A program made the translations under genes and the position numbers. Positions 1 to 64,000 of a stretch of 64,000 nucleotides of DNA are shown here, piece after piece; position 1 is the stretch's first letter; the number at the start of each line of letters is the position of its first letter. The notes under the pieces were generated by a model that did not search any database, had not been told where the DNA came from, and worked only from the letters and a program-made list of their open reading frames with translations. This DNA comes from Candidatus Cloacimonadales bacterium (GTDB taxonomy: Bacteria; Cloacimonadota; Cloacimonadia; Cloacimonadales; JAFGVF01): assembly GCA_963677495.2 (NCBI GenBank), contig CAXXOU010000002.1, positions 164,070 to 228,069 of the forward strand, in the 5' to 3' direction.

Positions 1-385
1 CTTGCTCTAGCTTTTTGTCCGGTTGCATCAATGCTGTTGCAGTGATTAGACCGTTTACAGGATCAGCAATCCATAGACACTTCTCTATCTGAGTCTCAAG
101 TTCTTTATGCTTATTATGAGCTTTGATTGCATCAAGTGCATGTTGAGGTAAGTCAATATCCGCTAAGAGTTCCATTGCTTTAAGAGCATGCTGGTCAAAG
201 TCTTCACCAATAATATCAAGGTCAATATCATGTAATAGGCCTGTGAGATAGTACTCATCTCTATTCTCATTAAATCTTTCAGCTAATGCTTCCATAACAT
301 AAGCAGTTGCAAGACAGTGCTTAATAGTATTTGGGGTAGTAACGTGCTTTTTCAACAGTTCAAAAGCTTCATCTCTTTTTATCAT
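1..385 (-). CDS. HD/HDIG-domain metal-dependent phosphohydrolase (the C-terminal part runs off the window start)
   Basis: My own translation of the minus strand starts at the ATG complementary to 383-385. It reads MIKRDEAFELLKKHVTTPNTIKHCLATAYVMEALAERF...LTGLLHDIDLDIIGEDF. The H...HD signature is typical of the HD superfamily. An ATGA start/stop overlap links it to the downstream ORF. It is absent from the ORF track because it is truncated. Confidence 0.6.
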   Translation of the reverse strand, partial: MIKRDEAFELLKKHVTTPNTIKHCLATAYVMEALAERFNENRDEYYLTGLLHDIDLDIIGEDFDQHALKAMELLADIDLPQHALDAIKAHNKHKELETQIEKCLWIADPVNGLITATALMQPDKKLEQ

Positions 386-1185
386 GATTTTTTATCTCCA
401 TATTTTCTGAGTATTTCATAAGCTGTAACAGCATAGCTAACAGCCACGTTCAATGAGTTCTTTCTACCTCTCACAGGTATCCTTAATATGTTATCACACA
501 TCTGCAATATCTCCGGTGATAGCCCCAGAGCTTCATTACCCATAACTATTGCTAATGGTGTTTTTAAGTCGTATTCATACAAGTTAATGCTTGGTTCAGC
601 TGTCTCCATTGCAACTATTGCATATCCGTCTTGTCTCAACTTTTCAATAGCAAAAGAAGTCTCTGCAATGTATTCCCATTCAACTAATTTTGCAGTACCC
701 ATTGAAGTTTCAACCACATCACTCATCTCAGGGGTTGGAGTGATGCCACAACAATATATTTTACTGGCATTTACACATTCAGTAGTTCTAAATATTGATC
801 CTACGTTGAAACTTGATCGTAAGTTATCTAAAACTACGACAATAGGCAATGGTTGTGTTTCACTCGTTTGCTTATCTCTAGTATATATTTGCAGTTCATT
901 CTCTTTAAAACGGTCATTAAGTTTGTTTCTTAAATCAGCTAGATTCAATGAAAACAATCGTTTATCATCAAGGCATTTTGAAAGTTCTTCATACATTCCG
1001 GAGAATTCAAAAGATGAATCGATATAAGCTAAGCAACTAGTATAAGATTGTTTAAGTTCTAAGAATCGAGTACAGTCATTTCTTGAAAGTTCTATTGCTT
1101 TTAAAATCTCCAGTAAGATCCTTAGTTGTTTTTCAAGATTAAAGCTCTTGAATTTCTTTTCTGAGTATATTAAACGTTTTTGCAC
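382..1185 (-). CDS. SpoU/TrmH-family RNA 2'-O-methyltransferase
   Basis: 267-aa ORF. The C-terminal motifs NEALGLS...LRIPVRGRKNSLNVAVSYAVTAYEI match SpoU methylase motifs 2 and 3. Confidence 0.8.
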   Translation of the reverse strand: MQKRLIYSEKKFKSFNLEKQLRILLEILKAIELSRNDCTRFLELKQSYTSCLAYIDSSFEFSGMYEELSKCLDDKRLFSLNLADLRNKLNDRFKENELQIYTRDKQTSETQPLPIVVVLDNLRSSFNVGSIFRTTECVNASKIYCCGITPTPEMSDVVETSMGTAKLVEWEYIAETSFAIEKLRQDGYAIVAMETAEPSINLYEYDLKTPLAIVMGNEALGLSPEILQMCDNILRIPVRGRKNSLNVAVSYAVTAYEILRKYGDKKS

Positions 1186-1196
1186 GTATCTTATTA

Positions 1197-2498
1197 TCAG
1201 CTTCTGAAATCTACTTCTGAGGTCTTAATATGCAGATCTCGTTGTGGGAAAGGAATCTCAATATTGTTCTCTTTAAATGCGTCCCAGATTGCTAAAAGGA
1301 CTTCTGAACGAACGTTAATGATCCCTTTCTGAGGGTCGCGAATCCAAAATTGTAGTTCAAAGTTAACAGAACTATCCCCAAAATCCAATAGAAAGCTTTC
1401 CGGTTTCGGACGTTTTAGTACACGATCAAAATTCTGTGGAATGGTTTCTAGTATCTCTTTAACTCTATGGATGTCTGAATTATATGATACACCAATATTT
1501 GCATTTACTCTAATTAGTCTATTACTGTGGGACCAGTTCACAACAGGTTTAGAAATAAACTCCTCATTAGGTATAAGAATCTCTTTTCCCTCACGAGTAA
1601 CAATCGAAGTATATCGACTACTCATCTCTTTCACTGATCCAAATGTATCTCCTGTTTCAATCACGTCACCGGGTTTAATCGAATCATCCAACAGCAGTGT
1701 GAAACCACTGAGCAGGTTAGAGAATATCTTCTGCAGTCCAATACCGATACCAAGACCTATACCACCGGTAAAAAGAGAAAGTGTTGTCATACTTATTCCA
1801 AGACTTCCCATTAACATAAATCCGGCAAACGCATAGATGAAGTAGGTAATTACTTTACTCAACAGAACTTGCATTGTTGGACGTAAAGACTTACTGTTTT
1901 TTAGTCTTACATCGAGGAAATGAAGTATTTTCTTCATCAACCAGAAGAGGAAAATAGCGAGTATAAAAGTGATTATGATAGAGTAAAGCTCTAGGTTTAC
2001 TTCTCCGAAGTTCAGTTTAATCTTTTGAAGCATCTCCTTCGTTCTTTCCCATACTCCAAGAATACTAAGAATTGCTCTAACCCAGAACCAGACCTGAATC
2101 ACCTTTTTCACAAACATATGGTCAATAATCAGTGTAGTTAACTTTATAATTAACCATATCTGATAGAAGTTAGCAACAATCTTAATGAACGATACAGGCA
2201 GCTTCGCATACATCAATATCTGACTTGCAACACTCAAGAAAATGATTGTAATGATTGGGCTTACAAATCTGTAAACATACTCCATGAACTTCTTGGTTTT
2301 AGGATGATCTTCATTAATCTTAATCTTCTTAAGAGCGATATTAATTATCTTAGTTAGTGGATAAGATGCTACTATTGATGCTGCAACAACTGCCAATTGG
2401 ATAAGGATGTTCCAACCGGTGAAGTTGTTCATCAAGAGTTGGTAAAACTCTTTAAGATACTCTAAAACTATTGCTTGAACTTCTGTGTAATCTGTCAT
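1197..2498 (-). CDS. Mechanosensitive ion channel family protein (MscS-like)
   Basis: 433-aa ORF with several N-terminal TM helices. The MscS core reads LLSGFTLLLDDSIKPGDVIETGDTFGSVKEMSSRYTSIVTREGKEILIPNEEF..VVNWS. Confidence 0.85.
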   Translation of the reverse strand: MTDYTEVQAIVLEYLKEFYQLLMNNFTGWNILIQLAVVAASIVASYPLTKIINIALKKIKINEDHPKTKKFMEYVYRFVSPIITIIFLSVASQILMYAKLPVSFIKIVANFYQIWLIIKLTTLIIDHMFVKKVIQVWFWVRAILSILGVWERTKEMLQKIKLNFGEVNLELYSIIITFILAIFLFWLMKKILHFLDVRLKNSKSLRPTMQVLLSKVITYFIYAFAGFMLMGSLGISMTTLSLFTGGIGLGIGIGLQKIFSNLLSGFTLLLDDSIKPGDVIETGDTFGSVKEMSSRYTSIVTREGKEILIPNEEFISKPVVNWSHSNRLIRVNANIGVSYNSDIHRVKEILETIPQNFDRVLKRPKPESFLLDFGDSSVNFELQFWIRDPQKGIINVRSEVLLAIWDAFKENNIEIPFPQRDLHIKTSEVDFRS

Positions 2499-3598
2499 TA
2501 TTTAATTAAATCCCTGTATAGTTGTTCAATTTGTTTCTGTGAAACTTCGAAAGGATTAAGTGCCATATTACGACTTCCCATCACTTCCTTAACTCGTTTT
2601 GATATGAACTCTTCAGTCATCTCCATCTCTGGAGCATCTAACTTGAAATCATCAAGCCATGCATAAAACTCTAACTTTGTCATCTTGATATTCTCAAACA
2701 GGTCATCCAATTCTCTTTTGATATGTGGATAATAAAGCTCCATCATTGCTTTCATAAAGATACCGTTTGAGAGACCGTGTGAAACACCAAAGACTGTTGT
2801 TACAGGGTATCCAATTGAGTGCTGTAATGTTGTGCTTGAGTGCGAAATGACCATGCCACCGTACAAAGCAGCTTGCATCATTGCAGCTCTAGCTTTCAGG
2901 TTATTCGGTTCTTTTATAGCTGTTTTGAGGTTGTCGATAACCAGCCTTACACCTTTATAAATGAGGGGGTAGGTAAGCTTTTCTCGTTTGTTTGAATATA
3001 ACCCTTCTAATAAGTGACTTAAGGCATCGATTCCGGTGTCTCGTGTGACTTTTGCTGGCATAGAACATGTATATGTAGGATCACAAAACGATATGTTTGG
3101 GAAGATTGCCGGTGAACCAAACCCGGCTTTTTTACTTCTTTCAACATCTGTTATAACGCTATATGGTGTTGCTTCAGTTCCTGTTCCACTTGTAGTAGGT
3201 ACTGCAATAATTGGCAATGCTACATCATAGAAGTTAGGGTCAAAAATGTCTCTCAATCTTATGTTGTTTTTCCCTAAGACAGCAATCGCTTTTGCTGCAT
3301 CTATTGGACTTCCACCACCTATTGCTATTACATAATCACATCTATTATTCTTGCAGATTGCTCTACCTTCTGCAACTGAATCCAATGTTGGATTCTCCAC
3401 TATTTTATCAAAGATAACGTATTCTTGGTTAAGCTCTTCAAGTGCTGCGATAATATCATCCAATGCTCCTGATTTCTTAGCTGAACTTTTACCCGTTACG
3501 ATTAATGGTTTTCTTCCTAGTTTTCTTATTAATCTTGTATTTTCTTGAATGCATCCCTGTCCGAATATGACTCTACTTGGCATAAAAAATGAATTCAT
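2498..3598 (-). CDS. Iron-containing (group III) alcohol dehydrogenase
   Basis: 366-aa ORF. It carries the GGGSPIDAAKAIA dinucleotide motif and histidine-rich metal-site regions (LSHLLEG, HSIGYP) typical of Fe-ADH. Confidence 0.85.
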   Translation of the reverse strand: MNSFFMPSRVIFGQGCIQENTRLIRKLGRKPLIVTGKSSAKKSGALDDIIAALEELNQEYVIFDKIVENPTLDSVAEGRAICKNNRCDYVIAIGGGSPIDAAKAIAVLGKNNIRLRDIFDPNFYDVALPIIAVPTTSGTGTEATPYSVITDVERSKKAGFGSPAIFPNISFCDPTYTCSMPAKVTRDTGIDALSHLLEGLYSNKREKLTYPLIYKGVRLVIDNLKTAIKEPNNLKARAAMMQAALYGGMVISHSSTTLQHSIGYPVTTVFGVSHGLSNGIFMKAMMELYYPHIKRELDDLFENIKMTKLEFYAWLDDFKLDAPEMEMTEEFISKRVKEVMGSRNMALNPFEVSQKQIEQLYRDLIK

Positions 3599-3689
3599 TA
3601 TTACTCCACATATTGTTTTGTTATTAATCTTATATTAATTCTAAAGCTGTCAAATGAAATCTGATTCATTCCAATAGCAAACTATCAAT

Positions 3690-3869
3690 CAAAACGTAGT
3701 CATCCCACTGTTTTCCCACTGTGCAAGCACTGTGCACCCAGTGAAACAGTGGGTTAGCAGTGCCTTCACAGTGCGTGCACAGTGGGAGCACAGTGCGTTG
3801 GTGGATAGAGCAGTAAAAGTGAGTAAAAAGGGCAATAAATATAGCTAAGTTATTGAAAAAGGCACTGTG
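3690..3869 (-). repeat. Family-1 ~180-bp intergenic element, copy A (CACTG/CAGTG motifs phased at 11 bp)
   Basis: The reverse complement aligns along its length with 49647-49826 and 61089-61268. All copies share ...CAATAACTTAGCTA...CCACCAACGCACTG...GCACGCACTGTGAAGGCACTGC.AACCCACTGTTTCACTGGGTGCACAGTGC.TGCACAGTGGGAAAACAGTGGGATGA..CGTTTTG. Confidence 0.85.
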
Positions 3870-3883
3870 TATGTATTCAGAAG

Positions 3884-3988
3884 CGGTCACCATTACGACC
3901 AACGGGAGTTCGGGGAATTGCGACTTAGAAGTACGAAATGTATAAGCTCCGCAATTCCCCAAGCTCGCAAACTCGCACTGGTGACTGC
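3884..3988 (-). repeat. Family-2 ~105-nt double-stem element, copy A
   Basis: The reverse complement aligns with 12921-13028 and 13069-13176. The inner stem is GGGGAATTGCG/CGCAATTCCCC. It overlaps the left half of the 19-bp inverted-repeat element at 3894-4102. Confidence 0.8.
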
Positions 3989-4102
3989 TGCTTTAGCTCG
4001 TGTCCATGAGAGCTTGCGACTTCGACGCAAAGCGAAAGAAGGCAAGCTAATCAGACTTAAGTGGTAAAAATTCAGCTTGGAGTCGAACTCCCGTTGGTCG
4101 TA
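3894..4102. mobile_element. MITE-like element bounded by perfect 19-bp inverted repeats (no transposase)
   Basis: TACGACCAACGGGAGTTCG at 3894-3912 is the exact reverse complement of 4084-4102. The two arms are 171 bp apart. Related arm sequences recur at 12833, 19741, 49546/49607 and 61040. Confidence 0.55.
3993..4064 (+). repeat. Family-3 module (shared with 7680-7751)
   Basis: TTAGCTCGTGTCCATGAGAGCTTGCGACTTCGACGCAAAGCGAAAGAAGGCAAGCTA... aligns at about 80% identity by eye with 7680-7751. It contains an AGCTTGC...GCAAGCT stem. Confidence 0.7.
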
Positions 4103-4608
4103 TGGACTCTAGCTTTTGTGTTTATGATACAAGCCCTTTTGTGTTTCTGATACCAGCCCTTGGGACTGAAACTGAATAGCTATGGGCGCAAGCCCATAGA
4201 ATGGTAAAGCCAAATACCCCAGCCCTTTATGGGCTGAATGTTAAACGCTAATCCTGAATGAAAGGGTTACCTGTGAATAGTCCCGAATACGATTAGAGGT
4301 TCTTGTATACAATAAGTCACTACCCCAATCGGTTGCATTTGGATTGGTGTTGTAGATTGCTGTTTAAAACATATTCGACCCCGTTGGTGTCGTCTGTTTG
4401 TTGGTATTCTCCTAACCATGTATTCCATGGCTACTCACATTTTATCCCGCTGGGATAATGACCACCTACTCGTACTCCTTTTAGTCGAATGGACTCGTGC
4501 TTAGGATATCGGAATATAAACCCCCAAAAAAACATTTGGCACTAGCAACAATTACCACTATAATGTAAAACAAGAACTAAACATGGTATGTAAACACGAA
4601 GATTCTTA

Positions 4609-4771
4609 TTGACATCTTTGTGTTGATTTTAAAGTTCAGAATAAGATTGAATCCTGAGATTAAGGTGAAAACTGAGGTCAAGGGGTGGAAAGATCACTAA
4701 AAGCTACTGCTCCGCCATAGGAGTATTAGATAGATTAACTCCATTCCAGCCTCGGAATAGGAGTTTTTTTA
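4609..4771 (+). promoter_or_regulatory. Promoter plus ~130-nt leader ending in an intrinsic terminator that sequesters the SD of the hydrogenase-maturation operon (candidate attenuator or riboswitch)
   Basis: TTGACA lies at 4609-4614. A hairpin AACTCCATTCC...GGAATAGGAGTT spans 4737-4765 and is followed by T7 (4764-4770), directly abutting the ATG at 4772. The only SD (AGGAG, 4759-4763) sits in the 3' arm of that hairpin. Confidence 0.5.
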
Positions 4772-5020
4772 ATGGAAAAATTAATTAGAACGATTACGAT
4801 TACTGTAACAGACCGAGAAGCTGCTTACAACCCCGTAAACTCTCTTGTGCATGACATTGCACACAACATCCGCTTGCGTACCGGCTATCCAATGCCGGAT
4901 AAGAACGCATCAATTCTATTTCTTATTGTTGAACTTACAAATGATGAACTCGGAGCTTTCTCCGGGAGATTAGGGCAAATACCATCAGTCTCAGTCAAAT
5001 CAACTACGCTTAAAATATAA
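4772..5020 (+). CDS. TM1266-family putative iron-only hydrogenase system regulator (small ACT-like protein)
   Basis: 82-aa ORF immediately upstream of hydG and hydE. Its size, position and IRTITITV...ILFLIVELT pattern fit the small regulator usually found with HydE/HydG genes. Confidence 0.6.
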   Translation: MEKLIRTITITVTDREAAYNPVNSLVHDIAHNIRLRTGYPMPDKNASILFLIVELTNDELGAFSGRLGQIPSVSVKSTTLKI

Positions 5021-5038
5021 AAAAAAGATAAAGAGGTA

Positions 5039-6451
5039 ATGATGAAAATCGATGTAGAAGGCTTAAAATCTTTCATCCCGGAAAAAGAGATCTGGGGATT
5101 ACTGGAAAAGAACGCTGAACCAACCCATGAACAGGTTGAGAAAGTTTTAGAAAAAGCTGCTCTCAAAAGAGGTTTAGACCTTGAAGATGTATCTATCCTT
5201 ATTCAAAGTAAAGAGCAAGGTATGCTTGATAAAATCTTTACTCTTGCAAAGCAGATAAAAGAGGAAATCTACGGACGTAGAATCGTGCTTTTTGCCCCTC
5301 TCTATGTTGGAAATGAGTGTATTAACAACTGCGTTTATTGCGGATTCAGAGTTTCTAACAAAGAGTGCCATCGTGCAACTCTTAGTACCGAAGAACTCAA
5401 GAACGAAGCACTTGCACTTGAGGATTTAGGGCACAAACGCCTTATCATGGTTTATGGTGAACATCCTATGTATTCACCTGAATTCATCAAAGAAACTGTT
5501 GAAACTGTATATGCTACCAAAACGGAGAAAGGTGAGATTCGTCGTGTAAACATTAATGCTGCACCTCTCGATGTGGAAGGTTTCAAGACAGTTAAGTCTG
5601 CCGGAATAGGCACTTATCAGATTTTCCAGGAAACATATCACCAGGAAACATATAAGAAACTGCATCCATCAGGACCAAAGAGCAACTATCTTTGGAGACT
5701 TTACGGCTTAGATAGAGCGATGGAAGCGGATATTGATGACCTTGGTATCGGTGCTCTTCTCGGATTGTATGACTGGCGTTTCGAAGTTATGTCACTTTTA
5801 GCTCATAGTTTCCATTTAGAAGAGAAGTTTGGGGTTGGACCTCATACAATATCTTTCCCTCGTATTGAGCCTGCTCTAGGTAGTGATTATACATTACATC
5901 CTGAATATGCAGTTAGCGATGATGATTTCAAGAAACTCGTTGCTATCCTCCGTCTCGCTGTGCCATATACAGGCATGATTCTTACTGCTCGTGAACCGGT
6001 AGAGATCAGAAATGAAGTTATCAATTACGGTTGCTCCCAGATTGATGGTGGTTCCAGTATCGGTATCGGTGCTTATTCAGCTACAGATGAAGAAACAGTG
6101 AAGAAGAGTCAGTTTGTACTCGGTGATAATCGTTCTCTTGATGAAGTGGTTAAGGAGCTTGCAGAGCATGGCTTTATTCCTTCCTGGTGTACAGCATGCT
6201 ATAGACTCGGTAGAACAGGACATGACTTCATGGGCTACTCAAAAAGCGGAGAGATTAAGAGCTATTGCCAACCTAATGCTATCCTCACATTTACAGAGTT
6301 TCTCAATGACTACGCTTCACCGGAGACTAAGAAAGCCGGAGCTAAACTTATCGAACAAGAGATGCCGAAAGTTCCTGAAGGCAACTTAAAAGAGCAATTA
6401 AAGAAGAAACTAGCTCGCCTGAATGCTGGTGAACATGATATGTACTTCTAA
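5039..6451 (+). CDS. hydG: [FeFe]-hydrogenase H-cluster radical SAM maturase HydG
   Basis: 470 aa with the radical-SAM motif CINNCVYCGF. It is ThiH-like and has the C-terminal Cys motif CTACYR typical of HydG. Confidence 0.9.
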   Translation: MMKIDVEGLKSFIPEKEIWGLLEKNAEPTHEQVEKVLEKAALKRGLDLEDVSILIQSKEQGMLDKIFTLAKQIKEEIYGRRIVLFAPLYVGNECINNCVYCGFRVSNKECHRATLSTEELKNEALALEDLGHKRLIMVYGEHPMYSPEFIKETVETVYATKTEKGEIRRVNINAAPLDVEGFKTVKSAGIGTYQIFQETYHQETYKKLHPSGPKSNYLWRLYGLDRAMEADIDDLGIGALLGLYDWRFEVMSLLAHSFHLEEKFGVGPHTISFPRIEPALGSDYTLHPEYAVSDDDFKKLVAILRLAVPYTGMILTAREPVEIRNEVINYGCSQIDGGSSIGIGAYSATDEETVKKSQFVLGDNRSLDEVVKELAEHGFIPSWCTACYRLGRTGHDFMGYSKSGEIKSYCQPNAILTFTEFLNDYASPETKKAGAKLIEQEMPKVPEGNLKEQLKKKLARLNAGEHDMYF

Positions 6452-6459
6452 AGGACAAT

Positions 6460-7533
6460 ATGAGAAAGTTTAACTTTGATAACCTGAGTCGAGAAGAGAT
6501 TATTGCTCTTCTAGAGACTACAGACAGGAAGGAAGTGGATGCTTTATACAAAGCTGCTTATGCTCAGAAACTAAAAGAGATAGGACCTAATGTCTACCTC
6601 AGAGGAATTGCTGAGATAAGTAACATCTGCACTAAGGATTGCTATTATTGCGGTATTCGCAAGAGTAACAGCAATGTTAATCGTTATAACATGACAAAAG
6701 ATGACATCATCAATGCTGCTAAGTTCTGCCTTGAACATGATTATGCTTCAATTGCTATCCAAGCTGGTGAACGAGATGACCCGGAATGGGTAGACTTCAT
6801 TGAGGAAGTTGTTACTGAGATTCATGCTCTAAGTGACTTTAAACTCGGTATCACACTATCGCTTGGTGAACAAACAAAGGAAACGTTTGCACGCTGGCGT
6901 AAAGCCGGTGCGACAAGGTATCTGCTGAGAATAGAGTCATCTGATCCTGAACTATATAAGAAGTTACATCCTGCAGACCATTCTTTTGAAAAACGACTTG
7001 AAAGCCTTAGGTTCCTTAGAGAAACTGACTATCAGGTAGGAACAGGTGTGATGATTGGTTTACCATACCAGACAGCTGCTAACTTAGCAGATGATATCCT
7101 CTTCATGAAAGAGTGGGATATCGATATGATTGGTATGGGACCTTATATACCACATCATGAAACTCCTCTTGCAGAAGCTGATTATACATTTGATGAAGAG
7201 CGTCAACTTGATCTTGGTCATCGCATGATTGCACTTGTAAGGCTTGTTCTTAAAGATGTGAATATAGCAGCAACTACTGCGCTTCAGGCTCTAGGTGGAG
7301 ATGGACGCATTAAAGGTTTACAGGTCGGTGCCAACATCATTATGCCAATCGTGATTGATGATACAAACTATCGAAAGAACTACTTCCTTTATGATAACAA
7401 ACCCGGTGTTGATGAGAACTGCGAGTCATTCCGCATGAAACTGGAAGACAATATCAAAGCTATTGGTGAGAATATTGTCTATGGAGAACGAGGTGATTCA
7501 AAGCACTACAAAAAGCGAAAAGGTTTAATCTAA
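6460..7533 (+). CDS. hydE: [FeFe]-hydrogenase H-cluster radical SAM maturase HydE
   Basis: 357 aa with the radical-SAM motif CTKDCYYCGIR. It has a BioB-like fold signature and lies adjacent to hydG. Confidence 0.85.
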   Translation: MRKFNFDNLSREEIIALLETTDRKEVDALYKAAYAQKLKEIGPNVYLRGIAEISNICTKDCYYCGIRKSNSNVNRYNMTKDDIINAAKFCLEHDYASIAIQAGERDDPEWVDFIEEVVTEIHALSDFKLGITLSLGEQTKETFARWRKAGATRYLLRIESSDPELYKKLHPADHSFEKRLESLRFLRETDYQVGTGVMIGLPYQTAANLADDILFMKEWDIDMIGMGPYIPHHETPLAEADYTFDEERQLDLGHRMIALVRLVLKDVNIAATTALQALGGDGRIKGLQVGANIIMPIVIDDTNYRKNYFLYDNKPGVDENCESFRMKLEDNIKAIGENIVYGERGDSKHYKKRKGLI

Positions 7534-7566
7534 TAAATTATAACTGCGAACGATAGGGGAGCATGG

Positions 7567-7606
7567 AGCAATTCATGCTCCCTTGTCAATTTTTCGGACT
7601 TGCACC
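7567..7606 (+). terminator. Probable terminator hairpin after hydE
   Basis: A 9-bp stem (GGGAGCATG at 7567-7575, CATGCTCCC at 7584-7592) is followed by TTGTCAATTTTT. Confidence 0.5.
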
Positions 7607-7679
7607 AGTCTTCGCTTAAAAGCTACGCCCTGACAAGCCGCAGTGAAACGTGGGGTGAGGATGAAATCCTTAGCTCGCG

Positions 7680-7751
7680 TCCATAGGAGCTTGCTATTTC
7701 TACGCCAAGCGAAGAATGGCAAGCTATTCTTAAGTCAGTGGGCAGAAGTCC
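7680..7751 (+). repeat. Family-3 module, second copy
   Basis: Aligns with 3993-4064 (TTAGCTCGCGTCCATAGGAGCTTGCTATTTCTACGCCAAGCGAAGAATGGCAAGCTA...). Confidence 0.7.
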
Positions 7752-8225
7752 TTACTGTTATTTGAGACCCCATGTAAAGAATTAAGGAAGTCCGCTTTTA
7801 CTTCACTAGAGATACGCTTCCGGCAAACTCCCTACATTCTTTAGATTACTCATTTTTTCTCAAATTTTACATTAAATTGGCCTTCCGATTCCCTGATGGA
7901 ATCTGGACTAAGAAAGGTGTTTCAAAGGTATCCCACAGGTGACCCTCTCGTGACCCTCTCGTGGAAGGGCTCGATTTATTCACATCATGTGGATAACTTG
8001 AAAATCTAAGCTACACTTTCAAAAGTCACGGGACTGGAAGGGGAGAGGTAGGCGAAATTTGGAAAAGTGGATAAAAAGCGGATATTGAGAAGGGTTATTT
8101 AGTGAAGATGCATTAATCAAAGAAATAGGTTTACAACTTTCAAAACATAGTTATGATTTGAACAATTATAGTGTAATAGGAGAGAAACCGTTAACCAACC
8201 CTAATTTGTAAATAAGGAGAAGAGT

Positions 8226-10358
8226 ATGAAGCAGATGATTCTGCTCTTTTCTGTGCTGAGCATAGCAATTATCATAGCTATACCTATTGAGGAGAGAGAT
8301 TTCAGTGTTTTCTTATATGGAAACGACGATACTTTTGCCTATGATAATTGGTATTCTCATCTTGCAGAAAATGTAGCACGTCCGGGTTATAATGATTATG
8401 CCCCCTTTGATAGACAACTGACAGGTTTTGGGGGATACGTACAACCTTCAGCAACCGACTCACTAAATTGGTATAATGCAGTTTATGCGTTTGCCAATGA
8501 TAATCTCCCAAATGCTCAATCATGGTTGGATAACAGCTCTTTGCCATTTGAGGTGCTTTATATGGATGATACTGATACAGGTCGTAGATACAACGTTCTC
8601 AGAGAGCTACCGGATACATTGTATTATGATGATAATAACACTCTTGATTTGCTTGATGATGAGATCGGTGCTTTTACTCACGGTTGGGGATTAATTGTAA
8701 AGAATGAGGAGAGCACAAATCCAAGTATTATCTCTGTTGTTCACCCATGTGATGATTTCATTGCAGTACCGGTTGCTTATGATATCTTTAAAAAGCTTGA
8801 TGCGAGGTATCTAATCATAAATGGTGTAGGCAGAGAAGTAGCATATTGGGGTTCAGCTTCAAGCTTCAATAATAGTCGTGCCCTCAGTGATCCGAGCAGG
8901 AATGCCAGCCATCCTAATCATACTGCTTTCAAAGCTGCTTGTGATGAGATTAGAGAGACTTTCAACAGAGAAGAGTTTGTGTTGCAGTTGCATAGTTATG
9001 ACCCTCAAACTGCAATAGATTGGGATGTTATCGCTTGCTCAGGTATTGGAAGTTTACACTATAGACCTATTTATGATTGGGATGAAACAAACCAAGGAAT
9101 TGTCAACAATCTACCCTTTAGAATTCCTATACTTGATGGTTTTGAGTATGAAGAGGATTTGAGTATTGTGGAATATTTTGCCATAGCTAACTACGCTAAT
9201 TATCCTTATGACATTTACTATAGTACGACTGATTCTTTGCGTATACAAACAATTAATACTTATGGTGGTTATGGTCCTAACAAACAACGATTGTATATGC
9301 AAAGTAGTCCCTTATACAACTATCAAAACTGGTTGCATATAGAGATGAGAGAGTCTCCATCATACTGTGATGATTGGAGATTGTATTATAACTTCGATGA
9401 AGAGACACAGATTTATAATCGTGATGAGCTGTTCAACAAAGTGATTGAGCACAATAGTCATTGGGTGGATGCACTGGTCAGCTTCTTTCCTGAATTTATT
9501 GAAAAGTCGGATGGTGGGATACCCCCGAGTCCTGTTGCTCCGTTAGTCTATAATCCCGGTATTGTTGATACAGGTGTGTTTCAATGGTCTGAGGTTGAGG
9601 ACGCTAATTTCTTGAAATATGAATTGCTTGCTTCTCCACAAAACTCTTTCTCAGAGAGCATTAAATTGATCACAGCGAATACAAGTATAAATGATTCTTG
9701 GGTTGAACTACAAAACACTGAGTATTTACCAAATTACTGGTATCAGGTCACAGCAACTGATTTTGATGGGTCCTTTTCTCAATCGAATAAGGTTTACATT
9801 GATTCCAATTACAGCAGTAGTGGCTACCCGTTTCTGCCATCAAATAGCTTCGAAATTGAATTTGAACGTTCTGATTTCTCAAATGAGCTTGTCGAGGTTC
9901 TCCTCCAAAACAAAAGTAATAAAGCTTTTAATGTAATAAGCATTACCGGGCTTGAATATCCATTTAGCATTGCTACAGCCAATCTTAGTAGGCCTTTATC
10001 TGTCGAAGCCTATGACTTCATAACTATAGATGTAGAAATAGATTTGCACACTCCCGGAGCTTATGAATCAGAGTTGATTTTAACTACTGATTGTGATGAT
10101 ATCCCCAGACTCAGATGTAGTTTCAATGCCTGGATAATAGATTATTCTGCACCTTTACAATCTGAAATCTACGTCGATGAAGAGAATCAGATTGTACTTC
10201 GATGGGAGGATAAACCGGAGTCAGAATATCTTATTTATTCGAGTGATTTCCCTAATTACGGGTATAACTTGTATACAAGAACTGATAAGAACTACCATAT
10301 TCTAGCTAAAAGGGACAGAGCATTTTATCGGGTTTATCGGAATAGAAAGGGACAATAA
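8226..10358 (+). CDS. Secreted hypothetical protein (710 aa)
   Basis: Long ORF with a strong SD (AAGGAGAAGAG) and an N-terminal signal-like segment MKQMILLFSVLSIAIIIAIP. I recognise no family. Confidence 0.6.
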   Translation: MKQMILLFSVLSIAIIIAIPIEERDFSVFLYGNDDTFAYDNWYSHLAENVARPGYNDYAPFDRQLTGFGGYVQPSATDSLNWYNAVYAFANDNLPNAQSWLDNSSLPFEVLYMDDTDTGRRYNVLRELPDTLYYDDNNTLDLLDDEIGAFTHGWGLIVKNEESTNPSIISVVHPCDDFIAVPVAYDIFKKLDARYLIINGVGREVAYWGSASSFNNSRALSDPSRNASHPNHTAFKAACDEIRETFNREEFVLQLHSYDPQTAIDWDVIACSGIGSLHYRPIYDWDETNQGIVNNLPFRIPILDGFEYEEDLSIVEYFAIANYANYPYDIYYSTTDSLRIQTINTYGGYGPNKQRLYMQSSPLYNYQNWLHIEMRESPSYCDDWRLYYNFDEETQIYNRDELFNKVIEHNSHWVDALVSFFPEFIEKSDGGIPPSPVAPLVYNPGIVDTGVFQWSEVEDANFLKYELLASPQNSFSESIKLITANTSINDSWVELQNTEYLPNYWYQVTATDFDGSFSQSNKVYIDSNYSSSGYPFLPSNSFEIEFERSDFSNELVEVLLQNKSNKAFNVISITGLEYPFSIATANLSRPLSVEAYDFITIDVEIDLHTPGAYESELILTTDCDDIPRLRCSFNAWIIDYSAPLQSEIYVDEENQIVLRWEDKPESEYLIYSSDFPNYGYNLYTRTDKNYHILAKRDRAFYRVYRNRKGQ

Positions 10359-10605
10359 TATACTCTATCCTATTGCAAAATAGCTTTTAACTAAAATAAA
10401 ACTATTGACATGAAATAGCTCTGTAGTATTGATGCTACAATTCAAAATACAGGTGAGTGAGATGTTCATTTATTTCTTATAATATTAATGCCCCAATTTA
10501 AGTAACGCAGCCCTTCAGAGAAAGGGAGATTATCACTATTATTCAATATCTGTTATAATTCTATAACAATCACTATCTATTATTTTTAAGTATTTTGGAG
10601 GTTTT

Positions 10606-11652
10606 ATGCCAATCAAAGATAAATTATATGAAGTTTCGGAAGAGATAAATACAAGAGCTATTCTTGTCACAGTACGCTTAAGAAGATCACAAGAAGATAT
10701 TAACGATTCCTTGGATGAGCTCGAGAGATTAGCTGATACAGCCGGTGTAGAAGTTGTTGGACGCTTTGTTCAGAACTTTGATAAACCAAAAGCAGGAACC
10801 TATATCGGTCCCGGTTTTGCTGAGATGATAAAGGAAAAGTTAGAAGAGTTAGATGCTAATCTGGTTATCTTTGATAATGAGCTTACGCCTTCTCAAGGTC
10901 GTAACCTTAGTAAGAACTATGAAATGGATATCACAGATAGAACTGAGTTAATTCTGGATATTTTCCATCACCATGCAAAGACAAATGAAGCAAGAATGCA
11001 GGTTAAGCTTGCAGAGCTTCAATATCAGTTGCCAAGACTTAAAAGCTTATGGACTCATCTTGATAAAATCAAAGGTGCAGCAGCCGGGTCAATGGGTGCA
11101 GGTCGTGGTGCAGGTGAGAAGCAGGTGGAGCTTGATAAAAGAAAGATTCGTAATGAGATTGCCTCTATTCAGTCTGATTTGAAGAAGCTCAATATTCAGC
11201 TTGATACTCAGCGCAAGAAAAGAAAACTAAACCATAAACTTGTCTGTCTAGTGGGTTATACAAATGCAGGTAAATCAACTCTATTCAACAAACTGACAGA
11301 TGCTGGTGTTCTTCAACAGGATATGCTGTTTGCAACTCTTGACTCGACTTCAAAGTCAGTCGAGATCGGTTTCGGTAATGAGGTTATTCTTACTGATACT
11401 GTCGGATTCATAGCAAATCTTCCGCATCAGCTTGTTGCAAGTTTTAGAGCGACTTTGAAAGAGGTCATGGATGCTGATTTGCTACTGCATGTAGTAGATT
11501 GTTCTGATAAGAGATACAAGCAACTGATCAACGAAGTAGAGAAAGTCCTACTTGAAATCAAAGCCAATGAAGTGCCGGCTTTACTTGTCTTCAATAAAAT
11601 TGACAGACTAGAACAGGATGCTATCGATGCCCTTAGAGAAGAACATCCCTGA
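10606..11652 (+). CDS. hflX: GTPase HflX, N-terminal and G-domain part (reading frame broken at ~11648)
   Basis: GTPase motifs G1 GYTNAGKST, G3 DTVGF and G4 NKID, plus the HflX N-terminal domain. The ORF stops at ...ALREEHP*, where homologs continue. Confidence 0.85.
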   Translation: MPIKDKLYEVSEEINTRAILVTVRLRRSQEDINDSLDELERLADTAGVEVVGRFVQNFDKPKAGTYIGPGFAEMIKEKLEELDANLVIFDNELTPSQGRNLSKNYEMDITDRTELILDIFHHHAKTNEARMQVKLAELQYQLPRLKSLWTHLDKIKGAAAGSMGAGRGAGEKQVELDKRKIRNEIASIQSDLKKLNIQLDTQRKKRKLNHKLVCLVGYTNAGKSTLFNKLTDAGVLQQDMLFATLDSTSKSVEIGFGNEVILTDTVGFIANLPHQLVASFRATLKEVMDADLLLHVVDCSDKRYKQLINEVEKVLLEIKANEVPALLVFNKIDRLEQDAIDALREEHP

Positions 11653-11899
11653 TGCTATGTTTATCTCTGCTCAGACAGGAGTTAATATTGATGGGCTCAA
11701 AGAGCACTTAGAGAATGAGCTTAATCAAGCAGTTCTAGCTGAACTGATGATACCATATACTGATGGTGCTATTGAGGCTGTTGCACACAAGAAGTGTGAA
11801 GTACTCGAGAAGCAGTATAAAGAAGAGGGAACATACCTCAAAGTGAGGATTAATATGGAAGATATGAGACATTTTGAAGCTTATAGGATAGGTGAATAG
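11618..11899 (+). CDS. hflX: HflX C-terminal fragment (continues from 10606-11652 after a 1-nt frame change)
   Basis: From about 11650 the second frame reads PDAMFISAQTGVNIDGLKEHL..., which is the expected G5 region and C-terminal domain. Shortening the CCC run at 11648-11650 to CC restores ...EEHPDAMFISAQTG. Confidence 0.75.
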   Translation: MLSMPLEKNIPDAMFISAQTGVNIDGLKEHLENELNQAVLAELMIPYTDGAIEAVAHKKCEVLEKQYKEEGTYLKVRINMEDMRHFEAYRIGE

Positions 11900-12813
11900 T
11901 GGTACCTTACCTCTATTGTCTTATAACAATCCTCTTCTTCTCAACTTTGGAAGTAGTTGGAAAACTCATTGGGGCGAACATCTCTCCTGCTTCCGTCACC
12001 GTATTTAGATTTGTAATTGGAGCTACAGTGTTAGCTCCAATTGCTCTTTCTGAGGTTAAGAAAGCGAACAAGAAGCTTAGCCCAAAAGAGATTATAGGTA
12101 TTGTGATACCGGGCATTATAAATGTAGCTATTAGCATGTATCTCTTGCAACTCTCCATATTCTATGGAAAAGCATTTCTTTCTGCTATCATTGTCAGTAC
12201 AAATCCTGTTTTCACTACAATTCTAGCGCATTTCATTCTAAAAGAGAAGATGTCTCCTAAAGTGCTGATAGCCCAGATTGTAAGTATCTTAGCCTTAACA
12301 GGTATAGTACTTATGGAGAAGGAGTTGCTTGCTGGTTCAAAGGACTTAGCGTTAGGTATCTTTTTTGCTGTCTTGGCATCAATAACTTTTGCACTCTATA
12401 CTGTACTATCTAAAAGGCAAGTTAAAGTACATGGAAGTATTGTCTTCAACTCTGTAAGCTTCTTTGGTGGAGCAGTGATTCTTGCTCTTTTCACGCTTGT
12501 AAAAGGTGGTTCACTAGCCTTTGAAATGAACCTAAGAAACATCTCAATGCTACTTTATTTAGGTCTGTTCGTAACCGGACTCGCTTATTATCTTTTCTTC
12601 AAAGCTCTGAAGAAGATTCCTGCAGCGGTGGGCTCATCCTTTTTCTTCCTTAAACCTGTGATCGCAAGTTTACTTGCCTTCTTCATTCTGGGTGAGAAGA
12701 TGCATCATTTTCAAGCTTTGTTCTATTTACTCATTGTTGCATCTCAGCTGTTTATTGTGTTTTCAAAATCTCCTCGCCCCTTTGGGGAGAGGATTAAGGT
12801 GAGGGGTCGTTAG
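11899..12813 (+). CDS. EamA/DMT-family transporter
   Basis: 304 aa with a GTG start and about 10 TM helices arranged as a duplicated EamA pattern. The last ~12 codons (PRPFGERIKVRGR) run into a GC-rich hairpin and may not be native. Confidence 0.75.
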   Translation: MVPYLYCLITILFFSTLEVVGKLIGANISPASVTVFRFVIGATVLAPIALSEVKKANKKLSPKEIIGIVIPGIINVAISMYLLQLSIFYGKAFLSAIIVSTNPVFTTILAHFILKEKMSPKVLIAQIVSILALTGIVLMEKELLAGSKDLALGIFFAVLASITFALYTVLSKRQVKVHGSIVFNSVSFFGGAVILALFTLVKGGSLAFEMNLRNISMLLYLGLFVTGLAYYLFFKALKKIPAAVGSSFFFLKPVIASLLAFFILGEKMHHFQALFYLLIVASQLFIVFSKSPRPFGERIKVRGR

Positions 12814-12920
12814 TTTAAAAGCTGGACTCATAGCGACCATCGGGAGTTAGAGTCATAGCGAAATTAGCAATTCCCCGCTTTGCATCGTACTCGTAAACAC
12901 GTATGGACACAAGCTATAGT

Positions 12921-13213
12921 AGCAGTCATCAGTGCGAGTTTACGAGCTTGAGGAAATGCGGTCTTAACACTTGTTGGTACTTCGAAGTCGCATTTCCCCA
13001 AACTCCTTTCAGTCGTACTGGTGACTGCTTCGATAATTCACTAAAGTTATCCGAGCGACCCAGAAGGTAGCAGTCATCAGTGCGAGTTTACGAGCTTGAG
13101 GAAATGCGGTCTTAACACTTGTTGGTACTTCGAAGTCGCATTTCCCCAAACTCCTTTCAGTCGTACTGGTGACTGCGTCGTTAATCCACTAAAGTTGTCC
13201 GAGCGACCCGTTC
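12921..13213 (+). repeat. Tandem duplication (2 x 148 bp) of the Family-2 structured element
   Basis: AGCAGTCATCAGTGCGAGTTTACGAGCTTGAGGAAATGCGG... starts at both 12921 and 13069. The first ~107 nt are near-identical and the remainder is more diverged. Confidence 0.9.
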
Positions 13214-13517
13214 GACTTCGTTCATTTCGTTTCACTACATTCAGCTCCGCTCAGGGTGACATGTTAATGGATTTGCTGTTACAAATCCAAGTGCCTGGTT
13301 ATTTTCCCAACGGGATAGAATGTGAATAGCCATGAGATGCATGGTCAAACCATCTAAAGAATCAAGGACCCCAACGGTGTCGAATCTGTTTTATAACACA
13401 ATCTACATTGTCCATCCCAATGCAACTGATACCAGTAAGATCAATTGATTGTGAAAATCATTGACTAATACCTGCCAAACCCCATATTTCGGATATTGAG
13501 TAATTGAGGAGACATTC

Positions 13518-16152
13518 ATGTCCAAAATATATATATTCTTTCTAATTCTAGCTGCCACGCTAAGCATAAACGCAATTGAGATATTCACTGCCAAGAATTA
13601 TTATACAAATGAAGAGACTATTCAACTTTTCTGGGTAGACAATACAGACAATGTGGATTCATTGCAAATTGCAGGAAAGTCATTTACTGCAAAAGATATT
13701 AAGAGCTATCGCAAATCAATAAGGGCAATTGAGATTGCTATTGATAAAGTTCAGCAACAAGAAGATGTGGTTGTTTATAAGGGAAATGAAGTAGAGACAA
13801 TTCAAGTTGAAATAAAGAAATTACCACATAAACTAAATGCAGTAAAGATGGATAGAATAAGGGGATGTGTGATTGCTGATGATATGATCTATATGCCTTC
13901 CGGGTTCTATACTTATTCACCAGTTCAGCCATTCCTGCTTGAAGATGAAGTTGTTCGTGGGTTCAACATGGTATCGCCTTATCAAAAGATTTTACCCAAG
14001 ACAAGAAAGCAAAGGTTAGATTATCTCAATCAAGCACACAACCTAGGAATGAAGGTTAACTACAATCTTCTCAGTGTTGCCGGTGGGGAGGAGTAAACCT
14101 TAAGGATCATGATTTCAGTGATCTTGAAAAGACCTTCAAATGCTTAAAGATGAAGTTAAAGCAATTAAAGATCACCCCGCTCTTCTGAGTTGGTATATAA
14201 GCGACGAACCATATTATACAGGTACAAAACCTGAATATCTTGAGCAGATATACAAGATGATCAAGGAGATAGATCCATACCACCCGGTTACGATTGTATT
14301 CATGAAATCATCCCAAGCTCACAAATATAGGAAAGCTCTAGATATAGCAATGGCTGATCCTTATCCAATCCCTGTGAAATCAGTATATGAAGTGGAGCAA
14401 GTCACCCATAAACTAGCTAACGAGTTCTTCCCTGAAAGACTGGTTTGGAATGTCCCACAAACCTTTGGTGGTAGCGAGTGGTGGAGAAGAGAACCAACAC
14501 CTAATGAGTTGCGCTCTATGCTTTATTTATCACTTCTTAACGGCTCTTCCGGTTACCAGTTCTTTATTCGTAAAGGACTGAATGGCTTCCAAAATCAACT
14601 CAACTATGGAGTGAAGGAAGCAGAGCAATGCTGGAGATGCAGGAGATTGTTCCATGGCTCTTTAGCGAAGAGGAGAATCCGGAAGTTAGTGATGGCACTG
14701 TCAAAATCACTTCTAAAGCCTATAGAAAGGACAATAGTATCATCATTATTTCTGTTAACGGTGAGAATAAACCTGTGCCATTAACTCTAAAGATGACTGA
14801 GTTTATCAATGGTAAAGCTGAAGTGCTGTTTGAAAACAGAAGTGTGAAAGTAGTGAATGGAGTTATAAATGATAACTTAGATGTGTTTGGTGTAAAAATA
14901 TGTAAGATTTACACAAAAGATAAACCCAAACTACCTCGGATTACTGATGAAACATTCCTAAACCACTCATTCGAAAGAAACTACGTAGCTTCGGTACCTT
15001 CAGGTTGTTATGCAAATGTTGGTAAGGGACGAGGTAAAATCTATTCTATCGATTCTCGAGATGCTACTGACGGGGAGCATTCATTAAGGATGCATGTTTC
15101 ACCTGAAGCTGAAAGTTTTAACCTGAATTTCTATCCGATAAAGATGGATAACGGTAGAAGTTATTATGCATCTTTAAAAGCAAGAAAAGGTATTCATACT
15201 TTCAAGAAGACAACAACTCGAACAATTACTCCCGGTTTTTTTGCAGATTATTTGGAGCAAAAGAGAAGGTTTTTAAGAATAGTATTAATCAACGAAGCTC
15301 CTTTAAATTTAGGATTGGTAAATTAAGTTCATCGGAACAGTTTTTAAATCAAAACTGGACAAAATTCTCATTTATTATAAATAACAATCAGGAAAGTAAG
15401 CAGGTGGGAAGAATTAGTCCGAGGTTAATCTATAATGGCCCCGGAACTGCTTGGTTCGACGAGTACGAAATTTTACCTCTGTTGAAGCTATGTTCCAATA
15501 ACGAGGAGGAAGCGCGTGTTATTACAACTACGTATGCGTCAGCAGAGGTCCCTCTTTTTTATACTTTAGATGGATCTGAACCTACGAAGAATTCTCCTAC
15601 TTTCTCTGATACTCTTATCATAACTGAATCTTCAACTCTAAAGCTGAAAGCCATTGGAGCAATATAGTAGCAGGAACAGCTCAACAAAGATTTGCTATAC
15701 ATAGTGCTCTTGATTGTGTTGCTACATCCAAAGCAAAGATTTCAACCAAGTTCTCCGGTGATGGTCTTAAGTCTCTTACCGATGGGTTATTAGCAAATGA
15801 TAACAGCTACGATTACAGAAATGTCGGTTTTGAGTCTGATGAGATAGTTTTAGATATCAAACTAAAGAAGTTAATGGAGATTGACAATGTCGCAATGAGC
15901 CTTGTCTCTGAAAAGAATAAGGGAATCTACTTTCCGACAGAAGTACAAGTTGAATACTCAGCTGATGGTAAAGAGTTTAAAAACTTCCATGCAGTGAAAA
16001 TAATGCTGGAAAACTCTATTACTTTTAACAAGGTCCATTTACAGCTGGATGAGGACGATATCACGGCTCAGCATATCCGCATTAAGCTATCTTCAGATAA
16101 TAAACGGGAGAACACGATTACGATATTGGACGAGATTATCATTAATAACTAA
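13518..16152 (+). pseudogene. Secreted glycoside-hydrolase-like multidomain protein broken by at least 6 frameshifts (TIM-barrel-like WYISDEP region, CBM-like region, chitobiase/hexosaminidase C-terminal-like domain, F5/8 type C discoidin-like domain)
   Basis: The fragments 13518-14096, 14128-14784, 14574-15326, ~15290-15667 and ~15670-16152 read on from each other once the frame is shifted. The first has a signal peptide. The breaks sit at homopolymers: GGGG at 14085-14088, AAA at 14138-14140, a CC/AAAA run near 14589-14594 and T7 at 15234-15240. Confidence 0.7.
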
Positions 16153-16225
16153 AATAAAAGCTTTACACAATAAAATTCCATTAACAGAATGCCGTCATAT
16201 CCGATGTATAATTAAAGGAGGTATT

Positions 16226-16742
16226 ATGCAAAAGGGTAGCAAAGCCGGCTTAGCCGGAAGGAGATTTCTTTCTTGGTTGATTGATTTACTGCTGTTCTCT
16301 GTGATTGCTATTTTCACCGGAATCTACTTCACACAGGAAAGCACAATGATAAGTATTGGTATGGGATACATTGGTAAGATTACTAATATTATCTTGCTAC
16401 TCGGTATTGCATTACCGGCAGTATATCTATTTATGAGTTGGGTTTTCTTTGGAGCCACAATCGGTATGAAAGCTCTTGGATTAAGAGTTAAGTCGATTCA
16501 CACTAATAAAAAGCTCAATCCGGTGTTGCAATTCTAAGATTCTTAATGTGGATTGTAAACTGGTTCTCTTTCCGATTGGATTCCTCTGGATGCTTTGTGA
16601 CTCAAGAGGGCAGACCTTTGCTGATAAGCTATCAAGTACTGTGATTGTTCGGAAGGGTGACTATAAAGAGGAAGTACCTCCTTCTTCTGAACGAGATCGA
16701 AAGGTTTGGTTAGTAGGAGCTATCTTATCCGTTTTGGTATGA
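16226..16742 (+). pseudogene. RDD-family membrane protein, frame broken near 16530-16550
   Basis: An AGGAGG SD precedes the ATG at 16226 (MQKGSKAGLAGRRFLSWLIDLLLF...). The RDD C-terminal motif (DSRGQTFADKLSSTVIV) lies in a different frame (16548-16742). Confidence 0.6.
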
Positions 16743-18057
16743 TTTTAGCCTCATCAACTATCTTTCTATTCTTGTATCAACCACGCTTGAATCCAGGAAT
16801 TAGTAACACCCTGTATTCCTATCTACCCGGTGATAACCCCGAAGAAAACAGTTTCTATGAACTCTATGGTTTCACTGCTCCCCAAGGCATAGATCCTTAT
16901 GATGCCGGATTGCAGAAAGTGGTTAATGCTAATAAAACTTTACTTGATTATAATGCAACCAATGTTCCTATTTCTGATCCTAGATTGAAGAAGCTGGTTA
17001 GTACATTTAAAGATACTCTCCGCTCGGATATACACTATGTTAAAGATAGAGCAGAGGGACAGAGTAATATAGATTTAATCAAATCGAAGCGCAAAGAGCT
17101 TAGACCAATTATTGAAAAGTATCAATACATGAAAGAGCGCTACTCGAGAATCAGGGAGTACAAATATTTCAAACAAAGATTATTCCACATACAGCCTCCC
17201 CATACTGGCGTGGTTCTCTGTTAGTTGCCTATCAAAGGTTGGTTTCTGCTGAGTTCGTGCTTGAATATCTCTATGGAGATCGTAATAAAGCTCTTGAACT
17301 TATGCAACTAAGCTATGATGTGAATCGAAATCTTTTCAAAGTTTGTGATGACATGTTGATAAAGTATATGACCGCTTATAATCTTGGGAATGTAGAAGAG
17401 ATAATAAGTGAGCTGATGAGCTATGAAAAGCCATGTGACCAGCGTTTGTTAAACTTTGTTAGCAATGTGCAAGGCTTCGATAGGGAGGATGTTAATCTTC
17501 GTAAACCTCGAGAGACAGGATTTAACTATACCCTCATTTCAACCTTGGCTGATAGAATGAATAACAGACAGATTTTAGAGGATTATGTTGTCACTCCTAA
17601 AGAGATTACTCAATCCAGTAGCTTCATGTTTAAATCAAACGATTTTGCCAACCAGTTCTATGCTTTCAATGAATATATAATGGATTACTCAGAGAAATCC
17701 TTCCCTGAGATTTATGCTGAGAAAGATAATCGATTCAGTTATAATCCAACCTCAGTATTGAATGTATTTAATACACTGGGAGTAGCTCATACAATCACTG
17801 TAATTCATGTTGAGAAGATGGCAAAAGACTATCTGTTTAGGTATATTCATAACTATTTGGGCACCAAGCTGCTAAAAGCAAAAGCTGATATTATCAGAGA
17901 GAATGTTCCTAAAGATAAGATTGAAGATTTCCTCCAAAACGATGTGGTTAAGTATGGAGTAGAGTACAAGGACGAAACTTTCAAGTATGATTCTGTAAAC
18001 CACAAGATCTACTTTGACCAACTCAATAAAGATGAGAGTTACGGGTTTAAACTGTAG
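16706..18057 (+). pseudogene. Hypothetical protein in two frames (16706-17224 and ~17190-18057), possibly continuous with the RDD gene
   Basis: The second frame stays open upstream of 17239 (PHTASPYWRGSLLVAYQRLVSAEF...), which implies a single indel near 17175-17195. I recognise no family. Confidence 0.45.
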
Positions 18058-18081
18058 GTATACATCACAAATGTATAGATG

Positions 18082-18112
18082 AAGCCTGGTGCCTTGCATC
18101 AGGCTTTTTATT
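18082..18112 (+). terminator. Rho-independent terminator
   Basis: A stem (AAGCCTG at 18082-18088, CAGGCTT at 18100-18106) is followed by TTTTATT. Confidence 0.7.
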
Positions 18113-19733
18113 GTAGTGCGAGTGTCCCCACTTGCACATAGCTCGATAGAGCTATCACTGGGAAGCCAATCGAGCTCAGAAACTAGTATTGACTTGTATT
18201 TCCCAAAATAAGAACTACTTTTCAACGTATGATTTCTAAGTATCAGTCAGAGGAAGCTGCCGACTGTGTCGGCACAGCAACTCAGGAGAGTTGCAGTACA
18301 TTCGTAGTGTAAGTGTCCCCACTTGCACATAGCTCGATAGAGCTATAATCGGGAAACTTATCGTGTACTGGAAGTAGTATTGACATGTATAATCACGAAA
18401 CTTAATTCTACGTTCTAAACGTATGATTTCTAAGTTCCAGTCAGAGGAAACTGCCGACTGTGTCGGCACAGCAACTCAGGAGAGTTGCAGTACATTTGTA
18501 GTGCGAGTGTCCCCACTTGCACATAGCTCGATAGAGCTATAATCGGGAAACTTATCGTGTACTGGAAGTAGTATTGACATGTATAATCACGAAACATAAT
18601 TCTACGTTCTAAACGTATGATTTCTAAGTTCCAGTCAGAGGAAGCTGCCGACTGTGTCGGCACAGCAACTCAGGAGAGTTGCAGTACATTCGTAGTGTAA
18701 GTGTCCCCACTTGCACATAGCTCGATAGAGCTATAATCGGGAAACTTATCGTGTACTGGAAGTAGTATTGACATGTATAATCACGTAACATAATTCTACG
18801 TTCTAAACGTATGATTTCTAAGTTCCAGTCAGAGGAAGCTGCCGACTGTGTCGGCACAGCAACTCAGGAGAGTTGCAGTACATTTGTAGTGCGAGTGTCC
18901 CCACTTGCACATAGCTCGATAGAGCTATAATCGGGAAACTTATCGTGTACTGGAAGTAGTATTGACATGTATAATCACGAAACATAATTCTACGTTCTAA
19001 ACGTATGATTTCTAAGTTCCAGTCAGAGGAAGCTGCCGACTGTGTCGGCACAGCAACTCAGGAGAGTTGCAGTACATTTGTAGTGCGAGTGTCCCCACTT
19101 GCACATAGCTCGATAGAGCTATAATCGGGAAACTTATCGTGTACTGGAAGTAGTATTGACATGTATAATCACGAAACATAATTCTACGTTCTAAACGTAT
19201 GATTTCTAAGTTCCAGTCAGAGGAAGCTGCCGACTGTGTCGGCACAGCAACTCAGGAGAGTTGCAGTACATTTGTAGTGCGAGTGTCCCCACTTGCACAT
19301 AGCTCGATAGAGCTATAATCGGGAAACTTATCGTGTACTGGAAGTAGTATTGACATGTATAATCACGAAACTTAATTCTACGTTCTAAACGTATGATTTC
19401 TAAGTTCCAGTCAGAGGAAGCTGCCGACTGTGTCGGCACAGCAACTCAGGAGAGTTGCAGTACATTTGTAGTGCGAGTGTCCCCACTTGCACATAGCTCG
19501 ATAGAGCTATAATAGGGAAACTTATCGTGTACTGGAAGTAGTATTGACATGTATAATCACGAAACATAATTCTACGTTCTAAACGTATGATTTCTAAGTT
19601 CCAGTCAGAGGAAACTGCCGACTGTGTCGGCACAGCAACTCAGGAGAGTTGCAGTACATTCGTAGTGCAAGTGTCACCACTTGCACATAGCTCGAAGAGC
19701 TATAATCGGGAGACTTATTGTGCTAAGTAGTAG
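18112..19733 (+). repeat. 194-bp tandem repeat array: a divergent partial unit, 7 full units and a truncated last unit (candidate array of promoter-equipped structured ncRNA genes)
   Basis: TTGACATGTATAATCACG recurs at 18380, 18574, 18768, 18962, 19156, 19350 and 19544, an exact 194-bp step. The units differ at only a few positions. See the findings for the hairpin analysis. Confidence 0.95.
18768..18796 (+). promoter_or_regulatory. Representative intra-unit promoter-like element, TTGACA-17 nt-TAATTC (repeats every 194 bp)
   Basis: It has the same architecture as putative promoters upstream of real genes in this window: TTGACA-17-TAATTA at 36191, TTGACA-17-TTATTA at 42126 and TTGACA-17-ATTATA at 50247. 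Confidence 0.45.
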
Positions 19734-19793
19734 TCACCAGTACGACCAACAGGAGTTTGGAAAAATGCGGAATTGACTTTCTGAAGTGCTACT
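19734..19793 (-). repeat. Partial Family-2 / inverted-repeat-arm element abutting the end of the tandem array
   Basis: GTCACCAGTACGACCAACAGGAGTTTGGAAAAATGCGGAATTGAC... aligns with 3887-3945 in the same orientation. Confidence 0.65.
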
Positions 19794-20065
19794 ATATCCT
19801 GATGGAATAACCATATAATATCCATGGTGCTTTAGCCCATGGATAAGAATTATCACCAAAACCCTACCCCAACAGGACTGAATTTTCATTCCCAATTCTA
19901 TCCCATTAATCCCTCATTCCTCTATCATAATTCCCGACAGAAAACTGTCTCATTCCAATGAGTCTCTTGAGGCTCACTAGGGCAAAAGGATAAGAGACTG
20001 ACAATAAACCGGGCAGAAATCGGTTGCTCTTGAACCCGAATTATGATGGAGCAATGATAGAGAAA

Positions 20066-20139
20066 TATAGCTCAAAGCCTATAGCCTATAGCCTATAGCT
20101 CAAAGCTTATAGTCCTTATTTCAGCTATAGGCTATAGGT
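20066..20139. repeat. 7-bp periodic TATAGCN repeats followed by an inverted copy (AGCTATAGGCTATAGG)
   Basis: The sequence reads TATAGCT CAAAGCC TATAGCC TATAGCC TATAGCT CAAAGCT TATAGTC ... AGCTATAGGCTATAGG. This forms a 16-bp inverted repeat with a loop of about 22 nt. Confidence 0.8.
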
Positions 20140-20345
20140 TGTTAGCTTTTAACTACAAATTCACTCCCCGTTAGAAACACGTTACAAGAAATGGGGATTG
20201 GATAGGATCTGGATGAAGAATTGATATACTCCCCAATTGTAGTAAGATAGTGCATTATTTATGACTACATATGATGTATTTGCTCCGTTATTGCTCTGCT
20301 ACAATATTGAACAAAAACGAATCCATTTCCAATCGCTCTCCTAGC

Positions 20346-20373
20346 AGACACCTATTGAATTCAATAGGTGTCT
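20346..20373. repeat. Perfect 28-bp palindrome AGACACCTATTGAA|TTCAATAGGTGTCT
   Basis: Read directly from the sequence. It is centred on GAATTC and lies in an ORF-free region. Confidence 0.9.
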
Positions 20374-20463
20374 AATAGGAAACTGCAAAGGAAATGATAA
20401 CTGAGGGTTGAGAATTGTGACAGAGCAGTGCGGAAGGGATTCTAGTATTAGGAACACCGTTTC

Positions 20464-20487
20464 CCACCACTTGAAAGTGGTGGTTTT
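20464..20487 (+). terminator. Plus-strand intrinsic terminator inside the ORF-free region
   Basis: The hairpin CCACCACT-tgaa-AGTGGTGG is followed by TTTT. The minus-strand version has no T-run. Confidence 0.6.
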
Positions 20488-20708
20488 GGGGAGCATATAT
20501 TCAACCCGTTTCGGGATCGAAGGTTCTTCTTAGGGATTCATGACAATGCATTTCATGAATGGCTACTCACATATAATTCCGTTCAACCATCAAAATATTA
20601 CGGCACGACAAGTGGGATTATTATTAAGGTTAATTAAGTGAACAGGGTTGTTCGCTATACATTTCCGGGTTTAACAAATAAAAGCCTATTATCTGAACTT
20701 ATCCGAGT

Positions 20709-20998
20709 AATCTACGGCTATTTAGCATGTTACAGTCAGTCAGTGGCAGTACATTCGTAGTGCGAGTGTCCTCACTTGCACATAGCTCGATAGAGCTATC
20801 ACTGGGAAGCCAATCGTGCCCAGAAGCTAGTATTGACATGTATTGCCAAAATTAGTTTTACTTTCCAGCGTATGATTTCTAAGTTTCAGTCAGTGGATAG
20901 AAGCTGACGACTGTGTCGTCACAGCATCAGTCTTCGCTGTAAGCTTCGCCCGACAAGACTAAAGAGAGTTGCAGTACAAAAAGCGAACCAGCATTGAC
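20709..20998 (+). repeat. Diverged copy (~1.5 units) of the 194-bp repeat, directly upstream of the PHP/EndoQ-like operon
   Basis: The 20757-20885 segment aligns with the divergent leading unit at 18113-18227, including ATCACTGGGAAGCCAATCG and TTGACA at 20833. The next half-unit (20870-20998) carries a compensated hairpin 1 and a 32-bp insertion homologous to 7616-7649. Confidence 0.85.
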
Positions 20999-21055
20999 AC
21001 AGTCAATGCACTCCATAATAGGATAATCATTGACTAATATAGACAGTTCATCTGA

Positions 21056-21844
21056 ATGCATAAAAATCACGATAGGATTGTCATGAAAACGGATTTACAT
21101 ATACATACTAAGTTTAGTTCAGATGCGAGGATAGAACCGGAAGAGTTAGCTGAAAAGGCACTTGGAAACGGCTATGAGTTGATTGGGATTACAGATCATT
21201 TCGATATCTTAGCTGAGAGTGTCAGTACACATAAGAACATTGAGTTTACAGATTATGTTGAATACTTCCACGAGTTGAAGGCAAAGTATTCAGAGCTTAA
21301 GATTGCTGTAGGGGCAGAAGTAGGGGAATTGCATTGGTTCAAAAAAGAGTTAGCTGATGTGTTTGGTGACCTGAACCCCGATTACTTATTAGCATCTATC
21401 CATTTCTTATCAAATAAAAAGGAGGTTTCGACTTCTTTTGCAGGTTACTTGTCGAGAGATGAAATCAAAGATTACTATATGATGAATCTGAACATGGTGG
21501 AGCAGGCTGACTTCCATATCCTGGGGCACTTGGGTATATTCAACAGATACAAAAAACATGATGAATCGCATGTTCGAGATATCAAGAAAGAGATTTTCAA
21601 TGTGATGATTGATAGAGGGATTGCTCTGGAAGTTAACAGCTCAGGATATAATAAACCTATAAATGAGATTCTGCCTGTTGTTAGAGATCTTGATATGTAT
21701 ATGGAACTTGGTGGAAGACTTTTAAGCATCGGTTCTGATGCCCACACACTTGAGATGTTTGATAAGTATTATGACAGATGTATGCAAGTACTAGGCGATA
21801 TGGGAGCTGAGTACAAACTGTTCATACCGGAGATGAAGTTATGA
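21056..21844 (+). CDS. PHP-domain phosphoesterase (HisJ/histidinol-phosphatase-like family)
   Basis: PHP metal-ligand motifs are present: DLHIHTKFSSDA, GITDHFD, SIHF, ILGHL, LEVNSSG and IGSDAH. The real start may be the ATG at 21083 (MKTDLH). Confidence 0.75.
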   Translation: MHKNHDRIVMKTDLHIHTKFSSDARIEPEELAEKALGNGYELIGITDHFDILAESVSTHKNIEFTDYVEYFHELKAKYSELKIAVGAEVGELHWFKKELADVFGDLNPDYLLASIHFLSNKKEVSTSFAGYLSRDEIKDYYMMNLNMVEQADFHILGHLGIFNRYKKHDESHVRDIKKEIFNVMIDRGIALEVNSSGYNKPINEILPVVRDLDMYMELGGRLLSIGSDAHTLEMFDKYYDRCMQVLGDMGAEYKLFIPEMKL

Positions 21845-23058
21845 GATTAGCAGTAGATTTACATTCACATTCAGGTTATGCTGGTGGTGTGGGAAATATA
21901 AAATTGGAAGATGTAATCCAGACGATGAAAAGAAAGGGTATCGATGTTTTCGGGGCCGGTGATGTATTGTTCCCAAAGCGTACTGAAGAACTACGAGAAG
22001 TGCTTACTGAAAGCAGTGAGGGTCTTTTCTCTCTAAATAGTAGTAAAGAACAATTTGCTTTGCAGACTGAGATTATTCTATCGGTAAGATTGGAAGGCTA
22101 TAAACGTAAGATAATGGCACATCATGTCGTGCTTTTTCCTGATTTTGAGTCAATCAAAAAGATGCAAAAGCTAATGACTAAATGGGGACAGAAGAACACT
22201 ATTGGTCGCCCTTTTATTGTGAGTGATGATTTAGCACAGCAGACAGAGAGACTGTTTGAGATAAAGAATATCCACCCATTGGTTGAGGTGATCCCTGCCC
22301 ATGTTATGACTCCGGAAGGTATACTCGGTAGTAAGAATATGCTTGAATCTATCAATGAGTTTTACGGTGAGTTTACTGACGAAATACAGGTTGTCGAGAC
22401 AGGATTGAGTGCTGATCCATACATGCTTGAGCAGATAGAGGAACTGGCAGATATGACAATGATTTCCAATAGTGATTGTCACAGTGCAGCTTTGAATCGA
22501 ATCGGACGTGAGTTCACTATGCTTGATGTTCAAGATAGAAGCTATAAAGGCATTGTTGAAGCTCTTAGAACAAATAAAGTCGAGTTTACAGCTGAGTTTA
22601 ACCCGGCAGAGGGAAGATACTACAATACCGGCCATAGAGCTGATAGACAGGGACATGAAGAAGCATATATCTCTGATAACCCGAAAGAGACTGTATGCCC
22701 TATATGCAATAAACCTTTCCTGCCGGGAGTTGAAAGACGAGTGAAGCAGTTGAGTAGTGGGTATAAAGCGAAACATACTCGTGAATTCCATCATCTCCTA
22801 CCATTAATTGAGGCAATTGCACTGGCTATTGGGGTTAAAAGTATAACATCAAAGAGGGTTGTAGAAAGGTTTAACACAGTATTGGATGAGTTTGACACTG
22901 AAATAGCGTTTTGGTTAGCATCAAAAGAGGAGATACTGAAAAAGCTTGATGGAAAGCTGGAGGGAGAGATCCTCATGCGCCTATTAAAGGTCCATGATGG
23001 CAAGTTCTCGTTCCAACCACCGGGATTTGATGGCAACTATGGGGTGCTATCGCTTTAG
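21841..23058 (+). CDS. Endonuclease Q-like protein (TIGR00375-type PHP-fold nuclease)
   Basis: Matches the archaeal EndoQ pattern as I remember it: VDLHSHS, GAGD, HHVVLFP, IPAHVMTPE, ETGLSADPYM, ISNSDCHSAALNRIGREF and GRYYNTGH. A CPICNKPF zinc-knuckle half-site is also present. An ATGA overlap links it to the PHP gene. Confidence 0.65.
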   Translation: MRLAVDLHSHSGYAGGVGNIKLEDVIQTMKRKGIDVFGAGDVLFPKRTEELREVLTESSEGLFSLNSSKEQFALQTEIILSVRLEGYKRKIMAHHVVLFPDFESIKKMQKLMTKWGQKNTIGRPFIVSDDLAQQTERLFEIKNIHPLVEVIPAHVMTPEGILGSKNMLESINEFYGEFTDEIQVVETGLSADPYMLEQIEELADMTMISNSDCHSAALNRIGREFTMLDVQDRSYKGIVEALRTNKVEFTAEFNPAEGRYYNTGHRADRQGHEEAYISDNPKETVCPICNKPFLPGVERRVKQLSSGYKAKHTREFHHLLPLIEAIALAIGVKSITSKRVVERFNTVLDEFDTEIAFWLASKEEILKKLDGKLEGEILMRLLKVHDGKFSFQPPGFDGNYGVLSL

Positions 23059-24600
23059 CTCGAAAATGGCACCTGTTTTCCAACCATCGGTTGCACTACT
23101 AATAATACCTCCGGCATAACCTGATCCTTCTCCGATTGGGAAAAGATTTGTTACACTTGTAGAAGCACGTGTTTGATAATCACGAACAATTCTAATCGGG
23201 GAAGATGTCCTGGTCTCAGGGGCTATTAGAACACCTTTCTCTGCAAATCCTTTATACTGCTTATCCCAGTGTTTTAGAGCTTGATGTAAAGGAGCAGAGA
23301 TCGATTTTGGGAATAGGTCATGTAGGTTTGCATTGTGAACTGAAGGAAGGAACGAACCTGTAACAGGTTTTGAGTCTTTCTTATGTTTCAGATAAGACAA
23401 TGCTGATTGGACAGGAGCTGAATAATTGCCGATGAAGGCTTTCTTCTCTATTCTTTCCTGAAGTTTCACACCACTTAAGATATCTTTAGCATTAGACTTT
23501 ACTGATACAACTAAGGCACTGTTCCCATATTTGCCTGTTCTGGATGAGTTACTCATACCGTTAGTAACGATTGTATTTTGTTCCGAACTACTATTGATAA
23601 CGAGTCCACCCGGGCACATACAGAAAGTATAGACTCCTAAACCATTAACCTTTCTGGTTAGTCTGTAGTTCGCCGGTCCTGTAATATCTATATCAGTGTT
23701 TTCGCCATAGAATGTTGAGTTTATGTAATCCTGATCATGCTCAATTCGCACTCCAATAGCAAAATCTTTCGATTCAATATCGATGTTCTTTCCCGGTAGC
23801 ATCCTGAAAATGTCTCGAGCTGCGTTTCCGATACCTAGAACAACTATTTCTGGTGAAATCTTCTCTTCATTGATTGTTATTGATTTGATTCTATTATCTT
23901 CAACTTCAATATCAGTAAGTTTAGAGTTCCAGTGGAATGTACAACCATTTTGTTCTAAGTACTCTCTAATCTTAGTTATTATTATCTCTAGTCGGTCAGT
24001 TCCAAGATGGGGAAGAGCTTCATACATGATCTCAGAGTTTGCTCCAAAGCGAACAAATAACTCAAAGACCTTAGTAGAAAAAATATCTCTGTTTCTTGCT
24101 GTAAGTTTTCCATCTGAGAATGTTCCGGCACCGCCTTCACCGAACTGGATATTGCTATTCTCATCTAATTTACCATTCTTCCAGAAATTCTTTATCTTTT
24201 GCTTTCTGTCTGCAATGGTTTCACCTCTATCGTAGATTATTGGTTTCAATCCCTTTTCTACCATGGATAGTGCGCAGAATAGCCCTGAAGGTCCAGCACC
24301 AATAATCACAGGCTGAGAATCATAAAGAGAATACGATGGGAGTACTACATTTTTAGGTTCTCCTAAGGGGATGAGGTCATTATGAACTGGTGGTTTATGA
24401 GCAAATGAGAGCTCTACAGTAAAGTTGAACTTGAGATTATTACGCTTTCTGGCATCCAAAGACTTACGTACAATTGTCAAATCAACAATGTTGTTTGAGT
24501 TAATATGCAGTTTCTTTGCAATAACCCTGTTTAGATCATACTCTTTTGCAATTGGGAATATAACACTTCTTAGTAGAAAACGTTTCATTAAAAACCTCAT
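23047..24600 (-). CDS. FAD-dependent oxidoreductase (COG2509-type)
   Basis: 517 aa with the dinucleotide-binding motif VIIGAGPSGLFCAL and the C-terminal GEGSGYAGGIISSA motif. Confidence 0.75.
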   Translation of the reverse strand: MRFLMKRFLLRSVIFPIAKEYDLNRVIAKKLHINSNNIVDLTIVRKSLDARKRNNLKFNFTVELSFAHKPPVHNDLIPLGEPKNVVLPSYSLYDSQPVIIGAGPSGLFCALSMVEKGLKPIIYDRGETIADRKQKIKNFWKNGKLDENSNIQFGEGGAGTFSDGKLTARNRDIFSTKVFELFVRFGANSEIMYEALPHLGTDRLEIIITKIREYLEQNGCTFHWNSKLTDIEVEDNRIKSITINEEKISPEIVVLGIGNAARDIFRMLPGKNIDIESKDFAIGVRIEHDQDYINSTFYGENTDIDITGPANYRLTRKVNGLGVYTFCMCPGGLVINSSSEQNTIVTNGMSNSSRTGKYGNSALVVSVKSNAKDILSGVKLQERIEKKAFIGNYSAPVQSALSYLKHKKDSKPVTGSFLPSVHNANLHDLFPKSISAPLHQALKHWDKQYKGFAEKGVLIAPETRTSSPIRIVRDYQTRASTSVTNLFPIGEGSGYAGGIISSATDGWKTGAIFELKR

Positions 24601-24741
24601 TTTCAGCTTTATAGGGAAGTAAAAAGATCTCTTTTTAGTTTGTCAACAGGGATAATCTCAAAACAAAGAAATTGATCATATCAAACCTGATATGATTCAA
24701 TTTAATTTTCTGCCATATGTGACGTGCGAATGGCATACTTG

Positions 24742-24824
24742 ACCACGGGTAAACCACGGGTAAACCACGGGTTGACCACGGCTCGCGTGGTTTGGGCGTG
24801 GTTTACCCGTGGTTCATTCGTGGT
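24742..24824. promoter_or_regulatory. 4 direct plus 4 inverted ACCACG/CGTGGT motifs at an exact 11-bp spacing
   Basis: ACCACG occurs at 24742, 24753, 24764 and 24775. CGTGGT occurs at 24786, 24797, 24808 and 24819. The array lies ~80-180 bp upstream of a TTGACA-17-TTTACT promoter for the minus-strand gene that starts at 24600. Confidence 0.6.
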
Positions 24825-24935
24825 TAAACACCTCTTTAGTACTTATCAGCTATCATTAAAAATCTATAGAACTAGTTCTGTTAAGTAGCAAAATACTAAA
24901 GTAAAACTACGGGATTAAAAGAGCAATCTCTATAA

Positions 24936-24962
24936 ACAAAAAAATCCCGACCTAGGTCGGGA
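24936..24962 (-). terminator. Terminator of tRNA-Phe
   Basis: TCCCGAC-ctag-GTCGGGA spans 24945-24962 and is followed on the minus strand by T7. Confidence 0.75.
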
Positions 24963-24968
24963 AAAAGA

Positions 24969-25044
24969 TGGTGGCGAGACCCAGAGTTGAACTGGGGACA
25001 CAAGGCTTTTCAGGCCTCTGCTCTACCTGCTGAGCTATCTCGCC
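24969..25044 (-). tRNA. tRNA-Phe (anticodon GAA), CCA encoded
   Basis: Manual cloverleaf: acceptor GGCGAGA/TCTCGCC, D-arm GCTC-AGCAGGTA-GAGC, anticodon arm GAGGC-CTGAAAA-GCCTT, T-arm CCCAG-TTCAACT-CTGGG, discriminator A and CCA. Confidence 0.9.
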
Positions 25045-25152
25045 CTGTCGTTGAACAGTGATTGGAATAAATTTCAGGTCGCTATAATTGTCAAGCAAAA
25101 ATGGACAATTATTTTCATTTGGTTAATAACTGTTAAAATATCAGTAAGTTGG

Positions 25153-25560
25153 CTATGTCTTTGCCCGTTGCTTCGTGATGTAATAGACGATAATACTACC
25201 AAGAACAATCACATTTATGATAATTGCGAAGAAGAAAACAAGGACAGGATGAAAGAACATAGTATAGACGAAATCCCTGAATCTAGCCGAAGATTGCTTT
25301 CGACTGGAAGTCCAAGCCTTTCTGTTTGACTCAAGAATCTCAGGGTCGAAACTAGCCTGATCAGTTGTAAAACTAGATGTGTAAGGACTAGTTTCTTTAA
25401 GCATAGGTTCGTTTAAATCTTTTTCATTACTCTCTATGAGTAAAGTATAGGTTAACCAGACTAACCCAATAGCAATCACAAACAAAGCAATACCATGAGC
25501 AACTTTTCGGATGGAATCTTCTCTGATTAATAGGATAAGCTTTTTTAGTAATTCTCTCAT
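25153..25560 (-). CDS. Small membrane protein (2 TM), last gene of the kinase operon
   Basis: 135-aa ORF lying 4 nt downstream of the preceding gene. It has hydrophobic segments near both ends. Confidence 0.5.
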   Translation of the reverse strand: MRELLKKLILLIREDSIRKVAHGIALFVIAIGLVWLTYTLLIESNEKDLNEPMLKETSPYTSSFTTDQASFDPEILESNRKAWTSSRKQSSARFRDFVYTMFFHPVLVFFFAIIINVIVLGSIIVYYITKQRAKT

Positions 25561-25564
25561 AATG

Positions 25565-27013
25565 TTATCTTAATGATACTTTAATACCAACTCCTATATT
25601 CAATGGTTCCTCTTCATAATTAGAATATTTAGAAGAGCCAGTGTTGATTAAATGTTCGCTTTCCAAATAAACTGAAATCTCTTTCTTAAATCGATACTCA
25701 ATATAACACTTTAAATCATACATCGGATCAAGCTTCACGTTTTGATGGCTGTATCGATTACTCTTATATTCAAATAGAGTATTAAAAAGAAATTTGTCAA
25801 TATTTATATCTAATGACGTATTATTCTCATACTCACTAAGATATGGAATCTTTGTATAATCTACAGAACCTTGATAATTGAGAGTGTTATAATCAAAATA
25901 GTTAAAGATAGTTTGATTTGAGAGTTTAAATCTCTTAGATTTATAGCTTATAGCAAGAGATAAGCCGGTTAGATTGACATCTTCATACCTAAATCCAGTA
26001 TAATCATTGGGGTTAATATAGCCGTAGTTGACAATATATTTATGGAAGAGACTGATATTTAGGGGAAGAATCTGACTATTCCCATATACTAATGAAGCAT
26101 TAACAGGTTGATACTCTGATTTCATGTCTGAAGCTATATCTAAATAATGATATGACTCTAAATCCTCACTAAAACTGTTTACTTTAACATTAGGACGATT
26201 ACGAAATGACAATATGCCAAGTTTATTGTCAAATAATGGTAACTGCCAACCTAATGTTGGAACTAGGAGCTCATTATCACCCTGAATCCAAAATGAAAGC
26301 TTCATATCGCTTATTGAGAAATGATCCGCTAGACTGTATCTTATGTAATCATCTTTGCTTATCAGATTTAAACGAAGCTCTTGGGTTGGAGATAAGTTAT
26401 ATGAAGTGATGAGTTCGCTAGACATAAGTGTTTCTTTATCACCATCATCATACTCATCAAAAAAGGCACTTACGTATAACTCATTGAAACTAGAAACTTT
26501 GGATAGCTGATTTAAGTCAGCAGTTAGCTTGACTCCTGAAAGTGTTATATCATTTCTAAGTTCATATGACTGGTTATAGAGATTGATACCAAAAGAATTA
26601 TCTCTAATAGCAGGAAACCAGCCAAACTGCATTGAAGAAATCTTCCAGTCATCAGCATAATCTTTAAAATCATAAAGAGCAGAGAAGCTTAACAATGATC
26701 TCTCAAAATCTTTATAAGCAGTTCTGAAATGGATTTTACTAGCTGAACCGATCTCTAACTCAGAATATGATTTGTGCTGTAAGAGAGAATCTTCTATAGC
26801 ATTGAACTCATTTACGGGAGCGAAATACTTATATCTGGTCTCTAAAGGGTGCTCAATTAACTCATACTCACTGATATCTCGATTGACTAGATGAAAATCA
26901 GCTGATTTGTTATCATCTCCCTCAATCTTGACATCCTGCAGATTAAGGTCTCCTGCTTGCGCAAAGATTGAAAGGCATAGGGCTAGCAGGATTATTAGAA
27001 ATGAAGCTCTCAT
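25565..27013 (-). CDS. Secreted, outer-membrane beta-barrel-like hypothetical protein
   Basis: 482 aa with the signal peptide MRASFLIILLALCLSIFAQA. The composition is Y/N/S-rich with alternating residues. A TAGATG junction links it to the upstream gene. Confidence 0.55.
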   Translation of the reverse strand: MRASFLIILLALCLSIFAQAGDLNLQDVKIEGDDNKSADFHLVNRDISEYELIEHPLETRYKYFAPVNEFNAIEDSLLQHKSYSELEIGSASKIHFRTAYKDFERSLLSFSALYDFKDYADDWKISSMQFGWFPAIRDNSFGINLYNQSYELRNDITLSGVKLTADLNQLSKVSSFNELYVSAFFDEYDDGDKETLMSSELITSYNLSPTQELRLNLISKDDYIRYSLADHFSISDMKLSFWIQGDNELLVPTLGWQLPLFDNKLGILSFRNRPNVKVNSFSEDLESYHYLDIASDMKSEYQPVNASLVYGNSQILPLNISLFHKYIVNYGYINPNDYTGFRYEDVNLTGLSLAISYKSKRFKLSNQTIFNYFDYNTLNYQGSVDYTKIPYLSEYENNTSLDINIDKFLFNTLFEYKSNRYSHQNVKLDPMYDLKCYIEYRFKKEISVYLESEHLINTGSSKYSNYEEEPLNIGVGIKVSLR

Positions 27014-29887
27014 CTATTTCAACAACCTTTCGATCTTCTTTCTTTTATCTTTGGTAAGCTCATTCTTTATAACCTTAAACAGTTTTTGTGCCTGTTGCTT
27101 CTTACCTGCTTTGATATAGCATATACAAGTAGAGTATTCTGCATCTAAGACAGTATCTTTAAATTCAGGATAGATATATTTCACTCGTAATAATTCAGGT
27201 ATCGCATCAGCATATTTCTTCTGAACTAGAAGTGATTTACCTTTTAAGTATTGAGCAGTAGCTCGTATTTGTTTGTTGTCATGCTTCAGAAGTTGCTCTA
27301 GCTCTTTTGAAACAGTTGATACTTTATTCTTATCTATGTAGTACTCAACATACTCCAGTTTAGCTTCAGCATAATCTTTTGATGTACCTGAAGATATTAC
27401 ATTAGTGTAATCTGATAAGAAATCAGGATTATTACTCAATCTGGAGATTCTCAGCAATCTAATAGCGGAAGAATACTCAGGGTTATCATTCTGTATTGCC
27501 CGAAGACTTGTTAAGGCTAATACGGTATCTCCTTTTGCAATATAAATATCTGCAAGATGGAAATTAACTTTCGATGGTTCAAGTTTCTTCAAGGTTTTTG
27601 TGAACAAGTTTTCAGCTTTATCGAAATCTTCATTATGCTTCAAAGCTTCAGCATAGAGAATGACAAGCTCATCATCTTCACCGTAGTATTTTAGCTTTTC
27701 TACGATTTTATCTCCTGTCTTGACAGCATCTTTATAAATCTTTCTTTCCATTTCCCATTTCAACTGAATTGCTAACAATCTTTTGTTCTCATCTTTATCC
27801 TTATTGTTAGTGATCATCTTATGTAAATCACCACGATAGTCACGTTGAGAATCTCGTACCATATTCCAGTAGAGTCCATCAATGACTAACTGAGTATTCT
27901 TTTTCAAATTATGCTCTAATAACAAGTAGGCAAAAGACGAGAATGATTCTTGATATGCCCCAAGATTGTACTGGGCATTAGCGATTCCAAGCTTTGCTTC
28001 GATGATGTGTTTTGATTTTTTGTGTTTCTTAATGAGCTCTTCGTATACATTTATTGCTTGTTGATAGTCTTCATGATTGAAAGCTGCATTTGCTGAAAGA
28101 AGCAGATATCTATCCGGCGTGTCTGATTCATTAGAAAGTAGTTTGAATGTTTCTTTTGCTTCATCATATCTTTCCATTTTGTAATATGTCCAAGCAGTCT
28201 GACTTAGAACTAGTTCAGTCTCTTTTGCATTTTTAGCATATTTCTTGGCAATTTGGTAATATATAAGTGCAAAATTATTCTTATCTCTATTAAACTCGAT
28301 GTTTCCTTGAAGCATATATTTGTCAAAGAGATATGGCTCCATTTCAGGTATCTTTTCAACAGATGTCATAGCTTTATCATATTGGCCGGAATAGTAGTAT
28401 GAATGTGCAATTCGCTCAGTTGTTACATTGGTTTCGAAACCTTTATCTAATGCTTTAGTGAAATGAGAAATCGCCTTTTTATACTTCTTCTGAAGGAACT
28501 GAACTTCTCCTAAATAGTAGATAGATGTAATTGCTTTTGGGTCTTCCGGGAAATCATCAACTACTTTGTTAAACCATCTGGTTGATTCATCCCATCCCCT
28601 TAGCGCAAGGTTACACATACCAAGTTTAAAGTAAACTTCACTTAAAAAGATTCCTTCATCATACATCAGTGTGTATTCAAGATAGAACTCTTTCGCTTCT
28701 GCATACCTTTCCAACATGTAGTAGATATCACCAAAAAGGAACTGAGCTTTCTCTTGAAGGTTTGGATTTAAAGAGGTTTGACTTAGCTTAATCAGACTGT
28801 TCAACGCATCCGGATACTGCTCGAGCAAATAGTGAATCTGAGCTTTTTGATAATACGCTGTATCCAGATGGTTTTTGTTCGCAGGTGATTTTATAAATTT
28901 GCGTAGTTCAGCTAAAGCTTTATCGGGATTCTCTAAAGAAATAATATCCACTAGTTTAAAGAAACTATTATACTTAACCTCATTGTCAGTGGAATTAGCA
29001 TAAAGTCTGCTAAGCTTCCCTTTAGCTTCTTCGAGTCTTCCTAAACGCTCGTATGCTAAACCTTGATAAAATGTCTTTTTATCGATGTATTTATCCATCC
29101 TTTTCAGGACGTCTAATGCTGTTACATAATCTTCAATTTCATAATAGGTTTGAGCTAAAATTAGGAGGTAATCATTATAATATCCCGAATCCTTTCTCAG
29201 TCTATAATGCCTATCAAGTATTGGAGCAAAGCTTTTCTTTTGATAGTTGTAATCAAACCATTTTACATAAGCAAAGTCAGTACCGGGATGTTTGGGAAAG
29301 CTTGAAAGCATCTTTTCCACTTCGTTACCGGTTTCAGTATCATTACCACGTTGGATCATAATCTGTACTTTCACACTAATGATATCAGGATTGCTCATAA
29401 CTTCTTCAGCTTTCAATATTTCATTATATGCCTTTGAAATTTTGTCCTCGTTTAAATATGCTTTTGCATTCCAGTAATAAGGAATCCATCTATCTTCTCT
29501 TCGTGGGAATTTCTTTACGAAATAGTCTCTCATTTCTCGAAGTTCTGTATATCGATTTAAGTGGTATAAACATTGAATACGTTTTATAACTGCCTCACCA
29601 CGTAACTGCTCCATAGGCGCTTTTTTATAAATCGATTTAAACACTTTGTCAGCTTCACTAAAGTTCCTCTCGGAAAAAAGGATATCTCCAAGAATAAGCC
29701 TTACAACCGGGTAGAACTCAGAATCCGGATAGTTCTTTTCGAATCTTGATATTTCAGTTTTAGCAATTGAGTTGTTACCATCTGAAAATAGACCATAAAT
29801 GAATTGAAAGTCTTCTTTGTCTGTTCCAATAAGGTATGAAGCAAACAATAATATTGCTATAAGGATTGTTATTGTTTTCTTTGACAT
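27014..29887 (-). CDS. TPR-repeat protein (957 aa, signal/anchor at the N-terminus)
   Basis: Repeated A/Y/L TPR-like 34-residue patterns run throughout. A TAATG overlap links it to the kinase gene. Confidence 0.7.
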   Translation of the reverse strand: MSKKTITILIAILLFASYLIGTDKEDFQFIYGLFSDGNNSIAKTEISRFEKNYPDSEFYPVVRLILGDILFSERNFSEADKVFKSIYKKAPMEQLRGEAVIKRIQCLYHLNRYTELREMRDYFVKKFPRREDRWIPYYWNAKAYLNEDKISKAYNEILKAEEVMSNPDIISVKVQIMIQRGNDTETGNEVEKMLSSFPKHPGTDFAYVKWFDYNYQKKSFAPILDRHYRLRKDSGYYNDYLLILAQTYYEIEDYVTALDVLKRMDKYIDKKTFYQGLAYERLGRLEEAKGKLSRLYANSTDNEVKYNSFFKLVDIISLENPDKALAELRKFIKSPANKNHLDTAYYQKAQIHYLLEQYPDALNSLIKLSQTSLNPNLQEKAQFLFGDIYYMLERYAEAKEFYLEYTLMYDEGIFLSEVYFKLGMCNLALRGWDESTRWFNKVVDDFPEDPKAITSIYYLGEVQFLQKKYKKAISHFTKALDKGFETNVTTERIAHSYYYSGQYDKAMTSVEKIPEMEPYLFDKYMLQGNIEFNRDKNNFALIYYQIAKKYAKNAKETELVLSQTAWTYYKMERYDEAKETFKLLSNESDTPDRYLLLSANAAFNHEDYQQAINVYEELIKKHKKSKHIIEAKLGIANAQYNLGAYQESFSSFAYLLLEHNLKKNTQLVIDGLYWNMVRDSQRDYRGDLHKMITNNKDKDENKRLLAIQLKWEMERKIYKDAVKTGDKIVEKLKYYGEDDELVILYAEALKHNEDFDKAENLFTKTLKKLEPSKVNFHLADIYIAKGDTVLALTSLRAIQNDNPEYSSAIRLLRISRLSNNPDFLSDYTNVISSGTSKDYAEAKLEYVEYYIDKNKVSTVSKELEQLLKHDNKQIRATAQYLKGKSLLVQKKYADAIPELLRVKYIYPEFKDTVLDAEYSTCICYIKAGKKQQAQKLFKVIKNELTKDKRKKIERLLK

Positions 29888-32800
29888 TAATTTTCCTCTG
29901 TATTCATCTCTTTTATCATTGGAAGAGCAATGTTAACTACGGTGCCTTCATCCTCTTCACTTTTTATCCATATCTTACCATGATGAAGATCAACAATCCG
30001 TTTAGTTACAGATAAACCAAGCCCTAATCCACAACTATCGTATTGAACAGTACCTGAGTGGTGAGAGTATAGATCTTTTAACTCTGAGAACTTAGTGAAA
30101 ATACGGTCAATTTCATATTGTGGCATTCCTTTACCATTATCTCTTATTATGAAGACTATAGATTGCTGATCATTAATCTTCTCAGTTTGGAAAGTGGACC
30201 TTCTTATCACAACCTCAATTGAACCAAAGTCTTTTGTGAATCTTACCGAGTTATTAATAACATTCAGAACAGCAGTGAACATCGCTTCCCAATTAAAATA
30301 TACATCAGGTAGGTTTTCCTCAATAGTAGATTTTACTATCATCTTGCGTGATTTAGAAATTAATTCAGCTTCTTCAGTAATGTGTGAGGAAAACTCTGAC
30401 AGATTGTTTGAAGTCAGCTGAAGCTTAGAAAGCGTATTGTAGCGATGTAGAGTCATGATACTTTCAGTAGTTCTAGTTAAATGTCCTATATTATCATCCG
30501 CTTTCTCCAGTAGAGTTGCTTTTTCCTCTTCAGAATGATACATCTTGCTTTTTAATCTATTTACTTGGCTGTTGAGCTTTGTAAGAGGAGTTATTAACTC
30601 GTGAGATACTATTCCTGCAAAACAGTCTTTAGCTTTCTCAAGATTTCCTAGAGCTATATTCCTTTGAACAAGGTTTTCATATTGTAATGAGTTCTGGATA
30701 GCAGCAGAGATTTGCATGAGCAAAAGTTTCATCATATCCTGATGTATATTTAAACGACTACTGCTATCAAGATAGTTGTCCAAATATACAATGCCATATA
30801 TCTCATTATTCTTTTGGAGAATAGGTGCAGCATATACTGTTTGAACAACCAGCTCATCCTGATCTTGGTTCATCTTAAACTTTTTCTCATTCTGATTTAT
30901 ATGATGGTAATATTCTTTCTTTTGTGATTGAACATCAGTAATTACATCATGACTTACATGTTCATTACTGTTTAGGAACTTCTTACTTGAATCCAGAGCA
31001 AGGTCTATTTCAAGCGAACCATCAAAAGTCTTTTTAAGAAGGAATCCTCTACTTGCACCGGTAAAGTCAATGCACCAGCTTAGTAAGCTCAAGTTTAACT
31101 TTGAAACATCAATTATGCCCATCATCTCTTGCGAGGCAAACATAAGTTTTGTGATAAGGTCTCTATTCTGTTTCATCTCAGAATATTCTTGGACTCTTAC
31201 CAATATTGCAGTTAAATGTAATTTAAGGGCTTTCATCATCATCAGTTCATGTTTCTGATAGTTTAACTCACCTTCATCAGCAATAACTAAACAACCAATT
31301 TTAGCAGATTTTATGATCAATGGAACAAACAGATAATGCATACCTTTAATGTTAACTGTCTGTATATCATTATTGAATATGCTGTTGTATATATACTCCG
31401 GAATTTTTACAGAGGATGAGATTAGCTCTTCACATTGGTATTCCATGAAGCTGGTAAGGTCATTATTGTTATCTATAAGATATATTGCGAAATGAGCTGG
31501 AGATATTGTTTCCTTCAAAGCTTTCTCAACAAAGAATCTGATACGTGTAACATTGCTGAGACGTAACAAGTCATAAAGCTGTTCAACAAGACTCTCCTTG
31601 TCTTGTTTTTTTCTAGGTTTAATCTCAACAAAGTTAAGGTCGGTTAAATATTTTTTTCTGTAAAAGTAATGCTTTTTAAAGAAGTTAGAAACTTCGACCT
31701 CGGCCCCGTCAATGATTATATCAAGCTTATTCTTCAGAAGTTTGAAGTACTGAGCAGCATATTTTCCTGCTTGTTTTTGTGAGTAGATTTGCACTAACAT
31801 CGCTAGAATGTTTAGTTCCAAGAATAAGTATTTATTAACCTTGGCTTCCTGATAAGCTTTTCTTAATGATCTTAAAACCAGTCTTATTGGTATATCTGCA
31901 GTTGCTAAATGAAGTTGAGCCTCAAGCATATCTGCTTTTACAGACCAATATTTGAATCCAAACTCTTCACAATGAGTTCTGACCTGCAACAGAAGCTCTT
32001 TAGCTTCTAAGTACTTGCCTTTATTAATAAGTATTCTTGCTTTGTTACAATAGAAGATTGTTGTTGCATAGAAGTTATTGTGTTTTTTTACATATACCAG
32101 TGCTGATTCAAGATACTGTTCTGCTTCTTGGTAATTGCCTTCTGACTCAGCAATCATACTTAAAAGGTTATAGTAAAATTCCTCATTTTTAGTTTTATTA
32201 AAATCAATTTTAGCATTATTTTTAACTAACGGCATTATTTTTGATGCTTGTCCGGTTGAGATTAGGTAGTAAAAATAGGTTTTCACCGCCGGGGTTAGCT
32301 CCTCAATTTTTCCTTCAAGTAAGTTAGGCTGTAGATTGAAAAGGAATTCTGTAAAGTCTTTTAAAGGAGCAGTTTTGCTTTTCATCAAAGCAATGTTATT
32401 CATTATCGATGCATAGAATAAGTTGTTCTCAGTCTTAAGCGAAAAAGTCTTTGCTCTCTCTAAGTATTGACCTGCAGCTTTGAAGTCTCCCATCTTTAAG
32501 TAGGACTCTCCCAAGTTTAACATTGCTTGGGTTTTTGTCATTTTATTACCAAGTTTCTCAGAGTTATCTAAAGCCATATTAAAGAGCTCAATTGCCTTGT
32601 TAATATCACCTTGTCTAAGATAGATGTCTCCTATGTTGTTATAAACAAGAGATAGTAAACGTTTTATCTTATAAGTTTCCAGAATACTACGAGCTTGACT
32701 TAAGTGGTCAAAAGCTTCGTCCATAACATTAATCTCTTCATAGAAGATTCCTAGATTATTATGAAGTGAAGCTAAGCGGAAAAATGCAACAGTATCATGA

Positions 32801-35379
32801 ATAGGGGGTAGGTTCATGTAACAGTTTTCTAAGAGCTCAACTGCTTCTCTTGATTTCCCCATTCTACTTAAATAAACACTCATCCTGTCTGAATAGTATA
32901 TTTTCAAAGGGATGCTCAATGGATACCCTTTCAATCTTTCCAGATGCTTTATTACTTCACGTGTTTTTCCCAATCTTGAATAAGCATGTGATAACACAAT
33001 AGTTACAAGTCCCATCTGACGACCGGTAACAACTAATTCTTCAGCTTTTTCAAGATTCTCAATCGCTTTATTATATTCTTCGGCATTAAAATATATCATG
33101 CTAATTACAAGATACTTTTCGAAGATATTCGGGAGCTTCATAAACTTTGGTAATAGGTTATAAACATGTGATACATCTGCAGACACTGTTATCTTGTTTA
33201 GCAGTAAATTCAGATCTGACATAAACAGGTGTTCAGGTAACTTCCCCCCTAGATCAAAGTCTATTTCCAGAACTCTAACAATCTCTTTAAATGCTTCATC
33301 CTGTTCATAATCAGAATCGAATCTATTATATAATCTCAATCTATATTTACGCATACAAAGCAAGTCACCGGTGACTTTAGCATTTGCAATAACACCCAGA
33401 CATACTTTAGGATCATTTGTATTGATTGTCTCAAAGTAATCAATAACCCTTCTAGATATTTCTTTTCGTGTCTTGAGAGGCATGTTTTTAAGAAGTCTTG
33501 TTTTAGCTTCCTTGAACGTAAATCTATAGCTATCATTAGCTTTTATAAGGATATCGTTATTTACTGCGTCGTTGATCAGGAAGAAGACCTGCTTTTCATC
33601 CAGTCCCAATACAAAAGTGATAAGCTCATTGGTTAGGGGAGTCTCAACACATGCAAGCGTCTTCAAAAGTCTTAAGTTCTCAGTTTTTAAATGTATCAAC
33701 CTGTTATGTATCTGCATCAACAAGTTACTCTTCATTCTATAGTTTGAGACATTATAGTCGAATTTGAATCTACCGTTTTTTAGTATATGACCCTCTTGGG
33801 TTAAGGCGATCATCAAATCTCTAATCATACCGGGGTTACCGGCACATCTGTTCCAAAGCTCCTCCACAAACTCTTTAGGAGGTTCTATTTGAACTAGTTT
33901 ATGTATGTAGTTTTGAGTTTCCGTTACTGTTAGAGGTTGTACTTTAATCAAGGCACCATTCTTAAGAAGAGGTACTTTCGTGAAGTCGCTAAAGCTCAAA
34001 ACAAGTAGAATTCTCTGTTCCCTTATTTCTACTGATAAGTAGTTAATGAAATCTATTGTATGCTGAGTAAGATACTGACAGTTTCTGATAATAAAGACAA
34101 GTGGTTTATCTTCAGAGAGGTGCACTACATAGTTCTTTGCAGATTCAAAGTCAGCTTTTAAGTCATCGTCACTCTTATATATCGAGCTAACAGATTCTTT
34201 CGACTTATATAAATATTCAGAGAAGTTCGGTGAAATTGTTTCAAGGTCTTTAGCAAACTCTTTATCACTCATTGCTTTAAACTCATGAAACTCTTTTATT
34301 AATGCATAGAAAGGATGTAGTGTCTTTGGTCCGCAAGCATAATCAAACAAGTAAACACTTCCATTTAATAAGTGGTATTTGAAAAGTGATAGCAGGTTAT
34401 TCTTTCCAAGCCCTGCATTTCCAATTATTGCAACAGTTTTACCATTCCCTTCTCTAATACTGGGCAGGTATCCGGTTAACATGTGACTGTACCTATCTCT
34501 GACAATATAACTATTGAAGCGTAAATTATTCACTATGCTCCATTCTCGTGAAAATGGGTACTGTGTTAATTGGGTACTATTTATGTACTTAATAACCTGT
34601 CCCGCTTTGTTGAAGCGTTCTTCAGGGTTCTTACTTAAGAATTTAAGAAGCATCTTCTCAAGCTCTAGCGGGATACTAGGGTTTAACTCTCTAGCTGATT
34701 TTGGGAAGAAGTGTTGCTGTTTGCCCGAAATCAGAGATGAGATAGTGTCGATTGAGAAGGGATATGAACCTGTAGTCAACCAATAGAGAATAACACCTAA
34801 AGAGTAGTAGTCACTACTTTTATTTGCCTGCTCCCCCAAGAAAACTTCAGGAGCAATATAGGGTAGCGAACTCGTGAGGTGACGATTCTTCTCCTGTAAT
34901 GTAACTTTAGTAAATCCAAAGTCAGCGACTTTCACTTGTAAACCGTTCTCATTAATTCTGTATAGAATGTTTTCAGGTTTCAAATCTTTATGTGTAATGC
35001 CATGACTATGCAGAGCATGGAGTGCGTAGCATATTTGTACAACTAACTCATAAAAAAGGTCGATTTGATTTATCTTGAAAGGAAAGTTCTTTAAAGAACG
35101 ACCTTCGAAATACTCGCAGATGTAGTAAATTCTGTCTTCTATATTACCGAAGTCTTTAACATGAATCAGATTTGGATGTTCAATTTTTGTAATATGATGC
35201 ATGTCTTCCGGTGTGAATTTCTCATACAATTCATTTGCAGAAATTTGCTGAAAATACTTAAGCGCGTAGATATTACCGGTTCGGATATCCTTAACTTTGT
35301 ATACTGTAGCCCAGATTCCGGTTCCCAGGCTCTCTAAAACCTCATAGCGAGAATCAATAATCATTAATTCCTCCCACAA
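29887..35379 (-). CDS. Multidomain sensor: Hanks-type Ser/Thr kinase, AAA/STAND-like NTPase, TPR region, GAF, and HisKA with HATPase_c histidine kinase (1830 aa)
   Basis: Kinase motifs: GTGIWATV, YALK, HKDLKPEN, DFG and APE. P-loop-like motif: GNAGLGKN. Histidine-kinase motifs: H-box VSHELITPL, N-box NNSVRFT, G1 RDNGKGM and G2 GLGLGLS. Confidence 0.85.
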   Translation of the reverse strand: MWEELMIIDSRYEVLESLGTGIWATVYKVKDIRTGNIYALKYFQQISANELYEKFTPEDMHHITKIEHPNLIHVKDFGNIEDRIYYICEYFEGRSLKNFPFKINQIDLFYELVVQICYALHALHSHGITHKDLKPENILYRINENGLQVKVADFGFTKVTLQEKNRHLTSSLPYIAPEVFLGEQANKSSDYYSLGVILYWLTTGSYPFSIDTISSLISGKQQHFFPKSARELNPSIPLELEKMLLKFLSKNPEERFNKAGQVIKYINSTQLTQYPFSREWSIVNNLRFNSYIVRDRYSHMLTGYLPSIREGNGKTVAIIGNAGLGKNNLLSLFKYHLLNGSVYLFDYACGPKTLHPFYALIKEFHEFKAMSDKEFAKDLETISPNFSEYLYKSKESVSSIYKSDDDLKADFESAKNYVVHLSEDKPLVFIIRNCQYLTQHTIDFINYLSVEIREQRILLVLSFSDFTKVPLLKNGALIKVQPLTVTETQNYIHKLVQIEPPKEFVEELWNRCAGNPGMIRDLMIALTQEGHILKNGRFKFDYNVSNYRMKSNLLMQIHNRLIHLKTENLRLLKTLACVETPLTNELITFVLGLDEKQVFFLINDAVNNDILIKANDSYRFTFKEAKTRLLKNMPLKTRKEISRRVIDYFETINTNDPKVCLGVIANAKVTGDLLCMRKYRLRLYNRFDSDYEQDEAFKEIVRVLEIDFDLGGKLPEHLFMSDLNLLLNKITVSADVSHVYNLLPKFMKLPNIFEKYLVISMIYFNAEEYNKAIENLEKAEELVVTGRQMGLVTIVLSHAYSRLGKTREVIKHLERLKGYPLSIPLKIYYSDRMSVYLSRMGKSREAVELLENCYMNLPPIHDTVAFFRLASLHNNLGIFYEEINVMDEAFDHLSQARSILETYKIKRLLSLVYNNIGDIYLRQGDINKAIELFNMALDNSEKLGNKMTKTQAMLNLGESYLKMGDFKAAGQYLERAKTFSLKTENNLFYASIMNNIALMKSKTAPLKDFTEFLFNLQPNLLEGKIEELTPAVKTYFYYLISTGQASKIMPLVKNNAKIDFNKTKNEEFYYNLLSMIAESEGNYQEAEQYLESALVYVKKHNNFYATTIFYCNKARILINKGKYLEAKELLLQVRTHCEEFGFKYWSVKADMLEAQLHLATADIPIRLVLRSLRKAYQEAKVNKYLFLELNILAMLVQIYSQKQAGKYAAQYFKLLKNKLDIIIDGAEVEVSNFFKKHYFYRKKYLTDLNFVEIKPRKKQDKESLVEQLYDLLRLSNVTRIRFFVEKALKETISPAHFAIYLIDNNNDLTSFMEYQCEELISSSVKIPEYIYNSIFNNDIQTVNIKGMHYLFVPLIIKSAKIGCLVIADEGELNYQKHELMMMKALKLHLTAILVRVQEYSEMKQNRDLITKLMFASQEMMGIIDVSKLNLSLLSWCIDFTGASRGFLLKKTFDGSLEIDLALDSSKKFLNSNEHVSHDVITDVQSQKKEYYHHINQNEKKFKMNQDQDELVVQTVYAAPILQKNNEIYGIVYLDNYLDSSSRLNIHQDMMKLLLMQISAAIQNSLQYENLVQRNIALGNLEKAKDCFAGIVSHELITPLTKLNSQVNRLKSKMYHSEEEKATLLEKADDNIGHLTRTTESIMTLHRYNTLSKLQLTSNNLSEFSSHITEEAELISKSRKMIVKSTIEENLPDVYFNWEAMFTAVLNVINNSVRFTKDFGSIEVVIRRSTFQTEKINDQQSIVFIIRDNGKGMPQYEIDRIFTKFSELKDLYSHHSGTVQYDSCGLGLGLSVTKRIVDLHHGKIWIKSEEDEGTVVNIALPMIKEMNTEEN

Positions 35380-35482
35380 TAATGAACTCTTTGTTTTTAT
35401 CTAAATGTCAAGGGAAATGTTGTGCTATTTATCTGGAGATAAAAGGAATTAATCTATTATCCCTAAATTGAAACGGAGTTAA

Positions 35483-35938
35483 CTACTTCTCCTGCTTTTC
35501 TAAATCTATGTTTGCCACAGGATAGGGGTAGCTAAAATGAAAGATTTGCATAAATGTACCCCTTAATCTATTATCCTTTATATTGCATGGAACTGTAAAT
35601 CTACGAATTTCTTGAGAATCATTTTCACTAATCTTTCCTACTAAAGTTCCGGATTTTACTATATAGTCTGATTTTACATTAAGAAACTTCCCGATTTTAC
35701 CTCTATTATATGCGAAAATGCAGTCATTTAGAATTGAATTACCTAGTTTTCCCGTAACAGAAAAATTCTCATGGAAGGTGATTTCTACTCGAACTGAATC
35801 TCGGATTACAACTCCATCGCTTTTGAGAAAAGCTTTTGATTCACCTACCCAGCTTCCAAGTAACTCTTGGGGAACTACCCCTTCTGCAAAGAGTTGAAAA
35901 CAACCTATTAAAAACGCTATAAATAGAATGTGTTTCAC
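35483..35938 (-). CDS. Small secreted hypothetical protein
   Basis: 151 aa with the signal peptide MKHILFIAFLIGCFQLFA. Confidence 0.5.
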   Translation of the reverse strand: MKHILFIAFLIGCFQLFAEGVVPQELLGSWVGESKAFLKSDGVVIRDSVRVEITFHENFSVTGKLGNSILNDCIFAYNRGKIGKFLNVKSDYIVKSGTLVGKISENDSQEIRRFTVPCNIKDNRLRGTFMQIFHFSYPYPVANIDLEKQEK

Positions 35939-36243
35939 ACAATACCTTCCTGTTTAAATATGTTTTAAAAAGCATTTGCAGAATGAAACCAATTTGGTTT
36001 ATGTCAAGATAATCGTCAATCAATCCTAATCTATCCTCGAATTAATGCGAACAATTTATGAGTGTATTGTAAAACAAGTAAAGTAAACAAAGTGTAGAAA
36101 TGATTCATGCATGCTCATGTGTGAAGAGATTAGATAGTTTTCATTGGAATGTGAAGTCTGAGATAAAAAGCTATAGTTTTTTGAAAATTCTTGACAATTG
36201 ACTTCATGCGATGTAATTATATATTGCGAGTATAGTAAGAAAG

Positions 36244-38262
36244 ATGGGGAGTCTCATGTATAGACCTAAGTTATCAATGCGAACAGTCCTTTTAGTGACG
36301 TTGTTATCCCAAGTTCTAATAGTGGCTTTTATTGTTGGATATATCTCATTTAGATCAAGTGAAAAATCGATTAGATCTCTAACAAATAGATCGTATATGA
36401 ATGAAAATAAAGCACTTAAGGCAGAGATTTCTCAGTTTCTTCAACCACCAATAGAGATAAACACGATGCAGGGTAATATGATAAGTGGGGGGCAATTAAA
36501 CTACAAGAATCAAGATCAGTTAATTGATCACTTTAAAAATGTTGCTTCCATGAGACACACGATAAATAGCATATATTTTGCTAACACTGAAGGTGGACTC
36601 GCAAATGCAGGCTTTGATAGAGATTCTAATAAGCCGTATGTGATTGAAACTGAAAACTTTCGAAGCGGAGTCTTTTCTAAATTTCGATTAGATCATGAAG
36701 GTAAAAAGGATTCATTGATTGTTACAATACCACATTTTGATGCCAGAACCCGACCCTGGTACAAGAAAGCTATTGAATCAGAGGAAGTAATCTGGAGTGA
36801 GGTATATCAAATGACTACAGGTGATGCATTAGGGTTATCCGCAAGTTGTGCTGTAAGAGATAAAAAGGGAAAACTTTTAGGAGTTATAGGGGTTGACTTG
36901 TTCCTCTCTTATATCAGTACTTTCCTTTCTCAGCGTGATATTATTGGGTCTACCTTTATTATGGAGGATTCAGGATTACTGATTGCATCGTCAGACAATG
37001 TTCCTCTCTTTTTCATGAGTGAAGATAAAAAACATAACCAAAGAATTAGGGCTAATAGCTCAAACAATGTGTTTGTTCAGAAAATAGCAAGATATATGGA
37101 ACAGTTTTATCCTAATCTTGGTAGTATAAAAGAAGATACCTTAATGGAATTCATGGATAAGAATGCTAAGTATTTAGTACTTGTTTCACCGTTTAAAATA
37201 TCAGAAGACGAAGTCTGGTTAATTGTATCCGGTGCTCCCGAAAACCTATTTTTAGCAGAAATTCATGAAAACAACAAAGTTATGCTAAGATATGTCTTGA
37301 TATTTGTGCTTATATCAATTCTTGTCGCATTATTATTAGCGAAGCTACTTTCCGATCCCCTAAAGAAACTTGATAAAAGTTTACATGAAATCTCTAGTGG
37401 TAATTGGATATCTAATCCTAAAGAATCTTTTATTAAAGAGCTTGATGATCTAGCAAATGAGACATTTAAAATGAATAACTCTCTGCAGAAATTGTTCCTA
37501 TCTCTCAACAAAGAGATTGCAAGACGTAAGATGACAGAGGAGCAGCTTCAAGTTTCGAAGGAGAAAGCTGAAGAAAGTAATAGGTTGAAATCCAGTTTCT
37601 TAGCTAATATGAGCCATGAGCTACGAACTCCGCTTTCAGGTGTGCTTGGATTCTCTGAGATTTTAACGGAAACTGAACTTGATGACAATCAGCTTGAGAT
37701 GGTAAATACCATTAATAATTCTGGTAAAACATTACTAAATACTCTAAACTTAATTCTAGATATATCCAGAATTGAATCTAACAGTCAGAATGTACATGTA
37801 ACCACTTTTGATCTCGACAAAGTGATTGATCGAGTTAGTAAATTGTTTAGTCCGCTTGCAACTGTTAAAGGGTTAGAAATAAAAGTAATTAGTAATCTTA
37901 TTGATTCTAATATGCAATCTGATAGTAGCTTGATAGAACATGTTCTCAATGAACTTGTTAATAATGCCATTAAGTATTCAGATGAAGGTATAATTTCAAT
38001 AATTTCATCTCAACGGGAAGGTTTTATAGATATAGAGGTCTTGGATAATGGGATAGGAATCCCAGAGGATAAACATGAGACTATTTTCGAAGCTTTCAGA
38101 CAAGCCAGTGAAGGACTCAATCGCAGGTATGATGGTTCTGGTCTGGGACTCACCTTGTGTAGAAATTATGCAAAACTGTTACGTGGAGATATTAAAGTCC
38201 AAAGCATCATGAAACAAGGAAGTAAATTCACTCTTGAGATACCTAGAGTAATTGAAGATTAA
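36244..38262 (+). CDS. Sensor histidine kinase (Cache-like periplasmic domain, HAMP, HisKA, HATPase_c)
   Basis: Contains RPWYKKA (Cache), a second TM followed by HAMP, H-box MSHELRTPLSG, N-box NNAIKYS, DNGIGIP and GSGLGLT. A TTGACA-17-TAATTA promoter lies at 36191. Confidence 0.85.
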   Translation: MGSLMYRPKLSMRTVLLVTLLSQVLIVAFIVGYISFRSSEKSIRSLTNRSYMNENKALKAEISQFLQPPIEINTMQGNMISGGQLNYKNQDQLIDHFKNVASMRHTINSIYFANTEGGLANAGFDRDSNKPYVIETENFRSGVFSKFRLDHEGKKDSLIVTIPHFDARTRPWYKKAIESEEVIWSEVYQMTTGDALGLSASCAVRDKKGKLLGVIGVDLFLSYISTFLSQRDIIGSTFIMEDSGLLIASSDNVPLFFMSEDKKHNQRIRANSSNNVFVQKIARYMEQFYPNLGSIKEDTLMEFMDKNAKYLVLVSPFKISEDEVWLIVSGAPENLFLAEIHENNKVMLRYVLIFVLISILVALLLAKLLSDPLKKLDKSLHEISSGNWISNPKESFIKELDDLANETFKMNNSLQKLFLSLNKEIARRKMTEEQLQVSKEKAEESNRLKSSFLANMSHELRTPLSGVLGFSEILTETELDDNQLEMVNTINNSGKTLLNTLNLILDISRIESNSQNVHVTTFDLDKVIDRVSKLFSPLATVKGLEIKVISNLIDSNMQSDSSLIEHVLNELVNNAIKYSDEGIISIISSQREGFIDIEVLDNGIGIPEDKHETIFEAFRQASEGLNRRYDGSGLGLTLCRNYAKLLRGDIKVQSIMKQGSKFTLEIPRVIED

Positions 38263-38477
38263 CGAATCTGTCAGAATAGTGGATTATTAACAATGAAGCC
38301 CCTTAATCTTAACATATCCAATTTAGCTCAATCTCCTTTGTTATAAACTAACAATGAACTATCAATGACTTAATGATTGACATTGATTGAATTCCTGCCA
38401 AACTTGTATCTAGGAATTCTCTATTCCGTTAATACTTGATTAAAATGTATCGGGAGATACCAAGATAAGGAGAAATA

Positions 38478-39728
38478 ATGAGTTCAGTTGCGATACTGGG
38501 TTGTATTTGGGGCGATGAAGCTAAGGCTAAAATAGTAGATGTTATGGGATCTGATGCAGATATAGTAGTTAGATTCCAAGGTGGCAGTAATGCCGGACAT
38601 ACGATAATCTGTGATGGAAAGAAGTATGTATTGCACATGATCCCTTCAGGAATTGTAACACCTAATCTACAATGTGTAATAGCTCCGGGAGTTGTTTTAA
38701 ACCCAATCGAAGTTATCGATGAAATAAAAAGTTTAAAGAATGCCGGGGTTAGCTTTGATGATAGAATGTTCATTGACCCAAGAGTAAGTCTTGTATTACC
38801 TATTCACAAAATCCTAGATTGTAAAGCTGAAGATGATTGTGCTCAAAAGAAGATTGGTACTACAAAACGTGGTATCGGACCTGCTTACTCAGATGCAGTT
38901 GCAAGAAAAGGACTTAAGCTATATCATCTTTATGACTTAGAAAACCTAGGAGCTAACTTAACAAAACTCTATAATTATCACAATATGGCACCTGAAGACC
39001 TTCTGAATGAGATTGAACAACTCAAAATGGCTGCTAAGTATTTAAAACCATTTGTAAAGCAAACTCCATATTTCCTAAACGAACAGTATAAAGCCGGCAA
39101 GAAGATAATCTTTGAAGGTGCACAAGGTTCACTTCTTGATATTACTTATGGAAGCTATCCATTTGTTACTTCTTCACACACAATCTCAGGTGGTATCTCA
39201 ATCGGATGTGGTGTTGCTCCTAGCAGGATTGATAAAATAATTGGTGTTTATAAAGCATACTTTACAAGAGTAGGTGAGGGAGCTTTTCCAACGGAGCTCT
39301 TTGATGCAACAGGAGAGCAGATAAGAACTCAAGGTAATGAATTTGGCTCTACTACCGGAAGACCTCGTAGATGTGGTTGGTTTGATGCTGTTGCCGGAAG
39401 ATATACAGCTATGCTTAACGGTCTTGATGAGATAGCTATTACACTCGTAGATGTGCTTGCAAAAGTTGGTGACCTTAAGATTTGTATTGCTTATGAAATA
39501 GAAGGTGAGACTGTTACAGAATTCCCTGCTGAAGCTTCTATGTTAGCAAAAGCTAAACCTGTTTATGAAAAAATGCCGGGTTGGGATGAGGATATTAGTG
39601 GTATCACCAACTATGAAGATTTACCACAAAATGCTAAGAACTATATAAAACGTGTCGAAGAACTACTAGAGACCCCTGTTAAGATAGTTTCAGTGGGTCC
39701 CGACAGAAAACAGACAATATTCCTTTAA
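38478..39728 (+). CDS. purA: Adenylosuccinate synthetase
   Basis: Motifs GGSNAGHT, GTTKRGIGPAY, GAQGSLLDI..GSYPFVTSS and FGSTTGRPRRCGWFD. The P-loop reads GDEAKAK instead of the canonical GDEGKGK. Confidence 0.9.
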   Translation: MSSVAILGCIWGDEAKAKIVDVMGSDADIVVRFQGGSNAGHTIICDGKKYVLHMIPSGIVTPNLQCVIAPGVVLNPIEVIDEIKSLKNAGVSFDDRMFIDPRVSLVLPIHKILDCKAEDDCAQKKIGTTKRGIGPAYSDAVARKGLKLYHLYDLENLGANLTKLYNYHNMAPEDLLNEIEQLKMAAKYLKPFVKQTPYFLNEQYKAGKKIIFEGAQGSLLDITYGSYPFVTSSHTISGGISIGCGVAPSRIDKIIGVYKAYFTRVGEGAFPTELFDATGEQIRTQGNEFGSTTGRPRRCGWFDAVAGRYTAMLNGLDEIAITLVDVLAKVGDLKICIAYEIEGETVTEFPAEASMLAKAKPVYEKMPGWDEDISGITNYEDLPQNAKNYIKRVEELLETPVKIVSVGPDRKQTIFL

Positions 39729-39743
39729 TAGTTAGGAGGTCTT

Positions 39744-40931
39744 ATGAAACGAGTGTTATTAATTTTACTCGTATGTGTGATTGGTGTACTTGGAGCTCAA
39801 AAGCTTGAGTTTACTGCTCCTTGGTACTTGAACAGTTTTTATGATTATTACTCTGATAATTATGTTGGAACTAAAGCTGCCGGACGTGGTTATACCGGAA
39901 CATCTGTGATGGGAAACATAGATAATGTTTTCCTTAATCCCGCTGCATTCAAGACAGACTCATTTCATGTTTATTATGAAATGAACGCTAAGATGCCGGC
40001 TGATGAAATCAACAGTAATGCTCCCGGTGATTTGACTTCTCCCGGTGCCTTAGGTATGGTGGGTATTAGCTCTCAGATTATGGAGAATCTGAACGTTGGT
40101 TTCTCTTACAGTATCCTTAAGTCAATTCAATATGACAGGATTAGGGTTGAGCTTATGCAAGCTCCCGGTAACTACACATTTAGAGATCCTAAGTTTGTTG
40201 ATAAAGTACTAACGCTTTCAACTTCTTACCAATGGAATTGCTTCTCCTTTGGTTTGAATGTTATGAACCATATATATGACTTTGAAGATTATGTGATTTA
40301 TGGTTCTGCCCCTTTTGCCTTAAACGACTTTAGAGAGAGTGTTGTAAGATTCCAACCCGGTGTATATTGGAGTAACAAAAAGTTTGCTGCCGGTGTGTCC
40401 TTTACTCCTTCTACATCATACGATTTTGAAACAGATTTCTTAACATATGATACTACTTTACCGACTGTAGTAAATGGTGGTATCTCTGTTACACTGAACA
40501 AACTTCTACTTGCGTTAGATGTTAGCCATGAGTTCTGTTCTCAGATGGATGATGCCTTTGATGATAGATTGAATATTAGGACAGGTCTTGAGTATAAAGT
40601 GAAGCAGTATGCATATCGAGTAGGATTCATACATCGTCCTGCTGTTTGGAAAGGACGTTTTGAAGTCCCTGAATATATAGCTCCCGGAGACGAGAGTGAA
40701 GTGTTTGAATATACACTTGACGAAATCTTCCAGTTCGAAGAGGGACTAGTTGAAGAAACAGAGCAGAACATGATTACTCTCGGTGTAGGCTGGGGTAATG
40801 ATTTCTTTGGCGTGGATGGTGCTTTAGTACAAGATGTAACCGGAAATGTACAAAATACACAGCTCCATGCATCAATATATATGAACTTAGACCCAATCTT
40901 CAAGATTGTTCTGCACGATAGAGCTAAGTAA
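39744..40931 (+). CDS. Outer-membrane beta-barrel-like hypothetical protein
   Basis: 395 aa with the signal peptide MKRVLLILLVCVIGVLGAQ. The composition is G/Y/F-rich with alternating residues. Confidence 0.5.
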   Translation: MKRVLLILLVCVIGVLGAQKLEFTAPWYLNSFYDYYSDNYVGTKAAGRGYTGTSVMGNIDNVFLNPAAFKTDSFHVYYEMNAKMPADEINSNAPGDLTSPGALGMVGISSQIMENLNVGFSYSILKSIQYDRIRVELMQAPGNYTFRDPKFVDKVLTLSTSYQWNCFSFGLNVMNHIYDFEDYVIYGSAPFALNDFRESVVRFQPGVYWSNKKFAAGVSFTPSTSYDFETDFLTYDTTLPTVVNGGISVTLNKLLLALDVSHEFCSQMDDAFDDRLNIRTGLEYKVKQYAYRVGFIHRPAVWKGRFEVPEYIAPGDESEVFEYTLDEIFQFEEGLVEETEQNMITLGVGWGNDFFGVDGALVQDVTGNVQNTQLHASIYMNLDPIFKIVLHDRAK

Positions 40932-42064
40932 TGACTAAGCTGTTTGTTGGAGAATTTAAAGAATATGATGCTCAGGAGTTATATGAGTACTTTAAAGAGC
41001 ACTTCGAAACCATAAACTTTTGGGAAAAGCTCAAAGATAAGAAAACAATTTTACTTAAACCAAACCTTTTGGGTGCATTTGCACCCGAAAGGGCGGTTAC
41101 AACTCATCCTGCTATAGTAGATGCCATAATGCAATTACTCTCTGAACATGACAAAGAGATTTGGATTGGAGACAGTCCCGGTGGAACTGTTAAACCCCAG
41201 AAAGCATGGCGTGTTACCGGGCTGGGAGCAATTGCTGAAAAGTATGGAGCTAAAGTTATTCAGTTTGGTGAAAATGGTGTCAGAACTCTAAGCAATAATG
41301 GAGAAGAATATCCTGTTACAGAAGATATATTCAATGCTGATGCCTGCATTAATCTTTGTAAGTATAAAACTCATAGTATGGCTCGATATACGGGAGCTGT
41401 AAAGAATCTTTATGGTTTAATCCCGGGTTTAGAAAAGGTGACTCTTCATACTAGATACACAAATATGAATAGTTTTGGAGAGTTTGTTGCTGACCTTTAC
41501 AGGCAAACTAAAGATTGTTTTATTTATCACATCCTGGATGGAATAGTTGGTATGGAGGGTGAGGGACCTTCATCAGGAAACCCAAGAGATTTTGGCGTAA
41601 TTATCCATTCCGAGAAAGGTTCTGCAGTTGACTATCTGGCCACAAAGATGATGGGATTTGATTGGCATGAACTTCCTATGATTGCAAGAGCTCTCCATCA
41701 TGACGGTGTTTTGCCTTCTCGCATTGAGGTAGATGATAAGTGGAAAGATTTCTTGTTTGAGGATGTCGATTTAGCTGCTGTTAACTTAAGAAGTAAATTT
41801 ATGTCTCTATTACCCAATCGAACTGAGCAGGTAATGACAAAACTGATGAAGTACTATCCTGCCTTTAATGAAAAATGTCGTCTATGTAAAATATGTGTGA
41901 AGAGTTGTCCTGAACAAGCGATAAAATACACGAAAGGGGATAAGCATCCCGAGATAGATTTGAATAAATGTATTCGGTGTATGTGTTGTCATGAGTTTTG
42001 CCCGTATGAAGCAATATATATACACAAATCATTTTTCACTAAACTTGTTTTCGGAGATCGTTAA
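40931..42064 (+). CDS. DUF362-domain protein with a C-terminal 2x[4Fe-4S] ferredoxin domain
   Basis: Contains KPNLLG..., GDSPGG and a C-terminal CRLCKICVKSCP ... CIRCMCCHEFCP. Confidence 0.7.
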   Translation: MTKLFVGEFKEYDAQELYEYFKEHFETINFWEKLKDKKTILLKPNLLGAFAPERAVTTHPAIVDAIMQLLSEHDKEIWIGDSPGGTVKPQKAWRVTGLGAIAEKYGAKVIQFGENGVRTLSNNGEEYPVTEDIFNADACINLCKYKTHSMARYTGAVKNLYGLIPGLEKVTLHTRYTNMNSFGEFVADLYRQTKDCFIYHILDGIVGMEGEGPSSGNPRDFGVIIHSEKGSAVDYLATKMMGFDWHELPMIARALHHDGVLPSRIEVDDKWKDFLFEDVDLAAVNLRSKFMSLLPNRTEQVMTKLMKYYPAFNEKCRLCKICVKSCPEQAIKYTKGDKHPEIDLNKCIRCMCCHEFCPYEAIYIHKSFFTKLVFGDR

Positions 42065-42163
42065 GCTCTGAGTGATAGAGATAAAAATAATATAGCAAGA
42101 AAACAAATATTTGGTTTGACAAGAAAACTAAACCTCTTTTATTAAGGGGAATCAGGAGGAGAT

Positions 42164-42475
42164 ATGAAAAGAAAAAACGAAAAGTCCAAGAAATCTACCT
42201 TGCGCATAGTTCTCATCTGTGTATTTCTTTCTGTTGTATATCTTGCATTCTTTGACCATTACAGCTTTCTTAAAGTTGTTAAAACTAAAGCTAAATCAAC
42301 AAGACTAAAGAAAGAGTTAGCTGAAGTTAAAGAAAAGAACGAGCAGTTGAAAGAGAAGAATGTAGCTCTTAAGAAAGATGATGATGAGATTGAACGTATT
42401 GCCCGAGAAGAATATGGGTATCGTGGAAAAGATGAAAATGAAGTAAGATTTATAGATAAAAAAGAGATAAAATAG
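42164..42475 (+). CDS. Septum formation initiator family protein (FtsB/DivIC-like)
   Basis: 103 aa with an N-terminal TM, a coiled coil and the C-terminal [13 protein letters not shown] motif. Confidence 0.7.
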
Positions 42476-42483
42476 AGGAATTT

Positions 42484-43587
42484 ATGGCAAAAGTTGTAGT
42501 ATCAGATGTAAACAAAATATATGAAAATGGTTTTCATGCGGTAAAGGGTGCAGACTTCGTTGCTGAAGATAAAGAGTTCGTTGTGCTTGTAGGGCCGTCA
42601 GGCTGTGGTAAAACAACTACTTTACGGTTGATTGCAGGTTTGGAAGATATCACTAACGGTAAAATTTCAATTGGTGAGAAGGTTGTGAATGACGTACTTC
42701 CAAAAGATAGAGATATTGCTATGGTGTTCCAGAACTATGCTTTATATCCTCATATGACTGTTTTCAATAATATGGCCTTTGCTCTTAAGCTTCGCAAAAC
42801 TCCTAAGTCTGAGATTAATGAGAAGGTGCAATATGCTGCGAAACTTCTTGGTATTGAACATCTATTAGACAGAAAACCAAAACAACTTTCAGGTGGACAA
42901 AGACAGCGTGTAGCTCTTGGTCGTGCTATTGTGAGAAACCCGAAAGTGTTCCTCTTTGATGAACCATTGTCTAACTTGGATGCGAAACTTCGCGTACAAA
43001 TGAGAGCTGAGATTTCAAAACTTCATAAGAAGTTAGCTACAACAATGATTTATGTCACTCATGATCAGGTAGAAGCTATGACAATGGCAGACAAGATTGT
43101 TGTGATGAAAGATGGAATCATCAATCAGATAGACTCTCCTCTTAATGTTTATAATCATCCTTCTAATCTCTTTGTTGCCGGTTTTATTGGTAGCCCATCA
43201 ATTAATATCTTCCACGGTAAATTGAATAAAGAAGGTGATAAGCTCTACTTCACAGCTAATAATTTCAAGCTTGAGCTTTCAGAGAAGCACGAGAAACACG
43301 TGAAGCACCTTGAAAATAAAGAGATTATTATGGGCATTCGCCCTGAAGATATATATGACTCAGAATATGATGCAATGGCTTCAAATCCACAGCGTATCAA
43401 TGCTGTCTGTGATTTAGTAGAGCCAATGGGTAATGAGTTTACTGTATTCTTTGTTTGTGGGGACGACAAATTTACAGCTAGATTCGATCCTAAGAAGTTT
43501 CCTGCATTAAATGCTGAGATGTCCGTAACTTTCGATATGGATAAGATTCACTTCTTCGATAAAGAATCTGAGGAGTGCATCTACTAA
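42484..43587 (+). CDS. ABC transporter ATP-binding protein, MalK/UgpC/MsmX-like (no permease or binding-protein genes adjacent)
   Basis: Walker [10 protein letters not shown], signature [14 protein letters not shown], Walker [11 protein letters not shown], and a C-terminal regulatory/TOBE-like extension. Confidence 0.85.
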
Positions 43588-43598
43588 ACTAGTTTTTA

Positions 43599-43628
43599 GC
43601 CCCTGAGAAATCAGGGGCATATTTCTTC
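43599..43628 (+). terminator. Terminator hairpin
   Basis: GCCCCTGA-gaaa-TCAGGGGC is followed by a T-rich tail. Confidence 0.6.
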
Positions 43629-43644
43629 CCATCCGGATATTGCG

Positions 43645-44397
43645 ATGAAGCTAAAATCGTTCATGCTTGGGATAATTCTATACATATCTGTTTTTTGCTT
43701 TTCAAGTCAGTTATACCTCAAAGAAACTCCATTTAAGATTGCATCTTCCGGTATTAACGCTCCACTCAACTCTCATAGAACTGCAACCACAGGAATTATT
43801 TACTATTTTGAAGAGTCAGATCTTATCTCTCAACAACTATCTTACCAAGATCATACCTCCCTTTTTTATTACAAAGTGAATGCAGCTAATCTATCAAATT
43901 CAATGATAAGTGAGCTCTTGTTGACAGGGAGTCTTGGATATACAATCAAAGACTATGTTGGGGGCATTTCTTTATCATGTTCCTACAGTAAAGCTAAAGG
44001 GTATGATGATGTAACTTCATTCTCCGGTGATTTATGGAGTAACTGGAGAATTGCTATGCTTACAGCACTTTTTAAAACTCATAATCTACTCACTTTAGCA
44101 AAAAGCGATCTAGACTTTCAAAAAGGGATTACTCTTGACTTTTGGTGGAAAGAGATGGAGTACTTAGAGCTTGGTACTACAATTGAACTCGAAGAGGAGC
44201 ATCCCACTTCATTTTCGTTATGCTCTGTTATTAATACTAATGATATATTATCATTGATTGCAAGTTATAAAACAGCGACTAATTCTTTGAGCTATGGTGT
44301 GAGAATCAACTTTAACTCATTTGAATTGGTTTATGGTCTTAGAACTCACACAGAATTACAAGCAACACATGCGTTATCCATTGCCTACTCCTGGTAG
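43645..44397 (+). CDS. Hypothetical secreted protein
   Basis: 250 aa with an N-terminal hydrophobic signal-like segment. Confidence 0.45.
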   Translation: MKLKSFMLGIILYISVFCFSSQLYLKETPFKIASSGINAPLNSHRTATTGIIYYFEESDLISQQLSYQDHTSLFYYKVNAANLSNSMISELLLTGSLGYTIKDYVGGISLSCSYSKAKGYDDVTSFSGDLWSNWRIAMLTALFKTHNLLTLAKSDLDFQKGITLDFWWKEMEYLELGTTIELEEEHPTSFSLCSVINTNDILSLIASYKTATNSLSYGVRINFNSFELVYGLRTHTELQATHALSIAYSW

Positions 44398-45949
44398 TCT
44401 AGTTGCTGTAATACTACTATTATTATGTGTCACATTGCTTTGTGCTTATGAGCTATTCGTCGATGAAGTTGAACTTGCGAACTATATTGAAGATAAAGAA
44501 ATCATTGATTTTATATTGGAGAATGGGATTGATGTAAATAGCATTTCAACAACTGCACTTAAAGACTTAGGTATTAATGACTACGATATCGAAGAGATAT
44601 TGAAAGTGAGAGAAAACTTTAGGGTTATGAAAATGTCTCAACTCAGAAAGCTGCTAAAACACGATAACTCTCTATTTATCTATGAAGAATATTTATGCTT
44701 TAGTAACCGTAAGGGTAAGAAATTTGAGCTAAAAGGTTTAGTGAATGGTAAGTATAATGATGCTGAATATCAGTTTGCTGCAAACGTGTATTCTAAGATA
44801 AATGATAACAAGCTGTCTCTTGTTGTAAACAATCAGGATGCTGCAACTTCCGCGAAGTTCTGCTCTTGGTCTGAATCCAGGTCAAATATTAATTATGCCA
44901 TTGGGAACTTTAAACCCCATTTTGGGATGGGACTAGTATGGCAGGGCTCTCATAATCAAAACAAGAACTTTTTGCCGACCACATCACTTTGGAATAAACC
45001 CAACAGAAAAGGCGCATTGCTGACATATAGGAGCGATAATTTATCCATCACTACTGTTTACAATTATGATGCAGATATACCTGATAAGACAGTTCAATTG
45101 CCAAATGAAGATGCAGTAGCTTGTACATATGGATTAAATATAAAGTATTATGATGTAGGAATATTGTTAAGTAGGCAGATTGTGCAAAAAGAGTATGTTA
45201 GGGATATTCTGAGTGTTGCTGTAAAAAGAGATATTGGTATCTCTAATCTTAATCTCGAGTATGTATATGATAGTAGTAGTTCAATCATTATGTTGTTAAG
45301 AACAAAATGGGAGTTACTTGAACAAGATGTTATAATAAACTATGTTAATGACAGCTTAAAACACCCTTTTTCAAATTATTATAATGATTATTATTACTGC
45401 AACTCTTTCGAGAAATATGCTTGGAGTCTTAAATATAGAATAGGTACATGCTACCCACATTTTCGGACAGAAATTAGTAAAAGTAAAGAAATGAGTAGTT
45501 ATGACAGCATGCATCAACTAGGCATAAGAGTGTCAGGGAAAAGAGTATCACCAAGATTTTCGATTAACTACAAAAGTAGACTTGACAAAGAGGAGTGGAA
45601 GGGCTCAGCAATTATAAACACATGCATTAATAAATGGTTAGCGAACAGACTCATTTTGAGTTCTCTTATTCAAGGAGACAAGTTCGCTACAATAGTTAGA
45701 TTCAGAATAAGCTATTCCGATAGATCGTTCCAAAGTTTCGTAGAGTTAACTGCTTCAACATCTGAGTTTGAAGTCTTTGGAAGTGATTCTGATTATAACA
45801 ACGAAGTAGTAGAGATAGATAATAGTTACAGGTTAGAAACAGGTGGTAGTTTTAAGCTTTATGAGAACTCGAAAATAAAGGGTAAAGTAGGCTATAACAT
45901 ATTGAGTGAAAAGCTTACAACTTCAATATGGATAGTATATAATTATTAA
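44369..45949 (+). CDS. Hypothetical protein with an N-terminal anchor and a helix-hairpin-helix-like segment
   Basis: The ORF track starts it at 44321. I prefer the ATG at 44369 (MRYPLPTPGSLVAVILLLLCVTLLC), which is followed by a signal/anchor. Confidence 0.45.
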   Translation: MRYPLPTPGSLVAVILLLLCVTLLCAYELFVDEVELANYIEDKEIIDFILENGIDVNSISTTALKDLGINDYDIEEILKVRENFRVMKMSQLRKLLKHDNSLFIYEEYLCFSNRKGKKFELKGLVNGKYNDAEYQFAANVYSKINDNKLSLVVNNQDAATSAKFCSWSESRSNINYAIGNFKPHFGMGLVWQGSHNQNKNFLPTTSLWNKPNRKGALLTYRSDNLSITTVYNYDADIPDKTVQLPNEDAVACTYGLNIKYYDVGILLSRQIVQKEYVRDILSVAVKRDIGISNLNLEYVYDSSSSIIMLLRTKWELLEQDVIINYVNDSLKHPFSNYYNDYYYCNSFEKYAWSLKYRIGTCYPHFRTEISKSKEMSSYDSMHQLGIRVSGKRVSPRFSINYKSRLDKEEWKGSAIINTCINKWLANRLILSSLIQGDKFATIVRFRISYSDRSFQSFVELTASTSEFEVFGSDSDYNNEVVEIDNSYRLETGGSFKLYENSKIKGKVGYNILSEKLTTSIWIVYNY

Positions 45950-46076
45950 TGATTTAGATAAAGTTATGTTGAATAGTAGTTTACTAGATGTATACTCGGT
46001 TATAGGATTTTGCTCTATATTTTGTTATTGACAATTCTTCAAAGAGTTACAACCATTGAGCCATGGGGAAAATTAT

Positions 46077-49000
46077 ATGACTAAGAAAGAAAAGAAACTT
46101 GCTAACAGTTTTCAAAAAATACTTATCATCAGTACGATTCTAAGTGTTGCAATTATTTTTGCATTCAGAATGGTCTGGCATTATTCGTTTCTTAAGTCCG
46201 GGTTAAGTTCAACTCAGAACAGTATTGAAAAACTTTATCAGAAAGAAGTGAAAAACTACTCCAGGTACAATACGCAGTTCTTTGATGAATTCTTGCACGA
46301 TATAGAGATTCAAATCAATCGAGAGATTGAGATGTTTGGAAACACATTGCATAGTGCAGCAATCTCAGTTTATAGAGACTATAATTCTTCACTCCCTGAA
46401 CATGAGGTTAAGACTAAGATTATGAATACATTGGAGCAGATGCGAGATTTAGATATTGTTTCCTCTGTCTCAATTGTAGATACTAGCGGAACTTTCCTAA
46501 TGACGAGAGGTATAGACGGATTAGAGGGAAAGAACTTATCGTCATATCTTAGCCATTCAGCTAACAGATACATGCTTAATGAGTTCAAGCAGTTCTCCAA
46601 TACTTCTGTTACGACCCATAAAAAAGACAGTTTATATCTTAGTCGTTTTTGGACTGTTTGGTTACACAATTACAGAAACAATATTGTTGTTTCCAATGAT
46701 TCTTCGTCAGTTATTGTCCCACCGGTAGTTGTTACAGATGATTTGAAGCAAGTGAATCCATCATATAGGAATATGATTGTTGAGTATTATATTAACAGAA
46801 ATGAGTTAGAAACAGTTCTATGTATCCAAAGATTTGCACCCTATCAATGGGGTATAGTGTATGAATATAAGACATCCGAACGCTGGAAACAGATTCTTGA
46901 AAGCAAAAGAAAAGACGCTTATTCACTTATTCAAGGATTGTATGAAGACGTCAAAACAATGTCAATATTCATTGATGCAGATACAGATAATCACATTTTT
47001 CTTGGTAAGAGTGATTACTGGTCAGAGAAGAAAGATTTAATTACGTATATAAAAAAATCGTTAATTGATGATTATAAGGATGGGAAAGAGAAGGAAGGAT
47101 TCTTTCCCTTCAGATATCCTTATGGGAAATTAGCTAAAAATTATGTGTGTTATTATCAGTTAACTGAAAATCCTTCAGGTATCTCCGCGACAATAATTGA
47201 AGAGGGTGCAAAGATAGTTAGTGCTGATTATCTTGGTGCAATGTATCGGAAACAAGCAGTAGTTGAAGTAATTATTATCATTATCTTACTTAGTATACTA
47301 CTCGGTATCGTTCTCTTCTGGACATATCAAGTCAGACGGAGGCTTGAACATTATGTAGAATATATTTGTGATGCTTTTAACTCATATATGCCTGGAGTAA
47401 CTCCTTTTGAGATCGGTAATATTCAGTACTGGGAATGGCAAAAAGTTGCTGATGCAGCAAATAGAATGATGATGGAACGTTCCAGAATTGAGAACGAGTT
47501 AAATAGTGAAAGGGCATTAACTGAGCAACTCTTCTCAAGAAACATTAATGCTGTAGTCTTGATTAATCCTGGTGGTGAAATTCAAAAAGTAAACCCATCA
47601 TTCCAAGAACTGTTTGGTTTTGACTGTAATGAAGTAGTTGGTAAGAATATTGATGATCTGATTGTTCCGGAAGGTATGATCAATGAAGCCACTGACTTCA
47701 CAAATAAGGCTGTTACTATAGATAATATTAGCTTTGAAGCTAGAAGAAAACATAAGAATGGGAAGCTCTTGGATGTTCAGGTCTATACCACTCCTGTGAT
47801 TGTTAATGATTATGTTGTAGCTATCTATAGCATTTACGAAGATATATCTCTTAAGAAGAAAGCTGAGCAGCATATTATTAAGGCTAAAGAGGAAGCTCTT
47901 GCTGCCTCAAAAGCTAAATCCAGTTTCCTTGCGACCGTTAGTCATGAAATAAGAACTCCTCTTAATGGTATTATTGGTATGACTGAAGTTATGACCAATA
48001 CTGCCCTTAATAAAGAGCAACAGGATTATCTTGAAATTATTCATAATAGTGGTGATACTTTACTTGTGATAATAAACGACATCCTTGATCTTTCCAAGAT
48101 GGAATCAGGAGACCTGGACATCGTTAAGAAGATGTTTGACCTTGATAAGTGTTTATCATCTTGTCTTGACGTTATTAGTGCCGAAGCTGACCAAAAGGGG
48201 ATTGAAACTTTACTTGTTATGGATTCATCTGTTCCTAGAATGATATCAACAGATGAGTTCAGACTCAGACAGGTGATGCTTAACTTTGTTAGTAATGCAG
48301 TTAAGTTTACTGAAAAAGGTGAAGTAAAACTCATAGTCAGTGTTGTTGAAGAATCTGAAGAGAGTATCAACCTTAGATTTGAAGTATCTGATACAGGTAT
48401 TGGTATACCGGAAGATAAGCTGGAAAGCATATTCGATACTTTCACCCAAGCTGACTCAACTATTACTAGAAGATTTGGGGGGACCGGACTAGGCTTAGCT
48501 ATTTCTAAGAAGATTGTTAGAATACTAGGTAGTGATGTTCATGTTCAGAGTAAAGAAGGAAGTGGTACTTCATTTATCTTTAATCTAAACATTGAGGAAT
48601 GGGAAAGAACAACAACAGTCTTCGATACTTCGCGTATACTTAAGGGTAAAAAAGCATTACTTGTTGATTCTAATAGACAATCGCAAAGAGTAATAAAAAG
48701 CTATCTTGAGAGCTATGCATTGCAACCATTTATTGCAAATGATCTCATTAGTGCACTTGCAATTCTTAATGATGACAATGAGTTTGAATTCTGTCTTATT
48801 AATAACAACTCGAATAAAAAGAACATTCTTGAATTTGCAAAAAATGTAAGAAAGAGCTACTCTGCTGATGATTTAAAGCTAATACTCTTGAAGTCACCGG
48901 GCTCTACTTATAAATCTCTATCTGATTTCCAAGCTGTTCTCAGAAAACCTGTTTCTCTCTATAAACTAGCCCCGGCATTTAGTGAAGATAATAGAGAAAA

Positions 49001-49436
49001 AAGGGAAGAGAAAACCTTGATAAGTCGAGAACTATATAAAGGGTTCTCCGAAGAGTTCTCATTGAAGATTCTGCTTGCAGAAGATAACATTGTAAACCAA
49101 AAGCTAGCTTATCACTTGTTGGGAAAACTTGGTTATTCCATAGATATAGTTGATAATGGTAAGAAAGCACTAGAGCATTGCTTAAAAGAGAAGTATGACG
49201 TTGTGCTTATGGATCTCCAAATGCCTATAATGGATGGTATCACTGCTTCTAAAGAGATCATCGCACGTCTTGATGGTCAAGAAAGACCATATATTATTGC
49301 GCTTACTGCTAATTCTGCTGAACTTAACCGACAGGAATGTCTTGAAGTGGGAATGGATGATTTCATCTCGAAACCTTTTAAAGCGAGAGAACTAAAAGAA
49401 AGATTCGTTAAAGTATACAACGATAAATATATGTAA
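46077..49436 (+). CDS. Hybrid sensor histidine kinase / response regulator (periplasmic sensor, PAS, HisKA, HATPase_c, REC)
   Basis: H-box VSHEIRTPLNG, N-box SNAVKFT, DTGIGIP and GTGLGLA. The C-terminal REC domain reads ILLAEDN...VLMDLQMPIMDG...K. I prefer the ATG at 46077 (GGGGA SD) over the TTG at 46056. Confidence 0.85.
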   Translation: MTKKEKKLANSFQKILIISTILSVAIIFAFRMVWHYSFLKSGLSSTQNSIEKLYQKEVKNYSRYNTQFFDEFLHDIEIQINREIEMFGNTLHSAAISVYRDYNSSLPEHEVKTKIMNTLEQMRDLDIVSSVSIVDTSGTFLMTRGIDGLEGKNLSSYLSHSANRYMLNEFKQFSNTSVTTHKKDSLYLSRFWTVWLHNYRNNIVVSNDSSSVIVPPVVVTDDLKQVNPSYRNMIVEYYINRNELETVLCIQRFAPYQWGIVYEYKTSERWKQILESKRKDAYSLIQGLYEDVKTMSIFIDADTDNHIFLGKSDYWSEKKDLITYIKKSLIDDYKDGKEKEGFFPFRYPYGKLAKNYVCYYQLTENPSGISATIIEEGAKIVSADYLGAMYRKQAVVEVIIIIILLSILLGIVLFWTYQVRRRLEHYVEYICDAFNSYMPGVTPFEIGNIQYWEWQKVADAANRMMMERSRIENELNSERALTEQLFSRNINAVVLINPGGEIQKVNPSFQELFGFDCNEVVGKNIDDLIVPEGMINEATDFTNKAVTIDNISFEARRKHKNGKLLDVQVYTTPVIVNDYVVAIYSIYEDISLKKKAEQHIIKAKEEALAASKAKSSFLATVSHEIRTPLNGIIGMTEVMTNTALNKEQQDYLEIIHNSGDTLLVIINDILDLSKMESGDLDIVKKMFDLDKCLSSCLDVISAEADQKGIETLLVMDSSVPRMISTDEFRLRQVMLNFVSNAVKFTEKGEVKLIVSVVEESEESINLRFEVSDTGIGIPEDKLESIFDTFTQADSTITRRFGGTGLGLAISKKIVRILGSDVHVQSKEGSGTSFIFNLNIEEWERTTTVFDTSRILKGKKALLVDSNRQSQRVIKSYLESYALQPFIANDLISALAILNDDNEFEFCLINNNSNKKNILEFAKNVRKSYSADDLKLILLKSPGSTYKSLSDFQAVLRKPVSLYKLAPAFSEDNREKREEKTLISRELYKGFSEEFSLKILLAEDNIVNQKLAYHLLGKLGYSIDIVDNGKKALEHCLKEKYDVVLMDLQMPIMDGITASKEIIARLDGQERPYIIALTANSAELNRQECLEVGMDDFISKPFKARELKERFVKVYNDKYM

Positions 49437-49457
49437 AAAACGCTTCATTTTGGATAT

Positions 49458-49500
49458 ATAGGATTATGCTACATAGTTGCATAATCCTATTCTTCGTATT
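49458..49500 (+). terminator. Terminator hairpin after the hybrid kinase
   Basis: A 12-bp stem (ATAGGATTATGC / GCATAATCCTAT) is followed by a T-rich tail. Confidence 0.55.
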
Positions 49501-49545
49501 TACACACACAGTGGCGTTTACAATAACTTACATCATTGGAGTCAA

Positions 49546-49621
49546 AGCGACCGAAGGGAGTTGGACTCATAGTGATGTACTTTCGCCATTTTCGCTATCC
49601 GCCCATCTCCCTTCGGTCGCT
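49546..49621. mobile_element. Small inverted-repeat element (perfect 15-bp arms) related to the 3894-4102 element
   Basis: AGCGACCGAAGGGAG (49546-49560) is the exact reverse complement of 49607-49621. The element sits between two copies of the Family-1 5' end (CAGTG...TTTACAATAACTTA at 49507-49530 and 49649-49672). Confidence 0.55.
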
Positions 49622-49646
49622 ATTGCGACAACTTCAGAACAACGTA

Positions 49647-49826
49647 CGCAGTGCAATTTACAATAACTTAGCTATATTTATTGCCCTTTTTACTCCCTTT
49701 TACTGCTCATTCCACCAACGCACTGCGCACGCACTGTGATCCCACTGTGAAGGCACTGCCAACCCACTGTTTCACTGGGTGCACAGTGCGTGCACAGTGG
49801 GAAAACAGTGGGATGATTGCGTTTTG
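49647..49826 (+). repeat. Family-1 ~180-bp element, copy B
   Basis: Aligns with copies A and C. CACTG occurs at 49721, 49732, 49743, 49754 and 49765 (11-bp steps) and at 49773, followed by inverted CAGTG motifs. Confidence 0.85.
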
Positions 49827-50305
49827 TATTATGGATTGCTTCAACTGCAAAGATGGAACTAACTCTCGAATAGAAAAAAGCAGGAATAGACTAATGTAAC
49901 CACTGTAAATCGTTCACCTCTGAGCGATGAATTATACTAAAACTTCTTCAAAACTACCATTCTAATCCCCCGATACGCACTGGAGCAACAGATATATTTA
50001 AAGTAAATCCATCTTTTATCCAACTTATATGTATCCTATATGCTCATAAAGGTTTCATATAAGAGTCATATAGGGAACATATAGGGATTATGTGTCTGTT
50101 ACTCCAGTGCCTAACGTGGAAGTGGAGAGAACAATTCAAAAGAAAGATGTTGAAATAGCACTGTGCACTCCATAACTTAAAACGTAACTATTGTTAAGTA
50201 AATCTATTGTATCATAAAAGGCTGATATATGGGAGAGATAGATTAGTTGACAAATAAGACTCTCTTTACATTATATCGTAAAAAATCTGAGATTTGGGAA
50301 AGTTT

Positions 50306-51559
50306 ATGACAAAAACCTACGAAAATGAGAAGGGCAATCTTAAAATTGATGTGAGTGAAAATGCTATGGAAGCTTATCTTACAATCAAACTTACCCGTGA
50401 TGTAATCAATGAAGAAGAGATTAAAGAGCTTATAAATAAAGCAGGTATCGTATATGGTTTCGATACTGCTGCCGATGAAAATAAGGAAGCCGGCATCGAA
50501 AAGGAGTACGATGTACCATTCCTTATTGCAAAGGGTGGATTAGATCCATTTAAGAGTGAACTTGTTTGCAAGTTTGAAGCGGAAACATGCTATGCTCCAG
50601 GTAAAGATCCATCCAGAGTTTCATTAACCGGATGGTGTTTTGTGGAAGCGGGAACTAAACTAGCAGATATAAAAGTGGATGAGAACTCAAATGCAATAAA
50701 GAATATTCATGGAGTTACATTGGAACAGAGAGATTTACACTCATTATATTCCAGTCAATATATTGATAGAAATGTTACATTTAAAGACTCCGAAAAAGCT
50801 ATCTATTCTACAATAAAAGGATACCCTTACCTGAATAATGACGGGAAAGTTGGTGTTGTAGATGTTCTTGGGCTTACTTCGGAGCAGATTAACGATGCCA
50901 AATACTTACACTTTAAGACTCACGTTGATATAGATGGTCCAATAAAGGATTGCGGATTATTATCAGTAGAAGGCAATGTAACAGTTCATGGGAATGTGGA
51001 TAATTGTGCAATATACGCTACCGGAAGCATCCATGTTGATGGAACTGTGTCAGGTTGCAAACCAATCGGATTGATAAGTCACAGGGATATAACATTTAAT
51101 TCAGGTAGAGCTACTTTCTTTCATGCTAAAAGCACTATTAAACCGGAGCGTCAGGTGATTGATTCTCGTATGGTAGCAGGGGATGCTGTTGTTGGTCCTG
51201 ATAGAACCTTTGAAATAAGTGGTGGTAGCTGTTATGCTGCAAATTATATTAGTGGAGCTTATGCGGGAGACAGATTCAATTCTGCAACAAGAATCGAGAT
51301 AACACAAGATTGTTACCCGCAAATGTTAAAAAACAACTTACAAAAGATAATAGATAATAAGCTATTTGCCCCAGTTATTATAGATGAACTGAAATCGAAC
51401 CTGGATCTCATAAACGAGGATAGTAATTTAGGTGAAAGACTATCTGAGGAGAACGGTATCAGTTTTAAGGGAAAGATATTTCCCGGAGTTGAGCTGGTAG
51501 TAAATGGTAAATTGATTACGATGGATAAAGTAGAGAGTGATGTAGTAATCACTTTCTAA
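50306..51559 (+). CDS. FapA-family (DUF342) protein
   Basis: The N-terminal pattern ...LKIDVSENAMEAYLTI...EEEIKELINKAGIVYGFD and a beta-helix-like repetitive core are typical of DUF342. I prefer the ATG at 50306. Confidence 0.65.
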   Translation: MTKTYENEKGNLKIDVSENAMEAYLTIKLTRDVINEEEIKELINKAGIVYGFDTAADENKEAGIEKEYDVPFLIAKGGLDPFKSELVCKFEAETCYAPGKDPSRVSLTGWCFVEAGTKLADIKVDENSNAIKNIHGVTLEQRDLHSLYSSQYIDRNVTFKDSEKAIYSTIKGYPYLNNDGKVGVVDVLGLTSEQINDAKYLHFKTHVDIDGPIKDCGLLSVEGNVTVHGNVDNCAIYATGSIHVDGTVSGCKPIGLISHRDITFNSGRATFFHAKSTIKPERQVIDSRMVAGDAVVGPDRTFEISGGSCYAANYISGAYAGDRFNSATRIEITQDCYPQMLKNNLQKIIDNKLFAPVIIDELKSNLDLINEDSNLGERLSEENGISFKGKIFPGVELVVNGKLITMDKVESDVVITF

Positions 51560-51574
51560 GTAGAAGGGAGAGAA

Positions 51575-54500
51575 ATGAAAAAAGTCTACTTATTACTATT
51601 AATCCTTTCATTGGTTGGGATTAGTTTAGCCTATGAACCTCATTTTATGGACGATCCGGCGATATCACCGGATGGTAAAATGGTTTGCTTTTCCTATTTA
51701 GGAGATTTATGGTTAGTACCTTTTGAAGGCGGAGAAGCGAAGAGAATCAGTTTTTCTGAGTCTTATGAAAGTAATCCTTCTATTTCACCAAATGGGAAAT
51801 GGATAGCATTTAACTCAAATAGAGCTGGAAATACATCTATTTTTGTAATGCCTATAGATGGGGGGGAAGCACGACAAGTACGTGACTGCTCTCTTAGTCT
51901 TGATGGTTGGTATGCTAATAGCAAAGCTCTATTAGTAACAAAACGTGTACCATATGGACGTGGAAACTTGAACATGAAGTTATCGCTTGATGGCAAGAAA
52001 ATGGAACAAGTTAACCCATACACAGATAGTTACTCCTATCCTAGTCCTGATGGTAACAAAGTTATCTTCAATAAACAAGGTATGCCTTTTAGAGAATCAT
52101 ACAAAGGTAGCTTGAATGGTGACCTTTGGGAGTATGATAAGAAACTTGAGAAGTTTAACAGATTAACTCAGACAGAGACAACAGAACGCTATCCGGTTTA
52201 CTCTCATAAAAGTGATAAAATCTATTATGCCGGTTCAGATGGAGAGATTTTCCAGTTGTTCTGTGTTGAGAATAGAGATTTTGGTAATCCCAAACAGCTC
52301 TCAAATTTTGATACATGGTCAGTACGAGACATTGATATCGCGGTTGCTAATGATAGAATCGTTTTTGAGATGTTTGATGAGATCTGGAGATACGATCCAA
52401 AAGCAATGCTAAACAAGTTTGCCAAAATAGATATTGAGATTGTTGAAGATACTTGGCATGACTTGGATAGATATGAAAGTGTTAGGAATAAGTTTAAGAA
52501 CTTCTCTGTATCACCGGATGAAAAACTCTTAGCATTTAACTATAAATATGACCTTTTCGCAATGCCTGTAAAAGGTGGAGAAGTCAAGCAGTTGACACAT
52601 GACCAACGTGGAATAAACGATATATTTATTCTACCTGACAATAAGACAATATTCTTCACATCGTATGAGAAGGGTGTGAATCGTATGTATAAAATCAACA
52701 TCTTTAACCCTGATGTGATTGAGAAGGTTGATTGGGCTAACGATAAGCATATTGATAATGTGGATATTGCTCCTAATAAGCAGTATCTTGTTGAATATAG
52801 TCTAAATGAAAAAGATATTAATAGATTAGCATTAATGGATTCAACAGCAACAAAATTTACTGTTATTGAAAAGGATAATACTCCTTGGTATGGATTCGAG
52901 ATTTCAGAGAATGGCAAATATGCCCTTTATACTACTAGAGATGTTAATGTCTGGAACTCTAAATTGCATTTCTATGAATTCGAAACCGGGTTTGATCAAG
53001 TAATCTTCTCAGATGATAACTGGATTGGAAGTGCTTCTTGGGGTAAAGATAATAACTCAGTATTCTTTGTGAATAGCAGTACTCTTTTCCGGATGGACTT
53101 AAGCCCGATAAATGAGTTTAAGTTTAAGCATGATCATTGGGAGGATATCCTTGTAGCTGACTCTCTTCAGGTTAAAGAAGAAAAGATGGAAGACATTGCT
53201 ATCGATTGGGATAATCTTGAAAAACGCATTACTCCTATAGTTAAGAAGGACAAATGGCCGGGAGTTTTCACTGTAAGGAATGACTCAATACTATATTACT
53301 GGCAGGGTAAAGAACTCTATAAAACTAATTATCAAGGTAAGAACGAGAAGTTAATATATACGTTTAACCATGATTGGAGATATTCGGAATACAACTTTGA
53401 TTCAAATAACATCTACTTTGTTGGAGCTCAAAAACTCTATAAAGTTAACTTGAATAACGGTACTTCGAAAGAGATTAAATCTAAGTTTGACTATCAATAT
53501 AATGAGTTAGAACTTAATAAGAAAGTCTTCGAAGAGGTTTGGGGTGATTTTGGTCGTGGATTCTATGACCCTAAAATGCATAATGTTGATTGGGATGAAG
53601 CATATAACAAATACTTCCCATATACTGATTATATGTACAAACCAAGCCTGCTTTCAGATATAATTGAAGAGATGATAGGTGAGGTAAACGCTTCTCATAC
53701 AGGTTTCTATCCAAGAAGAGAGAAAAGACAGCATTATTTCAAACGTGGAATGATTGGTGCAGCTTTTGATTGGGATAATCGACTGAAGAAGGGCATAGTA
53801 TTGAAGAAAGTATACCTGTATTCAGCTTTGAACGAGATTTATAAAATCAATGATGGTGCCATATTGCTGAGTATTGATGGTGAAGAAATCACTAAAGATA
53901 CGGTGATAGAGAAGTTGTTAAGAGATAAAGTTGGTAAAAAATTGCACCTGACAATATCCCAAGAAGGCAAGCTAATAGAAGCAGAGATTAAGTGTTTGAG
54001 TTGGTCTGAGCAATATTATCTTGGATACCATGATTGGGTTGAGACAAGAAAGCGAAAAGTACAAGCTGTTGACCCTGACTTAGGATATGTTCACGTGAAA
54101 GCGATGAGTGAATCCAATTATACGCAGTTTGTTGAAGACCTTTTCAGTACTGAATATACTAAGAAGGGATTAGTTCTTGATTTTAGAGGTAACTCAGGTG
54201 GTCGCGTACACGATAAGATACTTGAAGTTATCATGAAAAAACAGTATGCTTGGGAAAGTAGTAGATGGAGAGGAACAGGCAAATATCGAGCCCCCGGTAA
54301 AGTATATGATAAACCAATTGTACTTCTCATTGACCAACGCTCTTTCAGTGATGGAGAGATTTTCCCTCATATCTTTAAACATTTAAAACTTGGCACAATT
54401 GTAGGTGTTCCAACAAGTGGTTCAGTTATTGGAACAGTTCCTCATGATTTGATGGATGGTTCTTCAATGCGTATGCCAAGAAACGGTTGGTGGCTTGATA

Positions 54501-54640
54501 ATGAGGAGCTAACTAATCTGGAAGGTAATGGCGCACAACCTGACATAATAGTTGAAATGACACCTGCTGATATAGTGAATGATAACGATGTTCAGCTGAA
54601 AAAAGCAATCGAAATCTTGCTAGAGCAGGTTAAGGAATAG
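51575..54640 (+). CDS. Tricorn-protease-like S41 peptidase with N-terminal TolB/PD40 beta-propellers
   Basis: 1021 aa with a signal peptide and PD40-like repeats (SPDGK..., SPNGKWIAF). The C-terminal S41 motifs are LVLDFRGNSGG and LIDQRSFSDGEIF. Confidence 0.75.
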   Translation: MKKVYLLLLILSLVGISLAYEPHFMDDPAISPDGKMVCFSYLGDLWLVPFEGGEAKRISFSESYESNPSISPNGKWIAFNSNRAGNTSIFVMPIDGGEARQVRDCSLSLDGWYANSKALLVTKRVPYGRGNLNMKLSLDGKKMEQVNPYTDSYSYPSPDGNKVIFNKQGMPFRESYKGSLNGDLWEYDKKLEKFNRLTQTETTERYPVYSHKSDKIYYAGSDGEIFQLFCVENRDFGNPKQLSNFDTWSVRDIDIAVANDRIVFEMFDEIWRYDPKAMLNKFAKIDIEIVEDTWHDLDRYESVRNKFKNFSVSPDEKLLAFNYKYDLFAMPVKGGEVKQLTHDQRGINDIFILPDNKTIFFTSYEKGVNRMYKINIFNPDVIEKVDWANDKHIDNVDIAPNKQYLVEYSLNEKDINRLALMDSTATKFTVIEKDNTPWYGFEISENGKYALYTTRDVNVWNSKLHFYEFETGFDQVIFSDDNWIGSASWGKDNNSVFFVNSSTLFRMDLSPINEFKFKHDHWEDILVADSLQVKEEKMEDIAIDWDNLEKRITPIVKKDKWPGVFTVRNDSILYYWQGKELYKTNYQGKNEKLIYTFNHDWRYSEYNFDSNNIYFVGAQKLYKVNLNNGTSKEIKSKFDYQYNELELNKKVFEEVWGDFGRGFYDPKMHNVDWDEAYNKYFPYTDYMYKPSLLSDIIEEMIGEVNASHTGFYPRREKRQHYFKRGMIGAAFDWDNRLKKGIVLKKVYLYSALNEIYKINDGAILLSIDGEEITKDTVIEKLLRDKVGKKLHLTISQEGKLIEAEIKCLSWSEQYYLGYHDWVETRKRKVQAVDPDLGYVHVKAMSESNYTQFVEDLFSTEYTKKGLVLDFRGNSGGRVHDKILEVIMKKQYAWESSRWRGTGKYRAPGKVYDKPIVLLIDQRSFSDGEIFPHIFKHLKLGTIVGVPTSGSVIGTVPHDLMDGSSMRMPRNGWWLDNEELTNLEGNGAQPDIIVEMTPADIVNDNDVQLKKAIEILLEQVKE

Positions 54641-54668
54641 AAAGTTTATTAATTGATATTTACTCTAT

Positions 54669-54693
54669 AGGGGTGGATTAAACCACCCCTTTT
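54669..54693 (+). terminator. Rho-independent terminator (possibly leaky, within a gene string)
   Basis: AGGGGTGG-attaaa-CCACCCCT is followed by TTT. Confidence 0.65.
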
Positions 54694-54707
54694 GAGTGAG
54701 GATATAT

Positions 54708-57700
54708 ATGCACGAGTTTTTAGAAGTAATCCGCAAGTTTCGGAAACGATATAATACACTTATTGGATTTAGGTATTCAATTTTAGCCCTTTTATCATTA
54801 CTCTGGGCTTTTCTGCTCTTCTTCATACTTTATGGTTTAGTTAGAGCAGGTGGATTCCCAATGTTCTATTTCGGGTTAACTCTAAGAATCACAGCTGCAT
54901 TGTTTTTGTTATACCTGTTTTATGCAGGTAAAAATAAGCTGTTGGATGATGTAAAATCTGCCAGGTTCTTAGATAGACTAAACAATGATAAAACTGAAAC
55001 TTATCAGAATGCTTTAGAGTTGTTAAACGATAAACAAGATTATGATGAAAATATCCTTAAATTAATCTTTGAAAATGCAAACCATAAATCCCAAAAGCAG
55101 GAAGAGCATAAACTAGACCTGTTAAATCCACTACAAAAACAAATCAGTATTTACGGGTTCATCGGTGCAACAATAATTTTGTTAGTAAACTTAAATTTTA
55201 TCCCTACTGCATGGAGTGCTTTTTATACAGACAAGCTTATAAAAGAGCAACATAGCAAAGTGATCGAGTTATCTCCCGGAAATGCTAAACTTCCTCGTCA
55301 TAGCAATCTCGATGTAGAGATACTTAACCCTGAACTTGGAAGTGACTACAAGTTTATGTATCGTCTTGATAAAGAGTGGCGTCAGGTAGAAATGGACCAA
55401 TTCAGATATAGGTATAATAATCTTGAGCATAGTATAGAGTATATGGTGAAGAGCAAGTATGCTGTATCTGATACTTTTAGAGTAGAACTGATAGAGAAAC
55501 CTGGTGTAAAAGGACTTGAGGTGAAGTATTTCTACCCCGAGTACACTGGACAAGAGCCGTTCGTTGATAGTTTATCTACCGGTAGAATAAAAGCGATTGA
55601 GAACAGTAAAATTAAACTTACTGCTGAAGTTATTTCACCATTAAAGCAAGCGTTGATGGTGTTTAGCTCAGGTGACTCAAAAGTGATGCAAGCAAGTGAT
55701 TCATTAAACTATACAACTACTTTTACAATAACAGAGAATGATAGCTGGCACTTGAATCTTGGGGACTATATTGGACAGGAAACGATTGATGTTGAAAGAG
55801 AAATAATCATACTTCCCGATGAGAAGCCATCGATTGAAATCTCCTATCCAGTAGCAGATACAACCCTAAATCAGACAATGCTACAGCTTTTACGAATCGT
55901 TGCATCTGATGATTTTGGACTACAAAACCTTGTTGTTCATTTTCGTATTGAAGATAGAGAAGTAATTTCCAGATCTGTAGTAAAGCAGATTAGAGGAGCT
56001 CTTTGGGAAAATGATTATGTACTCGACCTTACAGGACTGGACCTATTTCCGGGTAATAGAGTAGAATATTGGCTAACTATTCAGGATAATAAGCCTTCAC
56101 CTCAAGAATCAGAATCTGAACATAGATTCCTTAGGTTACCATCAATTGAAGAGATCTACAGAGAAATTGAATCAACTGAAAGGGAAAAGAAGGAAGACCT
56201 TGAGGATGTTCTTCAGAAATCTAAAGAGATGACTGAGGAGTTTGAGGAAGCAAGAAGAGAGCTTCTTAAAAAAGAGGAACTGGAGTGGGACGATAAGCAA
56301 CAACTTGAGAAGTTCATGGAAGAGCGCAAAGATATAAAACAAGATGTTGAAAAAGTTGCTGACCAATATCAGGATTTAATAGATAAGATTCAAGATAATG
56401 AGGCTCTCGCTTCCGAAACTGTTGAGAAGATGGAAAAGATTCAACAGTTGATGCAGGAATTGGATAGTACTCAGATGCAGGAAGCGATGCAGAAGATGCA
56501 GGATGCTATGGAAAACATGGATCCTGATGTACTCAAAAAGGCTATGAAAGATTTTAAGTTCTCAATGGATGACTTTAATGAGAAGCTGGAAATGACAATT
56601 GAGCTACTGGAGAGTATTAAAAAAGAGCAGCAACTTCAGAAAGCTCTTGATATAGCAGAACAGATGGAGGATCTCCAGAAACAGATAGAAGAGAAGACTA
56701 AAGACAATTCATCCGATCCACAACAGCTTGCAGAAGAGCAAAAGAAACTTCAGGAACAGCTTGAAAACCTTAAGAAAGAACTTGAAAAACTCCAGGACAT
56801 GCTTGGTGGAGAAAAGGATAAGGAGCTTTCAGAGCAGCTCAAAGAACTTCAAGAGATGAAAGAGATGCAGGAGCTTATGCATGATATGCAAGAGTCACAG
56901 GAGCAGTTACAGCAGAACAATAGACAGTCAGCTCAGGACTCACAACAATCTGCCAGTCAAAAACTTCAGAAGATGCGTAAGATGCTACAGGATATGAAAT
57001 CACAAATGAGCTCCGGTGGAGCAGGGGAGATGAGTGAAGCTCTCGGAGTTTGCCTTAGAAAGATTCTTTTCTTCTCAGATATGCATGAGCAACAGGTTGA
57101 GATTTTTGGTGATGATGCTTTCCAAATCCTACAAGCTGAGTTAGCAATTTTTGAAGGTATTGGAATGGCTGTAAATGAGATGTTTAAGGCACCAATGCTA
57201 TCTATGTTTATCACACCAAAATTCTTCTATGATATGAACTTCCTGGAACAATCCTATAGAGAGATGTTTAAAGAGATAAGTGAAAACCGTCACCATGTAG
57301 TGAAGAACTACCTTTCTGATATTACTAAAGGTATAAACTTAATTGCATACGACCTAATGCTTACACAAAACAGCTCTTCAAGTAGTGGTGGCTCAGGTAT
57401 GGAGTCACTTATGCAGATGATGCAACAGATGGGACAACAACAGATGGCAATGAATATGCTAACTCAACAGCTAATGCAACAGTTGCAACAAGGGAATCGT
57501 GGTATGTCTTCCGAAATGAGACAACAGATTCAACGCTTGGCTTCTGAGGAACAAAGATTAGCAGATAATCTCAAACGTGCTCTTCAAAACAATCCTGCTG
57601 CCCAACAGCAAACAGGAGCTATACAAAAGCTTATTGAAGAGCTGGAACAGATAGCTAAAGCACTAAAAGCTAATAGACTAAATCCTGACTTGCTTAAGAA

Positions 57701-57950
57701 GCAGGAAAGAATAATGTCCCGTATGTTGGATATCCAGAAGTCGATTAACAAGCGTGAATTCAGTCGAAAGCGTAAGGCTGAGAATTCAGAATTTGATGAC
57801 TGGGATACTCCTGAAGAGATAAAGCTGAAGTTTAAAGAACTACAAAACAAAGCGATGCTAAAGAAAGATTATAAAGAGTTTCCTCCTGAGTATAGAGAGC
57901 TCATAAAAGAATACTTAAAACTACTAAATGAGAAGCTTAATGAAGAATAG
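54708..57950 (+). CDS. Membrane-anchored long coiled-coil protein, E/K/Q-rich with an M/Q-rich low-complexity segment
   Basis: About 1080 aa with N-terminal TM helices. A ~450-residue E/K/Q heptad-like region is followed by MQMMQQMGQQQMAMNMLTQQLMQQLQQ. I prefer the ATG at 54708 (GAGGA SD). Confidence 0.6.
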   Translation: MHEFLEVIRKFRKRYNTLIGFRYSILALLSLLWAFLLFFILYGLVRAGGFPMFYFGLTLRITAALFLLYLFYAGKNKLLDDVKSARFLDRLNNDKTETYQNALELLNDKQDYDENILKLIFENANHKSQKQEEHKLDLLNPLQKQISIYGFIGATIILLVNLNFIPTAWSAFYTDKLIKEQHSKVIELSPGNAKLPRHSNLDVEILNPELGSDYKFMYRLDKEWRQVEMDQFRYRYNNLEHSIEYMVKSKYAVSDTFRVELIEKPGVKGLEVKYFYPEYTGQEPFVDSLSTGRIKAIENSKIKLTAEVISPLKQALMVFSSGDSKVMQASDSLNYTTTFTITENDSWHLNLGDYIGQETIDVEREIIILPDEKPSIEISYPVADTTLNQTMLQLLRIVASDDFGLQNLVVHFRIEDREVISRSVVKQIRGALWENDYVLDLTGLDLFPGNRVEYWLTIQDNKPSPQESESEHRFLRLPSIEEIYREIESTEREKKEDLEDVLQKSKEMTEEFEEARRELLKKEELEWDDKQQLEKFMEERKDIKQDVEKVADQYQDLIDKIQDNEALASETVEKMEKIQQLMQELDSTQMQEAMQKMQDAMENMDPDVLKKAMKDFKFSMDDFNEKLEMTIELLESIKKEQQLQKALDIAEQMEDLQKQIEEKTKDNSSDPQQLAEEQKKLQEQLENLKKELEKLQDMLGGEKDKELSEQLKELQEMKEMQELMHDMQESQEQLQQNNRQSAQDSQQSASQKLQKMRKMLQDMKSQMSSGGAGEMSEALGVCLRKILFFSDMHEQQVEIFGDDAFQILQAELAIFEGIGMAVNEMFKAPMLSMFITPKFFYDMNFLEQSYREMFKEISENRHHVVKNYLSDITKGINLIAYDLMLTQNSSSSSGGSGMESLMQMMQQMGQQQMAMNMLTQQLMQQLQQGNRGMSSEMRQQIQRLASEEQRLADNLKRALQNNPAAQQQTGAIQKLIEELEQIAKALKANRLNPDLLKKQERIMSRMLDIQKSINKREFSRKRKAENSEFDDWDTPEEIKLKFKELQNKAMLKKDYKEFPPEYRELIKEYLKLLNEKLNEE

Positions 57951-59667
57951 ATTAATAATAATAGTTATCATTGTCTTTTCCTGTTTCTTGCTCTACTCGC
58001 AAGAGTATGATGAAGTGAAAGTGTTAAAGCAACAAGCAACAAAGTACGTCAGATCAAAACAATTTAAAAAAGCTGAATCTATCTGGACAGAGCTTATTAA
58101 AAAGTATCCCAACAACTCAGAAGTAGTTAAAGGTGCTTTTAGCTTTTATTTATCACTGAACAAGCGTCTAGAAGCAAAAGAAATTTTGGATAAGTATGGC
58201 AAAGCTATGCCAATAAAAGAACTCTACAAGGCGCGAATTAACTATAACCTGATTGCCGGAAATTTCGATGAAGCAGGTAGAATCACTGACAAGATGCTCA
58301 CAGATTTCAAGTCAGATATGAACTTATACAGAGAGCTTTCTAGGTTGTTCTCAGCAAGAAAGCAGTTTGATAAAGCGATTGAGATTATTACGAAAGCCAG
58401 AAAAATGGCTAAAGATCCTAATCTGTATGCCTTAGAAATGGCAAATGCTTATCGTGAATCCAGGCAATTGCCTAAAGCAGTTGTAGAGTATATAAAACTA
58501 ACGAAGACAAACCCAAATTACTTCTATTCCTCGAAAAGATATCTCCTTCAGATGGTGAAAGAGGATATCGGTGTTATTGATTCAATGGAAGAAGAGCTAA
58601 GGGATGAAACGGATGTAAAGATACTTGAAATCTTTGCTACTGCTCTTATGCAAGTTGAGATGTATGAGAAAGCGTTAGATGTATATAAGAAACTAAATCC
58701 AACTCGATTACTCTATTTCGCTAATGACCAGTTCAGAAAAGGAAATGATAGAGTTGCTATTCTTGCATATTCGGAGCTCGATAACATGAAAATCGATGCC
58801 AATGTTGCAGCAGATGCAAAGGTGAAACGTGCTAAGAGTAACCTAAACCTTTTCAATCTCGAAGAAGCGGAAAGACTACTCTTAGAAATAACTCAAGATA
58901 AAGAACTGTCTTCTAATCGCTATAAGTTTAGAGGTCAGGCAAACCGTGAAGCCAGAGAGATACTTGCACTACTTGCACTATACAAGGGTCAAGGTAAAGA
59001 ACAGGTCTTATCTCATCTGGAAGATGCAAAGAGCTTTGCACTCAATGGTAAGAACCGAAATAAAGTGGAGCAGAAAATCATATATCACCAGATTCTTTTT
59101 GGTGACTTTGAAGATGCTAAGCAAAGGTTGAATACACTCTATAAAGCTGTAGAACAAGGTACAGATACTTTCAAAGAGAACTATTTCTACAGTTATCTGA
59201 TAGCTTTAAGCACGAAAGATCCTTTAGCTGACTCGCTACTAACAGAACTACTTGTTCTTACACCTCAGACGAACAATGTGAATGATGCTATATACTTGGC
59301 TGATATATCAGGTAAGCTTGCACCAAACGAGTTTGAAGTATTCATGCAAGCATGGCGTGAGAATGAATTAATGAGACCTGAAGTAGCTGTTAATACATAT
59401 CAATCTATCAACAAAGATAAGCCTAATGAGGAAGTGTTGCTCGCAATGGCTAAATGTTACCTGCGCTTCGGGCAGATAGAAGCCGCTAAAGAGATATATG
59501 AAAGAGACTTTGAAGATGAAGTTTTAGGGCAATATGCACTGCTTCAATTGATTAATCTAAGTAATGATGATCCAATGCTTAGGCAACAGATGATCGTCAA
59601 TTTCTTAAACAAGAACCCCAATAGTGCTTTTGCACCAGAATATAGACGAGTATTAAGTGAGAAATAA
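57928..59667 (+). CDS. TPR-repeat protein
   Basis: 579 aa with a signal/anchor and TPR-like repeats. Confidence 0.65.
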   Translation: MRSLMKNRLIIIVIIVFSCFLLYSQEYDEVKVLKQQATKYVRSKQFKKAESIWTELIKKYPNNSEVVKGAFSFYLSLNKRLEAKEILDKYGKAMPIKELYKARINYNLIAGNFDEAGRITDKMLTDFKSDMNLYRELSRLFSARKQFDKAIEIITKARKMAKDPNLYALEMANAYRESRQLPKAVVEYIKLTKTNPNYFYSSKRYLLQMVKEDIGVIDSMEEELRDETDVKILEIFATALMQVEMYEKALDVYKKLNPTRLLYFANDQFRKGNDRVAILAYSELDNMKIDANVAADAKVKRAKSNLNLFNLEEAERLLLEITQDKELSSNRYKFRGQANREAREILALLALYKGQGKEQVLSHLEDAKSFALNGKNRNKVEQKIIYHQILFGDFEDAKQRLNTLYKAVEQGTDTFKENYFYSYLIALSTKDPLADSLLTELLVLTPQTNNVNDAIYLADISGKLAPNEFEVFMQAWRENELMRPEVAVNTYQSINKDKPNEEVLLAMAKCYLRFGQIEAAKEIYERDFEDEVLGQYALLQLINLSNDDPMLRQQMIVNFLNKNPNSAFAPEYRRVLSEK

Positions 59668-60972
59668 ATGAAAGAGATAAATATCATTGGTGCCGGTTTA
59701 GCCGGTTCAGAACTGGCTCTGCAGTTCGCAGATGCAGGATGGAAAGTAAAGCTATATGAGATGAGACCGATTAAAACAACAGAAGCTCATGAGACAGATT
59801 TGTTTGCGGAAGTTGTGTGCTCTAACTCTTTCAAGTCTATGCTGTTTGATACAGCTTCCGGTTTACTTAAAGCTGAGATGCAGGAGTTAGGATGTAAACT
59901 CATTGATATTGCGAAAGAGACTTCTGTTCCTGCGGGTAATGCATTAGCAGTCGATAGAAATCTCTTTGCTCAAAAAGTAACTGATATTATCAATAATAAT
60001 CCGAACATAGAGGTTATTAATGAAGAGGTTAAAGAGTTACCATCAAATCTTACAGTTTTAGCAACCGGACCACTTACTTCAGATGCTTTAACCGATTCAC
60101 TTCTGAAAACTATCGGAGAGAATCATCTCTATTTCTTTGATGCCATTGCCCCGATTGTGAGTACTGATTCCTTGAATCGGGGAATTGTTTTCTCAAAAAC
60201 TCGCTATGATAAGGGTGAAGCTGATTACCTTAATTGTCCTTTTAGCAAAGAGGAATACTACAGATTTGTTGAAGCCTTGAATGAGGGAGAGAAGCATGTT
60301 GCTCATGAGTTTGAGAATAAGTTCTTTCAGAATATTAATTATCACTTCTATGAGAACTGTACTCCGATCGAAGAGTTGGCAAGAAGAGGAGTGGAAACAC
60401 TAAGATTTGGTGTCATGCGTCCGGTCGGATTAGAAGATCCGCGTACAGGGAGAAGACCCTACGCAGTGCTTCAATTAAGAGCTGAGAATAATAACTTCTC
60501 TGCATATAACCTTGTTGGTTGCCAGACAATGCTTAAGTATCCTGAACAGAAAAAGGTATTCAGACTAATCCCCGGACTTGAGAACGCAGAAATCCTTCGC
60601 TACGGCTCAATTCACAGAAATACATATCTCAATACCCCTGAGATTATTAACAACGATTTTTCGCTGAAGAATGCGCCAAATATCTATATTGCCGGACAGC
60701 TTGCCGGTGTGGAAGGCTATGTTGAATCAATTATGAGTGGTTTGATTGTAAGTAAAATACTTATCAATGATTTGAAACAACCACCTCTTACAACGATTAC
60801 AGGGGCCCTTTGGCAACACCAGATTACTCCTGTTAAAAACTTCCAACCCATGAATGCTAATTACGGAGTACTTCCTCCACTTGGAGAAAGGATCAGAGAT
60901 AAGAAGCTCAAGAAGAAGATGTATTCAGAAAGAGCTATCGCTGAGCTTAAAGACTTCCTAAAAGTTATATAA
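59668..60972 (+). CDS. trmFO: Methylenetetrahydrofolate--tRNA-(uracil54-C5)-methyltransferase TrmFO
   Basis: 434 aa with IIGAGLAGSE (FAD) at the N-terminus and the TrmFO/Gid-type motifs CSNSFKS, GQLAGVEGY and NANYG. Confidence 0.9.
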   Translation: MKEINIIGAGLAGSELALQFADAGWKVKLYEMRPIKTTEAHETDLFAEVVCSNSFKSMLFDTASGLLKAEMQELGCKLIDIAKETSVPAGNALAVDRNLFAQKVTDIINNNPNIEVINEEVKELPSNLTVLATGPLTSDALTDSLLKTIGENHLYFFDAIAPIVSTDSLNRGIVFSKTRYDKGEADYLNCPFSKEEYYRFVEALNEGEKHVAHEFENKFFQNINYHFYENCTPIEELARRGVETLRFGVMRPVGLEDPRTGRRPYAVLQLRAENNNFSAYNLVGCQTMLKYPEQKKVFRLIPGLENAEILRYGSIHRNTYLNTPEIINNDFSLKNAPNIYIAGQLAGVEGYVESIMSGLIVSKILINDLKQPPLTTITGALWQHQITPVKNFQPMNANYGVLPPLGERIRDKKLKKKMYSERAIAELKDFLKVI

Positions 60973-61088
60973 ACCTAGCTAGCATCAACTTGTTTACGAC
61001 TACGAGCGAATGATGGATTAACACTTTATACATGTAGTCGAACTCCCAATGGTAGTTTGGATTATAACAGTAGGTTAAAAAATGCATA

Positions 61089-61268
61089 CACAGTGTCTTT
61101 ACCAATAACTTAGCTACATTTTATGCCCTTTTTACTCGCTTTTATTGCACATTCCACCAACGCACTGTGTCTGCACTGTGCACGCACTGTGAAGGCACTG
61201 CCAACCCACTGTTTCACTGGGTGCACAGTGCGTGCACAGTGGGAAAACAGTGGGATGACTGCGTTTTG
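61089..61268 (+). repeat. Family-1 ~180-bp element, copy C
   Basis: CACTG occurs at 61163, 61174, 61185, 61196 and 61207 (11-bp steps) and at 61215. Inverted (C/A)ACAGTG occurs at 61224, 61235 and 61246 (11-bp steps). Confidence 0.85.
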
Positions 61269-61566
61269 ATAAGAAGTTTAATGAAAGTTTGCGATATCGC
61301 AAAAGAGGATGCTAGGATAAGACTTATTAAATGAGATTCGCTATTCTTTAGACTCCCATGGTAGTGTACATAGTATATCTTTGTGGTTTATAATTAAAAG
61401 ATTATAACTCATAGCTTTCTAAGACTTCCCAATTCCATTGTAAATATGTACTAATTCATCATTATCCAATGACAAGAAAAGTGAAAACTAAAACGTGGAA
61501 CAATAAAAATTAGCAGTCTCACTTTTTGTTTGACAAAAATATAAAGTCACATAAATTGTCATTATA

Positions 61567-61593
61567 TTAGCAACCGAAAGATTTGATTGCTGA
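61567..61593. promoter_or_regulatory. CIRCE-like inverted repeat (TTAGCAACC-N9-GATTGCTGA) between the promoter and the hrcA start
   Basis: Each arm matches the CIRCE consensus TTAGCACTC-N9-GAGTGCTAA at 7 of 9 positions, and the N9 spacing is kept. It lies downstream of TTGACA (61530) and just before the GGAG SD. Confidence 0.5.
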
Positions 61594-61601
61594 TTGGAGT
61601 A

Positions 61602-62654
61602 ATGATGAAAAAGAATATTAAAAGATTAGATGATACACTTAAAAGCTTGATTGATGAGTATGTTCTCAATAGAGAACCTGTTTCTTCCAGAGTGCTTTAT
61701 GAGAAGTATATGGGGCATGTTAGTCCTGCTACTTTGCGTATTGATTTGAACAAACTGGAGCAACAAAATTATATTCATCAGCCTCACACATCTGCCGGTA
61801 GAGTACCGACAATTAACGGTTATCGCAGGTATGTGGATTTAATTAGCAATGAAGTAACTGAGATGGAATATGAGAAAAAAGACATCTTGAGACAGTTGAT
61901 TATCCGCAACTATAAGGATACTCAATTAGCCCTTCATTACATTAAGCAGATTCTTGCTAACGAATCTGATCAGCTTAGCTTTGTTGCAGAACCTGAGGTG
62001 TCTAATGATTATCTTAGCGACCTGCAGGTTTTCCAGCTAAGTCCCAGAAAGCTAATCTTCGTCCTTAGTCTGGATTCAGGACTTGATAAGACAGTTATTC
62101 TGAACTGTGATTATGATGTGAACGAAGCGCAGCTTAAGAAGATGGTTAATTTCGTGCGTGAAGACCTTCTTGGTGAACGTATCTTTGATATATCTCATCG
62201 TTACTTGAACGAGATGAGTGAGATGGTGAAGAAATCTAACTTCCTGCTTGAACAGTTCTTACAGGAGTTGCATAAAGCATTTACCTCAATTACTGATTAC
62301 TATATCCAGTTTGATGGCAAGATCTCATTCTTAGAACAGCCTGAGTTTGATAAAAAGATGAATGTTATGAACTTCATGACGCTTGTGCAGAGACAGGATA
62401 TCCTGATTAAGATGATGAAAAACCACGATACAGGTGGAGATTACAACATTCTCATGGGTGAAGATTTTGGTGATGGATCATGGTATGACTTTGCGGTAAT
62501 CTATGCTAAATACGAAGTTTTTGATATTCCGGGTTACCTGGGAATAGTATGCCCTGTAAGGAACAACTTCCGTAAGAATATTTCAATGATTAGAGATTTT
62601 GCAAAAACAATTACCCAGACGACTAAACAGGGTATTGTTACAATAAATAATTAA
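61602..62654 (+). CDS. hrcA: Heat-inducible transcription repressor HrcA
   Basis: Contains ...SPATLRIDLNKLEQQNYIHQPHTSAGRVPTINGYRRYVD.... The gene order is hrcA-grpE-dnaK. I prefer the ATG at 61602 (after the GGAG) to the TTG at 61587. Confidence 0.85.
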   Translation: MMKKNIKRLDDTLKSLIDEYVLNREPVSSRVLYEKYMGHVSPATLRIDLNKLEQQNYIHQPHTSAGRVPTINGYRRYVDLISNEVTEMEYEKKDILRQLIIRNYKDTQLALHYIKQILANESDQLSFVAEPEVSNDYLSDLQVFQLSPRKLIFVLSLDSGLDKTVILNCDYDVNEAQLKKMVNFVREDLLGERIFDISHRYLNEMSEMVKKSNFLLEQFLQELHKAFTSITDYYIQFDGKISFLEQPEFDKKMNVMNFMTLVQRQDILIKMMKNHDTGGDYNILMGEDFGDGSWYDFAVIYAKYEVFDIPGYLGIVCPVRNNFRKNISMIRDFAKTITQTTKQGIVTINN

Positions 62655-62672
62655 ATGTGGAGAAGATAATTA

Positions 62673-64000
<1,328 letters not shown>

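Follow-up and report, generated by a model that had tools for sequence, protein, structure and literature searches.

A large ORF-free island in a Cloacimonadota genome as a probable accumulation zone of REP/BIME/REPIN-type repeats

The ORF-free island at 18058-21055 of the window (the whole 64,000-nt stretch of DNA analysed) consists for the most part of small hairpin-forming repeats of REP/BIME type, a known kind of bacterial repeat that is unusually large here and is associated with single-strand-DNA transposases (RAYTs), whose genes lie elsewhere in the genome. We consider it very probable that REP/BIME/REPIN-type and other small palindromic repeats have accumulated in this non-coding zone, and that its main array is built of a 194-bp head-outward heterodimer matching a RAYT unit without its gene. 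On this view the genome's largest "empty" stretch hides no overlooked gene and no new class of RNA, and can be masked by annotators.

Extent and content of the island

The genome (3.4 Mb, 37% GC, phylum Cloacimonadota, assembled into 4 contigs) has no larger ORF-free stretch than 18058-21055, three rRNA operons aside. When the minimum ORF length is set at >=80 aa, whatever the frame, its longest ORF-free gap is 18226-21055 (2830 bp); with a cut-off of >=100 aa, just three gaps exceed the island, and 16S/23S landmark motifs identify these as the rRNA operons. A preliminary description of this DNA had spoken of an extreme non-coding island with no credible ORF, and both points were borne out. 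On the + strand we found ORFs of 40-47 aa only, and on the - strand seven repeat-generated frames of 77 aa plus a few of 46-53 aa, with zero Pfam matches among these small ORFs. The 77-aa frames are judged non-coding because the 194-bp period cannot be divided by 3 and members of the family vary by 1-, 2- and 4-nt indels.

Dispersed repeats account for ~2.6 of the 3.0 kb, every segment bar ~130 bp being a member of a multi-copy family: eight copies of the 194-bp "U" element stand in tandem, one diverged U unit stands alone, and seven or more further repeat families are represented (Table 1). For the ~130 bp of unique sequence we found no second copy in the genome, no match in the genus and no Rfam match. 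Across the genome, repeats with >=5 other copies cover 31% of the ORF-free bases, i.e. about a third, a heavy repeat load in a small anaerobe genome, and the island is the largest such cluster.

As judged by alignment to a sister genome, the island occupies a synteny breakpoint, with a decayed gene on one side and a PHP operon on the other. The gene directly upstream is frameshifted and its intrinsic terminator forms the left border of the island, the genome copy number being 0 until ~18100. On the right, blastn against the sister genome G001 gave an alignment from 20989 through the PHP gene, a second PHP-like gene, an FAD protein and tRNA-Phe. G001, which is closed (1 contig) and carries U arrays, has at the same place a 1.77-kb island with the same families in another arrangement; two other sister genomes are fragmented (430-450 contigs). 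A phage or plasmid origin of the island was considered and rejected, since blastn against a phage collection returned nothing and the surrounding genes are chromosomal housekeeping genes.

Table 1. Features of the island in order along the window
Feature	Coordinates	Strand	Evidence or copies
Intrinsic terminator belonging to the frameshifted gene upstream; marks the island's left border	18081-18107	+	12-bp stem, then T run
BIME-2-like U array: 8 full 194-bp units in tandem and a left-end-only partial (19662-19726)	18113-19726	+	TRF, nhmmer
Family-2 fragment, "double-foot" (GTAG...CTAC)	19727-19792	+	32 nhmmer matches in round 1, 91 in round 2
S2, hairpin TCCATGG-N9-CCATGGA (19822-19844)	19795-19875	.	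25-35 copies
S3, ~170-nt long-hairpin element with ~20-bp terminal arms TCATTCCTCTATCATAATTC / GAATTATGATGGAGCAATGA	19895-20066	.	Inverted repeat, DNA fold
S4, hairpin of heptad repeats TATAGCC/TATAGCT	20066-20155	.	TRF period 14; inverted repeat, 37-nt arms
S5	20141-20261	+	16 matches in round 1, 29 in round 2
S6, second long-hairpin element of the S3 family, centred on a perfect 28-bp palindrome (20346-20373)	20261-20460	.	DNA fold
S7, hairpin CCACCACTT-GAA-AGTGGTGG plus TT(C/T)TGGGG	20462-20495	+	10 copies
S8, ATATTCRACCC..GGGTCG hairpin ... ATGGCTACTCACAT	20496-20599	+	9 matches in round 1, 21-25 in round 2
Only apparently unique part (~130 bp)	20600-20732	.	Single in the genome
Right-end stub (20733-20756), then solo diverged U unit (20757-20979)	20733-20979	+	nhmmer match C2:184828-185048
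Upstream region of the PHP-domain gene; start of collinearity with the sister species	20989-21055	+	blastn vs. G001

The array, the Family-2 fragment and the hairpins at 19822-19844, ~19936 and 19961-19999 are all present as the preliminary description had them; so are the heptad hairpin, the palindrome core and the diverged unit, with the bounds of the first and last set as in Table 1. Its suggestion that the island is a graveyard of small mobile modules has gained good support from the multi-copy families, several of which adjoin or surround Y1/RAYT transposase genes. The genome contains 14 Y1 genes, nearly all of them directly abutting multi-copy repeats, and at least two REPIN-RAYT pairs. 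Family-2 occurs also as a 148-bp tandem (12919-13209) and as a copy at 3884-3988 (the island piece matching 3886-3922), and its halves bracket a RAYT-like gene (C3:76613-77188). Ten S2 copies, some as close as 15-16 bp, lie <=1 kb from the 147-aa Y1 genes at C1:783126-783569 and C2:97516-97959, and two S7 copies, inverted to each other, flank an IS200-like gene (C4:22109-22561). The S7 copies display three compensatory stem variants, with 97-100% conservation across 27-30 nt in the sister genomes G001 and G002.

Among the remaining modules, S3 and S6 are read as one family because they share terminal arms and the S3 model matches the S6 loci; S3 has ~105-125 copies, and S6 (DNA fold -27 kcal/mol, z -4.1) matches both strands at ~105 loci. 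S4 is present in 28-43 genome copies, while the S5 family, which elsewhere bears CCCGTTAGCT decamer repeats, usually adjoins S3/S6-type elements. S8 has multiple copies in G001, two of them within the syntenic island. No copy of S3/S6, S4, S5 or S8 was seen directly beside any Y1 gene of the genome. Recurrence of short stretches of the island in the 4110-4450 gap, as proposed earlier, held in part: 20496-20599 is visibly related to ~4365-4450, and both match the same G001 repeats, but BLAST yielded no match between the two at E<0.01.

The 194-bp element and its RAYT gene

REPs consist of a GT[AG]G head and an imperfect palindrome, and inverted REPs flank RAYT genes (PMC2817692). In the U unit, two related REP hairpins form an inverted doublet with their heads outward, and each has a second hairpin beside it: a GTAG-REP hairpin and hairpin 2, a variable middle that keeps TAGTATTGAC, and then hairpin 4 and the inverted REP' hairpin ending in GCAGTAC. 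The left REP reads GTAG+TGCRAGTG-TCCC-CACTTGCA on the top strand and the right REP GTAC+TGCGACTC-TCCT-GAGTTGC on the bottom strand. At the left end, GT[AG]G stands 0-2 nt 5' of the imperfect palindrome, as in REPs, with a GTAG start in 43 of 45 distinct left ends regardless of the sequence upstream, whereas the GTAC head of the right end departs from GT[AG]G at position 4. GTAG heads before intergenic hairpins (perfect stems >=7 bp) are also in excess genome-wide (27 vs. 6.2 expected), yet AAAA and ATAG are commoner, and we have discounted this as evidence.

The two ends are related, as the left end and the reverse-complemented right end are identical at 17 of 25 positions, a value reached by 0 of 20000 shuffles, and the stem differences between the two REPs are compensatory. 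Upkeep of the palindromes by compensatory change, as in REPs, is likewise seen across copies, with 92-96% of the end-stem positions paired and 12-13 double-sided changes vs. ~3 in shuffles (0/500), the copies being related and the shuffle control only indicative. With 194 bp, four to five hairpins and ~140 nt between the REPs, U is much larger than classical REP doublets. The family also has the high copy number, extragenic location and genus-specific distribution of REPs: 96 nhmmer matches at ~45 loci, all intergenic, in three genomes of the same genus, while none of 37 genomes from other genera has the family. Motif searches gave 70 left-type and 54 right-type matches, and modules of the family are also found separately.

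Tandemly reiterated REP dimers and G.T pairs have been described (PMC3733652). In the island, TRF reported 18111-19722 with a period of 194, 8.3 copies and 96% matches, and the 8 units, each REP> ... <REP', run head-to-tail as in BIME-2. Identity is 97-100% among the seven inner units and 86% for the first one. A CRISPR-like array was rejected as an explanation, because the "spacer" is the same throughout the array and homologous between loci. The solo U unit near the right border has 80% identity, and in the alignment its right-end REP' hairpin is broken by a 33-nt mini-element (20927-20959); this 32-33-nt sequence has at least 13 occurrences, usually between complementary arms.

The link between U and a transposase comes from a single-copy RAYT-type gene (C4:1452082-1452663) that is embedded in one U unit. 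Within C4:1451947-1452755 a left-end REP lies upstream of the gene and an inverted right-end REP downstream, so that two cognate inverted REPs flank it, and tandem U arrays extend beyond both. The gene occupies the exact place of the variable middle of gene-less units, and the U unit still carries homology to its upstream and downstream flanks. It encodes 194 aa with an HUH motif NHVH and a tyrosine motif YLKNNP, and matched the NCBIfam model NF047646 "REP-associated tyrosine transposase" (E 2.9e-21; 75.9 bits, just under the cut-off of 80) and not the IS200 model. The best PDB match was E. coli TnpA-REP (4ER8), with identity detectable just around the catalytic tyrosine (E 1.6e-3); the next paralog in the genome is ~30% identical. 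The G001 ortholog is 71% identical and lies inside that genome's array with a syntenic downstream flank; here a left-end REP precedes the gene, the right end that follows it is reduced to its terminal GCAGTACA, and array units are found on both sides. The RAYT is thus single-copy and vertically inherited in the two species compared (G000 and G001), and a promoter of the form TTGACT-N18-TATNTT-ATG precedes it in both.

Other readings and a proposed origin

We have weighed whether the island instead encodes structured ncRNAs, i.e. tandem sRNA genes, each 194-bp unit having its own promoter, plus other RNAs that stop at the 20464 hairpin, and regard this as unlikely. The conserved TAGTATTGAC(A/T) of each U unit is accompanied by a possible weak -10, but we explain the TTGAC motif as what is left of the RAYT promoter, the -10 being read as decayed in the units of the window. 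U units fold better than shuffles (z -3.6), as does their reverse strand equally well (z -3.8). The left-end stem tolerates G.U on the + strand, whereas on that strand 28 of 37 variants of the right-end REP have A.C mismatches, which turn into G.T solely on the - strand. A G.T wobble occupies the same stem position in each REP, on its own head-bearing strand; these opposite-strand wobbles in the two end hairpins therefore fit DNA recognition per strand and not one folded transcript. The U unit lacks a T-run terminator, and its orientation, independent of the neighbouring genes (15 opposite, 8 same), is uninformative.

Additional ncRNAs ending at a terminator at 20464-20487, as envisaged in the preliminary description, found zero positive support. 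A hairpin followed by TTTTGGGG is indeed there, and the TTTT is what a terminator would call for, but the terminator scan was silent on it because only 4 T are present, and the hairpin is one of the 10 copies of a repeat that lies beside a transposase gene elsewhere. Promoter and terminator scans of the island gave 15 matches vs. 9.3 +/- 2.8 in shuffled sequence, barely above, the sole clear terminator being that of the upstream gene. At gathering thresholds, Rfam reported tRNA-Phe alone in the whole window. The search of the island that had been suggested earlier yielded no Rfam family even at E<=5, only chance-level hairpin look-alikes, which score far below threshold, belong to unrelated families (eukaryotic miRNA precursors for the most part) and fall on palindromes.

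That misassembly of a repeat-rich long-read metagenome bin accounts for the size of the island, mainly its 8-copy array, strikes us as very improbable: units 97-100% identical are the hardest case for assemblers, but tandem arrays of 2-6 U units recur at numerous loci besides this one, and also in G001 with its single closed contig, the unit variants alternate in ordered fashion along the array, and removal of the inner units would still leave >1.5 kb of ORF-free repeats. We can practically set aside the idea that the island is a wreck of protein genes frameshifted past ORF recognition, for even with a frameshifted gene immediately upstream and a position at a synteny breakpoint, tblastx of the island against the syntenic G001 region, the means proposed earlier of finding a hidden conserved frame, detected nothing save one repeat module, the small ORFs are without Pfam match and multi-copy non-coding repeats explain most of the length.

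In the accumulation zone of REP/BIME/REPIN-type repeats that we favour, the two related inverted REPs make U a heterodimer with outward heads ("HH"), very probably equivalent to the RAYT-bearing unit minus the gene. The Y1 (HUH/tyrosine) enzyme of each family may bind its tagged hairpin as ssDNA, e.g. at the replication fork, and would then cut and rejoin it, seeding copies beside existing hairpins. Slippage or unequal recombination could then have enlarged the array, as could head-to-tail joining of units by the RAYT, probably recently given the near-identity of its seven inner units. By analogy with E. coli BIMEs, the repeats possibly also serve the host, as terminator-like hairpins, in mRNA stabilisation or through gyrase/IHF-type binding.

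A more specific origin can be put forward tentatively, although on balance we find it somewhat doubtful: U may be an internally deleted REPtron that kept the RAYT flanks and a relic of the TTGAC box and lost the ORF alone. The RAYT and its two ends would once have moved in an IS-like manner, and gene-less doublets would later have spread and been linked head-to-tail at GTAC-NNN-GTAG by the enzyme. If true, this would be a living intermediate on the way from IS200/IS605-type elements and their miniature derivatives to domesticated REPIN-RAYT systems. A RAYT gene at the site of the variable middle is in any case a tidy natural example for the debate on the origin of REP doublets. The data extend the range of REP/RAYT to Cloacimonadota, a phylum unmentioned in two REP surveys (PMC3733652, PMC6006769); none of the top-ranked papers of a full-text literature search reported Cloacimonadota with REP, RAYT or REPIN. 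Such arrays are also likely break points in short-read bins of the genus.

Comparison with known systems

The closest parallel is the E. coli REPtron, i.e. REP/BIME-2 and rayT (yafM, TnpA-REP; Nunvar 2010, PMC2817692; Messing 2012, PMC3479197). Both systems have a GTAG head 5' of an imperfect palindrome, two alternately oriented REP variants (Y and Z2 in E. coli) whose doublets stand in tandem, strictly extragenic repeats and a single-copy RAYT with its own REP arrays on both flanks, E. coli rayT sitting between BIME-2 arrays (PMC2817692). They differ in that BIME units of E. coli measure roughly 70-100 bp, whereas U has 194 bp with an extra hairpin per REP and a ~90-nt variable middle; in addition, the second REP of U has a GTAC head, its stems are AT-richer and the phylum is Cloacimonadota. 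With the REPINs/RAYTs of P. fluorescens (Bertels & Rainey 2011, PMC3116915; PMC5581495), U shares tandem clusters and a replicating unit that is an inverted REP doublet; in both cases each family has one RAYT, single-copy and vertically inherited, and a genome holds several REPIN-RAYT pairs. Its spacing is larger, however, and it keeps homology to the flanks of the RAYT gene; since its two REPs have different stems, they should not pair into one long hairpin, unlike those of P. fluorescens REPINs.

At the protein level, the C4 RAYT (194 aa, NHVH, Y-x-x-N-N-P) resembles by its motifs TnpA-REP subclass 2.4/2.7 (Quentin et al. 2018, PMC6006769), which goes with "long" and "double-foot" REPs and is reportedly present in Bacteroidetes, Cyanobacteria and scattered phyla, subclass 2.4 having ~194 aa, NH[IFV]H and YIxNNP. 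It differs in the residue after the conserved W, which is S and not Q, and in that no REP insertion was seen inside the gene. Family-2, whose two ends carry GTAG and CTAC respectively, is akin to the "double-foot" REPs of the same study. The IS200/IS605 elements and gene-less PATEs are alike in having a Y1 HUH transposase, subterminal hairpins at both ends, neither long terminal inverted repeats nor target duplication, and gene-less miniatures that keep both ends. In contrast, the C4 RAYT matches the RAYT model and not that of IS200, and is without tnpB; being single-copy and syntenic between species, it is therefore more like a domesticated RAYT than an IS.

The ORF-free island and its repeat content

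The window (C2:164070-228069) belongs to a 3.41-Mb genome of 4 contigs (C1-C4) and 37 % GC, and its island at 18058-21055 is bordered by ordinary chromosomal genes, encoding HydE/G-like radical SAM proteins, a GTPase, an EamA transporter, PHP-domain proteins, an FAD protein and tRNA-Phe. Among database proteins, the closest to the adenylosuccinate synthetase of the window (83 % identity) comes from a MAG with the label Candidatus Cloacimonadales, followed by hits from Cloacimonadota. The preliminary description had held that this stretch lacks a credible ORF and is extreme for a bacterial genome; it does lack one, and for this genome it is extreme, as evidenced by: 1) plus-strand ORFs of 40-47 aa only, with seven repeat-generated 77-aa frames and a few of 46-53 aa on the minus strand, and no Pfam matches for the small ORFs of either strand; 2) the finding that 18226-21055 (2830 bp) is the longest gap genome-wide free of ORFs of at least 80 aa in any frame. 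At a threshold of at least 100 aa, only three gaps in the genome exceed the island, all with 16S and 23S landmark motifs. The 77-aa frames are not genes, because the tandem array has a period of 194 bp, not divisible by three, and indels of 1, 2 and 4 nt separate the family members.

Based on a copy-number profile of the island against the rest of the genome, with the remaining pieces assigned by iterated nhmmer searches, almost all of these pieces fall into dispersed families, listed as modules S1-S8 in the table; 20600-20732 is the sole unique segment. Repeats with at least 5 other copies cover 31 % of ORF-free bases genome-wide, the island being the largest single such cluster. The sub-features listed earlier were all found in place. 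The proposed recurrence of short stretches in the 4110-4450 gap holds only in part: S8 has its visibly related copy there, and a Family-2 piece matches 3886-3922. S3 and S6 have terminal arms of ~20 bp in common and are members of one long-hairpin family; S5 usually adjoins this element, and the two may therefore form one larger composite element. Most S5 copies, at about 29 loci besides the island, carry 2-3 direct decamers of the tabulated type followed by a conserved ...GTTAC..GATGGGAATTGGATT segment.

Island segments, repeat modules and example Y1 transposase genes
Feature	Location	Copies	Remark
Segment	18100-19720	40-65 other genome copies	copy-number profile
Segment	19720-20250	1-23 other genome copies	copy-number profile
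Segment	20740-20930	about 30-55 other genome copies	copy-number profile
S1 (Family-2)	19727-19792	58-91	double-foot GTAG...CTAC
S2	19795-19875	25-35	hairpin 19822-19844
S3	19895-20066	about 105-125 (S3 and S6 together)	long hairpin
S4	20066-20155	28-43	heptad hairpin
S5	20141-20261	29	CCCGTTAGCT repeats in other copies
S6	20261-20460	S3 family	28-bp palindrome at centre
S7	20462-20495	10	hairpin first described as terminator
S8	20496-20599	21-25	related copy at ~4365-4450
Y1 gene	C1:783126-783569
Y1 gene	C3:348091-348537
Y1 gene	C4:910234-910677
Y1 gene	C4:675782-676279
Y1 gene	C2:97516-97959

The 194-bp element and its probable RAYT

By nhmmer, the 194-bp element has 96 copies or fragments genome-wide, spread over about 45 loci and often arranged as arrays of 2-6 units. 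All loci are intergenic, between tandem (23), convergent (13) or divergent (9) genes, and its orientation at the tandem loci is not tied to that of the genes (8 same, 15 opposite). In an alignment of 43 distinct full-length copies, the left and right ends and TAGTATTGAC are conserved, with several unrelated subfamilies in the middle. As the two bases before AGTGC are GT regardless of what precedes them, the element starts GTAG-TGCRAGTG-TCCC-CACTTGCA; it ends ...GCAGTACA, and this right end reads GTAC-TGCGACTC-TCCT-GAGTTGC on the bottom strand. The left and bottom-strand right ends are identical at 17/25 positions, a level reached in 0/20000 shuffles, and their stem differences are compensatory; beside each end hairpin lies a second one (ATAGCTC/GAGCTAT on the left, TGCCGAC/GTCGGCA on the right). 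Among distinct variants, 95.9 % of left and 91.5 % of right stem cells are paired, with 13 and 12 double-sided changes, respectively, vs. about 3 in shuffles (0/500 reach the observed values); given the mutual relatedness of the copies, this control is indicative only. Both end hairpins show a G.T wobble at one and the same stem position, but on opposite strands: the top strand has G.T in 17/38 left ends and A.C in 28/37 right ends, where the bottom strand has G.T. Such symmetry agrees with a pair of inverted DNA hairpins that are each read on the head-bearing strand, and does not fit one folded transcript. At C4:1323654-1324157, a 63-nt right-end module alone is repeated four times in tandem after one full unit, so that end modules can amplify on their own.

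The genome has 14 Pfam Y1_Tnp matches, nearly all in genes directly abutting multi-copy repeats; they sort into an IS200-like type, a five-member 147-aa family that scores as IS200-type, and several RAYT-like proteins with NHxH and Y-x-x-x-NP motifs. One of these Y1 genes, C2:154527-155045, is found some 9 kb upstream of the window. The single-copy RAYT-like gene C4:1452082-1452663 (194 aa; next paralog about 30 % identical) sits inside a 194-bp-type unit, with a left-end module (model positions 1-107) directly upstream, a right-end module (97-191) directly downstream, and tandem arrays of the unit on both sides. Its protein scores E 2.9e-21 and 75.9 bits, just below the 80-bit cut-off, against the NCBIfam model for REP-associated tyrosine transposase and has no match to the IS200 model; among solved structures, E. 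coli TnpA-REP (4ER8) comes closest, aligning with it over the catalytic-tyrosine helix. In G001, a sister species, a 71 % identical ortholog sits at the corresponding position within the array of that genome, and the flank downstream of it is conserved. In both species we read a putative promoter, TTGACT-N18-TATNTT, just before the ATG. The TTGAC box of the 194-bp units aligns with its putative -35, which makes a relic of the RAYT promoter the best reading of the promoter-like element that recurs in each unit. RAYT homologs (33-41 % identity) flanked by their own repeated hairpins occur in other genera of the family (genomes L118 and L119 (genus g2) and L121); in a noisy scan these hairpins were GTAG/GTGG-headed and unlike those of this genus, e.g. 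GTGG-TGCGGGCTGGAATCCCGCA, and GTAG-TATTTTCTTGCAGAATGCAAGATAATA three times. This suggests that REP-RAYT pairs co-diverge across the family.

Other modules and the setting of the island

A second RAYT-like gene (C3:76613-77188) is bracketed by the two halves of a Family-2 element. With a GTAG end and a CTAC end, Family-2 is identified here as a double-foot REPIN-like element. The 148-bp tandem duplication at 12919-13209 and the inverted copy at 3884-3988 are also Family-2. Two of the 147-aa Y1 genes have S2 copies at a distance of 15-16 bp. The hairpin at 20464-20487, first read as a terminator, is one of 10 repeat copies that share a conserved TTCTGGGG tail and whose stems come in three covarying versions; a pair of these copies, inverted relative to each other, flanks the IS200-like gene C4:22109-22561. 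We find no support for the suggestion that the island encodes one or more ncRNAs, which is unlikely: the hairpin taken for their end is a dispersed repeat, the promoter-like box of the units is best read as the RAYT relic, and the wobble symmetry does not fit a folded transcript.

A mini-element of 32-33 nt (TCAGTCTTCGCTnAAAGCTACGCCCnGACArG) occurs at least 13 times, including 20927-20959, C4:994017, C3:463554, C4:418998 and C1:947524. Nearly always it lies between short complementary arms, as a hairpin loop whose stem varies from copy to copy, and three 194-bp units have their right-end REP hairpin interrupted by it, in one case in opposite orientation. Two readings fit: a tiny insertion with hairpin loops as its target, or a loop that is conserved while the stems are free.

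Collinearity with G001 begins at 20989 and runs through the PHP gene, a second PHP-like gene, the FAD protein and tRNA-Phe; left of the breakpoint, the upstream genes of G001 are unrelated, and it has an ORF-poor island of its own (1.77 kb) in which the same repeat families are arranged differently. Our island is preceded by a frameshifted gene (16214-18018) homologous to ~627-aa paralogs (27 % and 22 % identity). Its reading frame changes near 17170-17200, so that it is a pseudogene or else contains a sequencing frameshift. The synteny break, the rearranged island and the frameshifted gene place the island at a rearrangement-prone, selectively relaxed junction, at which these repeats build up and turn over.

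Comparison with known REP systems

The ORF-free island is genuine and, within this genome, extreme, but it has an explanation. It is an accumulation of palindromic repeats, of REP/BIME/REPIN type and others, in which a BIME-2-like array of recent amplification predominates; the probable RAYT partner of this array is on another contig. From the known biochemistry of the family, we surmise that the Y1 enzyme would recognise the hairpin as ssDNA, cut and rejoin it, and that the tandem array would then grow by recombination, slippage or head-to-tail joining.

GTAG repeats are known from Proteobacteria, Cyanobacteria, Chloroflexi and the PVC group (PMC3733652); Cloacimonadota are absent from that survey and from PMC6006769, with no mention either among the top-ranked literature of a combined search. 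Subclass 2.4 of TnpA-REP, found in Bacteroidetes, Cyanobacteria and other phyla, comprises proteins of about 194 aa with NH[IFV]H and YIxNNP motifs and 'double-foot' REPs (PMC6006769). A REP is defined by a GT[A/G]G head and an imperfect palindrome (PMC2817692); head-outward dimers, dimers reiterated in tandem and frequent G.T pairs have been described (PMC3733652), and BIME-2 arrays, made of tandem BIME-1-like doublets, lie on both sides of E. coli rayT (PMC2817692).

Follow-up and report, generated by a model that had tools for sequence, protein, structure and literature searches.

The 64,000-nucleotide stretch analysed here, referred to as the window, covers C2:164070-228069 of the four-contig, 3.4-Mb genome of a Candidatus Cloacimonadales bacterium (G000). 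It contains a two-gene operon on the + strand at 21056..23058, in which a PHP gene (HisJ-family-like) is overlapped by a TIGR00375/EndoQ-like gene (Pfam PHP, 9.6e-20; matches to TIGR01856 and TIGR00375). A diverged copy of a repeat unit, which also forms a tandem array farther upstream, stands directly before this operon in the same orientation and ends 77-104 bp before the start of the coding region, depending on the start codon. The preliminary description proposed that the unit, or at least its promoter, leader and H1 part, may be the native 5' region of the operon, in which case the 8-copy array would have arisen from it by recent amplification.

The full copy of the unit is 222 bp long with an insert and extends on the + strand from a GTAG head at 20757 to a GCAGTACA tail at 20978. 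It was matched over positions 1-188 of the unit profile by nhmmer (C2:184827-185047) and with an E-value of 3.7e-36 by blast, and its ends were defined by the comparison of 46 loci described below. The head is of the REP type and consists of GTAG and hairpin 1 (GTGCGAGTG-TCCT-CACTTGCAC; 20757..20781, +), which is followed by hairpin 2 (ATAGCTC-GATA-GAGCTAT; 20782..20799, +). The inner edge of the left end is the 'promoter-like' hexamer TTGACA (20833..20838, +), and the spacer after it is the most variable one of the family and is not conserved in the units of G001, another genome of the genus. As had been described, CGTATGATTTCTAAG and H1 with the stem TGACGAC/GTCGTCA are kept, at 20869-20883 and 20903..20925 (+), respectively, where the H1 stem is one of several compensated variants across the family and recurs in 12 other copies. 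A nested 31-nt module, TCAGTCTTCGCTGTAAGCTTCGCCCGACAAG (TCAGTC...GACAAG), occupies 20927..20957 (+) between GCA and ACT in the 5' arm of H2. The remainder of H2 (ACTAAAGAGAGTTGC) and the element tail GCAGTACA follow at 20958..20978 (+), and two point changes weaken this H2.

These boundaries modify the preliminary description at several points. The extra block in H2 is real and its sequence had been given correctly, but it had been placed about 20 bp too far downstream, and the string quoted for it starts at 20928. H2 is interrupted at this position as proposed; however, its 5' half is not replaced, because the block splits the 5' arm (GCA|ACT). The end of the unit had been estimated at approximately 60 bp before the ATG at 21056, but the unit ends at 20978, which is 77 bp before this ATG and 104 bp before the likelier start at 21083. 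The stretch preceding the full copy, for which the lack of H1 and H2 had been pointed out, is confirmed as the tail of a preceding unit (20713..20756, +), in which the end of the spacer and CAGTCAGTGG are joined straight to CAGTACATTC with the H1-H2 core deleted. This remnant reads ...CAGTCAGTCAGTGG|CAGTACATTC and resembles the unit segment CTACGTTCTAAACGTATGATTTCTAAGTTCCAGTCAGAGG...CAGTACATTTG. The region of 20713-20978 holds 1.2 copies of a non-coding composite hairpin repeat, which is specific to the genus.

The array was delimited by Tandem Repeats Finder at 18111-19722, with a period of 194, 8.3 copies and 96% matches. It comprises a leading unit with an empty H2 (18112..18304, +), which was identified as the sister of the PHP-adjacent copy by alignment, tree and site comparison, and seven canonical 194-bp units with one partial unit (18305..19722, +), which form a separate young lineage according to the repeat analysis and the tree. 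The segment of 20757-20885 is 90.7% identical to the leading unit and 85.0% identical, with more gaps, to a canonical unit, in agreement with the closer resemblance to the leading unit seen at first reading. When all full-length units of the genome (n = 47) were aligned and placed in a tree, the copy beside PHP grouped with the leading unit as its sister, each being the nearest relative of the other (89.2%), and the seven canonical units, which are 97-100% identical among themselves in blast, form a separate tight clade. The array is thus bracketed by two copies of one variant, as had been noticed; however, the canonical units belong to another lineage and are not descendants of this variant. 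The close kinship between the leading unit and the PHP-adjacent copy is what an origin of the array from the 5' region of the operon would predict, but the separate clade of the canonical units speaks against the amplification of that region.

The distribution of the unit was determined in the organism's own genome. Blast with one unit gave 94 matches on all four contigs, and a census by iterated nhmmer gave approximately 96 pieces at 46 loci, likewise on all four contigs. The pieces are modular and consist of full units, heads, tails and H1-H2 arrays: the head-only pieces cover profile positions 1-40/60 with GTAG and hairpins 1-2, the tail-only pieces cover approximately 128-188 with H1 and H2, and the H1-H2 part also forms 64-bp tandem arrays, e.g., at C4:1323710-1323967. 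The pattern of GTAG with hairpin 1 alone occurs in 62 copies genome-wide. When the edges of all 46 loci were compared, the borders of the unit were sharp and common, where the left one reads G|TAGTGC... and the right one ...GCAGTACA, and the flanks were unrelated; 5' of the units, no conserved target sequence was found at these 46 loci beyond the G of GTAG. The unit opens with G|TAGTGC followed by a 9-bp stem containing a G-T pair, so that GTAG directly precedes a palindrome that is imperfect, and its four different hairpins all lie on the same strand.

The gene context of the loci was taken from crude ORF-based gene calls, by which all 46 loci are intergenic and no piece lies inside a called ORF. 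The neighboring genes are convergent at 13 loci, divergent at 10 and co-directional at 23. The downstream gene points in the same direction as the unit at 18 loci and in the opposite direction at 28, so that no orientation bias towards downstream genes was found, and the replication strand showed no bias either (22 vs. 24). The PHP/EndoQ-like operon adjoins the unit at one locus only, and the other 45 of the 46 are unlinked to it. In a megablast search of window positions 17000-23000 against phage records, no match was obtained.

The region between the repeat and the operon was examined with respect to conservation. A promoter-proximal block at 20989..21100 (+) is conserved with G001 at 81% identity over 113 bp, and it contains the palindrome GCATTGACACAGTCAATGC (20991-21009), TTGACT (21030-21035) and both start codons, the ATG at 21056 and that at 21083. 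The latter is the likelier start, because the relatives align from approximately residue 3-11 of the ORF that begins at 21056 and because AGGA precedes the ATG at 21083. In each of the four genomes of the genus, namely G000, G001, G002 and G003, a TTGACT precedes the gene start by approximately 26-47 bp, and the consensus scan gave a + strand promoter-like site at 21040-21067. The same scan found no + strand promoter-like site within any unit, where a properly spaced −10 was absent. The −10 region varies more than any other part of the unit and is missing from the units of G001, and TTGAC is degenerate (ATGAC/TGGAC) in the arrays on C4. These results indicate that the native control region of the operon is likely to lie downstream of the repeat.

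All four genomes of the genus have the PHP/EndoQ-like pair; in the loci fetched from other genera, the EndoQ-like TIGR00375 gene occurs without a PHP partner, and no unit accompanies it. The profile search found no unit upstream of the pair in G003, where 900 bp were inspected and 8 kb searched, or in the 713 bp upstream of it in G002. In G001, upstream of PHP there is only a 3' remnant of approximately 60 nt, about 270 bp away, in which GACTTCGTCGTCACAACAACTCATGAGAGTTGCAGTACATTG corresponds to one half of H1, an H2 without the insert and the tail. This remnant suggests that a unit was already located close to this site before the divergence of the two species, although an independent insertion is the alternative. 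The full units of G001 are found only at C1:852691-853989, more than 1.2 Mb from PHP/EndoQ. The preliminary description had named a lack of linkage between the array and PHP/EndoQ genes in related genomes as evidence against its proposal, and G001 shows this lack of linkage.

The co-orientation of the copy with the operon, the short distance to the start and the remnant at the equivalent position in G001 can be explained if the unit is the native leader. However, the 45 unlinked loci, the downstream gene opposed to the unit at 28 of 46 loci, the operons without a unit in G002 and G003, the conserved block with TTGACT and the palindrome downstream of the repeat and the absence of a properly spaced + strand −10 from every unit speak against this, in addition to the separate lineage of the canonical units, and we consider the native-leader proposal highly improbable. 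Thus, a false lead is removed, and the PHP/EndoQ-like operon is left without an exotic amplified leader. The ORF-free island of approximately 3 kb is largely accounted for as a repeat dump.

The four genomes of the genus all contain the unit family, which was absent from the 37 genomes that represent other genera of the same family and order. Elsewhere in G001 than at the locus of the full units, single hairpins (head or H2) occur. They are 88-93% identical to those of G000, and the identity of whole units is approximately 71%. The H1 stem has the forms GCCGAC/GTCGGC (n = 23), GACGAC/GTCGTC (n = 12) and GCCAAC/GTTGGC (n = 7) across the family, with a mismatch intermediate in nine cases. Because the hairpins are kept across species when the spacers are not, and the H1 stems are compensated, the structure is under constraint. 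Such a constraint is equally consistent with the recognition of hairpins in single-stranded DNA and with a function of the unit as RNA.

A candidate for the enzyme that recognizes the hairpins was found among the 14 Y1_Tnp-like matches of the genome. The gene at C4:1452082-1452666, which encodes 194 amino acids, lies amid the largest cluster of units. Its protein matches NF047646, 'REP-associated tyrosine transposase', with an E-value of 2.9e-21 and 75.9 bits, where the curated cut-off is 80, and matches Pfam Y1_Tnp weakly, with a score of 20.0 against a cut-off of 23. The best PDB match is 4ER8, the E. coli TnpA-REP (E 0.0016), in which ...NQIEYLKNNPVK is aligned opposite ...HHVDYIYINPVK (EYL vs. 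DYI). The aligned segment is the one that we take to bear the catalytic tyrosine, and the HUH motif of the protein reads HVHLI.

This RAYT-like gene is located inside a unit. Upstream of the ORF, the left part of the unit (profile positions 1-109) ends at 1452053, and after the stop codon the unit resumes from 1452670 at profile position 104 and continues to 188; by eye, the homology extends to ...AGTATGGACATG upstream and starts from ...TTCTAAGTTCCGGTCAGTGG downstream of the ORF. Since the ORF stands between the left and right parts, the ordinary 190-bp unit corresponds to this element minus the ORF and a short upstream region. The ortholog in G001 (C1:853222-853791) is 71% identical, has units before and after it, and is flanked on both sides by the same chromosomal regions as in G000. 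One such ortholog is present in each of the two genomes at a fixed syntenic site. Homologues from six further genomes belonging to the order (G002 within the genus and one from each of five other genera) are each flanked by tandem hairpins of their own, several of which are GTAG-tagged, e.g., TTGTAGCGCAAGCATCCTGCTTGC in L046. Four other RAYT-like genes of G000 each lie in a different repeat family, including the 'type B' and 'type C' repeats and phased CACTG elements.

An IS200-type TnpA gene near a unit fragment in G000 (C1:910648-911109) was also considered as the cognate enzyme and was rejected, because this element has different end hairpins of its own.

Taken together, these results make it probable that the repeat is the ORF-less form of a RAYT-linked REP-cluster element, which stands before the operon as a bystander and was later hit by a mini-element of 31-33 nt. 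It has been reported that the E. coli TnpA-REP requires GTAG and a stem mismatch, cuts single-stranded DNA beside a REP and can join sites, and that such cutting and joining near a REP was proposed as a source of BIME variability and amplification (PMC3333891). The RAYT-like Y1 (HUH) enzyme may recognize the strand-specific hairpins of the unit in single-stranded DNA and would cut and rejoin the DNA beside them, so that single hairpins, whole units and head-to-tail arrays could be scattered in intergenic DNA. The growth of the arrays could equally have proceeded through unequal crossing-over. The PHP-adjacent copy would then have landed, or been duplicated locally, upstream of the conserved promoter region that belongs to the operon itself, and the hairpin mini-element would have been inserted into it later, at exact boundaries and without target duplication.

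The constraint on structure described above is also expected if the units are, or have become, a functional multi-hairpin RNA that is transcribed from a weak promoter of their own or by read-through, in which case the PHP-adjacent copy would affect the expression of the operon. Such a function is compatible with a mobile origin and may be likened to the nucleoid-associated RNAs derived from REP clusters or to the REPs that stabilize mRNA in E. coli; one study states that almost 80% of the E. coli REPs are transcribed, describes the repeat cluster REP325 and names in its title a noncoding RNA as arranging the organisation of the chromosome (PMC4550694). The compensatory changes in the hairpins, their far better preservation between species compared to that of the spacers, the location of all four hairpins on one strand and the start of the array right behind the terminator (18081-18107) of the preceding gene are in line with it. 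However, no Rfam family corresponds to the unit: the searches of the whole window at the gathering threshold and of 18000-21100 and 7400-8300 at an E-value threshold gave only tRNA-Phe and spurious hairpin matches (miRNA-type). A conserved −10 is absent, and no + strand terminator was found after the hairpins of the units. Furthermore, truncated pieces and separable modules are frequent among the copies, and a Y1 transposase acting on single-stranded DNA would equally read strand-specific hairpins of this kind. A functional RNA is thus unlikely, and the ORF-less RAYT-linked element is the reading adopted below.

The nested module of the PHP-adjacent copy was investigated with a profile built from its first copies and applied to the organism's own genome by nhmmer. 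The profile gave 32 matches at E-values up to 10, approximately 24 of which had E < 0.001, corresponding to about 30 copies, in answer to the whole-genome search that the preliminary description had suggested. The second copy in the window, which had been reported at 7616-7649 with roughly 85% identity, does exist, but it lies at about 7606..7639 (+) in a 'type B' repeat (GGACTTGCAC|...|CGCAGTGAA) and is 83% identical to the PHP-adjacent block. The strict pattern GTCTTCGY-N4-7-RCTWCGCCCNGA gave 16 matches in G000, nine in G002, two in G003 and none in G001; it gave no match in the 37 other genomes, and the reversed control pattern gave none.

Filled and empty sites were then distinguished by searching for each host context with a variable gap. 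H2 of the unit is empty at 44 sites (gap 7) and filled at three (gap 38-39), where the insert adds 31 to 32 nt. The type B repeat (ACTTGCA C CGCAAC) is empty at 16 sites and filled at six (+33 nt), and the type A repeat (GGCACCCCT CTAC GAGAGGGG) is empty at 18 and filled at three, with one tandem double in addition (about +30 to +32 nt). The type C hairpin (GCAYCTAC-ACA-GTTGRTGC) is empty at 31 sites and filled at two by the pattern (+32 nt), and two more filled sites have slightly different stems. The ends of the module are TCAGTC...GACARG at all filled sites, and the target is a hairpin loop or a 5' arm. No target-site duplication was found at the filled sites in any of the four repeat families. 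The central stem of 3-4 bp covaries (GCT/AGC, GCC/GGC, GTT/AAC, GTTT/AAAC). Because H2 is empty both in the sister leading unit of the array and in the G001 remnant, the insertion into the PHP-adjacent copy is placed later than the local duplication. The presence of filled and empty sites in four repeat families with exact boundaries bears out the suggestion that the block behaves as a tiny insertion element.

The block could instead be immobile, i.e., an alternative structural variant of the hairpin loops that was spread by gene conversion or by the duplication of filled copies. No transposase gene adjoins any copy, and the search within 2.5 kb of the copies of the core motif revealed no Y1 gene; the block is also too short for separate left and right ends, as 31 nt can hold one short hairpin but not the two ends of an IS200-type element, and some filled copies within one family are near-identical paralogues. 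However, the same block with the same boundaries is found in four unrelated contexts, once reversed in the H2 loop (unit at C4:1499185), and conversion is disfavored because non-homologous hosts would not yield identical block boundaries. The tandem double copy at C4:1475101 and the copies in G002 and G003, which occur in yet further contexts with unchanged ends, also disagree with an immobile block, so that this alternative is considered very unlikely.

Our best guess is that the module is a REP-like single hairpin that may be handled in trans by a RAYT-like enzyme. It is possible, although doubtful, that it is a free-standing insertion cassette of single-strand DNA, among the smallest known, which would consist of one tiny hairpin with the fixed ends TCAGTC...GACARG. 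A Y1/HUH enzyme would then splice it without target duplication into other REP-type hairpins, at their exposed loops or 5' arms, so that repeats become nested in repeats. If so, enzymes of the REP class could insert foreign segments into hairpins, beyond multiplying their own, and this genus, in which at least five RAYT-like genes reside in separate repeat families, would lend itself to work on how such enzymes select their targets. The clean pairs of filled and empty sites are rare direct evidence of insertion at such a size, and they suggest hairpin loops as targets.

The repeat can be compared to known systems. In REP/RAYT systems, an imperfect palindrome carries a GTAG tag on its 5' side, and the RAYT genes are found inside 'REPtrons' (PMC3733652, PMC2817692). 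REPs typically number more than 100 copies (PMC2817692), so that 96 unit pieces at 46 loci are at the low end of the typical copy number. Large REP clusters consist of units reiterated in tandem with flanking DNA, and head-to-tail dimers are also described (PMC3733652). The published REP families tend to avoid divergent intergenic regions (PMC3733652), whereas the units here do not (10 of 46 loci). The likeness to the REP/BIME systems with RAYT of E. coli (yafM), Pseudomonas and Stenotrophomonas (PMC2817692, PMC3333891, PMC3733652) lies in the GTAG hairpin, in the scores of intergenic singletons, composites and tandem clusters, and in a RAYT-like Y1 HUH gene that is surrounded by repeats of its own and occupies a conserved position in the chromosome. 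The differences are that four different hairpins on the same strand make up a composite unit of 190 bp here, instead of alternating inverted copies of one REP, and that the RAYT ORF lies inside the unit between distinct left and right parts. In addition, the protein scores just under the NCBIfam cut-off, and the host is a Cloacimonadales bacterium.

REPINs (Bertels and Rainey 2011, PMC3116915; PMC3337134) are likewise non-autonomous units larger than one REP, which are thought to be mobilized by a single-copy, vertically inherited RAYT. However, a REPIN consists of two inverted REPs that form one long hairpin, whereas the ends of the present unit share only GTA(G/C)TGC and similar loops, which does not exceed chance. 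The alignment of the left head with the inverted right tail gave 16 matches in 23 positions and a score of 9, compared to 7.1 +/- 1.5 with a maximum of 16 for shuffled sequences; no inverted REP pair as in a BIME or REPIN was found by this comparison, and the reading of the unit as a REPIN or as bounded by terminal inverted repeats was rejected.

The elements of the IS200/IS605 family, such as the model IS608, and their ORF-less derivatives, such as the PATEs, have different subterminal hairpins at the left and right without terminal inverted repeats, and the Y1 transposase gene lies between these ends; copies without the ORF outnumber the full copy, and insertion occurs without target duplication. 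The present unit resembles them in its distinct left and right ends, in the Y1 gene between them and in the greater number of ORF-less copies, and the module resembles them in the absence of target duplication. However, the enzyme here is probably of the RAYT class and apparently stays at a single syntenic locus, the units were not found to be preceded on the 5' side by a conserved target tetranucleotide, and the true IS200 TnpA genes of the genome, such as that on C1, are associated with other ends. The module may also be compared to IS1397, ISKpn1 and ISPpu9 (PMC1525189, PMC12288879), mobile sequences that land specifically in palindromic repeats as the 31-nt module does. These are full insertion sequences with transposase genes, whereas the module is non-coding, has a length of 31-33 nt and is inserted without target duplication.

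From these comparisons, the element is best filed as a repeat system of the REP/RAYT type with an unusual architecture and a nested mini-element. A system of this type is thereby documented in Cloacimonadales with an unusual build, a one-stranded composite unit of four hairpins, and as the unit can be seen to be the RAYT-carrying copy minus its ORF, it gives a clear picture of the relation between a REP cluster and its transposase.

A start of PHP, the first gene of the PHP/EndoQ-like operon, at ATG 21083 rather than at ATG 21056 (window 21056-21085) appears more likely from the sequence, because the alignment of its relatives begins at residue 3-11 of the ORF from 21056, and because GGATAGGATTRTCATG near the start is common to the genome under study (G000) and the same-genus genome G001. 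The palindrome GCATTGAC-ACA-GTCAATGC, followed by ACTCC, at window 20991-21009 is also conserved in G001, which has two copies of it upstream of PHP. The same palindrome was found again in G000 at C4:1498874, beside another copy of the unit, the ~190-bp composite hairpin repeat, and in inverted form at C4:63076; it is a candidate for an operator or for another small repeat. In the ORF-free island, the non-coding blocks at window 19920-20057 and 20499-20583 show 72-75% identity to the G001 DNA upstream of PHP, and their order is roughly kept; the G001 counterpart of the block at 20499-20583 is itself repeated in that genome.

The part of the unit that carries the hairpins H1 and H2 forms 64-bp tandem arrays of its own at G000:C4:1323710-1323967 and C4:1451371-1451498, and it is precisely this part that is missing from the unit remnant at window 20713-20756, so that the H1-H2 segment may be gained and lost as one block. 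The gene upstream of the window array has a terminator hairpin whose T-run is directly followed by the start of the array (GGCTTTTTATTG|TAGTGC, window 18081-18111), and a solitary unit at C3:268546 is likewise preceded by a terminator-like hairpin and a T-run. One type A repeat (G000:C4:1475101-1475180) holds a tandem pair of the 31-33-nt modules, the mini-inserts found inside hairpins.

Compared with the syntenic locus of G001, the G000 locus of the unit-linked gene for a REP-associated tyrosine transposase (RAYT) is split by ~2.3 kb (C4:1449022-1451356). The ends of this insert are of the ...CATTTTAAATTGGTACAGTTTGGCATTTAAAAATGGTACAG type, which also adjoins units at several other loci, and the insert is probably another mobile element targeting units. 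Outside the window, G000 has four further RAYT-like genes (C2:265272-265808, C2:350349-350978, C3:76613-77188 and C4:1048444-1049124), each within a different repeat family, namely a type-C-like hairpin repeat, type B, 'Family-2' (GCAGTCACC...) and 11-bp-phased CACTG elements. This distribution over different families suggests that several parallel systems resembling REPtrons, in which a RAYT gene lies amid its own repeats, are present within the genome.

Follow-up and report, generated by a model that had tools for sequence, protein, structure and literature searches.

A dispersed fold-back repeat with an iteron-like core of 11-bp-phased words in one genus of uncultured Cloacimonadota

The 180-bp intergenic element described here, which we call K, is a MITE/REPIN/BIME-type element built around an iteron-like core, and it is confined to one genus of uncultured Cloacimonadota. 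On balance, we lean towards the reading that K is a non-autonomous fold-back repeat whose iteron-like core is read by a protein and which has been spread or homogenized separately in each species. The constrained core spans ~105 bp, with three CACTGTG and two CACTG words at 11-bp steps, an offset sixth CACTG at the hairpin tip, and a second half of three CACAGTG words in inverted order. Selection, whether for the propagation of the element or for the host, would act on the words and on their register of one per helical turn rather than on base pairing, which would most likely reflect cooperative binding by a sequence-specific protein at one word per turn. This protein may belong to the apparatus for copying or moving K, or it may be a host factor. 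K itself would sit in permissive gaps upstream of genes and mark rearrangement sites. K also belongs to a wider class of word arrays with the same 11-bp period, and this class is a more notable result than K alone.

The window, meaning the whole 64-kb stretch of DNA that was analyzed (C2:164070-228069 of genome G000, a 3.41-Mb assembly of 37% G+C in four contigs), carries three copies of K (Table 1). The original prediction, made from the letters of the window, had placed three 180-bp copies at these coordinates and strands, and alignment confirmed them with a mean column identity of 87%. The phasing it described was also recovered, as a pattern of five CACTG at 11-bp steps gave three exact matches in the window (61163-61211, 49721-49769 and, on the minus strand, 3747-3795) and 0 matches in 100 dinucleotide-preserving shuffles. 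The offset sixth CACTG and the three inverted (C/A)ACAGTG words proposed for copy C could be read directly in its sequence, and the proposed start of the element, CACAGTG or CGCAGTG ... CAATAACTTAGCTA, is present in all three copies. Information content showed that K extends past the ends first assigned to it, with ACATA before the start and a semi-conserved T..A..G.TT ~12-20 nt after TTTTG.

Table 1. Coordinates of K copies, their parts and adjoining modules, counted from the first base of the window.
Feature	Position	Strand	Description
K copy A	3690..3869	-	one of three window copies
K copy B	49647..49826	+	one of three window copies
K copy C	61089..61268	+	head, pyrimidine-rich spacer, word hairpin, tail; equals G000 C2:225158-225337
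Copy C 24-bp head CACAGTGTCTTTACCAATAACTTA	61089..61112	+	consensus CACAGTG-N7-CAAYRACTTA, ACATA usually before
Copy C pyrimidine-rich spacer GCTACATTTTATGCCCTTTTTACTCGC...CCACCAACG	61113..61162	+	
Copy C 5' arm	61163..61219	+	CACTG at 61163, 61174, 61185, 61196, 61207; offset sixth at 61215
Copy C 3' arm	61224..61252	+	CACAGTG at 61224, 61235; AACAGTG at 61246
Copy C tail GGATGACTGCGTTTTG + semi-conserved ATAAGAAGTTTAAT (consensus ATAGATAGTTTA)	61253..61282	+	
Palindrome TTTGCGATATCGCAAA	61288..61303	.	inside downstream module AGAGTTTAATGAAAGTTTGCGATATCGCAAAAG common to many K copies
Unit before copy B	49507..49646	+	head 49507-49530 + type-B hairpin module CATCATTGGAGTCAAAGCGACCGAAGGGAG ... 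CTCCCTTCGGTCGCTATTGCGAC
REPIN-like type-C hairpin module CAGTCACCAGTGCGAG..CTTGGGGAATTGCG ... CGCAATTCCCCGAACTCCCGTTGGTCGTAATGGTGAC	3870..3992	-	directly upstream of copy A

The words of the stem are CAC(T/A)GTG heptamers, such that 'direct' and 'inverted' words differ in the central base only. In copy C, words 1-3 of the 5' arm are full CACTGTG heptamers. These pair in the predicted hairpin with the 3' arm, and no other part of K is as well conserved. The 3'-arm words are offset from the 5'-arm words by 61 = 5 x 11 + 6 bp, and the two arms are thus out of one continuous phase on duplex DNA. This contradicts, for the 3' arm, the earlier view that all motifs line up on one face of the helix, as its shift relative to the 5' arm includes 6 bp beyond whole 11-bp steps.

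Across the genome, BLAST identified 65 full-length copies of K at 80-95% identity, with copy C showing this range of identity to the 64 other full copies, and two more copies split by IS21-like inserts of ~2.4 kb. The count of three copies therefore held for the window, with the genome as a whole holding the 65 full and two split copies. K copies are mostly intergenic, sitting in gaps between ORF calls. A link to the ADH, FapA and hrcA genes that follow the window copies had been suggested, but this association is not specific, as K occupies 65 unrelated intergenic gaps, and no conserved neighbor gene was noticed when the neighbors of these 65 loci were viewed unsystematically.

The phyletic range of K is narrow. 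K was found in 4/4 genomes of the genus (G000-G003) and in 0/37 other relatives. A 26-nt exact K pattern had no match among 185,579 species genomes, and a 24-position pattern with 19 specified bases matched only the Cloacimonadales MAG OY762964.1 (G001) in the same set; the HrcA of this MAG is 95% identical to the HrcA encoded in the window. Exact-protein look-ups of HrcA for close strains returned nothing, and one metagenome scan returned only more distant relatives. No plasmid match for K was found, and a full-text literature search found no description of such elements in Cloacimonadota.

K is organized within a strict array grammar. The 24-bp head (CACAGTG-N7-CAAYRACTTA) occurs ~127-135 times in the genome, and each head opens a unit of ~140-180 bp. 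About 65 heads lead into a K body, and the rest lead into ~115-bp hairpin modules of recurring types A-E, with units in most arrays spaced by 138-152 bp. K closes 65/74 arrays and is nowhere followed by a further unit. The most common array type is AK (27), followed by K alone (15), BK (6), DK (4), CK (3) and EK (3), with one array each of DDDK, DDK, AAK, ABK, DAK and EAK. Copy B ends a BK array at C2:213576 in which the units are spaced by 140 bp. The 180 bp first noticed are thus the terminal unit of a modular tandem array, which the original prediction had missed. A CRISPR array was considered and rejected, as the 24-bp heads are spaced by 115-155 bp bodies of about six recurring module types with 1-4 units per array.

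Some of the companion modules are related to repeats of mobile genes. Modules A and C match repeats flanking Y1 transposase genes at C2:350304 and C3:76613, and are therefore REPIN-like; in the type-C module upstream of copy A, both halves match the repeats flanking the Y1-transposase gene at C3:76613-77188. A check for target-site duplications found (AC)ATA in front of the units. A unit that lacks K, at C3:5965, reads GAATGCAT|CTTGATAGATAG (also given as ...GAATGCAT|CTTGATAGATAGT), and is directly followed by TTGATAGATAG, which is normally located just after K. This arrangement, at the only K-less look-alike site, hints that the junction may mark where K inserts.

Conservation within K follows the words. 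In G000, consensus per column reaches at least 90% in the words, at the tip and throughout the 3' arm, whereas the 5'-arm linkers of 3-4 nt are hypervariable at only 30-60% consensus, and three internal indels are each exactly 11 nt. Spacer conservation is moderate within G000 and poor between species. In the comparison of G000-G003, the word array is kept while the head and the pyrimidine-rich spacer are strongly diverged, and conservation of the core between species about matches that of coding DNA. The prediction that word cores are kept while linkers vary was therefore borne out in 89 distinct copies from four species. An iteron-like array consists of tandem units of fixed length, close to one helical turn, in which the core is conserved and the linker variable, and K contains such units.

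Orientation was analyzed using flanking genes assigned from a crude ORF map. Each of the window copies is directed at the gene that follows it, as had been noted, and genome-wide 50/65 copies point at a co-directional downstream gene. In tandem gene contexts, K is co-directional in 23 cases and opposed in 6 (p = 0.002). Of all copies, 26/65 lie between divergent genes, and 32/64 copies have a co-directional gene upstream. Nine other word families (described below) showed no orientation bias, leaving K as the only co-oriented family among the 10. GC skew tracks local gene strand without clean replichores, so replication-strand bias is inseparable from gene co-orientation as a cause of this pattern. 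The genome-wide census thus revealed non-random orientation and undecayed motif phasing, in keeping with the protein-binding array first proposed.

Both arms of K can fold into a strong hairpin, as originally suggested. The predicted DNA fold has an energy of -36.2 kcal/mol (z = -3.8), and the predicted RNA folds reach -65 kcal/mol for the plus strand (z = -3.2) and -66 kcal/mol for the minus strand, showing that the two strands are alike. The inverted arms are ~45 nt long and the whole unit is asymmetric, with 75 nt of head and spacer on one side only. When consensus hairpin pairs were counted over the 89 distinct copies from four species, 416 pair cells were mismatching, 151 were one-sided compatible and 26 were two-sided compatible. 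G-U pairs were not favored over A-C pairs (158 vs 179), and a duplex test found no advantage for pairing of the outer stem with its own tail over the tail of another copy (p = 0.86). Since the pair counts and the own-versus-cross duplex test were both negative, structural selection on RNA or single-stranded DNA was rejected. Words and register are kept, linkers are uncompensated, indels are 11 nt and G-U pairs are not preferred, a combination that argues for constraint on the words and their register, which were probably selected for being read as words rather than for a conserved RNA or DNA fold.

The same data bear on the very improbable alternative that K is a transcribed RNA element. Its hairpin could then be processed by RNase III or insulate neighboring transcription units, act as a sponge for a protein, or terminate transcription unconventionally at a final UUUUG. 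The strength of the predicted RNA hairpin, the position of its AACGCA/UGCGUU base directly against UUUUG and the co-directional bias in tandem contexts would all suit such an element. However, both strands fold equally well, compensatory covariation is missing, and G-U pairs are not preferred over A-C pairs. A scan of the whole window at the Rfam gathering score found only a tRNA and nothing for K, and a permissive Rfam scan of 49300-50350 gave only sub-threshold miRNA-hairpin noise. A structured non-coding RNA was rejected on the absence of a match at gathering score and on the 26 two-sided changes against 416 mismatches. Neither strand resembles a selected RNA.

Termination and coding were examined in the same way. 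Promoter and terminator consensus scans flagged nothing inside K, in agreement with the original view that K is not a simple terminator. An intrinsic terminator was rejected on this result together with the location of K, since only 32 of the 64 copies lie behind a co-directional gene and the 26 copies between divergent genes would have no read-through to stop; both points also count against an RNA element. A coding function was likewise rejected, as no ORF of at least 80 aa overlaps copies B or C, consistent with the earlier description of K as non-coding.

K sites turn over between species. Among sampled K sites of G001, ~5/21 adjoin a gene whose G000 ortholog also has K, and at least one of these shared sites is apparently in the opposite orientation; about three quarters of sampled sites differ between the species. 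Each species has its own K consensus, and the G001 copy in the shared hrcA gap follows the G001-type consensus. This pattern fits turnover or homogenization of K within each lineage. Synteny breaks were also enriched at K, occurring at 13/15 K-spanning junctions vs 11/23 other junctions at the same loci (Fisher p = 0.02), which is consistent with a possible role of K in rearrangement or with its location at rearrangement-tolerant boundaries. Given its species-specific consensus, differing sites and synteny breaks, K would behave as a non-autonomous mobile repeat. Two observations sit uneasily with a selfish repeat: the co-orientation of K with genes is not expected of a purely selfish element, and the coding-like conservation of the core between species would also fit a host function.

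These two observations are among those that would support a host-domesticated DNA-binding platform, in which iteron arrays stand upstream of ~65 transcription units and mobility explains only their origin. We consider this alternative unlikely. Under it, the arrays would serve a regulator or a nucleoid-organizing protein, either a winged-helix protein of the OmpR/PhoB type that reads direct repeat units of 11 nt or a ribbon-helix-helix protein resembling ParR. The conservation of words and 11-bp register but not of pairing, the aim of most copies at a downstream gene, and the precedent of 11-bp repeats in other protein-binding arrays (below) all favor a platform. Against it, K lies 260-420 bp upstream of the predicted promoters of hrcA (61530) and the FapA gene (50247), which is not operator distance. 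Its sites are also mostly unshared between species, with one shared gap apparently occupied in opposite orientation, and the nine other word families lack an orientation bias. The two arms differ in phase, and no candidate protein was identified.

Known arrays of this format are bound by proteins of several kinds. R1 parC, the site for ParR, has ten 11-bp repeats, the 'bind' locus of the pMV158 dso, which serves the HUH protein RepB, has three repeats of 11 bp, and the Streptomyces PHO-box is built of 11-nt direct repeat units. K resembles these iteron arrays in its tandem units with a ~7-nt core and ~4-nt variable linker, its exact 11-bp period, and the conservation of words rather than pairing. 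In contrast, iteron arrays are single loci beside a cognate gene, origin or promoter, whereas the 65 copies of K are dispersed, their second arm is inverted and out of phase by 6 bp, and no cognate protein was identified for them. Unrelated phage contigs also carry 11-bp CACTGTG direct-repeat arrays, indicating that the format is common for protein-read repeats; a phage origin of K was rejected because these are unrelated iteron arrays. The early idea of protein binding is thus the best reading of the K core, and its expectation about conservation was borne out by the copies, but K is a modular and dispersed repeat as well.

A search for an enzyme that could move K focused on Y1 (HUH) transposases. 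G000 has 14 Y1_Tnp matches, most flanked by their own repeats, and inspection of the flanks of 13 Y1 genes found none with K or CACTG words on both sides. One Y1 gene lies 126 bp downstream of a K copy (C4:1048444) and two lie within 1 kb of K in G001, but three different subfamilies are represented among the Y1 genes adjacent to K. Across 41 genomes, Y1 counts were as high in genera without K and did not track the genus. A cognate RAYT for K was rejected because Y1 flanks, counts in the 41 genomes and subfamilies gave no link, and the search for a RAYT or transposase recommended at the outset found no enzyme of any kind for K.

The same evidence makes it highly doubtful that K is a REPIN serviced by a genomic RAYT or IS200-like Y1 transposase, with the hairpin recognized as single-stranded DNA at the replication fork. 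The abundance of repeat-flanked Y1 genes, the interleaving of K arrays with REPIN-like modules A and C, and the Y1 genes located near K are all compatible with this alternative, and the co-orientation of K with genes could reflect a replication-fork strand bias. However, no Y1 gene is bracketed by K or its words, and the K-less genera with equally high Y1 counts include a sister genus whose one sampled genome, G004, lacks 11-bp arrays. K also lacks a short GTAG-type REP with a conserved foot, and the missing compensatory changes argue against a hairpin as the recognized form.

Other routes to mobility were surveyed. For K, we found neither an autonomous master copy nor a transposase, and neither a target-site duplication at its termini nor a clean empty site. 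There were also no half-copies of K bracketing a gene and no related autonomous IS with K-matching ends, as the IS21-like inserts have unrelated ends. K therefore does not lie within a longer IS that encodes its own transposase, one of the findings that the original prediction had said would overturn it. Word repeats do occur on both sides of 23S-rRNA-IVP (PF05635) genes of G000 at C4:488359, C4:488797 and C4:1489815, but the IVP and GxxExxY flanks use words other than CACTG with periods of ~7-13 nt. Flanks were read for four IVP genes and one GxxExxY (PF13366) gene in G000, and none had CACTG words. An IVP/GxxExxY master cassette for K was rejected on this basis and because G001-G003 carry K but have almost no IVP genes, none of them intact.

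Insertion sequences do make use of these elements as targets. IS21 sits inside two K copies. All six G000 copies of one IS3-family element lie directly against the right end of a CCAAG-family element, and the end of the same IS3-family element abuts K in four G001 loci. IS elements thus target the 11-bp word-array class. Since they mark rearrangement breakpoints and serve as landing pads for IS3 and IS21, the elements may shape genome structure in this uncultured lineage.

Among dispersed repeats, K is closest to two groups. Like the REP/REPIN/BIME elements of Proteobacteria, which are serviced by RAYT Y1 transposases, K is short, non-coding, intergenic and present in tens of copies, forms hairpin doublets and modular mosaics with other units, and is targeted by IS elements; IS1397 and ISKpn1 insert in REPs. 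G000 also shares with REP-bearing genomes a large number of Y1 transposases with repeat flanks. K differs in that its heptamers are arrayed at strict 11-bp steps, while a REP is one imperfect palindrome of 20-40 nt that carries a GTAG-type tag. It also has no K-flanked cognate RAYT, and it has a 24-bp non-palindromic head per unit and always stands last in its array.

Bacterial MITEs such as Correia, ERIC, RUP and BrickBuilt are the second group. These are of the same size class as K, occur in comparable copy number, lie between genes and have inverted arms, and they share with K species-specific amplification and association with rearrangements. BrickBuilt is a Porphyromonas MITE with an internal minisatellite; bacterial MITEs are reviewed in PMC3184786 and PMC4596501. 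K differs from MITEs in having no parent IS found, no demonstrated target-site duplication, asymmetric ends (head vs tail) and inverted arms made of phased words. K also differs in having at least 10 sibling families with the same period and other words.

These sibling families came from a whole-genome autocorrelation scan using 66-nt windows. The scan identified 252 regions with an 11-bp period, of which 226 were intergenic and 66 were K, while other lags within 8-16 gave 0-28 regions each. At least 10 families could be distinguished by word: CCACGG/CCGTGG, CCAAG/CTTGG, TCCCGAG, AGGGAGG, TAACGGG, AGTAAG, ATCAAG, CACGAGAGGGT, CATATA and CACTG. Several of the 11-bp families are built, like K, from a direct block and an inverted block. 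The place of K as one family among ~250 arrays of equal 11-bp period was also missed by the original prediction. An unbiased 400-kb sample of G001 contained 10 arrays of 11-bp period. The class is absent from the sister genus, where a 400-kb sample of G004 gave none beyond noise, the sole match being an AT-rich one attributable to chance.

If the words are protein-read, K and its siblings would form a large natural set of ~250 arrays per genome with at least 10 words and one period, permitting a direct hunt for the reader protein or proteins and a test of how fold-back repeats spread without an obvious transposase. If K is merely selfish, it would still be a well-characterized new repeat family that is useful for annotation and strain typing of Cloacimonadales. 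It is quite unlikely, in our estimate, that the arrays amount to a genus-wide 'word code' of chromosomal iterons, with at least 10 families and ~250 arrays per genome sharing one architecture, differing in nothing but the word, and having a host function. Under such a code, each family would be read by its own helical-repeat-reading DNA-binding protein, or one structure-reading protein would serve all families, and the arrays, as more than selfish DNA, would contribute to chromosome organization, replication control or the insulation of genes. Replication control is included because several families carry paired DnaA-box-like TTATNCACA halves. These families hold an imperfect palindrome, GTTATNCACA-N3-TGTGNATAAC, each half of which is DnaA-box-like. 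The palindrome is present 37 times in G000 and, among 201 Cloacimonadota genomes, is found in this genus only.

A whole-genome autocorrelation scan of the Candidatus Cloacimonadales genome (G000) found 252 regions with a self-period of 11 bp, compared to 0-28 regions at the other periods from 8 to 16, and 226 of the 252 are intergenic. The 180-bp CACTG repeat K accounts for just 66 of them, and the class of word arrays to which K belongs has at least ten families, each built on a different word. Besides CACTG, these words include CCACGG, CCAAG, TCCCGAG, AGGGAGG, TAACGGG, AGTAAG, ATCAAG, CACGAGAGGGT and CATATA, the last of which forms an array inside the window. The array class is also carried by G001 (OY762964.1), a second genome of the K-bearing genus, and was not found in 400 kb of G004 from the sister genus. 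K itself is absent from ~810 kb of G000 (C1:563-986 kb and C3:150-542 kb) and occurs at 16-29 copies per Mb elsewhere, while the K-free stretches of both contigs do hold other word families.

Several word arrays adjoin an imperfect palindrome, GTTATGCACA-CGA-TGTGGATAAC, both halves of which resemble a DnaA box (TTATNCACA). G000 contains 37 copies of this palindrome and its congener G002 contains 36, and a search of 201 Cloacimonadota genomes found no copies in any other genus.

Different words can also occupy the same gap. The hrcA leader (window 61505-61600) contains a promoter-like TTGACA-16-TAAATT at 61530-61557, with an inverted repeat resembling CIRCE, TTAGCAACC-N9-GATTGCTGA, downstream of it. 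Upstream of hrcA at three other loci (L012, L011 and L041), the promoter-like site is kept and the CIRCE-like repeat is kept in part. In L011 and L041, which are other Cloacimonadota contigs with HrcA 87-88% identical, the upstream gap holds different 11-bp word arrays.

Locations of word arrays and associated features
Feature	Location	Detail
CATATA word array	C2:214062-214172 (window 49993-50103)	11-bp class inside the window
Word arrays in hrcA gap	L011 97-216; L041 2008-2130	words GATTCCCG and CCTCCCTAG
DnaA-box-like palindrome (examples)	C1:231675-231697; C1:284095-284117; L011 ~105-130; L041 ~2100-2125	
IS3-family copies	C3:92692-93929; C4:1237849-1239086; C2:234403-235640; C2:141822-143059; C2:359505-360742; C4:221018-222255	
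K copies split by IS21-like inserts	C1:468344-470890; C4:1304849-1307393	
IVP and GxxExxY genes	C4:488100-489300 (L119); C4:1489500-1490400 (L121); C4:777000-777900 (L122); C4:902436-903000 (L118)	
Y1_Tnp matches (examples)	C1:783126-783569; C3:348091-348537; C4:910234-910677; C2:350304-350978; C3:76613-77188	
C1-C4 are contigs of G000.

In G000, an IS3-family element encoding OrfA and a DDE OrfB is present in six copies, each inserted at the right-hand, purine-rich end of a CCAAG-family word element. An end of the same IS3-family element touches a K word array at four loci in G001 (L021, L025, L027 and L028), and this pattern suggests that the IS3-family element targets word elements site-specifically, whatever the word. 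Two G000 copies of K are interrupted by ~2.4 kb IS21-like inserts encoding an IstB-like C-terminus and ending in TGTCAATGGCATTTTAAATTGGTACAGT, and an end of this insert also adjoins K or array modules at C4:359444 and C4:1165774.

Y1_Tnp (HUH) matches number 14 in G000, including ~5 RAYT-like paralogues, and most are flanked by repeat families of their own. Modules A and C of the K arrays match the flanks of the Y1 genes at C2:350304 and C3:76613. Short-word repeats flank the small 23S-rRNA-IVP genes and the sole GxxExxY gene of G000, among them TAGCCTACAG/CTATAGGCTA, TGCAAGA/TCTTGCA and CACGAAA hairpins. The tandem IVP pair at C4:488359 and C4:488797 has a CCAAG-family element directly upstream.

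Units of 11 bp with a CACTGTG core were also observed, three to six in tandem, in four viral contigs (L099, L105, L110 and L111); these phage arrays have no relation to K and presumably represent iterons.
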